From contig NZ_CP064923.1 in NCBI RefSeq assembly GCF_018336915.1, positions 5,340,001 through 5,372,000 of the forward strand: 32,000 bases of DNA, in the 5' to 3' direction. The notes under the pieces are model-generated. The model was not told the origin of the DNA, did not search any database, and worked only from the letters and a program-made list of their open reading frames with translations. Origin of the DNA: Acaryochloris marina S15. Lineage in GTDB: Bacteria > Cyanobacteriota > Cyanobacteriia > Thermosynechococcales > Thermosynechococcaceae. Of this stretch, positions 1 through 32,000 are shown in pieces; the first letter of the stretch is position 1; each line of letters opens with the position of its first letter. The position numbers and the translations under genes are program-made.

Positions 1-1066
1 TCTTCACAATCGGATCGGCGATTACCGAACCGGCGACAACCGCCTGTAGTCCCCAACGATGGAAGATATCAATCAGCTCCTGTTCCCGGCCTTTTTCCGC
101 TACAAACAACATTCGCTCCTGGGATTCGGAGAGCAAATACTCGTAGGGCACCATCCCCGTTTCCCGATTGGGAATCAGATCTAAATCTAGATCAATGCCC
201 ACGCCACCTTTTTCCGCCATTTCGGCGGTAGAACAGGTGAGGCCAGCGGCTCCCATATCTTGAGCAGCGACGACAGCCCCTGTTTGGAAGGCTTCTAGAC
301 AGGCTTCAATTAAAGATTTTTCTAAAAAGGGGTCGCCCACCTGAACGGCAGGACGATCTTCTACTTCAGAGGTGGCATCCAGTTCTGCACTGGCAAAGCT
401 GGCCCCACCCATGCCGTCTCTCCCAGTAGTAGAGCCAACATAAAGCACTGGATTGCCCACACCAGCTGCTCCTGCTTTGACAATCTCTGAGGTTTCCATC
501 AGCCCCATGGCCATGGCATTGACCAAAGGATTGCCGTTATAAGCGGGGTCAAAATACACCTCACCACCAACGGTCGGCACACCGACGCAGTTGCCATAGT
601 GAGCAATTCCGGCGACTACCCCACTAAATAAGCGGCGGGTGCGGGCATCATCTAGATCGCCGAATCGGAGGGAATTAAGTACGGCAATAGGGCGGGCGCC
701 CATGGTGAAGATATCCCGTAAAATCCCCCCTACTCCAGTTGCCGCACCCTGAAAGGGCTCAACGGCAGAGGGATGGTTGTGGGACTCTACTTTAAAAGCA
801 AGCTGTAGGCCATTGCCTAAATCCACGACTCCAGCATTTTCACCTGGCCCTACTAAGACATGCTTTCCTTCTGTGGGAAATTGCGAGAGTAAGGACCGCG
901 AATTCTTATAGCAGCAATGCTCGGACCACATGACACCAAACATACCGAGTTCGGCTCGATTAGGATGACGGCCCAAGCGCTGAACAATATCGTCGTATTC
1001 TTCGGGCTTTAGCCCTTCAGCAGCAATTTCTTTAGGGGAAAAAGGAGAAGATCCAGGGCTTGCCAT
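1..1066 (-). CDS. purL: FGAM synthase II (PurL), N-terminal ~355 codons; the 3' end lies beyond the window
   Basis: My own minus-strand translation from the ATG (complement of 1064-1066) gives [56 protein letters not shown]...[33 protein letters not shown]. These are hallmark PurL motifs. The frame stays open to position 1. It is absent from the ORF track because it is truncated. Confidence 0.85.
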
Positions 1067-1177
1067 GTACTCTATACCAATCGCACAAGTCCCCATTGTA
1101 CAGGTTGATTTGAGCCATAGATTTCTACAAATCTATGGATGAAGATTTAGGATCAGATTGCTGCCAATTAGGATGAT

Positions 1178-1810
1178 TTAATTTTGTAGATGTGTCTGTG
1201 CCCATGTCCGAATAGCTTGGCGAAGTGTCCGTCTTCCTTGCTGACGATATTCCTCAATTAATTGTGGTAGTTCTCGAATTGGGAGCTGTGGAAACACTAA
1301 GCTATTAGCTGATTCTACATACGCTCCTTGGCGCAGATGGTAAATCGTTATCTGTCCATCGTCATAACACCATAGTTCAGGGACACCCAGTCGAGCATAA
1401 ATGGGTAAGCGGTTTAATGACTTGCTGGTTAAATCAATTTCTAACGATAAGTCAGGGGGCGGATCACGATCTAGGTCAAACGATAATTTTCCTCGAACCT
1501 TAGATTCATTTTGAAAGTAAAAGCAGTTATCTGGTTCTAGCCCTGCTTCTTGGATTTGCCGCCGCCAAGTTGTCGAACCATAGCTTTCATAATCGCGTTC
1601 CAGGACATCGGCTATTTCTTTGGTGGCCTCGCTGAGAACTTCTTTGTAATATTCGTGTTCTGGTAGAGGCGTCATAATTTCTAGAGTTCCGCGATCGTAG
1701 GCTAGACGAGCGGCACGATGATCTCCCAAGTCTTGGAGAAGAGCTTCAAATTGTTGCCAACTAATGTCATATAGGAGAATGCGATCGCATCTCCGAAACG
1801 TTGTAACCAT
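1178..1810 (-). CDS. Uma2-family (DUF820) putative restriction-type endonuclease
   Basis: 210-aa ORF with the pattern typical of the cyanobacterial Uma2 family: ISWQQFEALLQDLGD..RLAYDRGTLEIMTP, EPDNCFYFQN, DPPPDLSLEIDLTS, IYARLGVPELW. Confidence 0.85.
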   Translation of the reverse strand: MVTTFRRCDRILLYDISWQQFEALLQDLGDHRAARLAYDRGTLEIMTPLPEHEYYKEVLSEATKEIADVLERDYESYGSTTWRRQIQEAGLEPDNCFYFQNESKVRGKLSFDLDRDPPPDLSLEIDLTSKSLNRLPIYARLGVPELWCYDDGQITIYHLRQGAYVESANSLVFPQLPIRELPQLIEEYRQQGRRTLRQAIRTWAQTHLQN

Positions 1811-1855
1811 AAAATTTTAATGAACACCTATCCGTGATATTGGCAGTCAGTGCTT

Positions 1856-2794
1856 TTATAGAGACTTACCCCGATTATCTCGTACATCACAGACCCGGTG
1901 CCAGAGATCATGATCTTGGCGATAGATTTCCAGGGCTTGGATTGCTTCTTGGGCCGTTTTGTCACTGCCGTCTGCAACCAGATCTAGCAAAAACTGAAAT
2001 GCCTCATCGGTTCTGAGCATGGCAATGGCGAGGAGTCCGGTGAGGCGTAATTCAGGATCTTGGACCCCTTGCCACCAGGTTTGGAGGGGTTCTAGTGCTG
2101 TTGGTTGTCTAGACTCGCCTAATACCAGAGCCACCAACTCCTGCACTTGCTGATTGGTATCACTCAGAAAGTTTGAGACGAAGGCCATGGACTGCTGTGG
2201 AGCCAACTTTAGTAAGGCTGCCAAGTACTCGGACAAGACTTGTGGTTCATCGCCTATCTTGGCCCGTAATCGCAGGAGTGGAATGCCTTGGGGGTCTTCG
2301 GTATAGGCGATGGCTCTCGCGGCTACCATCCGGGCTGAACCTTCTGGGTCGGCGAGTAAATCAGCCAGCTCTGTTATCACGTTAGGGTAATGCATCCGTA
2401 CTAACCCTAGGGCACAGTTGCCGCGCAAGGTCGCTGCGGTATCGACAGACCCACCCCAGACTGGCTCCATTTGCACATGCCGAATCCCCTGAAGGAACAA
2501 AGCGTGATTATGGGATTCTAGGCGGTAGAGGGTGTCGGCGATAGCGGCTTTGGCTAAACAGTTGGGGTCGCGTTTTACGGGTTTTTGCATTAACCGGATG
2601 AAGATCTCTGCAAGTTCAGTATTGAGGTCAGTCAGTCCCCGTTGGCCCAGGATTTTGGCCGCTTGGGTAATGGTTGAAGCATGAGGGTCGCGCAGTACTT
2701 GACGCCACCGATCTACTGTCTCAGGGGTTAGTTCAGACTCCCGCAGTTCAGCTAGGAGAATTTGGTTTTCTTCCAATTGACGTGAGCGGGCCAT
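1856..2794 (-). CDS. HEAT-repeat protein (PBS-lyase HEAT-like repeats), function unknown
   Basis: 312-aa ORF, alpha-helical. Repeated units resemble HEAT_2 repeats, e.g. A..LG..G....L..LL.D and PEGSARMVAARAIAY. Confidence 0.55.
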   Translation of the reverse strand: MARSRQLEENQILLAELRESELTPETVDRWRQVLRDPHASTITQAAKILGQRGLTDLNTELAEIFIRLMQKPVKRDPNCLAKAAIADTLYRLESHNHALFLQGIRHVQMEPVWGGSVDTAATLRGNCALGLVRMHYPNVITELADLLADPEGSARMVAARAIAYTEDPQGIPLLRLRAKIGDEPQVLSEYLAALLKLAPQQSMAFVSNFLSDTNQQVQELVALVLGESRQPTALEPLQTWWQGVQDPELRLTGLLAIAMLRTDEAFQFLLDLVADGSDKTAQEAIQALEIYRQDHDLWHRVCDVRDNRGKSL

Positions 2795-2865
2795 TGTCTT
2801 AAATGCCTGAATCTTGCTTCATTCTGGTTTTGGTTCAGAAAGGAGGAGGCGTTTTCTCGGAAATT

Positions 2866-3564
2866 TTAAGGGTAATAGGTTTGATGCATGCGATCGCAAT
2901 ACAATACCAAGTTCTCTAATTGCGCAGCCTTATCTCTTAAAGGTGATGTCAGAGTTTTATCAAGGATATTGGCAAGACAGCTATAGGCAGAAGCATCCAG
3001 GGTTGTGGGCTGATCACCCATAAAGTAGGGTTTGTCTTGCAAGAAATCCGAAAGGGCTTGGATATCCAAGGCTGCAATCTGGTAAATTTCTGATTCGGCA
3101 TGCCTACCCATGCCGTGCCCTTGCAAATTTTGGGTGACGGTATTGCGGGCAATCTTGGGCACTAAGAGGCGGAGTGGAAGAGGTAAATCGGAGAAATAGA
3201 CGGCTTTAGTCTTCTGCCAATTCTCTTCGTCAATCCAGCGAGTATAGACCAATGCCCAATAGAGATTCTCTTCAATGAGTCGTCGCATGGCGAGAGCAAT
3301 AGAAGCCTCAGCAGGACTCAAATGACTATCTAGTGGATCACCATAGGTGATTTTGAGATATTCGATGATTAGATTAGAGTCGGCAATAATCTGGCCCTTG
3401 TCTTCGATGTAAGGCAGCTTGCCTTTGGGTGCTTTACGCACATCAGCACTAGTATCGACCTGATAGTCCAGGTTAGCCATCCGAAAATAGATTTCTAGCT
3501 TCATGCAAAATGGGCTGGCATTGGGCAAACCCCAGGCGGGCTCAAACTGGTATAGCGTCAGCAT
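2866..3564 (-). CDS. glutathione S-transferase family protein
   Basis: 232-aa ORF. The N-terminal thioredoxin-like GST fold is visible (SPFCMKLEIYFRMANLDY...KGKLPYIEDKGQIIADSNLIIEYL), followed by a helical C-terminal domain. Confidence 0.7.
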   Translation of the reverse strand: MLTLYQFEPAWGLPNASPFCMKLEIYFRMANLDYQVDTSADVRKAPKGKLPYIEDKGQIIADSNLIIEYLKITYGDPLDSHLSPAEASIALAMRRLIEENLYWALVYTRWIDEENWQKTKAVYFSDLPLPLRLLVPKIARNTVTQNLQGHGMGRHAESEIYQIAALDIQALSDFLQDKPYFMGDQPTTLDASAYSCLANILDKTLTSPLRDKAAQLENLVLYCDRMHQTYYP

Positions 3565-4130
3565 GTGAGTTCCTTAAATATCGACAGCCCAATTAATGGA
3601 GTGGGCAGGAAAACAGGATATTAATTTTGCAAACGGAGGGAGGAGGGGATGATTCTAAACCCACTTAAGAGGAGTGAAAAGTGGGCGGGTACTTTGGTGA
3701 GGGATGGAAGGTGGTGAGTAGAGGGAATTGGTTATAAACCGATCCTGAATTGTATAGTACATAATTACTATCTATTAATCAAGAGATTTGTCTTTTGCAG
3801 TCACCTACGATTTTATGAATGCTTTGGCTTATGGTCATACCAGTCAGCACCTAAGAGTGTAGTTTTGATTATTTGCTAAGCCAATTCAGTATTGGGTTGC
3901 ACGAATTTGAGAGTTACACTTCCAGGTACAACTTGGTATCAGTCTATGCTGCTCAAGCTTAAGCCGAGAGGATGGTCAGGCTATTTGGAGGTGGTATGCA
4001 ACACCCCATTGAGATGCAGCAATAGATATATTGAGGTATTGCACTGAGCTTGGTCATTGCTATGTACTTATGGGCGGGCAAGAGATACGGCTCATGGGTG
4101 CACCCAGTGGATTCATGGATTATCTAGAGC

Positions 4131-5368
4131 TATAGATCTACAGATAAAGATCCGTGATTAGCTAGGCAGCTTGTGTACCCAAGGTTTTGCAATATTTGCC
4201 CATTAAGACAGTAATTTCATTGGGAGTCTGACTAAAGTACAGTAGCCCCTCATCGACCTGCTGAACTAAGTCATCAAATTGCTTGAAGAACCGTAGGTGT
4301 GTGCTGCGTTTTTTGAGTTTCTTCCACAAGAATTCAATTGGGTTGAAGTCAGGAGAATATGTGGGTAATTGGAAAGGAGTAAGGCGAGCGGATTGCTGGT
4401 CAAAGAACTGCTTAGTTGCTTTACTGGTGTGATATCTAGCCCCGTCCTGAATGAGAATAATATGCTTGTGAGTCTGCTGGAGTACTTGAGTTAGAAAAGC
4501 AGTATACCCTTCAGAATTGAAGCGTCCCGTCTGACCTTGATAGAAGAACTGACCAGAATGATAATCAATTAATCCAAACACCTTGTAAGCCTTCCGTTTA
4601 CCACTGGTGGGCAATGTTGGCTGGTCTCCACGAAGACTCCAGGTGTAGCTTAACGACCCCCACTGCGCAAAACTGGCCTCATCCCCAAATAAAATTAGGG
4701 CATCTTTGGCTGCTGATAAACGCAAAATCTCAGGCCATTTGTGTGTCATCCATTCTTGTCGCTTGGCTTCATTGAGATGAGCTGCAACAAACCGTGCTCT
4801 TTGAAATGAAAAGCCTAAGTTCCTCAGTAGAGTACTCACATAATGGGGATGATAGGAAACATTGAAGCGTTTCGCAATCAGGTCTTGAACCATTAATGCA
4901 CTCCAACAACCACACTCGTATCCAGCTTTGAGCGGACCTGCTTTAATCCATGACTTGAGCTGTTGTCGTTGCCGTGGAGTGAGTTTGCTGCGACGTCCTT
5001 GAGACGCTTTGTATCTAAAGCTAGCGATACCTCGTTTTAGAAATGCATGCAGATAATCCCTGATCGTTTGTTCGCCTAGTGCCAATGTTTCAGCTACCTG
5101 TGCCACTGAACCACCTTGACCAAGCTGCAATAAAGCACTAATACGTTTGACCAGACGTAAATTCTGACTCCCGTATGCCTGGCGCAGTTTAGCTTCAATC
5201 TTTTTGCGTGTTGATTGGGTAAAGCGCAGTTTGAATTGTGCGAGCATACTGGATGACCTCTGATAATCTTGAAATCCTTGCCAGAGCTAAGAGTATCAGG
5301 AGCTAGTTACTATATTTAATGAAGATGTAGTGTCGCTAAAACCACGGATGCTTTTCTGAAGATCTATA
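4131..5368 (-). mobile_element. IS630-family insertion sequence (~1.24 kb) with terminal inverted repeats
   Basis: TATAGATCTACAGATAAAGATCCGTGATT (4131-4159) matches the reverse complement of 5340-5368 (TATAGATCTTCAGAAAAGCATCCGTGGTT) at 24 of 29 positions. Both ends begin in TA, consistent with IS630/Tc1 TA target duplication. The element encloses one transposase ORF. Confidence 0.85.
4162..5247 (-). CDS. IS630-family DDE transposase
   Basis: 361 aa. N-terminal HTH region (SVAQVAETLALGEQTIRDYL). DDE-type core with LILFGDEASF, ILIQDGARYHTS and YSPDFNPIEFLWKKLK. Confidence 0.9.
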   Translation of the reverse strand: MLAQFKLRFTQSTRKKIEAKLRQAYGSQNLRLVKRISALLQLGQGGSVAQVAETLALGEQTIRDYLHAFLKRGIASFRYKASQGRRSKLTPRQRQQLKSWIKAGPLKAGYECGCWSALMVQDLIAKRFNVSYHPHYVSTLLRNLGFSFQRARFVAAHLNEAKRQEWMTHKWPEILRLSAAKDALILFGDEASFAQWGSLSYTWSLRGDQPTLPTSGKRKAYKVFGLIDYHSGQFFYQGQTGRFNSEGYTAFLTQVLQQTHKHIILIQDGARYHTSKATKQFFDQQSARLTPFQLPTYSPDFNPIEFLWKKLKKRSTHLRFFKQFDDLVQQVDEGLLYFSQTPNEITVLMGKYCKTLGTQAA

Positions 5369-5389
5369 GATAGCTGAGCGGAGGACTAA

Positions 5390-6190
5390 ATGTCAACGGC
5401 TAACTACATTTTTACTGAGACTCAATATGCTCAGGAACTAGAGCGGCTCCAAGCCATTGAAAAAATCTTTGATCCAACTAGCCGTCAACGACTGGAGTCG
5501 ACAGGCATAACGACGAACTGGAGATGTTTGGAAGTTGGGGCAGGAGCGGGGTCAATCACGCAATGGATGGCGGGCGCAGTTGGAGAAAGTGGCCAGGTGG
5601 TTGCGGTTGATCTAGATACCCGATTTGTCGCTAATCTTGAATCCAGTAATGTTGAGGTCTTGGAAGGCGATATCCAGCATCTTCCCCTAGAAAAACATTC
5701 ATTTGATTTGGTCCATGCCCGCTATGTTTTGGTCCATAATCTCGATGCTCATGCAGTGCTATCGAGGTTGTTGGATTTAGTAAAACCGGGTGGATGGATT
5801 GTTTTAGAGGAACCTGACTTTGCGGCTGCGAGGGCCATTGCAGGTGAAGCCTCTGCTTGTCAGTCTGTGAATAATGTGAACCAGGCGATTGAGAAGATGT
5901 TTACAGCGAGGGGGATGGATTATGGTCTTGGTGCGAAGTTACCTGCTCTATTACAGTCCTATGATTTACAGTCATTTGCTGTAGAGGTGGATACTCACCT
6001 CTCTCCGGGTGGTTCGGGCATCGCGACCATGATGGCAATGTCTACTATACAGTTGGCGGAGAAATATATTGCAACGGGTGCAGTGACTCAGGCAGACATC
6101 GATCATTATGGCCGATTTGCAGAAGATCCAAATGCTTGGGCGATTTACTATGCGACGGTAGGCGTTATTGCTCAGAAACTGCAGGCATAG
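5390..6190 (+). CDS. class I SAM-dependent methyltransferase
   Basis: 266 aa. Motif I is LEVGAGAGSITQWM, the acidic loop is VVAVDLD, and motif post-II/III is LVKPGGWIVLEEP. A GGAGGA Shine-Dalgarno sequence sits 4 nt upstream of the ATG. Confidence 0.8.
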   Translation: MSTANYIFTETQYAQELERLQAIEKIFDPTSRQRLESTGITTNWRCLEVGAGAGSITQWMAGAVGESGQVVAVDLDTRFVANLESSNVEVLEGDIQHLPLEKHSFDLVHARYVLVHNLDAHAVLSRLLDLVKPGGWIVLEEPDFAAARAIAGEASACQSVNNVNQAIEKMFTARGMDYGLGAKLPALLQSYDLQSFAVEVDTHLSPGGSGIATMMAMSTIQLAEKYIATGAVTQADIDHYGRFAEDPNAWAIYYATVGVIAQKLQA

Positions 6191-6966
6191 TGAAAACGAC
6201 TTGGATTGTACAATCCAACATTCCTAAATCTGATTCTGTATCGCTTTTGCAAGATGCTTGCGAACAATTGGAGCAGCCTTTCTATCCAGTGATGGTTCAA
6301 CCAGGGCAGAAGCATCTACCAGAGCTGTCTGAGGTTGATCCACCCCTTGTCTTTCACGGTGTCACGACGCTGATTCTCCGAGCAAGGGAAGATGCTCAAT
6401 GTCACAAAGGTGTCTTCTACGACCCTCAGAATTTTACTCATGCTGCCTACACAAAAGGCTTTGGTAATGCCTACCTCAATTACGATGCTCAGGTGCTTGA
6501 CTGGTCATCATTGTTGAAAATGGCGACTGCTACGTCTGCTGCGTTCTTTATCAAACCTCCTGATGATCTCAAGGCATTTACTGGCTGCGTTGCTCGCTAT
6601 GAAGACATTCGACACATGCATCAAAAACTTTTAGATGCACCTCACCACCAGTCAGAAAATGTTGTGGTTGGACAGTGGTATGAAGTGGACGCAGAATGGC
6701 GACTTTTTGTTGTAAATGGTGAGGTGGTTACAGGATCGATGTATCGCCCTACTGCAGAAGCCTTTCTACCTCAAGAGCTTGTAGATTTTGCAGCTCAGTG
6801 TATTGCACGCTGGACCCCGGCTGATGTCTTTGTCCTGGATATTGGGCGGGTTGATCGGCAGTGGCGCATTATTGAATGCAACTGTTTTAACTGGAGTCGA
6901 TTTTACTTATCTGATGTCACAAGGCTTGTAGATAGAGTTTCAAGATTTCAAGAAGACAATTGGTAG
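6190..6966 (+). CDS. ATP-grasp domain protein (DUF4343/R2K-like), substrate unknown
   Basis: The C-terminal ATP-grasp core is present: EWRLFVVNGEVVTGSMYRP ... VFVLDIGRVDRQWRIIECNCFNWSRFY, a metal-binding E-x-N type motif. The likely start is GTG at 6190, overlapping the methyltransferase TAG by 1 nt (TAGTG). The track ATG at 6136 would overlap the upstream gene by 55 nt. Confidence 0.6.
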   Translation: MKTTWIVQSNIPKSDSVSLLQDACEQLEQPFYPVMVQPGQKHLPELSEVDPPLVFHGVTTLILRAREDAQCHKGVFYDPQNFTHAAYTKGFGNAYLNYDAQVLDWSSLLKMATATSAAFFIKPPDDLKAFTGCVARYEDIRHMHQKLLDAPHHQSENVVVGQWYEVDAEWRLFVVNGEVVTGSMYRPTAEAFLPQELVDFAAQCIARWTPADVFVLDIGRVDRQWRIIECNCFNWSRFYLSDVTRLVDRVSRFQEDNW

Positions 6967-7008
6967 GATTTCTCGCCTATTTGTAAGAGGTCCTGTGTTG
7001 ATCGCCTT

Positions 7009-8094
7009 TTATGATTTACCTTTCAGTAAAAGGCTACTGAAGTAGAGAAGTAAGGCAAGACAGAGAAATCCAAGGCGAAGATCGATGGGATAAGGAATTT
7101 GATCTAAGGCGGCAGGGAATAAGGTTTTGCCTAGATAGGCAGCATAGAACATATAGCCTAAGGCCACATGGCCGCAACGCTCTTGCAGGAGAGCAAATAT
7201 GGTTGCAAATGTAGGGCCATAGAGAACTGCAGCAACTGGAAACAGAAAGCCGAAACTAGAGAAAAATGTGAGTGAAATGGTTACTAAACCCGCCAAAAAT
7301 AATATCTGTAACCGTTGCACTGGACGAGGACCAACCCAAACCCCTAATGTTAAGCGGCCTAGAGTTAAACCACCCCAGTAAGCAGAGAGCAAAGCACTTT
7401 GCCAGCCCTTACTCCACCCGATACTACTGAGGTAAGAGCCACTCCAAGTGCCAATCGAGCTTTCCAAGCCGACATAAAGCAAAATCACCAGCAGAAAAGG
7501 CCAAGCGATGCTCCACTGAACTCGATCTTGGCGAGGTTGAAAATTTTGAACGGAGGGTGCTTGCCATGCCAGAGCACTTGCCAGAATAGCACCTATGGCT
7601 ACTAAGCCAAATGCCCAGCGCCAGGGCAATACTGCACTAATTAATGGGGCACTGAGGGCACCGACGCCAAAAGTAGCATTGGCCCAATTTAAGACGGTGA
7701 TTTTACGGCGAGGGTGTAACTCTCCGACCAAGTTATTGCAGTGGAAGTTGAGAATGCCGTCCCCCCAACCTAGGAGAAGGGCAGCACCACCAATCCACCC
7801 AAATCCAGGGGCACAAGCTGCTGCGATAAAGGCGATCCCAATGGCAGCAAAGGCTAAAGTGAACACCGGATGGCGATATTTTTGCCGAGAGACCCAGATT
7901 AACCCCCCTAAGCTGCTGATCAAAAAGAGGGTGTAAAACAGACCGATATTGACGCCTGCGCCAAAGGTGTCGGTCCACTGCTGAAGAAAGGCACCGGGCA
8001 TAGCGACCACAATGCCATGGAGATATAGGCCGATAAATCCAGCTGCTGTTAAGCGACCTCGGGGGTGGGTTGGGGGAGGGCTGGATTCGGTCAA
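7009..8094 (-). CDS. multi-pass membrane transporter, MFS-like
   Basis: 361 aa, made almost entirely of hydrophobic helix-length segments separated by short loops (about 10-12 by eye). The TTG start overlaps the upstream gene's stop (TTGA), suggesting translational coupling. Confidence 0.55.
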   Translation of the reverse strand: MTESSPPPTHPRGRLTAAGFIGLYLHGIVVAMPGAFLQQWTDTFGAGVNIGLFYTLFLISSLGGLIWVSRQKYRHPVFTLAFAAIGIAFIAAACAPGFGWIGGAALLLGWGDGILNFHCNNLVGELHPRRKITVLNWANATFGVGALSAPLISAVLPWRWAFGLVAIGAILASALAWQAPSVQNFQPRQDRVQWSIAWPFLLVILLYVGLESSIGTWSGSYLSSIGWSKGWQSALLSAYWGGLTLGRLTLGVWVGPRPVQRLQILFLAGLVTISLTFFSSFGFLFPVAAVLYGPTFATIFALLQERCGHVALGYMFYAAYLGKTLFPAALDQIPYPIDLRLGFLCLALLLYFSSLLLKGKS

Positions 8095-9158
8095 GAGTGT
8101 TGAGATAGTAAGAGGTCAGACGTCAAATACTGGGTCACTAAGTCTGAGCCAAAGTGATGCTCCAAATCCTGGATGAGAGCATAGGGGATAGGAATGCCCT
8201 GTTGAGTGCGCGTTTGCTCTGTGACAACTTCCAACTCACCGGGGAAATAGATGGGCTGCTGCGGGTCGAGGCGTGGGGTTTGTTTTAGAGTTGCGATCGC
8301 ATCCCCAACACGCTCCGCAAATTCCTCTGGGTCAGACCAGACGGACGGATCGATCACCCCGAAAAAATGTCCCATACCGTTCATTTGATCATGTCTGGAC
8401 TTGGTTTTAAACAGAGCAGCCGCCGTCCCTAACAAAGGACCACAAAGCAAATCTGCAATCAGAGCCATGCCTGCTCCTTTGGGAGAAGTGGCTTGATTGA
8501 CGGCCACAAATTGGGCTTCCGAGGTGGTCTCACCTGCTGCTGTTAACCCCCATTCTGACGGAATAGGAAGTCCCTGATAGCCGAAATGCTTGATTTTACC
8601 GCCACTAACCGTTCCCACTGCCATATCCAACACGATAGGCGTTTCACCGTTAGGGATACCCCAGGAAAAAGGATTATTGCCCAACCGCGCCTCTTTACCG
8701 CCATAGGGGGCTAAATCCACCACATTAGTGTCACTGGTGGCAAAGCCAATCATCCCGGCTGCTGCGGCCATGCGCGTATAGTAGCCAGCCATGCCGAAGT
8801 GATTGCTATTTGAGACTCCAACCACGGCCATGCCCATTTCACGAGCCTGTTTGATCGCCTGTCCCATGGCGACTTGGGCGGCATATTGGCCAGGAGCCCG
8901 ATCGGCTTCAATACGAAGCATGGTAGGGCGATCCGTCTGGATTTGTAACTTGGGCTGAGGATTAATTCGACCACTACGAAGACTTTTGTCATACCCCATA
9001 ATCTGCTGCACACCGTGGGAATCCATCCCCCATAGATTGGCTTGAACCAGATGGTCTGTGATAGCGGTGACAGTCTCTGGTTGTAGGGGATAGTTGGCTA
9101 AAACAGCGGTGAGAAAGGTGCGAAGTTGAGAGGCAGAAACCTGAATAGATGAAGGCAT
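8091..9158 (-). CDS. Ldh_2 family (malate/L-lactate dehydrogenase type 2) NAD(P)H-dependent oxidoreductase
   Basis: 355 aa. N-terminal LVQANLWGMDSHGVQQI, then SNSNHFGMAGYY and NPFSWGIP, which are characteristic Ldh_2 motifs. Confidence 0.8.
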   Translation of the reverse strand: MPSSIQVSASQLRTFLTAVLANYPLQPETVTAITDHLVQANLWGMDSHGVQQIMGYDKSLRSGRINPQPKLQIQTDRPTMLRIEADRAPGQYAAQVAMGQAIKQAREMGMAVVGVSNSNHFGMAGYYTRMAAAAGMIGFATSDTNVVDLAPYGGKEARLGNNPFSWGIPNGETPIVLDMAVGTVSGGKIKHFGYQGLPIPSEWGLTAAGETTSEAQFVAVNQATSPKGAGMALIADLLCGPLLGTAAALFKTKSRHDQMNGMGHFFGVIDPSVWSDPEEFAERVGDAIATLKQTPRLDPQQPIYFPGELEVVTEQTRTQQGIPIPYALIQDLEHHFGSDLVTQYLTSDLLLSQHS

Positions 9159-9167
9159 ATAGGTTCG

Positions 9168-9407
9168 CTAAACAAAGGGTTGGTAGGTATCTTCGATCTG
9201 GGAGGTGAGGGTTTCTGGTGATTCAGGTTGTTTGACCCATCGCTGAGTGCGTACCCGCCAGTCTGGAGTTCCATCTACGGGGACAGTTAACGGTTGGATC
9301 ACCTCAGAGTTTAGCGAGATAGTGAAAGAAATGGGTATCCAGTACCCGCCGTCTTGATAATGTACTAGCGACCTTGGCCTAGATTCCTCACTTCTGGCAA
9401 ATGCGCA
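9168..9407 (-). pseudogene. start-less 79-codon open frame ending 9 nt upstream of the Ldh_2 ATG; probable remnant of an upstream operon gene
   Basis: My own translation gives ...SLVHYQDGGYWIPISFTISLNSEVIQPLTVPVDGTPDWRVRTQRWVKQPESPETLTSQIEDTYQPFV*. It contains no Met and is bounded upstream by TGA. Sequence between 9407 and the IS1 end has stops in all frames. Confidence 0.3.
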
Positions 9408-9563
9408 TCAGCCCCAAGCTGCCGCCGATGCGAACTTACAGTCCTTGCAATTTACAGCCTTGAAGCTGATGAATCTTTTGCAGCTTCTGGACTATGCAGT
9501 CATTGACTTTCGCATAGATCAACAGGGGTAAGACTATTTAGTGGATGTGAAGGCTGATGCGAC

Positions 9564-10466
9564 GGTCGTGCATCAAACAATTGTGGGGTAGGTGAGTATG
9601 TCATCCCAATGCCAAGCTCGCGAGGCTAGATCAGCACGTTGTGCCGCCGTTGTTTTAAGCCGACTGTGTGTCCAAATCCAATTGAAATAGCTGACCACTA
9701 ATCGAGCAGTGACTTTGGTTTGCGCCCACACTTTGCCAAATTTGTTCTGGCGTCGATGCCATCGACCACTGTGCTGTCGAATAATGCCATTGGTGCGTTC
9801 GAGTCGTTGAGTTCTGTCCTTGCCAATGTAATGGTCAATCTTCCAAGGCAACACTCTTTCGTAACCACCCCAATCGTCGCTATTCCAGTCCTTGCAATCG
9901 GTCTTACCTTCAGTGCTAATCACCAGTTCATTCAATAATGAATCGGTGTGCTTGCCCACACGACACGAGAGGATCACGCCGCTTGTGTTTGCCAAGGTAA
10001 TCGCCATCCAACAATCACCCATCTCTAGCTCATGGGGAAGACAGTGTTTTTGCTTTTTTTCACAAAGGACCACATTTCATCTGCACTGACATCCTCCGTT
10101 TCAACGGCTTGCACTTGGCCATTATGGAGTTGCTGAGATCGTTGGCTAGCAGCTCTTACTAGAGAGACTACAGTGTTGTAAGCTAGGCCACTGGTCCGAG
10201 TGATACCTCGAAGACTACTCCCTTCTGCATGGGCTTGGAGGACTTGTCGGACCTGCTCTGGACTCACCTGACGACGATAGTAAAGGGTATCAAAGCGTTC
10301 GGTAAAGGTCTGCTGGCACTCAGGACAACGGTATCGTTGAAGCATGTTGGGCATCTTGCCATGCTTGTATGCTTTGGAATGACCGCATAGTGGGCATTGC
10401 ATGGGTAGGTTAGAAGCTGAGCTGAGCCTCTAGTATACTCAACCCACAATTACTTGAGGCACGACC
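9564..10466 (-). mobile_element. IS1-family insertion sequence (903 bp) with an 8-bp target-site duplication
   Basis: Inverted repeats: GGTCGTGCATCAAACAATTGTGGG (9564-) versus the reverse complement of the right end, GGTCGTGCCTCAAGTAATTGTGGG, matching at 21 of 24. A perfect direct repeat GATGCGAC flanks the element at 9556-9563 and 10467-10474. Confidence 0.9.
9573..10402 (-). CDS. IS1-family transposase InsA/InsAB', two frames joined by a programmed -1 frameshift
   Basis: ORF 10025-10402 encodes a zinc-finger/HTH InsA-like protein (CPLCGHSKAYKHG...CPECQ). ORF 9573-10073 carries the catalytic part (DCWMAITL..., WNSDDWGGY, RTNGIIRQ). The overlap contains an A7 run on the coding strand (T7 at 10054-10060). 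Confidence 0.85.
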
Positions 10467-10787
10467 GATGCGACGATACATTTTTTGCGATCGCTAGCTC
10501 AAATCGCCCAATCACAAAATCTGACCTATGCACACTTCATTAAGCTAATTCTGACCACGACTTGTCACCGCTGGAGTCTAGGGCTCAGTGCTCATAAACC
10601 TTAGGTGATGATTCAATGATTACTAATCTGACCCGAGCTGGCCAAATATTCTGTCAAACTTATGCTTGAAAAAATAGCGATCTCCTATGAAATATTAGAG
10701 CAACTCCAACGTATTAATTATTGATAATTATGCATAAAACCCATGAATATAAATGATGAGTAATATGTAGAACTACTGCCTCCTATC

Positions 10788-12503
10788 ATGGTTAAGCAAA
10801 CTGTTTCCGGCAAAATTTCTCGACAATTTGATCAATCACCCTTTAGAGATACATTAATTGAAATTTGGGACCGAGATTTTGGGCTAGATGACCTAGTCGG
10901 TTCAGGGAGAACCAATGATAATGGTGAGTTCAACATTGAATATGATACGGATGATGCTGGTGACACCCCGGATCTAACCGTTAAGGTTATCCGCTTGGAC
11001 TATCAAAGTCAGCCTCATGTGATTTACGAGGAAGATGGCCCCAGGAATGTAGAAGGAGACTATGATTTTGGGCCAATTTCGATTGCTGATTGGGGATATG
11101 ATCCTGATTATGCAGTGCCACTAATACGCTCCCAAGGAGCAGGTATTTTTGCCTCTCCCCAGAACTTTGTCGCACCACAGACTCGTAAAATACTGCTCAA
11201 AGCAGTCCCATGGAGCCTGAAAAGGCAGAATGCCGGACAACAACCATCATCCGAAGCAGCACAAACCGTTTTTCCAGAGAATCTTACTATCAAGAATGAT
11301 GCATCTAGAGGAGATCAGTTCTTTGTTAAGGCAACTTTAAATGGTTTTGCGCCAGCGCTAATGACCCAAGATGGCAATGGGCAGTTTCATGTTCGCTATA
11401 ACTTAGATCAATATAGATGGGATGAAACTCACCAAGCACCTAGTGTGCATTTAACAATGGTGAAGGATGCCAATAGTAATCTTATTCCCAAAAAAATTGA
11501 ATGGAAACTCAGAAAAATTGCGTCTTTCCCTCCTGAATTTGTGGATGATGGTTCGGCTGAACCTGGAGAAGGGGCAAAATGGGAACAAGCTAAGCTGTAT
11601 TTCCGGATTGCTGAATTTATTGATGGACAGGTTAAGGGGCATTTAGGCAGAGGACATTTAAATGTGGGGCAGTATGCTATCTCCCTCTATCGGAATATTC
11701 AAAAAAGTCCAATCCTGAAACTACTCCATCCTCATTTAAAGGGTGTTTCCGCAATTAACACATTTGGGAAAGATATTATCTTTGGGGAGCAAGGAGTATT
11801 AGCCCTTTCCCCCCTTAACTCAGCATCTTTAATTGATGTAATGAGAGATGATCTAGGTCAATGTAATTGGAAGAGCTGGTCACCCAGAAATGAGGTGAAT
11901 ACTACAGGACAACACTCTTATGCAAAGATTCAGAATCTGTATTGGAATATTCTCAATGAATACGTCGATAAGTTCTTTTCACTGTATGAAGACAAAATAA
12001 AATTAGATTGGAAAGAAATTTACTATTTCTCAAAAGATCTAGTCAATCACAGTGTTCCATTTGTTCCTCCATCCATAGCAGATGGAGAACAGTATGTTGA
12101 TAATAATGAAATTAGTGTTGATAGGCCTGCGAATCAAAAAGCGATTAGTCCTATCACAGAAACGATGACTCATCCTGGTGACCAGGATATCCAGAATCTC
12201 AAACAAGCCTGTGCTTACGCGATTTATCATGCAACGATTTGGCATGATTGGCGAAATGATAATCAAGCTAATTATGGAGGAGAAATTGATTATGCTCGCT
12301 TAGCGCTTGATTACTCTGTTGAAGATGCTGCTTTTCAGCTGTTTATCGTCAATATTCTAGTAGATGTCAAGCATGGATATTTAACGAAGAATGAAGAAAA
12401 CGATATTCCTAGAGAATTTATTGCAATTCTGAAGAGAGAGCGTGAAAACTTTGAAGAACTTGGTTATGATTTGCGAGATTTACGATCGCGAATCAATATC
12501 TAA
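10788..12503 (+). CDS. lipoxygenase-family protein (mini-LOX, 571 aa) with a transthyretin/carboxypeptidase-regulatory-like N-terminal beta domain in place of PLAT
   Basis: Iron-ligand pattern: H-x4-H in GHLGRGHLNVGQYAIS (~11639-11656). LLHPHLKGVSAINTFG matches the LOX LLHPH..T..IN block (~11721). H-x3-N occurs in WHDWRN (~12240-12257). The C-terminal residue is Ile (RINI*), the carboxylate ligand of lipoxygenases. Confidence 0.75.
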   Translation: MVKQTVSGKISRQFDQSPFRDTLIEIWDRDFGLDDLVGSGRTNDNGEFNIEYDTDDAGDTPDLTVKVIRLDYQSQPHVIYEEDGPRNVEGDYDFGPISIADWGYDPDYAVPLIRSQGAGIFASPQNFVAPQTRKILLKAVPWSLKRQNAGQQPSSEAAQTVFPENLTIKNDASRGDQFFVKATLNGFAPALMTQDGNGQFHVRYNLDQYRWDETHQAPSVHLTMVKDANSNLIPKKIEWKLRKIASFPPEFVDDGSAEPGEGAKWEQAKLYFRIAEFIDGQVKGHLGRGHLNVGQYAISLYRNIQKSPILKLLHPHLKGVSAINTFGKDIIFGEQGVLALSPLNSASLIDVMRDDLGQCNWKSWSPRNEVNTTGQHSYAKIQNLYWNILNEYVDKFFSLYEDKIKLDWKEIYYFSKDLVNHSVPFVPPSIADGEQYVDNNEISVDRPANQKAISPITETMTHPGDQDIQNLKQACAYAIYHATIWHDWRNDNQANYGGEIDYARLALDYSVEDAAFQLFIVNILVDVKHGYLTKNEENDIPREFIAILKRERENFEELGYDLRDLRSRINI

Positions 12504-13111
12504 ATCATAGGAATATCTTGAGCCTAACTCTCCAATCCATAGCCTTTCTATCGCAGACTGGAAGAGAGTTAGGCTTGAGCAGTATAGCCTTAGAGTTGGT
12601 AAATTCTTCCAAACCTAAGATATCAAAGTGGTTGAATCTAGTCGAATCAGCAATGTCACCCCTTCCGTACCCTAGAAAAGGCTTCCTGACAGTTATCCAA
12701 CCATAATATCAAGCAAAACCATCAGTCATTTCGGAATAATTTGGGTGTTTGTACGTCACTACCATGTGTCTTTATAAAATAAAATGACAGGCGTTACTTA
12801 TATTCAAGCACTCAGTATTTAGATAGAATTATTCCATCAAATAAAAGCATTAAAAACCACTAATAAAAATCTGATATCATTAAATATTTTTCTTGCAAAA
12901 GTATTTTAAGCGAAATACTTTGCTAATTATACTCTTCAATAATTCATTAGATCTATGAGTGATAGTGACCAGACTCACTGTAGATATTCTCGCTTATTCT
13001 TATGATAAAAACAATATTTCCTGCAAGAGCTGATGGCATAATTTCCAGCTTTTGGTAGATAAATTGATTGCTCCTGAATCTTGAATGCTGTTATTAAATT
13101 CTGCTTGAAAG

Positions 13112-14476
13112 ATGTATACCAATTCTGTGCCTATTGACGAGCCTGCTCAGTTATCTGAGTTCAATATGTTACTGAACCAGTATCGTGTCAGCTTGCAAAT
13201 CTTTGATCGCCCAAAGGCAAAATTTAAGCCCGAAGAAATTCTCAATCTTTTGACCTGTCGTGATCAGATCCAGGTCCATATGACAGAGCGATCCTTGCTG
13301 AGTTCGCAGCAGCTATTGCGGCTAGCTGATTTAGATTGCTATCTCAAAAAATATGAGGTCTTGATTGCCACTCACCTTGACTTAGAAGCTTGGCAGCAGT
13401 TGGTTCATCCGCCCCGAACCTCTTGGTGGTGGTTTCTCAGGGCTCCAGAACCCAGGCATTGGTGGAACGAATATGATTGGCTGTTCAATGCTGGAACACT
13501 AGTTGTGTTGACTATCTCAGCCAGTTTAATTACCGATACTGCTACCCGTCTATTCTCGGGTGGCATCGACTTAGGCTCAACGTTAGTGATCTCGGGGCAA
13601 AGCCTATTGGCCTTGCTTGCGGGGGGAGGAGCTTTAACTCAAGCGGGGCGACAAGCCTATGAGCGTCTTCTCAGTCGGCTACGGATCAATAAGCACTATT
13701 GGCAGGAGGCGAGTTTTACCTTCGCCCTGCTCCTGGTTTTAAGTTTGGCAGGCATCCATTCTGCATTGCCTAGATTTGCGGAAATGGCCAACCAGAATGG
13801 TGAAGCTCACTATCAGAATGGCAAGTTAGACAGTGCTCGTAAAGACTTTAGTCGGGCGATTGCGCTGAAGCAAGACTTTCCCAAGGCTCATTTCAATTTG
13901 GCCTTGGTCCATGAAGATTTGCAGCAGCTTGAAGACGCGAAAGCACAGTACCAACTCGTGGTGACCCAGAAAGACCTTGTAAATTGTAATGCTGCCAATG
14001 CTGACCATTGCGATGATCTGATGATTTGGCTCCAGGCTCATAACAATCTGGCTGAGCTGGATATTGTCGATGAAGAGTATGGTAAAGCGGCTCCGCTATT
14101 GCAGGCAGGGTTACGGAAGCTAGAACAACAGGGAAATACAAAGACTCCTGTAGGCAAACAACTGAAATACAACCTCCTCAAGAACTTAGGGTGGGCACGG
14201 TTAAATCAAACGTTTTTCTCGGAAGCTGAGAATTATCTCAAACAGGCTACCCGTATGGAACCTCAAGCACCTGATTCATTCTGTATGCTGGCTAAATTAT
14301 CTGAAGCGAAGAATGAGAAGCAGAAAGCACTACCCGATTGGAAAAAGTGTCTGATTAAAGCCCAAAAAAATCCAATTGTCTTGGAGACACAACCAGAAGT
14401 GAATCAATGGGTCGCTGAAGCGCAAGAACGGCTCTCAGCAGCTAGAGATGCAAAGCAGGAGAACGCCAAAGCCTAA
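13112..14476 (+). CDS. membrane-anchored TPR-repeat protein, function unknown
   Basis: 454 aa. The central hydrophobic segments are LFNAGTLVVLTISASLI, LVISGQSLLALLAGGGAL and ASFTFALLLVLSLAGI. TPR-like repeats follow (AHYQNGKLDSARKDFSRAIALKQDFPKAHFNLALVH...). Confidence 0.55.
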   Translation: MYTNSVPIDEPAQLSEFNMLLNQYRVSLQIFDRPKAKFKPEEILNLLTCRDQIQVHMTERSLLSSQQLLRLADLDCYLKKYEVLIATHLDLEAWQQLVHPPRTSWWWFLRAPEPRHWWNEYDWLFNAGTLVVLTISASLITDTATRLFSGGIDLGSTLVISGQSLLALLAGGGALTQAGRQAYERLLSRLRINKHYWQEASFTFALLLVLSLAGIHSALPRFAEMANQNGEAHYQNGKLDSARKDFSRAIALKQDFPKAHFNLALVHEDLQQLEDAKAQYQLVVTQKDLVNCNAANADHCDDLMIWLQAHNNLAELDIVDEEYGKAAPLLQAGLRKLEQQGNTKTPVGKQLKYNLLKNLGWARLNQTFFSEAENYLKQATRMEPQAPDSFCMLAKLSEAKNEKQKALPDWKKCLIKAQKNPIVLETQPEVNQWVAEAQERLSAARDAKQENAKA

Positions 14477-14492
14477 CGATGCCATCTGTTAC

Positions 14493-14600
14493 TCAAGACA
14501 CAAACTGATTAACGCAGAACAGGAGACAGCCGTTGCAAGTGGCAGGTTGAGGAATAGTATCTGCTGCAGACACAATGCGATCGCTCTATTGTTTATCTCC
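14493..14600 (-). pseudogene. relic of the 3' end of a ChrR-type cupin anti-sigma factor gene, paralogous to 18046-18150
   Basis: The minus strand translates to ...GDKQ*SDRIVSAADTIPQPATCNGCLLFCVNQFVS*. The C-terminus of the intact gene at 18046 reads ...YQRGDRIISAADTIHQPSTRNGCLLFCMASMDNQFVS*. There is an in-frame stop and no upstream coding continuation. DNA similarity is visible, e.g. AGGAGACAGCCGTTGC in both. Confidence 0.7.
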
Positions 14601-14652
14601 CTGTCCTTGATTGAAATGTCCACTTTGGTAGGGATAAGGTCGTTAGTAAAAT

Positions 14653-15213
14653 TTAAACTTCCGTTGCGATCAATTTCAATAAGACTGTTTCTGTCTCTTG
14701 GAATAGATCAGGTTGTTTCATAACCAGTACCAAAAGTGTTGTTCCTTGCAATGCGCCAATAATGTGGCGGGCCATGGCAGCAGAACTATGGTTCTGTCCT
14801 AAGGCAATGGTTGTCCAATCCATCAAGAACGTTACAAAATGATTGACGGCTTCAGCGACTGGAGACGGCAGATCTAACGTCTCAGAGCCTAATGCACAAC
14901 ATAGACAGGGGACTCCATCCTCGATCAAGGCATCCTGATAGATCAGACAAAGCCGATGAATGCGGTCTTGCACGTCTTCCTGCGGATCGTCAGGGGCACC
15001 GAGGGCTGTAAGGATGCGTTCGGCATAGCGTTCTACGACTACTTTGCCCAAATTGGACTTTTTAGGGAAGTGATAATGAACACTCGATCCCTTGATGCCC
15101 ACATCGGCTGCAAGATCCCGATAGCTAACGGCATCAAAGCCACCTCGACGCATTCGGATTTCAGCGGCATCAAGAATTTCGAGAGCTTTTTCAGAATAAT
15201 GGGGGCGAGTCAT
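14653..15213 (-). CDS. TetR/AcrR-family transcriptional regulator
   Basis: 186 aa. N-terminal HTH: FDAVSYRDLAADVGIKGSSVHYHFPKKSNL. Confidence 0.85.
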   Translation of the reverse strand: MTRPHYSEKALEILDAAEIRMRRGGFDAVSYRDLAADVGIKGSSVHYHFPKKSNLGKVVVERYAERILTALGAPDDPQEDVQDRIHRLCLIYQDALIEDGVPCLCCALGSETLDLPSPVAEAVNHFVTFLMDWTTIALGQNHSSAAMARHIIGALQGTTLLVLVMKQPDLFQETETVLLKLIATEV

Positions 15214-15275
15214 AGATTCATTATCTAACGTCCAACCAGGGTTGACAAACCAGGCGAGTATTAGATACGGTTTGA

Positions 15276-15289
15276 CTAACGAGCGTTAG
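15276..15289. promoter_or_regulatory. candidate TetR operator palindrome CTAACG-AG-CGTTAG
   Basis: A 6-bp-arm palindrome lies about 65 bp upstream of the TetR start. The half-site TCTAACG recurs at about 15224-15230. The assignment to TetR is inference only. Confidence 0.25.
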
Positions 15290-15556
15290 ATGGATTAGCC
15301 GAGTATTTAGGATTGACGGCGTATTCACTACTTTAGACAAGATTCCTTAAAAATTAGCAAATACAAGGTTGTCTCCAATCCCTATCGTGTCTCGAATAGA
15401 TATGACGGTGATGGTAGGTCTGGCATTTGCAGAATTTGCTAGGATTCTTCTTTCTAATCGATTGAATATGCTGAGGTCTTTGGTGGGCTTGAGTTTACGG
15501 GCTTTAGTGATAAAGGCCTGTGAGCAGCTCAGATCACGGGGGAAAGAAATTCAGCT

Positions 15557-17857
15557 ATGGCGGAACAATTACCATCTTTTGCTTGGCAGCAAGCCATTCT
15601 AGATAGTGCTGACTTCACTATTATTTCCACGGATCTGGATGGGATTATTCAGACCATTAATGGTGAGGCCCTTCGCAAACTCGGCTATGAGCCTGAAGAA
15701 GTGATTGGCAAGGTTACTCCTGCAATTATCCATGATCCTTATGAAGTAGAACAAAGAGCCCAACAGCTCTCTATAGAATTGGGGTGCCCTATTGAACCAG
15801 GCTGTGAAGTCTTTGTCGCTAAGGCTCGCTTGGGCATCGCGGATGAGAATATTTGGACCTATATCTGCAAGGATAAACGTCGTTTTTTGGTGCGTCTATC
15901 TGTTACGGCCTTGCATGATGACGCCGGAAATTTGATCGGTTTTTTGGGAATTGGTAAAAATATCTCCAGCCAACCAGAGATTGAAGAATCTTTGTTTGTC
16001 AGTGAAGCCCGATTCTCCGCAGCATTCAATTTTGCGGCCATCGGCATGGCGTTAGTCTCCCCTGATGGACAGTGCATTAGGGTCAATGACTCTCTATCAA
16101 AGCTGTTGGGTTATGCTCCCATTGAGTTACTTTCCCTGACCTTATCAACGATCGTTCATCCTGACGATCGAGAGATAGAGAGCCGTTATCGGCAAGGGCT
16201 GATCGCGAGAGAGATAGACAACTATCCTCTAGAACTGCGTTGTATCCATAAACAAGGGAGTTATGTTTGGGTATCCCTCACGGTTTCTCGATTAGATGGA
16301 CCGCAAGATCATTGCACATGCTGCATTGCCCAAATACAAGATATTTCTGAACGCAAACACGCAGTCGCTGATTTACAGCAACTCAATACTAATCTTGAGC
16401 GGCTTGTGCTGGAGCGTACGAGTCAATTACAACAAGCGATAGAAACGGCAGAAATTGCTAATCGAGCTAGGAGTCAGTTTCTAGCCAATATGAGTCATGA
16501 GTTTCGCACCCCTCTCAACGGGATTATGGGGTTTAGCCAACTCTTGCTGCAAGATAGTCGGATTGCCCCCGATCAGCAATCGAGCCTTAATGTGATTCAT
16601 CGGAGTGGGGAACACCTGCTCTCTTTAGTCAATGAAGTGATCACCTTGTCCAAAATTGAGGCAGGCATCCTCACCTATGAGATTAAAGATGTGAATCTCC
16701 CCCATCTCTGTGAGGGACTACAAGACTTATTTGCCATTCAGGCGACCTCTAAGGATCTTCTGTTTCACATTCACCTGGATTCAGATATTCCCCAATTTGT
16801 GAAAACCGATGCCAAAAAACTTCGGCAAATTTTGATCAATCTGATTGGAAATGGTCTCAAGTTTACGGAGCAGGGCAGTGTTGAATGTTTGGTGCACTGG
16901 CGACCGTCTACCCCGGAAGCGGTGACCCATGATTTATGTTTCACTATCCAAGATACGGGTCCAGGCATTTCCCCACAGTTGCTGCCTAAACTATTTGATC
17001 CTTTTATCCAAGACTCTTTAACCCGTGAGGAGTTTGGCGGTTTGGGGTTAGGGTTATCCATTTGCCAAAGATTTATCAAATTGATGCAGGGAGAAATCAC
17101 AATAGACAGTGTCGAAGGCCAAGGCACCTGTGTCAGTTTTTATATTCAAGTTGAACCCGGCGAGACTCAACAAGCGCCCCAACAATCGCAAACTACGGTT
17201 GTGGGTTTAGTAGAACATCAAACCCCTTATCGGATCCTCGTCGTGGAAGATCATCCTGATAATCGCCAAATCCTCGTCATGATTTTAGAAGCTGTTGGGT
17301 TTGAGGTTGCTGAAGCCGAGAATGGTCAGCAAGCTTTAGATCTGAACCAGACGTGGCAGCCTCATTTGATCTGGATGGATCTACAATTGCCCCTCTTAAA
17401 TGGTCTAGAGGCGACTCAACTCATTAAGGCTAATAATCCCAATCCACCGGTCATTATTGCTTTAACCGCTCAAGCCCTGGAATCAGATGAGGTAAAGGCC
17501 CTGAAAGCAGGATGTGATGACTATGTCCGTAAACCCTATCAAGCAGCCCAAATTTTTGAAAAAATGGCTCAGCATTTGGACATTACTTACTACTATAAAA
17601 CGCAAAATCACTCTGTTCATTCCCTAGCCCCTGTTCCTCTTACCGCCAAGACCTTAGCTCTGATGTCACCAGCGTGGGTTCAGCAGCTCCATGATGCTGC
17701 GATTCGGTTGGATGAAGATAGCCTGGGTCGTTTGCTGCAAGACATTCCCCAACCTCAACAAACGTTGATATCTTCACTGGAGTATTTAATCACCACTTAT
17801 CAATATGACACCATCATGGAAAAGTCCCAGGCTGCGTTGAGATCCATAACGAACTAG
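15557..17857 (+). CDS. hybrid sensor histidine kinase/response regulator (PAS-PAS-HisKA-HATPase-REC plus C-terminal tail)
   Basis: 766 aa. Two PAS-like modules ([18 protein letters not shown]...; [18 protein letters not shown]...). H-box [10 protein letters not shown]. The N/G boxes are [12 protein letters not shown] and DTGPGI. The receiver domain is [14 protein letters not shown]...WMDLQLP...KPY. Confidence 0.9.
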
Positions 17858-18045
17858 AATCACGGCAAGTTAAAGGGAGGGGTAAGTACTATCAAACTGA
17901 TGGACCATGCATAGCGATCTTGAGGAACAGCCATAACCGATGCGCCATCTCTGATGGGTTTGCTCACCCCTCGATCAGCCTTAGGAGTCACAGGTCGGAG
18001 ACAGCTAAAAGATATGCAGATGGTATCAAGATTAAATGGATAGAT

Positions 18046-18654
18046 TTATGAGACAAACTGATTGTCCATGGATGCCATGCAAAAGAGGAGACAGCCGTTG
18101 CGGGTAGAAGGCTGATGGATAGTATCGGCGGCAGAAATAATCCGATCACCCCGTTGATACACTTGTTCATCCACCACTAGATCACCAGCCAAAACTAAGA
18201 TTTCTTCTCCGGCTGCGTGATGATGTTTAGGAAATAGTCCCTCTTGGTCAGACTTCACAAAGAAAGCTAGTTCACGATGGAGGGTGTTGGCTTGGTACAC
18301 CGCATGCTTAAACTTACCCGGACCCTTTAGATCCTGCCATTCCACTTGGGTGGATAACTCAATGAGTTCATCAATCGGTGTAGACATGAGCTGGTAAAGC
18401 TCAGATGCTTTGAGCGTTGTGGCGTCAATGCGCTGGAACAGCCGATCTTTGAGATTGGGTGACATGGGTATGGCTGGAACGCTGTATGGGATCGCAGATA
18501 CCGCATCTTCAAACCCGGCAATTTCAGGTGCGAGTTCCTCGGCTGAATATTTTGCCACTGGCTGCTGTTCCGCATCATCCAGGGCACCCATTGCCGACAA
18601 GGCCGCCCAGTTAGAAAGCTCTTCAGAATTGGATTGTGGGGCTGGGTGATTCAT
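18046..18654 (-). CDS. soluble anti-sigma factor, ChrR-like: RskA-type N-terminal sigma-binding region plus C-terminal cupin
   Basis: 202 aa. The N-terminus reads LSNWAALSAMGALDDAE...SPNLKDRLFQRI and has no HxxxCxxC zinc motif and no TM segment. Cupin motif 1 is intact: HHHAAGEEILVLAG, i.e. HxH-x3-E-x6-G. The gene lies downstream of an ECF sigma gene. Confidence 0.7.
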   Translation of the reverse strand: MNHPAPQSNSEELSNWAALSAMGALDDAEQQPVAKYSAEELAPEIAGFEDAVSAIPYSVPAIPMSPNLKDRLFQRIDATTLKASELYQLMSTPIDELIELSTQVEWQDLKGPGKFKHAVYQANTLHRELAFFVKSDQEGLFPKHHHAAGEEILVLAGDLVVDEQVYQRGDRIISAADTIHQPSTRNGCLLFCMASMDNQFVS

Positions 18655-18806
18655 AGCTACATCTTAGCCTGTGGTTGATGGAGATGCTTAATAGAGAGGG
18701 GCGAAGCGGATTCGCTGAGATGAGTTGATAAAGAGCCTATACCAGTATTACGTTGTCAATCAGACTTTGGATCTATCTATCGGTATATTTCTGGCATTTT
18801 TGCTCC

Positions 18807-19373
18807 TTATCGTTGATCGAGAATGCCACGTAATTTACTTAAGCCCAACCGAATTCGGGTTTTGACGGTGCCTAAGGATAGGCCCGTTTGTTTGACAATT
18901 TCTGATTGGGATAACCCTTGAAAATAGGCCAGCTCAATGACTTGCTGTTGTTCGGGGGGGATTTGGGCCATAGCGACTTGGACGAGATCGCGCCGCTCTT
19001 GAATCAGGACATGTTCTTCAGGCAAGGCCATTTTGGTGTCAGACTCGATGGGGGCGTTTACCGTGGACGCTTCCACGACCTTGGCCTGTCGCTGTCGTTT
19101 GCGAAGGCGATCTAAAGTGCGACTGCGGGCCTGCATAAATAGCCAGCTATCCACTCGACTACGGCTGCGATCATATTTAGAGGCGGTGCGCCAGACTTGA
19201 TCAAAGACATCCAAGACAACTTCTTCGGCTTCTTCGACGGACCCTAGCATTTTGTATGCGATCGCATACACAATACCCGCATATCGGTCATACAAGGTCG
19301 AGAGTGCCCCTTGATTATGTTCAGCCACTTGGTGGATTAAAACCAAGTCCTCACTGGTGTTTTGGACGGTCAT
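18807..19373 (-). CDS. ECF-type sigma-70 family RNA polymerase sigma factor
   Basis: Region 2: LYDRYAGIVYAIAYKMLGSVEEAEEVVLDVFDQVW. Region 4 HTH: LAYFQGLSQSEIVKQTGLSLGTVKTRIRLGLSKLR. ATG at 19373 is preferred. The track start at 19403 is a TTG 10 codons upstream. Confidence 0.85.
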   Translation of the reverse strand: MTVQNTSEDLVLIHQVAEHNQGALSTLYDRYAGIVYAIAYKMLGSVEEAEEVVLDVFDQVWRTASKYDRSRSRVDSWLFMQARSRTLDRLRKRQRQAKVVEASTVNAPIESDTKMALPEEHVLIQERRDLVQVAMAQIPPEQQQVIELAYFQGLSQSEIVKQTGLSLGTVKTRIRLGLSKLRGILDQR

Positions 19374-19584
19374 CCTCGATTTAAACTCACTTGATTCCAA
19401 CAAATTTTTCGAGAAACAGATCCAATCACCAACCCCTAGCGTATACCCCTACAGATTGCTGAATAAAAGGATGTTGATGACGAAGTCTGCCCGAGGGTGG
19501 ACAAGCTTCTGTTGCCTATTATCAGTCAATTTGCAGCCTTTTCTGGTTGCTGTCAACGCATCTATGTACTCGCAGGAGATAGAC

Positions 19585-20838
19585 ATGCTATTGAACCCTC
19601 GTCAAAATCAGGCAAAAACCCGCCGTTTCTCGGCTAAATCCTTGTTAAAGCTCAGTGGCGTTGTTTTAGGGATGGGCCTGACCTTGGGCAGTTTTGCGCC
19701 CGTTACCTTGGCTTCGGATCATGATGATGGTGAAACTAACACTAAAAGCCGCAATCTGAATCTGACTGACTTGTATGTGTTCCGGGAAGGCGATCAAAAT
19801 CCCAACGCCTCCACCGATGATTTGGTTTTGATTATGAATACCAACCCCCGCTCAGTGGCGCGGCAGCAATACTATTTCAATAACAAGGCCCGCTACGAAT
19901 TCCATATTGCTCGTACAACCGATAACGACGCTACCCCCACGGGCAAGCCGGATGTGACTCTGCGGTTTGAATTTAGTAAACCCAAGCCCAATCAAACTCA
20001 GACCATCAAAATCACCACGATTCGAGATGGCAGTTCCCATGTAGGCAAGGCGGTGACCACCCCCCTAAATAGCAAACCCCACACGGCCCAAGTCCCCATG
20101 GGTGATCAAAACTTCTCCGTTTTTGCGGGACTACGAGAAGATCCTTTCTTCTTTGATGTGGAGCAGTTTTTCCGGGTCCGGGCTGGCGCATTAGGCAAAG
20201 GTCCTACGGTGGGCTTCCGGGACCCTGACAAGGCTGTGGACTTTACCACCGGGTATAACGTAAATGCGATCGCAGTTCGTATCCCCATCAAATTCCTTCA
20301 AAACAAGTCTGCCAACACCACCTTTGACGTTTGGCAAACCATCTCTGTTCGAGGCAAAGGCGGCAAATATCGGCAGGTGGAACGCTTGGCTCGTCCAGCA
20401 GTAAACGAAGGGCTGATTGTTTCCAATGCTTTCCTCAATGCTCTCAATAGTGTCGGTCCTGACTTTGAGGCGGCTGCCCTAGCCGGACAAAAGCCTGCTG
20501 CGAAAGTTGCAGGTCCTATCGTCAGTGAAGCCGCTCAAACTCTAAAAGCCATTGGCAACGATGACCAGCGTACTACCACCTTGCTCCAAGCCTTCTTGCC
20601 CGACGTGATGCGGATTGATACCACGGATGCCAGTGGTTATGGCAATGCTCTGAATAGTAAAGGCAGTCCTATTCGTGGTCGCTTACTCAAAGACGACGTG
20701 ATAGATATCACCCTGAGTGTTTTGACCAACGGGGCCATCACCACGGATAACGTTTCCTACGACGGCACCCCTGGCAATCCCTCCCAAGGCCACAGTCCCC
20801 TCCAAACCCAGTTTCCTTACCTAGCTCTTCCCAACTAA
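19585..20838 (+). CDS. secreted DUF4331-family protein
   Basis: AGGAGA Shine-Dalgarno 5 nt upstream of ATG 19585. The signal peptide reads ...VVLGMGLTLGSFAPVTLA|SDHDDGE. The mature N-terminus SDH.D...(N)..LTDLYVF followed by YEFHI is the pattern I associate with DUF4331. The track start at 19357 adds 76 non-signal residues and overlaps the sigma gene's 5' end on the opposite strand. Confidence 0.6.
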   Translation: MLLNPRQNQAKTRRFSAKSLLKLSGVVLGMGLTLGSFAPVTLASDHDDGETNTKSRNLNLTDLYVFREGDQNPNASTDDLVLIMNTNPRSVARQQYYFNNKARYEFHIARTTDNDATPTGKPDVTLRFEFSKPKPNQTQTIKITTIRDGSSHVGKAVTTPLNSKPHTAQVPMGDQNFSVFAGLREDPFFFDVEQFFRVRAGALGKGPTVGFRDPDKAVDFTTGYNVNAIAVRIPIKFLQNKSANTTFDVWQTISVRGKGGKYRQVERLARPAVNEGLIVSNAFLNALNSVGPDFEAAALAGQKPAAKVAGPIVSEAAQTLKAIGNDDQRTTTLLQAFLPDVMRIDTTDASGYGNALNSKGSPIRGRLLKDDVIDITLSVLTNGAITTDNVSYDGTPGNPSQGHSPLQTQFPYLALPN

Positions 20839-20857
20839 GTCTTCCTAGAGCCGCTTG

Positions 20858-20910
20858 CTTTCATCCTTTGCGGATCTCTCGGCCCTCGCTCGCAAGGGAT
20901 GAAAGTTTTA
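20858..20910 (+). terminator. intrinsic terminator/attenuator-like hairpin between the DUF4331 and TPR genes
   Basis: CTTTCATCCTTTGCG (20858-20872) pairs with CGCAAGGGATGAAAG (20891-20905), giving a 15-bp stem with one mismatch and an 18-nt loop. TTTTA follows. Confidence 0.5.
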
Positions 20911-20933
20911 CTTGTCCACCATGAGGTTTTGCA

Positions 20934-22259
20934 ATGATTTTGAATATCTGGAAATGGTCCCGTACCTCCTTTCTCTCAGGAGTTACGTTGACCCTAGTTC
21001 TGGGGATGAGCGTTGATCAGCCCGCCCAAGCAGGTGAATCCCATACCCATACCGCCGAGCATTCGGTAACGGATGCCCTTCGTCGCGAGATTGCCTTTTA
21101 CCAAAATCGGATTCAAGCCAATCCCAAAGATGGATTGGACCGTGCCGCTCTTGCTACCCTTTACCTGCAGCTAGCGACCTCCACTGGTAACACCCACTGG
21201 TATCACGAAGCAGAAGAAACAGCGCTTCAGTCTTTGGCTAACTTACCCTTCAATAACCTCGAAGCCCAGCTTGCTCTCGCAAAAGTGGCCCAAGCTGAGC
21301 ATCAGTTTGCGGAAGCTCTACAGTTCGCCGAGGCAGTCCTGCAGGAAAATCCCAATCATCAGCAAGCCCTCTCAATTATCGTTACCAGCAAGTTGGCCCA
21401 AGGACAGCTTCCTCAAGCGCGACAAGTCGCCGATCAACTGGTGGAGCAAGCCCCGACTTTGGTCAGCTATACCCTCCGGGCTTTGGTGCTAGTCGCTCAA
21501 GGTCAAGATCAAGCAGCTCTCCAAGATTTTCAACAGGCCTTGGCGTTGGAACAACCTGATCAACCGTCTCAAGCCGCCTGGACCCGCACATTACTAGGTC
21601 GCTATCATGCCCATCGAGGTCAACTGCCAGTGGCGAAACAGTACTATCAAGAGGCCTTACATCTGCAACCCCATTCTTCCTTTGCCCAGGTCAAACTAGC
21701 AGAACTAGAAACCCGCCAAGGCAATTATGGTGCTGCAAAAACCCTCTACAAGCACTTACTCCAGCATCCAGAAGCTTCTCATGGACAAGACCATGTGGCT
21801 CTGCAGGGACTCGCCCAACTGCGAGTTTTAGAAGGGAAATTAGCTGAAGCCAATCAACTCTGGGCCGAAGCAGAACATGAGTTTCGCGATCATCAGGATC
21901 TGGATCATTTTGGTCATCGTCGGGATTTGGCGAAGCTACTGTTGGCGAGAGGTCGTCAAGCCGATTTGCAGGAAGCACTGACCCTGATGCAGACGGAAGT
22001 CAACATTCGCCGCGATTCTGAGACCTTGAAAACTTTGGCCTGGGCGTTGTCGCGGTTGGAACGGTATGGTGAGGCCCGGAGCGTATTGCAAGATGCGATC
22101 GCATTAGGCACACAAGATGCCAGCCTGTTCTATCGAGCCAGTTTAGTAGAAGCTGTCCTAGGCAATAAGGCTCAAGCTGATGTCTATGCTCAAAAAGCGT
22201 TAGCGATAGACCCCAATTTTAATACCCGAGCGAGAGCTTTATTGGCTTTGGGCGGGTAG
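20934..22259 (+). CDS. secreted TPR-repeat protein with His-rich segments
   Basis: 441 aa. Signal peptide ...LVLGMSVDQPAQA|GESHTHTAEHS. Multiple TPR units are present, e.g. AEALQFAEAVLQENPNHQQAL. A His/Asp-rich stretch reads EHEFRDHQDLDHFGHRRD. Confidence 0.7.
   Translation: MILNIWKWSRTSFLSGVTLTLVLGMSVDQPAQAGESHTHTAEHSVTDALRREIAFYQNRIQANPKDGLDRAALATLYLQLATSTGNTHWYHEAEETALQSLANLPFNNLEAQLALAKVAQAEHQFAEALQFAEAVLQENPNHQQALSIIVTSKLAQGQLPQARQVADQLVEQAPTLVSYTLRALVLVAQGQDQAALQDFQQALALEQPDQPSQAAWTRTLLGRYHAHRGQLPVAKQYYQEALHLQPHSSFAQVKLAELETRQGNYGAAKTLYKHLLQHPEASHGQDHVALQGLAQLRVLEGKLAEANQLWAEAEHEFRDHQDLDHFGHRRDLAKLLLARGRQADLQEALTLMQTEVNIRRDSETLKTLAWALSRLERYGEARSVLQDAIALGTQDASLFYRASLVEAVLGNKAQADVYAQKALAIDPNFNTRARALLALGG
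22095..22259 (+). repeat. direct repeat copy 1: the 3' end of the intact TPR gene, starting at HIP1 GCGATCGC
   Basis: These 165 bp align without gaps to 23063-23227, with about 21 mismatches by hand count. Both copies start with GCGATCGC and end at a stop codon. Confidence 0.9.
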
Positions 22260-22320
22260 TTTTTAGAAGCCGAAGGGTTGGAGTCTGTAATGGGGCATGG
22301 CACAAAACTATAGACCACCA

Positions 22321-22349
22321 TTGACAGTATATTCTCGATATGAGAATAT
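22321..22349 (+). promoter_or_regulatory. candidate higBA promoter with overlapping operator palindrome
   Basis: TTGACA (22321-22326) is followed 17 nt later by GAATAT. The inverted repeat ATATTCTC-gatat-GAGAATAT (22329-22349) spans the spacer and -10 region, as is typical for autoregulated TA operators. Confidence 0.45.
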
Positions 22350-22380
22350 GGTGCTATTGGTCTAGTTTGATGTTATCTCT

Positions 22381-22680
22381 GTGCATGTTATTAGTCGCAA
22401 AATTCTTCGAGACTTTTGTCAAAAGCATGCTGATTCTTGTGAAGCGCTATTTGCTTGGTACAGGGTTGCAACCAAGGCCCACTGGCAAAGCCTACCTCAA
22501 ATCCAAGCTAGTTACCCCAAAGCAGAAGCAGTCGGTAATTTCACCGTTTTCAATATTAAGGGCAATACTTATCGTTTAATTGTGGATATCAACTACGTTA
22601 AGCAGCGAATCTACATCAAATATATTCTGACTCACGCTGATTACGATAAAGACCTCTGGAAAAATGACCTTTACTTTTAA
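22381..22680 (+). CDS. higB: type II toxin HigB (RelE-fold mRNA interferase)
   Basis: 99 aa with a GTG start. MHVISRKILRDFCQKH...AWYRVATKAHWQSLPQIQASYPKAEAVGN..VFNIKGNTYRLIVDINY...IYIKYILTHADYD matches the HigB_toxin family pattern. Confidence 0.85.
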   Translation: MHVISRKILRDFCQKHADSCEALFAWYRVATKAHWQSLPQIQASYPKAEAVGNFTVFNIKGNTYRLIVDINYVKQRIYIKYILTHADYDKDLWKNDLYF

Positions 22681-23062
22681 TGCGGATACCTATAGTCAGT
22701 TGTTGGCGGAGTATCGTCCCAAGGTCATTGCTTCTGAGCAGGAAAACGAAGCTGCGATCTCACTTGCACAAGAGTTAGAACATCTCCCAAATCAAACCCC
22801 GGAGCAGGAAGCGCTTCTTGATCTACTGGTGATGCTGATTGAAAAGTATGAAGATACTGCTTATCCGATTCCTGTCAGTACCCCCCGTGAAGTATTGCTG
22901 CACTTAATGGAGGCTAAGGGATGTATTCAAGAAGATTTGGTGGGTGTTATTGGATCGCGAGGGGTTGTTTCTGAAGTGGTGAATGGTAAGCGAGGTATTA
23001 GTATCGCTCAAGCTAAATCTTTGGCTGATTACTTTGGCGTTGATGCAGGACTTTTTATCTAA
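22664..23062 (+). CDS. higA: type II antitoxin HigA (HTH-XRE)
   Basis: 132 aa, overlapping higB by 17 nt. The C-terminal HTH reads LVGVIGSRGVVSEVVNGKRGISIAQAKSLADYFGV. Confidence 0.8.
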   Translation: MTFTFNADTYSQLLAEYRPKVIASEQENEAAISLAQELEHLPNQTPEQEALLDLLVMLIEKYEDTAYPIPVSTPREVLLHLMEAKGCIQEDLVGVIGSRGVVSEVVNGKRGISIAQAKSLADYFGVDAGLFI

Positions 23063-23227
23063 GCGATCGCACTCGGCACTCAAGATGCCAGTCTGTTTTA
23101 TCGAGCCAGTTTAGTAGAAGCGGCCCTAGGCAATCAGCCTCAAGCCGATGTCTATACTCAAAAGGCATTAGCGATAGACCCCAATTTCGATACCCGAGCA
23201 AGATCCTTATTGGCTTTGGGAGGATAA
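23063..23227 (+). pseudogene. displaced duplicate of the TPR gene 3' end (last 54 codons plus stop), with no 5' part
   Basis: It starts at a HIP1 site immediately after the higA TAA. It encodes AIALGTQDASLFYRASLVEAALGNQPQADVYTQKALAIDPNFDTRARSLLALGG*. The intact gene ends with ...AIALGTQDASLFYRASLVEAVLGNKAQADVYAQKALAIDPNFNTRARALLALGG*. Confidence 0.85.
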
Positions 23228-23332
23228 GGTGATTTCTAGATCTAGATGAATGGCGATCAAGGTCTGGGAAAGTATGACAATGGAGACAGTGAAAATCTGC
23301 TTCAGAAAATAGTCACAACCTATCGACAACAA

Positions 23333-24487
23333 CTACTTTTTATCCAAACGACCTATACGGTTAAATGGGAAAAATCTTTTAGTCGCTTGGCCAATAATTT
23401 CACTTCGTTTAACCAGCCCCCAGCATCGACTATCGAGACTCAGGTCTCGGTGGTCTCCTAATACCAAATAGTGATCGGGAGGAATCGTTTGCGGTTGGGA
23501 TAAATAGATGGGAATAGGTGGATCAATGGGCCTGCTTTCTACGTCCATCGTTACATAATTGGAACGACAAGTTTCGGGGCTTGGACTCTCTGTCGTTCCC
23601 GACATTGTGTAAGGCTCTTGCAAGGGTTGATTATTAAGCCAGACAACATTCTGTTTAATCTCAACTACATCACCTGAGATGCCAATAATCCGCTTTACAA
23701 AAGCATTCTCAAAGCCACCTTGTTTTAATGCCTGAGTGGGTTTAAACAGAATAATATCTCTTCGTTTTGGAGTTTGAAAGAGATAACTCACTTTATCTAC
23801 AACGATACGATCATTAATCTTTAGAGTTGGCTCCATTCCGCCAGATGAAATATACCGAGCTTCGACAATCAATGAACGAATAGCGAGGGCGAATATGACA
23901 GATAGGGCGATCGGGGCAATAATCAGCAGTAGAAATAATTTTAATATGATATTTTTGCTGCTTTTACGTTGATCTGAGGCAGCTTGATAAGCATGGTTAG
24001 CGACAAAGGGTAACACAAACCACAGCCCCAAGAAGACGAACCCCGGAGCATAAATCCAAGTTAGGATTTCAGCCACAATTAGAATCGAGCCCAGAATCCA
24101 TTTCCCCATGTAAAGATGGCCAGCGCCTAATACAAAACGGCTTAGGAACACGGCAAGCCAAGGATCTTTGAGCGTTTTTCGATGATTTTCAAATGCTGAA
24201 TCGTTGTTACGAATCGCAGCTCGATAGGCACTGATCCAACTTCCAAACCCCAATAATAGGAATAGGGCTATTGCACCAAAACCGATCAGCCCAGTCTCTT
24301 GGGCCGTAATGACTGAGAAAAGGGACAGCACAAATAGGGCTAAGTACGTAACAATGATGCCCCACCCTTGTAAGGGTTTGCCAGCATAAAGATGTCCTAA
24401 TCCCGGTAAAATCATCGACCAATTGACTGCGAGCCAAGGCTCTTTGGAGGATGGCTTACCGCTAGTCTCTGGTTCTTTATCAAGCAT
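23333..24487 (-). CDS. signal peptidase I (S26) homolog with a ~200-aa multi-TM N-terminal extension and Gly at the nucleophile-Ser position
   Basis: S26 boxes: ISSGGMEPTL (box B, canonical SxSM.PTL), RRDIILFKP, FVKRIIGISGDVV (Lys box), and LVLGDHRDLSLDSRCWGLV. ATG at 24487 is preceded by GGAGGA. The track start at 24499 is a TTG. Confidence 0.7.
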   Translation of the reverse strand: MLDKEPETSGKPSSKEPWLAVNWSMILPGLGHLYAGKPLQGWGIIVTYLALFVLSLFSVITAQETGLIGFGAIALFLLLGFGSWISAYRAAIRNNDSAFENHRKTLKDPWLAVFLSRFVLGAGHLYMGKWILGSILIVAEILTWIYAPGFVFLGLWFVLPFVANHAYQAASDQRKSSKNIILKLFLLLIIAPIALSVIFALAIRSLIVEARYISSGGMEPTLKINDRIVVDKVSYLFQTPKRRDIILFKPTQALKQGGFENAFVKRIIGISGDVVEIKQNVVWLNNQPLQEPYTMSGTTESPSPETCRSNYVTMDVESRPIDPPIPIYLSQPQTIPPDHYLVLGDHRDLSLDSRCWGLVKRSEIIGQATKRFFPFNRIGRLDKK

Positions 24488-24705
24488 GTTCTCCTCCAAA
24501 TACTGGCTAACTTAGGTCAAAGTATAAGATTCATGGGCATGCTTTCGAATGAAGAAATTGTGCAGTTAGATAAGGGGTATCCGTTATTGAACACCATCTA
24601 GGAAGTGAGTCTGCTGGAGCAGATGTTTCTGAGTGGGATGTGAAGTTTGCAGGCAGATTATCAGATTCAATATGCCATTGTTATTCGTAAACGCAAAAAT
24701 GGGCA

Positions 24706-25236
24706 TCAGTCTGAGGGCAATAGCTGACCATCTTCCATCTGGAGAATACGATCGGCCATATCGAGAATACGGTTGTCGTGAGTCACCAACATGACCGTAC
24801 ACCCTTCTTCTTGAGCCAGTTTTCGCATAATTTCCACTGCATCCCGACCTGTTTTGCTATCGAGGGCAGCGGTGGGTTCATCGGCGAGGACCAGTTTGGG
24901 GTAGCTGACGAGGGCGCGAGCAATGGCGACTCTTTGTTTCTGGCCCCCGGATAGATTGGCCGGATAGTAATTGATATGTTCTCCTAAGCCGACGGATTCC
25001 AGGATTGCGATGGTTTCCAACCGGCCTGTGGCCATCGCACGCTCCTGACGTTCCTCCACCGACAGATGAGTATGCAGCTTCAGAGACATACGCACATTCT
25101 CTTGAGCCGTCAGACAGTCCAGCAAATTATGGGATTGGAAGATAAAGCCAATCTGCTGACGGAGCTTGACCAGCTTTTTCTTGGGGCACCCAGGAGTTCT
25201 TGGCCCAGGAATTTGAGGCTGCCTTCCTGTTGCGAT
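24706..25236 (-). pseudogene. truncated, frameshifted duplicate of the devA 3' two-thirds (no Walker A)
   Basis: It aligns to 25903-26410 with roughly 90% identity by eye. It differs by a 24-nt insertion (25011-25034) and a 1-nt deletion in the T-run near 25178-25190. Homology stops at 25236, at the position of HIP1 26406-26413 in the intact gene. Confidence 0.85.
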
Positions 25237-25370
25237 TCGGTGCATCGGAGCGGCCGTCGACAAGGGAGGCGAAGTTAGTAGTCGTTCGTTGTCACTTGGT
25301 GGACTTATTCGTCAGGCTTTGTGAAAGCTGCACTTGTTACTATAGGCATAGTGATTGAGTGGCTACAGCC

Positions 25371-25577
25371 ATGATTTTTGATATCAAAATTGAGCAAGAA
25401 GAAGATGGGCGTTGGATTGCAGAGATTCCAAGCCTACCTGGAGTAATGCTCTATGGCCAAACCCCAGAGGAAGCAAAAGCTAAAGTAAAGGCTTTGGCAC
25501 TCAGGGTGCTCGCTGAACGTATTGAAAGTGGTGAAACTGAGCCTGAATTGGTCAGTGTTACGTTTAACGCTGCATGA
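25371..25577 (+). CDS. hicB: HicB-family (UPF0150) antitoxin, short form
   Basis: MIFDIKIEQEEDGRWIAEIPSLPGVMLYGQTPEEAKAKVKALALRVL is the HicB N-terminal fold pattern. The stop overlaps the next ATG (ATGA). An alternative GTG start lies at 25359. Confidence 0.75.
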   Translation: MIFDIKIEQEEDGRWIAEIPSLPGVMLYGQTPEEAKAKVKALALRVLAERIESGETEPELVSVTFNAA

Positions 25578-25792
25578 GTCAGTGGGGAAGCACTAAATCC
25601 AAAAGAGTCTTGGCAGCACTACTCAAAATTGGCTAGACCGTTAAACGTCAAACTGGTTCTCACCGTATTCTTTCCCGTGAAGGCTGGCCAGACTTTGTAT
25701 TCGCTTTCCATGATGGAGAAGAAATTGGTCCTCGCATGCTGGCACGGATTTCTAAGAAAACTGGACTTGAGCCTCGTGATATTGAAATTGAT
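25574..25792 (+). pseudogene. hicA: HicA-family toxin gene interrupted by an in-frame amber codon
   Basis: MSQWGSTKSKRVLAALLKIG-TAG-TVKRQTGSHRILSREGWPDFVFAFHDGEEIGPRMLARISKKTGLEPRDIEID. TAG at 25634-25636 occupies the position of the conserved Trp (..GW.....GSH). The same frame stays open afterwards to 25924. Confidence 0.75.
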
Positions 25793-25902
25793 AGACATGA
25801 CGCATCATCTAGCCATAGATGTTTGAGCTATCCTGTCAGTGTTTGCTGCTATAAATCTGAACATCGGCGACTCAGTTTGTCTGAGCTAAAACGCGACAGT
25901 GT

Positions 25903-26583
25903 TCAGTCAGTCGGTAATAGCTGACCATCTTCCATCTGGAGAATCCGATCCGCCATATCTAGAATACGGTTGTCGTGAGTCACCAACATGACCGTACAGC
26001 CTTCTTCTTGAGCCAGCTTTCGCATAATTTCAACGGCATCCCGCCCCGTCTTGCTATCAAGGGCAGCAGTGGGTTCATCGGCGAGGACCAGTTTGGGATA
26101 GCTGACGAGGGCGCGGGCAATGGCGACTCTTTGTTTTTGTCCCCCCGATAGACTTGCGGGATGGTAGTTGACATGTTCTCCTAAACCCACGGATTCGAGG
26201 ATTGCGATCGCACGCCCCTTACGTTCCTCCAACGTCAAATGGGTATGCAGCTTCAAAGACATGCGGACATTCTCTTGAGCCGTTAGACAGTCCAGCAAAT
26301 TATGGGATTGGAAGATAAAACCAATCTGCTGACGGAGCTTGACCAGCTTTTTTTTGGGAGCACCCAGGAGTTCTTGGCCCAGGAATTTGAGGCTGCCTTC
26401 CTGTTGCGATCGCAACGCCCCGATCAGCGTCAAAAGTGTGGTTTTTCCGCTCCCCGATGGTCCCATCAGGATCACAATCTCACCGGGATTTAAATCCAGA
26501 CTAATATCCTTAAGCACAGGCTTCCGCAACTGCCCTTTGCCAAAGGCATGATTCAGATGGCGAATCGAAACAATCGGGTCCAT
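25903..26583 (-). CDS. devA: DevA-family ABC exporter ATP-binding protein
   Basis: 226 aa. Walker A GPSGSGKTT, signature LSGGQKQR, Walker B LVLADEPT. It is the last gene of a devB-devC-devA arrangement. Confidence 0.9.
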   Translation of the reverse strand: MDPIVSIRHLNHAFGKGQLRKPVLKDISLDLNPGEIVILMGPSGSGKTTLLTLIGALRSQQEGSLKFLGQELLGAPKKKLVKLRQQIGFIFQSHNLLDCLTAQENVRMSLKLHTHLTLEERKGRAIAILESVGLGEHVNYHPASLSGGQKQRVAIARALVSYPKLVLADEPTAALDSKTGRDAVEIMRKLAQEEGCTVMLVTHDNRILDMADRILQMEDGQLLPTD

Positions 26584-26586
26584 CGG

Positions 26587-27840
26587 TTAAAACACATCCG
26601 CAGGATCAGCTTGGCGCAGCTTCTGGGTCGCAATCCCCCCCGCCCCCATGCACATAACGATCGTTAAAATAAATACCTGTGCCATCACATCGGGTCGCAA
26701 GCTCAAGGGGATTTTCGTTAGAGAACTCAACAGGCTATACACCCCAATGGATGCCACGCATCCGGGCACAAAGCCCAACACCGCCAAAATCAATGCTTCC
26801 TGCAGAACAACACGCAGCAAAGCATTATCAGCAAACCCCATCGCTTTTAAGGTGGCATACTCGGGCAGATGTTCCAGCACGTCTGAATAGAGCACCTGAT
26901 ACACCACAATTACCCCCACCACAAAGCCCATCATCGCCCCAAAATTAAGGACAATACCACTCGGATCCGCTTCGTAAAAAGCCACTTCCTTCTGGATCAG
27001 TTCCTCACGGGTCAACACCTGGATAGATGACGGTAAAGCTTGTTGGAGTTGCGTTTGTACTTGCAATGGGTCAGCCCCTGCATCTAAACCCACTAACCCT
27101 AAGCTGACGTTATCTAAACTCTCGGGACCGTTTCGGGCTAAGTAGTTTAAGTCACTCATAATGACGTGACCTTTCGTGAATAGGGTGCTTCCCAACGTAA
27201 ACAAGCCTGCTATTTGAGTGCGACGGTTCCCCATTACGGTTGTCAGCTGTGGTTTTTGAGTGATTAAAGCTGGAATAGGTCCCAAGCCATCCTGAGACAG
27301 CCGGTCGTAGAGAATCGTATCGGGTTCTTTTAACTTGTCCAGTTGCTGATTGATTTCAGGCAGGGCAAAGGCAGGTTGAGCAAGGTTGAAGGCCAGAATC
27401 TTGACCCTATCAGGGAAGATTTCTATCTCTTTATTGTCTGACTTGGCTTGGCCTGGGGGAGACAGCAACTCCGGGGGAATAGGATGTTCGACGGGTAGTT
27501 GCTCAGGATTGATCCAGTCCACCCGTCCCATGATGTATAAGGGGTAGGCTGTAGCCACACCTGGAACCGCATTGGCTTGGTAGAGATAAATCTGCGCAAA
27601 GGTCTGAAACCCCAACGCCCGAGAGTAGGAAGACATCAAGAACAGATCGCCCTGGAGATTCTCATGAACCAAAGTAATGCCATCAAACAACACTGCCCGA
27701 ATTCCCAGTTGGGCAAACATCAAAATATTGGCAAAGGCTACCCCCGTCAGGGCGACGGCCAAACGAGCCTTTTTATGGGAAAGCTGTGCCCAAGCCAAGG
27801 GGCGTTCAGCCGTTAAATTTCGGAGTTGTCCCCATTTCAT
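26587..27840 (-). CDS. devC: DevC-family ABC exporter permease (FtsX-like)
   Basis: 417 aa. An N-terminal TM segment, a large periplasmic loop and a C-terminal FtsX-type 3-TM bundle. It is positioned between the devB and devA homologs. Confidence 0.85.
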   Translation of the reverse strand: MKWGQLRNLTAERPLAWAQLSHKKARLAVALTGVAFANILMFAQLGIRAVLFDGITLVHENLQGDLFLMSSYSRALGFQTFAQIYLYQANAVPGVATAYPLYIMGRVDWINPEQLPVEHPIPPELLSPPGQAKSDNKEIEIFPDRVKILAFNLAQPAFALPEINQQLDKLKEPDTILYDRLSQDGLGPIPALITQKPQLTTVMGNRRTQIAGLFTLGSTLFTKGHVIMSDLNYLARNGPESLDNVSLGLVGLDAGADPLQVQTQLQQALPSSIQVLTREELIQKEVAFYEADPSGIVLNFGAMMGFVVGVIVVYQVLYSDVLEHLPEYATLKAMGFADNALLRVVLQEALILAVLGFVPGCVASIGVYSLLSSLTKIPLSLRPDVMAQVFILTIVMCMGAGGIATQKLRQADPADVF

Positions 27841-27851
27841 CTAGTTGTCTC

Positions 27852-29021
27852 CTAGAGGTCAATCGTGACTCTGACTTGCATATTTGTAAGGCCAGCGACA
27901 ATAGGGCTATCGTCCTGATCGATGCGGATGGAAACATTCACGATCCGGGCATTTTCATCCGTGGTTGGATTGTTATTTCCTGTGGACAAGGTGCGAGGGT
28001 CAATCTGGAGACCAACATCATCCACAACCCCCTGAATTTCTCCCTTAAATCCACCATATTCACTGAGAATAGTCGCTCGTTGACCTTTATTAATCTTGGT
28101 AATATCGGTTTCATACACTTCGGCCAGGACATACATTTGCTCTGTTCGGCCTAAATCAACGATGCCAAGCTGGGTATTCACCTGCTCCCCGACTTTGGTA
28201 TTGATCCGGAGAATCTGTCCGGGAATTGGGGCTTGAACTTGGGTGTCGTCGTAATCTGCCCGCCGTTGCTCCACTTCAATTAAGGCCCGTTGTAGTTCGG
28301 CTTGAGCAATGGTGACATCAATCGGACGGATTTGCTGGAGTTCGGCTAACCGGGCCTTTTCTTCTTGGATTTGTGCTTTTAAAGTGGTGACGGTTTGCTC
28401 CAAAGAAGCAATTTGGGCCGCTAGGGTGGCGCGAGTGGTCTCAAATTCTTCGCGAGCGGTGTCTACTTCTGCCCGACTAATGGCCCCCTGTTGATAGAGC
28501 TGTCGTCGACGTTGGTAGGTCAGTGCTGCCTCCCGCAAAGAGGCTTGAGCACTGACAATCTCGGCTTCTTTTTGTTTAATCTCGACAGGAAGTTGAGTTT
28601 TCAGCCGTATTACAACAGCTTGCTGGGCAGCGATGCCACCGGGTTTGGCATCCCCTTGTTTAGCTTTGATGAGACGTGCTTGTGACAGTTTGACGTTAGC
28701 TAGCGCGGCTTTCAAATCCTCTCGCCGCCGATCGGCCCCTTGGAGGGTGGCAATCACTTGATCCTTGCGCACGCGGTCTCCCTCTTTGACCAAAAGCTGA
28801 TTCACTCGACTGTCTTCAGCATTGGAGACCGATACTTTGATCACGCCAAATTCAGGAATAATCTTGCCCCGAGCTACCACTCGGCTGGATTTGACGGTGG
28901 TAGGAGTGGGAGTAGGGGTGGGTTGAGCTTGCAGTAATCCACAGGCACTCATCAAGAATGAGGCTCCTAGGATGACTATCAACTGTTTGCAGTCTCGTCG
29001 CTTTGCTCCTGGGACCGTCAT
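27852..29021 (-). CDS. devB: DevB-family membrane fusion protein (HlyD-like), probable lipoprotein
   Basis: 389 aa. Signal/lipobox-like FLMSAC and a PTPTPTPT linker. It has a biotinyl-lipoyl-like hairpin, a long coiled coil (AQIASLEQTVTTLKAQIQEEKARLAELQ) and a beta-barrel domain. Confidence 0.85.
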   Translation of the reverse strand: MTVPGAKRRDCKQLIVILGASFLMSACGLLQAQPTPTPTPTTVKSSRVVARGKIIPEFGVIKVSVSNAEDSRVNQLLVKEGDRVRKDQVIATLQGADRRREDLKAALANVKLSQARLIKAKQGDAKPGGIAAQQAVVIRLKTQLPVEIKQKEAEIVSAQASLREAALTYQRRRQLYQQGAISRAEVDTAREEFETTRATLAAQIASLEQTVTTLKAQIQEEKARLAELQQIRPIDVTIAQAELQRALIEVEQRRADYDDTQVQAPIPGQILRINTKVGEQVNTQLGIVDLGRTEQMYVLAEVYETDITKINKGQRATILSEYGGFKGEIQGVVDDVGLQIDPRTLSTGNNNPTTDENARIVNVSIRIDQDDSPIVAGLTNMQVRVTIDL

Positions 29022-29595
29022 GCATACCTCTAAGTCAATGAAGCATCAAGCAACTTGCTTCAATTGTAGACTTACATTCTCAAGTTGTTGTTTCTTTAGT
29101 TGATTTAGTATGCCAATAAGAATGCTGGGAAACTCGATGGAAACCTGGTGCTTTGCCTAGAAGAACAGCAGGTTCTTGCAAAATTGGCTAGAAAATTAAC
29201 TCATATTGACGTTTGCTGCGCCCCAGGGCTGATGAGCTGTCATCTCAATTGGATCATTCTCTTTAATACAGCAAGCAGAATCTTCAGGCTGGCTGTATGC
29301 TTTGATATGAGAGGGTTTGGAGTAGGTGGAGTAGTTTAGGAGCAAGGGATAAGCCTTTGCAATAATCCTCAGCACCTCAGAAATAAACTGCTAAAATCTA
29401 AACCGAGTGCTCTAACAGGGAATCATAAAATAGTATGCTTGAACTAGTAGGTAATGTTCTTAGTTTAAAGTGTTAATCCCTGTTGATCTTGCCGTAGAAA
29501 GATCACTTTTGTTGATGTCCAACTTTTAATATCCTCACTGCCTCAACTTCCCGCTTCTGCTACGGAATGGGTGTCAAATTGCGTTCTCAACTTGA

Positions 29596-31650
29596 ATGAC
29601 TACCCCCCGCCTCCACCCCGATACGATTGAGCAGGTTCGCCAAGCCACAGACATTGTCGATGTGGTTTCCGAGCATGTCAGCTTGCGTAAGCAGGGGCGC
29701 AACATGGTGGGATGCTGTCCGTTTCACGATGAGAAAACCCCCAGCTTTAGCGTCAGCCCGGAAAAACAGTTCTATTACTGCTTTGGCTGTGGGGCTGGGG
29801 GCAATGCCATCAAGTTTTTGATGGAGATCGGGCAGCGGTCCTTTGGGGAAGTTGTTCTGGATCTGGCGCAGCGCAGCCAAGTACCGATTCAAACCCTGGC
29901 CAAGGATGAAGAGAAAAAGCTGGCCCGCAAGCTGTCCTTGCGTGAGCAGTTGTATGAAATTCTTGCGATCACAAGTCGGTATTACGAACATTCCCTCCGC
30001 CAACCCCCAGGTCTATCTGCCCTCCGCTATACTCGTGACCAGCGTGGGCTAAGCGATGACACCATTCAAACCTTTCAACTGGGCTATGCCCCTGGGGGCT
30101 GGAGTACCCTCCATGATGTGTTGGTACAAGAGAAAGGCTTTACCCCTGATTTAGTTCAGCAGGCGGGCTTGATTTTGCCTCGCAAGTCTGGGGGTGGGTT
30201 CTATGATCGATTTCGCGATCGCTTAATGATACCGATCCACGATGCCCAAAGTCGGGTAGTGGGATTTGGTAGCCGGACTTTAACGGGGGAAGAACCCAAA
30301 TACCTCAATTCCCCAGAAACGGAACTCTTTAACAAGGGCAAACTCTTATTTGGCCTTGATAAAGCCCGTCAAACCATTGTTAAAGCCGATCGGGCGGTGG
30401 TGGTTGAAGGCTATTTTGACGTGATTGCCCTCCATTCCGTGGGCATCACCAATGCCGTCGCCTCTATGGGAACGGCCCTGAGCTTGGATCAGATGCGGCA
30501 GTTGCTGCGCTATACCGGATCCAAGCAGGTCATCCTTAACTTTGATGCGGATGCTGCCGGAGGTAAAGCCGCAGAGCGAGCTATCTCCGAAGTGGAAGAT
30601 CAAGCCTATCGGGGGGAAGTGCAGCTCCGGGTCTTGAATTTGCCCAATGGCAAAGATGCGGATGAATATCTTCAGGAATACACCGCAGAAGACTATCTAG
30701 ATCTACTCGATACCTCTCCTCTCTGGCTAGATTGGCAAATCCAGCGAGCCCTCAAGGATCGCGATTTACAGCAAGCCGAGCAGTTCCAGGCGGCAACGGA
30801 AGCGATTGCGGCTATTTTGGGCAAGCTGCCCAATGCCACCCTGCGCACCCACTATACCCATCGCTGTGCTGGCCTTCTCAGTCAGGGGGATTCTCGCCTA
30901 GCCCTGCAGCTAGAAGAAGCCCTACGGCAGCAGGTTCGCGGCCAGCGCTGGCATGGGCGATCCCAAAAATGGCAGCGGCCTGCAGACTACACCCTGCGAG
31001 AAGCGGCTGAAGCCCAAATCCTTCGCATTTATTTGCATCGACCGCAGTTTCGGCAAGATATTCACAACGCCATGAAGCAGCGGGATATTGAATTTAGTTT
31101 TTCCCACCATCGGTTTTTATGGCGGCAAATCTTAGCCATTGAAGAGGATCAAGCCAAGCTAGAGCCCGTCCATGCTGAATTTGACTCCCCTGCCTTTGAT
31201 CTGATCGCCGTGGTGCAGGATCTGTGTACCGAGTATTCGCAAGAAATTCAGCAGGTTTACCACCTGATTCAGCTCAACGAAAAAACGGAACTGGATATTC
31301 TCCGACCCAACCTCTCGATTCGAGCAGCTGCAGCCAGCTTAGAGCGGATTGCTTGTGAAAAGCGCTGTCGGCATCTGCTGCAAATGTGGGAATCGGCGAT
31401 GAAGTCTGCGAAAAAAGAACTGGGTCAGCGGCAAATCCTCAACACCTATCTGCAACAAATGCTGATGGATGAATCGGAACAGGCCCAGAGTTTACTAGAG
31501 GAAGAATCCTTTTGCTTGCAAGAGCTGGATGAAATCAAACGGCTGTACTACCAAGAAAAGCGCTATTTGCAACAGCTAGATCAACAACGCTGTGTAGCTC
31601 TAAATGATTTCAGTGAGTTGATGGAAAATCCCCAGCTCAATTTGAACTAA
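29596..31650 (+). CDS. dnaG: DNA primase DnaG
   Basis: 684 aa. Zinc ribbon CCPFHDEKTPSFSVSPEKQFYYCFGCGAGGN. TOPRIM region VVVEGYFDVIALH...NFDADAAGGKAAERA. Confidence 0.95.
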   Translation: MTTPRLHPDTIEQVRQATDIVDVVSEHVSLRKQGRNMVGCCPFHDEKTPSFSVSPEKQFYYCFGCGAGGNAIKFLMEIGQRSFGEVVLDLAQRSQVPIQTLAKDEEKKLARKLSLREQLYEILAITSRYYEHSLRQPPGLSALRYTRDQRGLSDDTIQTFQLGYAPGGWSTLHDVLVQEKGFTPDLVQQAGLILPRKSGGGFYDRFRDRLMIPIHDAQSRVVGFGSRTLTGEEPKYLNSPETELFNKGKLLFGLDKARQTIVKADRAVVVEGYFDVIALHSVGITNAVASMGTALSLDQMRQLLRYTGSKQVILNFDADAAGGKAAERAISEVEDQAYRGEVQLRVLNLPNGKDADEYLQEYTAEDYLDLLDTSPLWLDWQIQRALKDRDLQQAEQFQAATEAIAAILGKLPNATLRTHYTHRCAGLLSQGDSRLALQLEEALRQQVRGQRWHGRSQKWQRPADYTLREAAEAQILRIYLHRPQFRQDIHNAMKQRDIEFSFSHHRFLWRQILAIEEDQAKLEPVHAEFDSPAFDLIAVVQDLCTEYSQEIQQVYHLIQLNEKTELDILRPNLSIRAAAASLERIACEKRCRHLLQMWESAMKSAKKELGQRQILNTYLQQMLMDESEQAQSLLEEESFCLQELDEIKRLYYQEKRYLQQLDQQRCVALNDFSELMENPQLNLN

Positions 31651-31789
31651 AGGCGCGAGACTGTAAGGACGCTGCAAGCCTGAGATCGAGATTTACCAAT
31701 TTCCCTAAACCTGAAATGAATGACGGTATCGCTGCCGATGGCTAAACTCTGGGGCTAGGATTGAAGAGATGCCTACGTAGACTCTTCCT

Positions 31790-32000
31790 ATGGCCACAAA
31801 AAAGCAATACAAAAATTTTGCCGAGCTCTTAGCTGGATCAGATAAACCATTACTGGTCGATTTCTATGCAATTTGGTGTGGGCCTTGCCGAATGTTAGTG
31901 CCCATCCTGGATCAGGTCAGCACTCTGTTGAAAGACAAGGTACAGGTGGTCAAAATTGACACAGAGCGTTACCCAGAGCTGGCAACGGAATATCATGTTC
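31790..32000 (+). CDS. thioredoxin (N-terminal 70 codons; continues beyond the window)
   Basis: My own translation gives MATKKQYKNFAELLAGSDKPLLVDFYAIWCGPCRMLVPILDQVSTLLKDKVQVVKIDTERYPELATEYHV, which contains the WCGPC active site. Confidence 0.85.
   Translation, partial: MATKKQYKNFAELLAGSDKPLLVDFYAIWCGPCRMLVPILDQVSTLLKDKVQVVKIDTERYPELATEYHV

Follow-up and report, generated by a model that had tools for sequence, protein, structure and literature searches.

In the 32,000-nucleotide stretch of Acaryochloris marina S15 analyzed here (the window), two toxin-antitoxin (TA) cassettes each lie between an intact host gene and a displaced second copy of the 3' end of that gene, and at both loci the upstream limit of homology falls within a HIP1 octamer (GCGATCGC). 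We tentatively propose that such TA modules arose by homology-guided uptake in the host gene, with the far end joined at a break in HIP1. The structures might then represent heritable insertion scars, in which a module of ~1 kb consists of a surrogate gene 3' end and a type II TA operon. The initial annotation of this DNA had described the layout shared by the two loci and had located HIP1 at both homology limits; every element was found in its place, the shared layout proved to be real, and layout and HIP1 limit recur together at an independent locus in strain CCMEE 5410.

Two TA modules and displaced host-gene ends

The host gene of the first module, on the plus strand, is intact and encodes a TPR-repeat protein of 441 amino acids (positions 20934-22259; identified from its open reading frame and Pfam TPR families), with orthologues in MBIC11017, IP29b, CCMEE 5410, NIES-2412 and Moss Beach. 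Upstream, the duplicated segment reaches as far as a HIP1 site at 22095-22102, and the stretch of the gene downstream of 22095 constitutes the module-side copy (copy 1) of the 3' end. It is followed on the same strand by an intact higB toxin gene (99 amino acids; 22381-22680; Pfam PF09907 HigB_toxin, E = 1.9e-30), which is cut off at one identical point in MBIC11017 and IP29b, and, overlapping higB by 17 nt, by the higA antitoxin gene (132 amino acids; 22664-23062). The HTH_3 match of HigA (E = 1.2e-4) lies just below the Pfam cutoff, and an identical NCBI record carries the name HigA family antitoxin. The TAA stop codon of higA directly abuts the full HIP1 (23063-23070) with which the displaced TPR 3' end, TPR', opens; TPR' (165 bp; 23063-23227, plus strand) retains an intact frame and ends in TAA. 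The two copies (22095-22258 versus 23063-23226) are 87-88% identical, and 14 of the 21 differences over the full 165 bp are at third codon positions (p = 0.002; dN/dS 0.14, dS 0.42). The signal peptidase I gene lepB (23333-24499, minus strand; Pfam Peptidase_S26, E = 2.5e-41), which is syntenic in all relatives, is a native neighbor that sits between the higBA and hicBA modules.

The second host gene, devA, is intact on the minus strand (25903-26583) and encodes the ABC ATPase of a devBCA-type exporter (Pfam ABC_tran, E = 9.4e-37), with devC and devB upstream. Its module-side 3' part (copy 1) runs from 26410 down to 25903 on that strand, and a HIP1 site at 26406-26413 is the upstream limit of homology with the displaced devA 3' part, devA' (531 bp; 24706-25236, minus strand). 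The latter is a pseudogene that continues into native devA-lepB intergenic DNA and carries a 24-nt insertion and, in this strain, a frameshifting 1-nt deletion near 25186. There were 42-43 differences between the copies in ~507 aligned columns (~91.5% identity), with 32 of 42 at third positions (p = 1.6e-8; dN/dS 0.058, dS 0.36). At both loci, the differences between copies are mostly synonymous, as had been annotated.

The cargo of the second module is on the plus strand. The region upstream of hicB (25237-25370) is part of the hicBA cassette: its core is kept in unrelated contexts, and its homology to other cassettes extends to a few bases from the devA' joint. The hicB antitoxin gene (25371-25577) encodes 68 amino acids from its ATG, or 72 from an alternative upstream GTG at 25359; it gave weak Pfam HicB_lk_antitox/UPF0150 matches, and an exact record of the 68-aa protein is named HicB family antitoxin. 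The hicA toxin gene (25574-25801) is a pseudogene, with an in-frame TAG at 25634-25636 where sister strains have TGG, and with its stop codon lost (GAA at 25784-25786, TAA in relatives); after stop repair, it matched Pfam HicA_toxin with E = 2.5e-13.

HIP1 at the joints

HIP1 occurs at 12 sites in the window (one per 2.7 kb) against 0.28 expected. The probability that both homology limits lie inside HIP1 by chance was 1.4e-4 when calculated from the length of each gene and the number of HIP1 sites it contains; computed at the window-wide HIP1 density, the same coincidence had a probability of 9e-6. The third full instance, in CCMEE 5410, which was not chosen by the presence of HIP1, comprises a gene for 245 amino acids, a HigB-like/HTH_3 pair and a 283-nt displaced 3' end that begins at the ATCGC of a HIP1 site (7078-7085), with a dN/dS of 0.19. 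In all three instances the copies show synonymous bias (dS 0.30-0.42) and the module is ~1-1.2 kb long, and in the three fully mapped cases (TPR', devA' and CCMEE 5410) the joint is inside HIP1. Fragments of cobW in the same CCMEE 5410 island likewise start at the ATCGC of HIP1. The same cassette families also occur without host-gene duplication or a HIP1 joint (the A. thomasi hicBA and an IP29b higBA paralogue), and in one metagenome contig a cobW remnant accompanies non-TA cargo, its boundary being ~65 bp from the nearest HIP1.

The positions of the TPR' and devA' junctions did not shift from HIP1 or ATCGC in the relatives compared. That of TPR' holds in four sister strains, the NIES-2412-labelled assembly and MBIC11017, where it bears an ATC duplication; that of devA' remains at ATCGC in the NIES-2412-labelled assembly and in Moss Beach, and two sister-strain contigs carry it unchanged. 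The scar GC/ATCGC is common to two independent joints, NIES-2412 devA' and the CCMEE 5410 instance.

Since the HIP1 at the TPR' joint is complete, a HIP1-by-HIP1 joint and a circular intermediate fit it equally well. The devA' joint has a half-site (25232-25236; GCGAT on the plus strand, ATCGC in gene orientation), and this ATCGC start of devA' aligns with the HIP1 at 26406-26413 of devA. On its cargo side the joint consists of cassette DNA, and in three other contexts of the same cassette this DNA has no HIP1; HIP1 would therefore have given the recipient end only, as expected for a break at HIP1. Read at the sequence level, the devA' joint favors HIP1 breakage over shared microhomology or a HIP1-by-HIP1 joint. 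The initial annotation had proposed entry by Campbell-type crossover or by homology-facilitated illegitimate recombination (HFIR). These were not told apart, and a break within HIP1 is an option that neither of its two mechanisms stated; the interpretation given there is partly supported.

The 24-nt insertion in devA' is a mini-element that splits a HIP1 site (25007-25038; GCGAT-N22-ATCGC), which is plain HIP1 in devA (26204-26211) and in MBIC11017. The mini-element occupies the same position within HIP1 at four independent Acaryochloris sites and, among the matches listed, is likewise placed in HIP1 in 31 of 120 metagenome contigs. Previously, the SDR5 small dispersed repeats of Nostocaceae were described as inserted between nucleotides 3 and 4 of HIP1 (Elhai et al. 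2008, as cited in PMC4390886), and SDR-like repeats were not found outside Nostocaceae according to PMC5861425. The Acaryochloris element shares the place of SDR5 in HIP1, a comparison of position and not of sequence, but differs in that it occurs outside Nostocaceae, in Acaryochloris and many metagenome contigs.

Distribution, age and exchange among relatives

Both structures are present in the NIES-2412-labelled assembly (93% identical). In MBIC11017 the TPR structure is present but the devA-lepB site is empty, with devA followed directly by lepB; the sister strain Moss Beach lacks higBA and has TPR followed directly by lepB. The TPR 3' end of Moss Beach is 100% identical to TPR' of the window; thus, in Moss Beach the displaced copy serves as the functional TPR 3' end and runs into native downstream sequence. 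The window and Moss Beach differ by a 968-bp indel, the ends of which are inside HIP1 (left end at 22095-22102). Empty sites, as envisaged in the initial annotation, therefore exist for both modules, although the Moss Beach TPR site is probably a precise secondary loss, since this strain is nested among cassette-bearing strains.

The higBA/TPR' structure is common to lineages ~14% diverged, and the hicAB/devA' structure is common to a lineage ~7% diverged. Judged from these sequence comparisons, both insertions are old rather than recent acquisitions. The cargo at the TPR site differs among relatives (a 172-aa ORF without assigned function in MBIC11017, brnTA in IP29b), and none of the seven Acaryochloris lineages or strains examined had a duplication without cargo.

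Gene-conversion tracts were found within genomes, with 0 differences over 100 columns in Moss Beach and 2 differences between the window copies in the first 100 columns, and the displaced remnant is mosaic among sister strains; besides within-genome gene conversion, the copies appear to exchange between lineages. The earlier reading of the copies as alleles from different lineages is therefore only partly right, as gene conversion and the mosaic remnant blur this signal. Because the TPR gene evolves fast and shows no between-lineage identity step at its HIP1, it was not possible to place the left edge of the imported DNA, and no donor lineage with the pre-insertion order (gene, TA, unrelated DNA) was found.

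Origin of the modules

In the explanation that we tentatively prefer, a module would sit in the host gene at a HIP1 octamer, and its donor would be a diverged Acaryochloris lineage with the same gene followed by the TA cassette. After uptake, the incoming DNA would recombine through host-gene homology on one side, and its TA-distal, non-homologous end would be joined illegitimately at a break in the recipient HIP1, cut at GCGAT^CGC (GCG^ATCGC on the other strand). Such an HFIR-like or break-repair event would duplicate the gene from HIP1 to the stop codon; the host gene would remain intact because the module-side 3' end is used, and its own 3' end would be displaced downstream and persist as a remnant. 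TA addiction may resist loss of the module, and the ~10% divergence of the repeats may suppress RecA-mediated deletion. The structures pass vertically across lineages, and from their distribution and mosaic patterns we infer that ordinary homologous recombination in the flanks has also carried them from one lineage to another. Their later history includes gene conversion between the copies and decay or replacement of the TA genes, and recombination between the repeats can remove a module precisely. Counting against this explanation are the age of the events, the blurring of the copies by gene conversion, the failure to find a donor lineage or to place the left edge of the imported DNA, the complete HIP1 at the TPR' joint, and the cassettes and the cobW remnant whose boundaries are not at HIP1; no HIP1-cutting enzyme was identified.

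Campbell-type entry, in which a HIP1-to-HIP1 fragment (gene 3' part plus TA) is excised or circularized at HIP1 in the donor and enters by a single crossover in the 165-530 bp arm, with loss as the reverse, would account for several features. The perfect HIP1 right after the higA stop is expected for a HIP1-closed circle, the Moss Beach indel is an exact HIP1-to-HIP1 unit, the length of all three modules is a typical HIP1 spacing, and HIP1-promoted excision is on record (Robinson et al. 1997, as cited in PMC4390886 and PMC5861425). However, we consider it unlikely: the devA' joint fuses a HIP1 half-site to non-HIP1 cassette DNA, with no HIP1 closure; a crossover in the arm should give hybrid copies, whereas already at the first informative base, and from there on, the window shows a W1-type copy 1 and a Moss-Beach-type copy 2; the DNA brought in by natural transformation is linear and single-stranded, not circular; and no circle was observed. 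Rather less likely in our view is a trans-acting nuclease or recombinase that cuts GCGAT^CGC and moves modules and 24-nt mini-elements by cut-and-paste, with HIP1 as an att core and the surrogate 3' end keeping the target gene whole. It would fit the GC/ATCGC scar of the two independent joints, the retention of exactly GCGAT at the window devA' joint, the single HIP1 position of the mini-element (at the four Acaryochloris sites and in the 31 of 120 contigs among the matches listed) and the HIP1-bounded loss in Moss Beach, and directed HIP1 cutting has been raised (Elhai 2015, PMC4390886). Yet none of the modules contains or adjoins a gene for a recombinase or nuclease, an 8-bp site that occurs thousands of times per genome cannot alone select the orthologous gene, and ordinary recombination after gene conversion also explains the Moss Beach loss. 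Moreover, HIP1-promoted excision is similarly frequent in E. coli according to the title of Robinson 1997, which argues against a cyanobacterium-specific enzyme.

It is very unlikely that the modules are decayed islands, i.e., that integrase-bearing elements entered gene 3' parts with surrogate ends and all but the addictive TA was later deleted, the boundary HIP1 being incidental or a product of later HIP1-HIP1 trimming. Prophage e14 and phage 21 integrate in the 3' part of E. coli icd, providing a surrogate 3' end and leaving a displaced icd fragment. The modules resemble these elements, and integrase entry into a coding 3' end generally, in having an intact gene with a synonymously diverged, element-derived end, cargo in the middle and the displaced native end as a direct repeat, and in that precise loss restores the native end, here in Moss Beach; the turnover of cargo at the TPR site (172-aa ORF, brnTA) points to a hot spot. 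They differ in being ~1 kb, with a TA pair only, and in lacking an integrase, phage or island genes, or an att core beyond generic HIP1. Neither site has kept an integrase or a larger island in the seven Acaryochloris lineages or strains sampled, and the att core would have to coincide with HIP1 in three different host genes. Very doubtful, too, is an origin in situ only, by tandem 3' duplication between short repeats such as HIP1, separate insertion of the TA at the junction and divergence in place, the HIP1 match merely reflecting the commonest 8-bp repeat. No other octamer comes close to HIP1 in abundance, and copy divergence (8-13%) does not exceed that among the lineages with the structure, so that time in place could explain it. 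However, this origin requires two events at one nucleotide, three times; the differences in the non-functional copies are biased toward synonymous sites; and HIP1-mediated duplication should leave a HIP1 that the cassette side of the devA' joint does not have.

HFIR, to which we liken the preferred homology-guided entry, was reportedly described in the naturally transformable bacteria Acinetobacter baylyi, Streptococcus pneumoniae and Pseudomonas stutzeri by de Vries and Wackernagel in 2002 and in related work. The modules share with it one-sided homology with the other end joined at a short GC-rich sequence, small cargo and no need for an element-encoded recombinase. They differ in that the illegitimate joint is upstream, within the anchor gene, and gives a duplication, whereas HFIR usually gives a deletion; in that the joint is at one hyper-abundant palindrome in all mapped cases; and in that at least one case has no matching microhomology on the donor side. 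A HIP1-associated deletion at the smt locus is said to have been found by Gupta and colleagues in 1993. HIP1-associated excision and plasmid recombination have also been described (Robinson et al. 1997 and Akiyama et al. 1998, as cited in PMC4390886 and PMC5861425), HIP1 has been tied to site-specific recombination and excision, with directed cutting as a possible explanation of SDR5 insertion (PMC4390886), and HIP1 in homology arms made both natural transformation and integration more efficient, possibly in a Chi-like manner (bioRxiv 10.1101/2024.09.10.611283). Our structures resemble the deletions in having HIP1 at rearrangement borders, with two HIP1 sites delimiting the loss of higBA in Moss Beach, and enhanced transformation in the stimulation by HIP1 of the recombination of incoming DNA. 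Those reports concern deletions or engineered constructs, whereas the joints here are natural insertion joints of acquired TA cargo with host-gene-end duplication, for which no report was found in the literature searched. HIP1 at natural TA insertion joints would be evidence from nature that DNA is broken and rejoined at this motif, the role of which has long been a puzzle.

Two cassettes and their displaced gene ends

Gene calls, Pfam searches and repeat alignment showed that both loci have the layout proposed in the initial annotation, i.e., an intact host gene, toxin-antitoxin (TA) cargo and a displaced 3' gene end, with every element present. At the first locus, the TPR gene (20934-22259, plus strand) is followed by higB (22381-22680), by higA (22664-23062), which overlaps higB by 17 nt, and by TPR' (23063-23227), which repeats the final 165 nt of the TPR gene; lepB lies at 23333-24499 on the minus strand. 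At the second locus, devA (26583 down to 25903, then devC and devB) is accompanied by hicB (25371-25577), which overlaps hicA by 4 nt, by hicA, and by devA' (25236 down to 24706), a 531-nt repeat of the devA 3' part.

The HigB protein carries a RelE-fold toxin domain (PF09907, HigB_toxin, E=1.9e-30, 105 bits against a cutoff of 27), and the gene order is that of type II HigBA systems, with the toxin first and an overlapping HTH antitoxin gene second. HigA matches HTH_3 at 22.5 bits, just under the cutoff of 23, and the identical protein is named HigA family antitoxin by NCBI. The HicA_toxin domain (PF07927, E=2.5e-13) was recovered only after repair of an in-frame TAG at 25634-25636, the reading frame not being intact in the window. 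HicB scored under the Pfam cutoffs (HicB_lk_antitox, 21 bits; UPF0150, 20.8 bits), and the identical protein is named HicB family antitoxin. Searches for DevA and the 72-aa HicB by exact protein sequence gave no useful match.

According to both the repeat finder and pairwise alignment, TPR and TPR' are 87-88% identical, and devA and devA' are ~91.5% identical over 507 aligned columns, with a 24-nt insertion and a 1-nt deletion as extra changes in devA'. The differences between copies are strongly biased toward synonymous sites in the TPR pair (dN/dS 0.14, dS 0.42) and in the devA pair (dN/dS 0.058, dS 0.36), as the initial annotation had claimed. Elsewhere in the window, a 78-nt direct repeat (14514-14591 vs 18079-18156) was observed, with copies 77% identical, 3.6 kb apart, lying within or close to a TetR-family gene and a Cupin_7 gene, and with HIP1 in one copy; it is also found in Moss Beach.

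A search with LepB assigned the window to the genus Acaryochloris. Logan contigs of run SRR12447961 match the window at 100% identity and end exactly at the repeats; as the repeat interrupts assembly, DevA is divided between contigs. The same structures were found in sister strains at 97.6-98.2% identity (SRR12447962, SRR12447963, SRR12447966, SRR17348482 and SRR17348480). In the flanks, Acaryochloris sp. 'Moss Beach' (complete chromosome, CP071717) is ~98-99% identical to the window, an assembly labelled A. marina NIES-2412 is ~93% identical, and MBIC11017, the IP29b metagenome-assembled genome (MAG) and CCMEE 5410 are more distant relatives. An assembly artefact was rejected, since the structures are seen in the complete genomes of MBIC11017 and Moss Beach as well as in several assemblies made independently.

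Two known classes of element were also rejected. The share of mismatches with an A in either copy is only 19-29%, with transitions and transversions mixed, so that the mismatches are not adenine-specific and the repeats do not belong to a diversity-generating retroelement; gene lists for the surroundings of the locus in Moss Beach (~20 kb) and NIES-2412 (16 kb) contained no reverse transcriptase domain. Nor is either module an integron cassette, as neither an attC-like inverted repeat nor an integrase was found; the inverted repeats in 20000-28000 were just two weak pairs of 20-23 nt, unrelated to the cassette ends. Elements that carry a surrogate gene end have the same core at both ends and are excised precisely, and both features were found at the TPR module (HIP1 as the core, 968 bp). 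The devA' end carries a HIP1 half-site only, unlike the two full sites of the TPR module.

HIP1 at the joints and beyond

HIP1 (GCGATCGC), a hyper-abundant motif of cyanobacterial genomes that has gone unexplained for ~30 years, occurs at 12 sites in the window, compared with 0.28 expected. The proposal that HIP1 forms the upstream limit of homology at both loci was borne out: TPR' starts with a full HIP1 directly after the TAA of higA, aligned with the HIP1 at 22095-22102 of the TPR gene, and devA' starts with ATCGC, aligned with the HIP1 at 26406-26413 of devA. Given the two genes and their HIP1 counts, the probability that both limits fall inside a HIP1 octamer is 1.4e-4. Nor did the breakpoints shift when relatives were compared, the devA' joint (ATCGC preceded by non-devA DNA) being the same in the window strain, the sister strains, Moss Beach and NIES-2412, and HIP1 being intact at the TPR' of NIES-2412.

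At the devA' joint, the retained recipient end is exactly GCGAT on the plus strand. Comparison of the hicBA cassette across four contexts showed that the cargo side of this joint is cassette DNA right up to the joint, and that in the cassette's other contexts this sequence is not HIP1; HIP1 therefore supplied the recipient end only. Judged from these alignments, breakage at GCGAT^CGC followed by joining to an end without homology would fit the devA' joint better than pairing of two HIP1 sites. The TPR' joint is uninformative on this choice because it is a complete HIP1.

A third instance was reached through a hicB paralogue in the TA island of CCMEE 5410 (L035), with HIP1 not used as a selection criterion. 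Here, an intact host gene of 245 aa (7533 down to 6796) lies beside a HigB-like/HTH_3 pair (6152-6757) and a displaced 3' end of 283 nt (5972 down to 5686), the copies being 89% identical (dN/dS 0.19, dS 0.30). Homology starts at the ATCGC of the HIP1 at 7078-7085, with the joint GAGTGC|ATCGC, and the joint reads GC|ATCGC in both this instance and the devA' of NIES-2412. In the same island, cobW fragments beside DUF433/PIN and hicBA cassettes also start at the ATCGC of HIP1. An unrelated metagenome contig (L041, JAAUXY010047844.1, 898-2135) repeats this layout, with mazE/mazF between two 83%-identical 3' ends of a membrane-protein gene, the repeat boundary being beyond the contig end.

A counter-example was found in metagenome locus L088 (653-949 vs 5838-6065), where a cobW-family remnant sits next to a zur-like gene, at a distance of 5 kb from the intact gene, with cargo that is not TA (Uma2-like, DNA-alkylation-repair, SelO-like and GNAT genes) and a homology boundary in a His-codon repeat ~65 bp from the nearest HIP1. 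Furthermore, the layout is not universal for these cassette families: A. thomasi hicBA and the IP29b higBA paralogue occupy other contexts, where both the host-gene repeat and the HIP1 joint are absent.

HIP1 also serves as the target of a 24-nt mini-element, inserted between HIP1 nucleotides 3 and 4 in the form GCG|AT-N22-|ATCGC. Its consensus is GGCCGAAGGCCGGTC-NNN-GACC plus AT, which within HIP1 reads GCGAT-GGCCGAAGGCCGGTC-NNN-GACC-ATCGC; it forms two small hairpins, occurs in either orientation and adds ~8 amino acids in frame (MATGRLET in devA'). It was found at four independent Acaryochloris sites, i.e., in devA' (window 25007-25038, a single insertion common to three genomes), in the second higA copy of IP29b (L001 6637-6668) and twice in CCMEE 5410 (L035 1359-1390 and 4489-4520). 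A metagenome scan placed it in at least 31 contigs out of 120 among the matches listed (e.g., L053, L118 and L141), many of the matches listed being chance GC-rich sequence; in L041, a 24-nt element lies in HIP1 just upstream of one repeat copy. In its insertion position and dispersed copies, the mini-element behaves like SDR5, which PMC4390886 describes as inserting between HIP1 nucleotides 3 and 4. Unlike SDR5, reported as absent outside Nostocaceae (PMC5861425), it occurs in Acaryochloris and metagenome contigs.

Histories of the TPR and devA loci

In MBIC11017, higA and its TAA are followed by GCGATCATCGC (HIP1 with an ATC duplication) and then by the TPR' remnant, and the DNA 3' of this remnant is orthologous to that of the window. 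NIES-2412 has the full higBA/TPR' structure with a 1-nt deletion in the remnant; CCMEE 5410 has TPR-higBA with an IS transposase element inserted right at the higA stop; and IP29b keeps higB and higA fragments, with the TPR' remnant deleted and brnTA inserted. Since the structure is common to lineages ~14% diverged, the event predates them. The truncation point of higB is common to MBIC11017 and IP29b, and the replacement cargo differs: the 5' part of higB gave way to a 172-aa ORF in the opposite orientation, with no Pfam match, in MBIC11017 (L002 11744-12262) and to a brnT/brnA pair at the same breakpoint in IP29b (L001 11418-11982). The TPR-lepB spacer is thus a hot spot of cargo turnover.

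Relatives were searched for empty sites, and these were found at both loci: devA is directly followed by lepB in MBIC11017, and Moss Beach lacks higBA between TPR and lepB. The TPR gene of Moss Beach passes through HIP1 into a 3' end 100% identical to the TPR' of the window and then continues into native DNA toward lepB, so that Moss Beach and the window differ here by precisely the 968-bp stretch from the HIP1 at 22095 to that at 23063. In the upstream flank, Moss Beach is the strain closest to the window (31 differences in 2963 columns). Because it nests within the cassette-bearing strains, we rejected it as an ancestral empty site and regard its state most simply as a secondary, precise loss. 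This loss would have needed a crossover in the first 9 identical bases, ~6% of identical positions, and longer identical blocks (20 and 23 bases) are present elsewhere in the repeat. It is not independent proof of a HIP1-specific crossover, because copy 1, the 3' end continuous with the host gene, was possibly gene-converted first, in which case ordinary recombination could have acted anywhere in the repeat.

Among the sister strains, copy 1 varies little (0-6 differences in 165), and the TPR' remnant differs at up to 15 of 165 positions and is mosaic, with states common to alleles of other lineages; in one sister strain, the 5' end of the remnant has been converted to the copy-1 type. The higBA cassette (window 22234-22934) is 100% identical in the window strain and SRR12447962 (L012), with flanks of 93-97%, which, on this comparison, suggests a recent cassette exchange or sweep between strains. 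TPR' (23060-23227) is in frame with higA right after the TAA, as it is in MBIC11017. Translation of TPR' as a HigA extension was rejected, as TPR' lacks its own start codon and NIES-2412 has a break in the frame; the shared frame is probably incidental. In IP29b (L001 6100-7000), a ~120-nt piece of the devA 3' end has been joined to a second higB-3'/higA(pseudo)/TPR'-start, with pentapeptide-repeat genes at the expected place of devBCA; either a large rearrangement has taken place between cassette copies or the MAG is misassembled here.

At the devA locus, the MBIC11017 position orthologous to the HIP1 at 26406-26413 is not a full HIP1 (GAGATCGC). The devA and devA' sequences of three genomes and the devA of MBIC11017 form a star pattern: across 506 columns, pairs show 25-62 differences, and 7 of the 21 lie outside 38-55. 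Conversion tracts between devA and devA' were seen within genomes, with 2 differences in the first 100 columns in the window and none over 100 columns in Moss Beach. Among the changes unique to devA', 13 of 18 are at third codon positions, indicating that much of its sequence was shaped while part of a functional gene; because devA' sits in the native devA-lepB context, exchange with functional alleles is the most plausible route.

Moss Beach, SRR17348480 and NIES-2412 carry an intact hicA, and the gene is dead in just the window strain and at least one sister (SRR12447966), so the toxin was inactivated recently, with hicB retained. In the window, hicA has a TGG to TAG change at 25634-25636 and has lost its stop (TAA to GAA, 25784-25786). 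The devA gene of Moss Beach is interrupted by an IS256-family (Transposase_mut) element (L019 6410-7648) with an 8-bp target duplication, at a position corresponding to window ~26346-26353; its devA' has no frameshift and still misses the 5' part of the gene.

Origin and meaning of the modules

The best-supported account, which we put forward tentatively, at a little under even chances, is an import by one-sided homology of a gene together with its TA cassette, with the far end joined at a HIP1 break. Diverged Acaryochloris DNA carrying the same gene and then a TA cassette would have recombined in through host-gene homology, and the TA-distal end would have been joined at a break in the recipient's HIP1, duplicating the segment from HIP1 to the stop codon. 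The structure then persisted by vertical inheritance, with conversion between the copies, apparent spread by ordinary flanking recombination and a capacity for precise loss. The products have the form expected of homology-facilitated illegitimate recombination (HFIR), copy 1 being continuous with the host gene and the other flank joined without extended homology, at a full HIP1 in TPR' and at a bare ATCGC in devA' and the CCMEE 5410 instance. No donor lineage was found among the relatives compared, and TPR evolves too fast for sliding-window identity to reveal where the imported DNA begins on the left, no step being seen at HIP1. Two filters probably account for which examples are seen: TA cargo would resist deletion through addiction, with which the dead or truncated toxins of some lineages are consistent, and repeats ~10% diverged would be poor RecA substrates, a filter that may lie behind the similar dS (0.30-0.42) of all three instances.

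The initial annotation had proposed either Campbell integration or HFIR with HIP1 as microhomology; one-sided homology and the HIP1 joints stand, but the cargo side at devA' is not HIP1, and Campbell integration of a HIP1-closed circle appears unlikely. A purely in-situ duplication would have the copies diverge in place, and we consider it highly improbable. The synonymous-biased divergence would fit import and agrees with the proposal that the copies are alleles of different lineages, but within-genome conversion, mosaic remnants and exchange between lineages confound that signal. A comparison of indels among sister strains yielded too few events to set a background rate. Equally remote is an origin from decayed integrase-bearing islands: mobile-element genes do occur at the sampled loci (the IS256-family transposase in Moss Beach devA and the IS transposase after higA in CCMEE 5410), no integrase was found near the modules in any sampled locus, and only TA genes lie between the repeats. 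It is also possible, at rather long odds, that a dedicated HIP1-directed cyanobacterial activity acts here, for which HIP1 would be the putative cleavage or crossover site; such an activity would account for breaks at GCGAT^CGC, for gain and precise loss of ~1-kb modules and for spread of the mini-element. If so, the modules would be a class of integrase-free integrative cassettes in which the target gene is kept intact by a replacement 3' end.

The components of the import account are known, namely TA cassettes, surrogate gene ends at integration sites, HFIR and HIP1-bordered deletions. The combination, i.e., integrase-free modules of ~1 kb with a surrogate gene end and a fixed joint position in HIP1, in several genes and strains, is to our knowledge new, and no report of such HIP1-joined modules was found in the literature searched. 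HIP1 has been linked to enhanced natural transformation and Chi-like stimulation of recombination (bioRxiv 10.1101/2024.09.10.611283) and to excision and site-specific recombination (PMC4390886). The loci, with horizontally acquired cargo joined at one defined HIP1 position in three independent host genes and at least two strains, may be natural footprints of the promotion of DNA uptake and recombination that recent experiments suggest for HIP1. They also carry a warning for annotation and assembly, as diverged repeats break short-read assemblies exactly at these sites. The model yields concrete predictions testable in transformable model strains. If general, it would explain the entry of TA pairs and other small selfish cassettes into cyanobacterial chromosomes without a recombinase of their own and why cassettes lie beside intact genes with pseudogene "echoes" of the gene end, and it would show where to seek a HIP1-cutting activity.

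What the first reader, a model, noticed from the sequence alone, without database searches (positions are those of the whole stretch)
22095..23227. higBA module bracketed by a 165-bp direct duplication of the TPR gene terminus
Copy 1 (22095-22259) and copy 2 (23063-23227) are co-linear without gaps. Both start with GCGATCGC and both end in a stop codon (TAG versus TAA). About 21 of 165 positions differ by hand count, yet the peptides differ at only 5 of 54 residues. The 803 bp between them carries a complete unit: promoter, operator palindrome (22329-22349), higB and higA. The higA TAA abuts the HIP1 of copy 2 with no spacer. This resembles an integrative element that replaces the 3' end of its target gene, but no integrase is present.
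Basis: seen in the sequence. Interest (0 to 1): 0.65.

Follow-up and report, generated by a model that had tools for sequence, protein, structure and literature searches.

The report
Duplicated gene end flanking higBA
A toxin-antitoxin gene pair sits between two copies of the last 165 bases of a neighbouring gene, which is the scar of an old insertion that brought its own replacement gene end; the same kind of scar occurs three times within 12 kb, each starting at the cyanobacterial HIP1 palindrome.

Summary
Copies at 22095-22259 and 23063-23227 are collinear, differ at 21 of 165 bases, and bracket an intact higB-higA pair.

The window comes from an Acaryochloris cyanobacterium. The same structure is present in A. 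marina MBIC11017, NIES-2412 and several other assemblies, so it is old.

The layout matches prophage e14 in E. coli icd, which I checked directly. The inserted DNA supplies a replacement 3' end, and the original end is left behind as an orphan. Here, however, no integrase lies inside the bracket in any strain.

Two further cases lie nearby:
- The last 508 nt of devA are duplicated around hicBA.
- A 101-nt orphan of an anti-sigma gene end lies 3.4 kb from its gene, beyond a TetR regulator and a histidine kinase.

All three orphans start at a HIP1 site (GCGATCGC) and end at the stop codon. HIP1 occurs only 12 times in the window.

The orphans are decaying pseudogene fragments that still exchange sequence with functional alleles. 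The cargo between the copies changes between strains and is mostly toxin-antitoxin or defence genes.

Verdict: a known kind of insertion scar in an integrase-less, HIP1-edged variant. How the insertion was made is unresolved.

The parts
20934..22259 (+). TPR-repeat protein gene (441 aa), the target gene; intact
   Evidence: ORF list. Pfam TPR families. Orthologs of 85-97% identity in Acaryochloris.
22095..22259 (+). Copy 1: the 3' terminus attached to the TPR gene. It starts with HIP1 (22095-22102) and ends in TAG.
   Evidence: In the window's clade, copy 1 forms a divergent group on the tree.
22260..22380 (+). Leader of the higBA cargo, with a -35 TTGACA (22321-22326) and an operator-like palindrome (22329-22349)
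   Evidence: No promoter was called by the scan. The TTGACA and palindrome are conserved in CCMEE 5410.
22381..22680 (+). higB toxin gene (99 aa)
   Evidence: PF09907, E = 1.9e-30. The homologs are also 99 aa.
22664..23062 (+). higA antitoxin gene (132 aa); overlaps higB by 17 nt
   Evidence: Weak HTH_3 match. 909 homologs at E <= 1e-10; several named ones are called HigA.
23063..23227 (+). Copy 2: orphan TPR terminus. It starts with HIP1 (23063-23070), ends in TAA, and is a non-functional fragment.
   Evidence: It is the fastest-evolving segment among close strains. NIES-2412's copy has an in-frame stop and a 1-bp deletion. L004's copy carries an 81-nt tract identical to the NIES-2412 copy 1 allele.
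23333..24499 (-). Signal peptidase I (lepB-like) gene, the native flank between the two TA slots
   Evidence: PF10502. Syntenic in MBIC11017 and NIES-2412.
24706..25236 (-). Orphan copy of the last 508 nt of devA. It carries a 24-bp insertion that splits a HIP1 (filler at 25012-25033) and a 1-bp deletion.
   Evidence: Its downstream flank matches the MBIC11017 devA flank.
25237..25902 (+). hicBA cargo: hicB (25359-25577) and a hicA pseudogene (from 25574; TGG to TAG at 25634-25636; normal stop lost)
   Evidence: Pfam HicB-like and HicA. NIES-2412 has an intact 70-aa HicA.
25903..26583 (-). devA-like ABC ATPase gene, intact. Its attached terminus is 25903-26410, and the duplication edge lies at HIP1 26406-26413.
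   Evidence: MBIC11017 has a single devA, which is an empty site.
14493..14593 (-). Orphan copy of the last ~110 nt of the ChrR-like anti-sigma gene. It starts at HIP1 14577-14584, ends in TGA, and has a 12-nt deletion.
   Evidence: It is 89-90% identical to the MBIC11017 and CCMEE 5410 termini but 78% to the window's own gene.
14653..17857 (.). Cargo of the third slot: TetR regulator (14653-15213, minus strand) and hybrid histidine kinase (15557-17857, plus strand)
   Evidence: Pfam. This stretch is absent from MBIC11017 and CCMEE 5410, which hold other cargo at the same site.
18046..18654 (-). ChrR-like anti-sigma factor gene, target of the third duplication
   Evidence: PF12973; alignment.

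Best explanation
The 165-bp duplication is the scar of an old insertion at the 3' end of the TPR gene.

**Proposed mechanism.** Incoming DNA recombined at the HIP1 site inside the gene. It carried its own copy of the gene's last 54 codons followed by cargo. The gene therefore stayed intact as copy 1, and the original terminus was pushed downstream as an untranslated orphan, copy 2. I think the joint was most likely made by a site-specific (tyrosine-type) recombinase that has since been lost or acted from elsewhere in the genome. Phage 21 and e14 do this at E. coli icd.

**What followed.** The bracket then persisted as a slot:
- Its cargo has been exchanged, truncated and copied by homologous recombination between strains.
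- The orphan decays but is repeatedly overwritten in patches by functional TPR alleles.
- An addictive toxin-antitoxin cargo penalises collapse of the direct repeats.

**Shown:** the anatomy, its age, cargo turnover, decay of the orphans together with gene conversion, and the HIP1 edges.

**Inferred:** that copy 1 was imported, the enzyme that made the joint, and the stabilising role of the toxin-antitoxin pair.
For: 1. The anatomy matches a verified case. In e14/icd, the attached end and the orphan icdC are each 165 nt and 92.7% identical. 11 of 12 differences are at third codon positions, the left edge is sharp, and the repeat ends at the stop. Here, 14 of 21 differences are at third positions and dN/dS is 0.14, the same as between orthologs (0.13-0.16). 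The edges are sharp on both sides.
2. The layout repeats at devA/hicBA and at the anti-sigma gene.
3. MBIC11017 has a single devA, which is an empty site for hicBA.
4. The orphan looks native and the attached end looks imported. The anti-sigma orphan is 89-90% identical to the MBIC11017 and CCMEE termini, while the attached terminus is 78-80%. The window clade's copy 2 clusters with mainstream alleles, while copy 1 is a separate divergent group. The devA orphan is contiguous with the native flank.
5. The 18 substitutions unique to the devA orphan include 13 at third positions, the same as in the intact copy. It therefore diverged while it was functional coding sequence.
6. The orphans are not functional. 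NIES-2412's copy 2 has a stop and a frameshift. The window's devA orphan has a 1-bp deletion. The anti-sigma orphan has a 12-nt deletion. L036's devA orphan has radical amino-acid changes.
7. There is exchange with functional alleles. L004's copy 2 is identical to NIES-2412's copy 1 over 81 nt. MBIC11017's copies are 93.9% alike but only about 85% identical to the window's. Both duplicated devA segments are 91-92% identical between the window and NIES-2412, against a 96-98% background.
8. All three orphans start at HIP1. There are 12 HIP1 sites in 32 kb. The chance probability is about 1.5e-7 genome-wide, or about 2e-5 if each edge is only required to fall within its gene.
9. A truncated tyrosine recombinase (PF13495, E = 6.5e-27) sits at the anti-sigma site in MBIC11017, CCMEE 5410 and L037.
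10. The cargo across strains is mostly addiction or defence genes: higBA, hicBA, brnTA, tacAT, an AbiA reverse transcriptase and an Eco29kI restriction-modification system.
Against: - No integrase lies inside any of the three brackets in any strain examined.
- The only integrase remnant lies beyond the orphan, outside the bracket. It may belong to a separate, older island.
- The cargo is very small (0.67-3.4 kb).
- No empty TPR site was found, so the direction of the event at this locus is inferred from the tree only.
- The two devA copies are equidistant from the MBIC11017 gene, so native and imported cannot be told apart there.
- At the anti-sigma gene, the attached copy has no HIP1 (GTGATCGG), and the foreign-type tract seems to begin about 10 nt upstream of the HIP1 position. 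That fits a homologous crossover better than a crossover inside a recombinase core.
- One recombinase using three unrelated target genes would need a core hardly more specific than HIP1 itself.
Confidence: 0.45

Rival explanations
1. The event is the same (imported terminus plus cargo, native terminus displaced), but no dedicated recombinase was involved. DNA taken up from a related strain recombined by homology within the gene on one side. On the other side it was joined illegitimately at HIP1. HIP1 would serve either as the longest microhomology that two cyanobacterial sequences are likely to share, or as a site of breakage. The process would resemble homology-facilitated illegitimate recombination or the inter-chromatid integration that produces merodiploids during transformation.
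For: - No integrase lies in any bracket.
- All three edges are at HIP1. HIP1 is about 40-fold over-represented here (12 observed against 0.28 expected), so it is the most probable shared 8-mer.
- The devA orphan junction keeps only ATCGC.
- Two other HIP1 sites inside orphans are split as GCGAT + filler + ATCGC, with a 22-nt filler (window and NIES-2412) and a 1-nt filler (MBIC11017).
- The attached anti-sigma terminus lacks HIP1, and its foreign tract starts upstream of that position.
- A preprint reports that HIP1 in homology arms raises transformation efficiency in a Chi-like manner (10.1101/2024.09.10.611283).
- HIP1-promoted excision is in the literature (Robinson et al. 1997, cited in PMC4390886).
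- Transformation can create duplications by alternative pairing (PMC3784515).
- Acaryochloris has many recA copies and frequent duplication (PMC3156569).
Against: - Duplication, as opposed to deletion, is not the usual outcome of homology-facilitated illegitimate recombination (from my own knowledge).
- All three repeats end exactly at the stop codon. This is natural for an element that carries only the coding terminus. It is less natural for a random donor fragment, unless the intergenic DNA has diverged beyond recognition.
- The same preprint found no evidence that HIP1 is part of a restriction system in PCC 7002.
- The GCGAT...ATCGC scars number only two or three, and one could be simple slippage.
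Confidence: 0.3
2. Campbell-type integration took place. A small circular molecule, such as a plasmid fragment or an excised circle, carried the TPR terminus next to higBA. It integrated by a single RecA-mediated crossover within the 165-bp homology, which duplicated that segment.
For: - A single crossover with a circle produces exactly this direct duplication.
- No integrase is needed.
- The copies are mosaic.
- Recombination between copy 1 and copy 2 would regenerate such a circle.
- Acaryochloris carries many plasmids and recA paralogs (PMC3156569).
Against: - It gives no reason for the homology to begin exactly at HIP1 in three different genes, unless the circle itself was made by HIP1-to-HIP1 joining. 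In that case it merges with the previous rival.
- No free or plasmid copy was seen.
- It does not explain the first origin of a circle that carries a gene end.
Confidence: 0.1
3. An in-situ tandem duplication of the gene end occurred in the chromosome. The toxin-antitoxin pair landed between the copies or was already there. All differences between the copies arose afterwards.
For: - The structure is old and shared among strains.
- The two devA copies are equidistant from the MBIC11017 gene.
- Gene conversion can mimic allelic divergence.
Against: - Substitutions unique to the devA orphan are 13/18 at third positions, which is not neutral.
- dN/dS between the copies is 0.04-0.23.
- The anti-sigma orphan is closer to other strains' genes (about 90%) than to its own gene (78%).
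- A tandem duplication would also duplicate whatever lies between the edges, and the cargo is single-copy.
Confidence: 0.07
4. Copy 2 is functional. It could be a read-through extension of HigA, since it is in frame after the TAA. It could be a regulatory or terminator element. It could be a silent cassette kept to diversify the TPR C-terminus.
For: - Copy 2 is in frame with higA, and MBIC11017's 3-bp insertion preserves the frame.
- The reading frame is open in most strains.
- Sequence does pass between orphan and functional copies.
Against: - NIES-2412's copy 2 has an in-frame stop and a frameshift.
- Copy 2 is deleted in bin.137 and absent in CCMEE 5410 and L037.
- It is the fastest-changing segment among close strains.
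- No terminator was found on the + strand between 22200 and 23400, which covers copy 2.
- A diversity-generating retroelement is excluded. The mismatches are not adenine-specific and there is no reverse transcriptase in the window.
Confidence: 0.03

Closest known systems
Prophage e14 / phage 21 integrated in E. coli icd, with the orphan pseudogene icdC
   Same: - The element supplies a replacement 3' end of the target gene.
- The native end is stranded at the far side as a 165-nt orphan.
- The copies are 92.7% identical and 11 of 12 differences are at third codon positions.
- There is a sharp left edge, and the repeat ends at the stop codon.
- The cargo includes defence genes (lit, mcrA).
   Different: - e14 is 15 kb and carries intE and xisE. 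Here the cargo is 0.67-3.4 kb with no recombinase.
- The edge here is the genome-wide HIP1 palindrome, not a unique attachment site.
- Three different genes within 12 kb are affected.
- The copies here are older (87-92% identity) and show exchange between copies.
CIMEs (cis-mobilizable elements): integrase-less remnants of integrative elements still flanked by attachment sites, and site-specific accretion of elements in tandem
   Same: - Direct repeats derived from the target gene end.
- No recombination genes inside.
- The anti-sigma site shows two layers: the TetR-kinase insert, then the orphan, then an integrase remnant. This resembles accretion.
   Different: - Mobilisation in trans is untested.
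- No related complete element was found.
- The repeats here are long and diverged, unlike short identical cores.
Homology-facilitated illegitimate recombination and transformation-generated merodiploidy (PMC3784515)
   Same: - No integrase is needed.
- One homologous anchor is combined with one joint at a short repeat.
- Both can create duplications in naturally transformable bacteria.
   Different: - Merodiploids in that study were bordered by IS-length repeats and spanned 100-900 kb.
- Here the joint would rest on an 8-bp microhomology, and the duplicated segment is 0.1-0.5 kb.
Toxin-antitoxin cassettes of chromosomal integrons
   Same: - Small self-contained toxin-antitoxin units appear as interchangeable cargo.
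- Some database homologs of the recombinase fragment found in relatives are labelled integron integrase by their source. Its only domain match is PF13495, an N-terminal integrase domain.
   Different: - There is no room for an attC site, because higA abuts copy 2 directly.
- There is no attI site or cassette array.
- The flanks are duplicated host gene ends.
Core-genome defence or integration hotspots with cargo turnover by flanking homology
   Same: The same position between conserved genes holds different toxin-antitoxin, restriction-modification or Abi cargo in different strains.
   Different: Here the hotspot is framed by a gene-terminus duplication with a HIP1 edge.

Membership tests
Terminus-replacing site-specific integrative element (e14/phage 21 in icd type) | Direct repeat made of the target gene's 3' end, with the gene left intact | tested here: met
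   The TPR ORF is intact and ends like its orthologs.
Terminus-replacing site-specific integrative element (e14/phage 21 in icd type) | Sharp edge at the crossover point, and a repeat that ends at the gene end | tested here: met
   No homology upstream of the repeat (p = 0.18-0.92) or after the stop (p = 0.31-0.88). This holds for all three cases.
Terminus-replacing site-specific integrative element (e14/phage 21 in icd type) | Integrase or recombinase gene inside the element | tested here: not met
   None lies between the copies in the window or in related strains. A truncated PF13495 recombinase occurs only at the anti-sigma site in relatives, outside the bracket.
Terminus-replacing site-specific integrative element (e14/phage 21 in icd type) | Empty site in related genomes | tested here: inconclusive
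   Met for devA/hicBA, because MBIC11017 has a single devA. Not found for TPR/higBA: all Acaryochloris loci with enough sequence downstream of the TPR gene carry higA or a remnant of it, and the next relatives are only about 50% identical.
Terminus-replacing site-specific integrative element (e14/phage 21 in icd type) | Orphan is the native allele and the attached end is the imported allele | tested here: inconclusive
   Clear at the anti-sigma gene. Suggested at TPR by the tree. Not resolvable at devA.
Type II toxin-antitoxin system HigBA | HigB (RelE-fold) toxin domain | tested here: met
   PF09907, E = 1.9e-30, 99 aa.
Type II toxin-antitoxin system HigBA | Toxin gene upstream of an HTH antitoxin gene, overlapping, with a palindromic operator | tested here: met
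   higB precedes higA with a 17-nt overlap. HTH_3 match is weak. Palindrome at 22329-22349.
Type II toxin-antitoxin system HigBA | Toxicity and neutralisation | not testable with these tools
   This needs expression experiments.
Diversity-generating retroelement (template and variable repeat) | Adenine-specific mismatches between the repeats, and a nearby reverse transcriptase | tested here: not met
   Mismatches are of all types (T>C 5, G>A 5, others). No reverse transcriptase was identified in the window. The AbiA-type RT seen in L036 and L037 is a defence enzyme.
Integron gene cassette | attC recombination site at the 3' end of the cassette | tested here: not met
   There are zero bases between the higA stop and copy 2. 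No attC-like inverted repeat appeared in the repeat scan.
Transposon or IS insertion with target-site duplication | Short target duplication (2-15 bp), terminal inverted repeats, and a transposase | tested here: not met
   The duplications are 101-508 nt. No terminal inverted repeats or transposase are present in the brackets.

The most novel reading that the evidence does not exclude
HIP1, the hyper-abundant cyanobacterial palindrome whose function has been debated for about 30 years, is the joint used by a general gene-capture route. Foreign DNA would be spliced in at a HIP1 site inside the 3' end of a gene, either by a host or trans-acting recombinase or by break or microhomology repair. 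Only those events in which the incoming piece restores the gene end would survive. This would create long-lived slots, bracketed by the gene terminus, that collect toxin-antitoxin and defence genes. Their orphan termini would feed sequence variation back into the functional gene.
Probability: 0.25. Interest if true: 0.8.

Novelty: new variant of a known kind. Interest (0 to 1): 0.48.

Why it matters
- **Toxin-antitoxin biology.** The data support a concrete picture. Small chromosomal modules can be the last survivors, or the exchangeable cargo, of insertion slots framed by a duplicated gene end. Their addictive nature would oppose collapse of the repeats.
- **Cyanobacterial genomics.** Three of three orphan termini start at HIP1. 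Two further HIP1 sites inside orphans are split by insertions. This points to HIP1 as a preferred recombination or breakage joint during gene acquisition. The idea can be tested by a genome-wide survey and by transformation experiments.
- **Genome annotation.** Orphan termini that keep open reading frames, because functional alleles keep overwriting them, can be mistaken for genes or for recent duplications. They also raise the apparent divergence of the functional gene's 3' end (91.9% against 96.5% within devA).

Tried and rejected
- **Diversity-generating retroelement.** The mismatches are not adenine-specific and no reverse transcriptase was found in the window.
- **Longer paralogous remnant.** There is no homology upstream of copy 2.
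- **Read-through extension of HigA.** NIES-2412's copy 2 has a stop and a frameshift, and copy 2 is missing in several strains.
- **A property of the higBA family.** Four contexts of 64-71% identical HigA proteins in other cyanobacteria, and a second Acaryochloris locus (L035), have no bracketing repeats.
- **L022 repeat.** A 131-nt repeat around a small toxin-antitoxin-like pair in L022 turned out to be a MITE-like dispersed repeat, not a gene end.
- **Metagenome scan.** The scan with the TPR protein returned only about 25% identical relatives.
- **Outgroup with an empty TPR site.** Identity drops from 85% to about 50% with nothing in between.
- **Full-length relatives of the truncated recombinase.** In Acaryochloris the closest hits are all the same 148-aa fragment.
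- **The 22-nt filler that splits a HIP1.** It has no other copy in the window.
- **Literature.** Searches found no description of toxin-antitoxin modules bracketed by gene-terminus duplications, or of HIP1-edged insertions.
- **CCMEE 5410 junction.** No IS terminal inverted repeat was found at the point where copy 2 is missing.


Full report
**1. The observation**

The repeat finder gives 22095-22258 against 23063-23226 at 88%. I count 21 mismatches over 165 ungapped positions.

Both copies begin with GCGATCGC (HIP1). Copy 1 ends in TAG and copy 2 in TAA.

The 21 differences fall 14 on third, 6 on first and 1 on second codon positions. The peptides differ at 6 of 54 residues, not 5.

Nothing outside the copies aligns. 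In-register identity there is 25-35%. Local alignment of the 80 nt upstream and downstream is no better than shuffled sequence.

The 803 nt between the copies hold four things:
- higB (PF09907, E = 1.9e-30).
- An overlapping higA. It has a weak HTH_3 match and 909 homologs at E <= 1e-10. Several of the homologs that carry a source name are called HigA.
- A perfect -35 hexamer.
- The palindrome ATATTCTC-N5-GAGAATAT.

The consensus scan called no promoter.

**2. Organism and age**

The TPR protein has 85-86% identical orthologs in Acaryochloris marina MBIC11017 and in two Acaryochloris MAGs. Contexts fetched through HigA show several states of the locus.

| Strain or assembly | State of the TPR locus |
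|---|---|
| Five assemblies 97.5-100% identical to the window, L019, and NIES-2412 | TPR, copy 1, higBA, copy 2, lepB |
| MBIC11017 | Both copies and higA kept; higB replaced by an unrelated ORF |
| MAG bin.137 | brnT/brnA after the TPR gene; a deletion runs from mid-higA to lepB and removes copy 2 |
| CCMEE 5410 | TPR-higBA, then unrelated DNA starting exactly at the higA/HIP1 junction |

No Acaryochloris locus lacks higA. The next TPR relatives are only about 50% identical. The bracket is therefore older than the sampled diversity, and its contents turn over.

**3. Two sister structures in the same window**

First, on the minus strand, the devA-like ABC ATPase gene (25903-26583) is followed by hicB and a hicA pseudogene. 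The pseudogene has TGG changed to TAG at 25634-25636. After that comes an orphan copy of devA's last 508 nt (24706-25236).
- NIES-2412 has the same structure with an intact hicA.
- MBIC11017 has a single devA, which is an empty site.

Second, a 101-nt orphan of the ChrR-like anti-sigma gene terminus lies at 14493-14593. It is separated from its gene (18046-18654) by a TetR regulator and a hybrid histidine kinase.

A self-comparison of the whole window finds these three repeats and no others.

**4. The edges**

All three orphans start at a HIP1 site. The devA orphan retains only ATCGC of it, but the intact gene has a full HIP1 at that point. All three end at the stop codon.

HIP1 occurs 12 times in 32 kb. 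The chance that three edges fall within 3 nt of a site is about 1.5e-7. It is about 2e-5 if each edge is only required to fall within its gene.

Two more HIP1 sites inside orphans are split as GCGAT + filler + ATCGC:
- A 22-nt filler, shared by the window and NIES-2412.
- A 1-nt filler in MBIC11017.

**5. What the orphans are**

They decay:
- NIES-2412's copy 2 has an in-frame stop and a 1-bp deletion.
- The window's devA orphan has a 1-bp deletion.
- The anti-sigma orphan has a 12-nt deletion.
- A devA orphan in L036 has radical amino-acid replacements.

Among near-identical strains, copy 2 is the most variable segment. Against L004 it differs at 9.1% of positions, while higBA differs at 0-1%.

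Yet dN/dS between copy 1 and copy 2 is 0.04-0.23, like orthologs. The 18 substitutions private to the devA orphan are 13/18 at third positions.

The explanation is exchange with functional alleles:
- L004's copy 2 is identical to NIES-2412's copy 1 over 81 nt, flanked by copy-2-specific bases.
- MBIC11017's two copies are 93.9% alike, but each is only about 85% identical to the window's copies.
- Between the window and NIES-2412, both duplicated devA segments are 91-92% identical. The surrounding background is 96-98%, and there is a step at the HIP1 inside devA.

**6. Which copy is native**

- At the anti-sigma gene, the orphan is 89-90% identical to the MBIC11017 and CCMEE termini. The attached terminus is only 78-80% identical to them.
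- On the TPR tree, the window clade's copy 2 sequences sit among mainstream alleles. Its copy 1 sequences form a separate divergent group.
- The devA orphan is contiguous with the flank seen next to MBIC11017's single devA.

This fits a model in which the incoming DNA supplied the attached terminus. For devA, however, the two copies are equidistant from the MBIC11017 gene.

**7. Comparison with a verified case**

In E. coli K-12, prophage e14 begins 165 nt before the end of icd. A 165-nt pseudogene, icdC, lies at its far end. The pair is 92.7% identical, and 11 of 12 differences are at third positions. There are 2 amino-acid changes and a sharp left edge, and the repeat ends at the stop.

The anatomy here is the same. 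The difference is that e14 carries intE and xisE, and no bracket here contains a recombinase.

**8. Integrase evidence**

At the anti-sigma site, MBIC11017 and CCMEE 5410 carry a truncated tyrosine recombinase (PF13495, E = 6.5e-27). It abuts the neighbouring gene at the position where the window has the orphan. Different cargo lies beside it:
- An Eco29kI restriction-modification system in MBIC11017.
- IS remnants and a DUF1353 protein in CCMEE 5410.

L037 keeps residues 96-148 of this recombinase, fused to HIP1 plus 10 nt of the orphan. The recombinase remnant therefore lies beyond the orphan. This indicates two layers of insertion. That could be accretion at one attachment site or two unrelated events.

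**9. Cargo and movement**

Across strains the slots hold higBA, hicBA, brnTA, tacAT, an AbiA-type reverse transcriptase (PADLOC E = 1.4e-86), a restriction-modification system, and TetR plus a kinase.

In L036 and bin.137, a higBA copy lies in the devA slot and still carries a HIP1 plus a stub of about 20 nt of copy 2. It was therefore copied out of the TPR slot.

L037 looks like a deletion between two such higA copies.

HigA homologs in four other cyanobacterial contexts, and at a second bin.137 locus, have no bracketing repeats. The duplication is therefore a property of these sites and not of the toxin-antitoxin family.

**10. Mechanism**

I favour an e14-like, recombinase-mediated, terminus-replacing insertion whose recombinase has been lost or acts in trans (confidence 0.45). 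The main rival is a recombinase-free joint at HIP1 during uptake of foreign DNA (0.30).

Points supporting the rival:
- No integrase lies in any bracket.
- The orphan junctions show half-site and split-HIP1 scars.
- The attached anti-sigma terminus has no HIP1.
- A preprint reports that HIP1 stimulates recombination in a Chi-like way.
- HIP1-promoted excision has been reported (cited).
- Acaryochloris has unusually many recA copies and frequent duplication.

Campbell-type integration of a circle, in-situ duplication and a functional copy 2 are less likely (see the rival explanations).

The role of the toxin-antitoxin pair in protecting the repeats from collapse is an inference.

**11. Verdict**

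This is a real, old feature of a well-known kind, in an unusual integrase-less and HIP1-edged form that recurs three times in 12 kb. The higBA bracket alone is moderately interesting. The link to HIP1 is the part worth following up.

Noticed in passing
window 24706-26583 (minus strand): A second terminus duplication. The last 508 nt of devA are duplicated around hicB and a hicA pseudogene. The structure is shared with NIES-2412, where hicA is intact. MBIC11017 has a single devA.
   Followed up: yes
window 14493-14593 and 18046-18654: A third orphan gene terminus, from the ChrR-like anti-sigma factor. It starts at HIP1 and ends at a stop. It is closer to other strains' alleles (about 90%) than to the window's own gene (78%). 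TetR and a hybrid histidine kinase lie between the orphan and its gene.
   Followed up: yes
window 25010-25035; L017 (NIES-2412) devA orphan; L002 10201-10211: HIP1 sites inside orphan fragments are split as GCGAT + filler + ATCGC, with the central AT on both sides. One filler is 22 nt, shared by the window and NIES-2412. The other is 1 nt, in MBIC11017's copy 2. This may be a footprint of staggered breakage at HIP1, or slippage. The 22-mer has no other copy in the window.
   Followed up: partly
window 20000-25236 compared with L004, L017 and L019: Divergence between close strains is strongly mosaic. Against L004, higBA and its leader differ at 0-1%, the TPR gene at 4.4%, lepB at 5.8% and copy 2 at 9.1%. 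Against NIES-2412, a block from DUF4331 to the devA orphan is 84-94% identical in a 96-98% background. This indicates frequent homologous exchange between strains.
   Followed up: partly
L002 1033-5069 (MBIC11017); L031 5716-8447 (CCMEE 5410): At the anti-sigma / TPR-like gene junction these strains hold a truncated tyrosine recombinase (148 aa in both). Alongside it, MBIC11017 has an Eco29kI-type restriction-modification system, and CCMEE 5410 has IS remnants and a DUF1353 protein. The junction is a recurrent insertion hotspot.
   Followed up: partly
L036 5483-10730; L037 9798-12859; L003 7932-8594: In other Acaryochloris lineages the devA slot carries an AbiA-type defence reverse transcriptase, tacAT and a second higBA copy. 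That higBA copy retains a HIP1 plus a stub of the TPR terminus. L037 lacks copy 2, lepB and the devA orphan, as if two higA copies had recombined. devA in L036 has a frameshift in the Walker A region, or a sequencing error.
   Followed up: partly
window 9573-10402 (minus strand): Two ORFs with IS1-family matches (InsA zinc ribbon and IS1 DDE transposase). This is probably an IS1-like element with the usual frameshifted pair.
   Followed up: no
L022 2200-2329 and 3263-3390: In an unrelated cyanobacterium, a 131-nt MITE-like direct repeat (90% identity) brackets two small overlapping ORFs that look like an antitoxin and a truncated PIN toxin. It is not a gene terminus, and the locus contains no HIP1.
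   Followed up: partly
L009 5600-5623 (CCMEE 5410): The TPR stop codon TAG is CAG in CCMEE 5410, which extends the protein by two residues to a TGA. After higA, its sequence (GGAAATCGG) resembles a degenerate HIP1 at the exact point where copy 2 begins in other strains.
   Followed up: no
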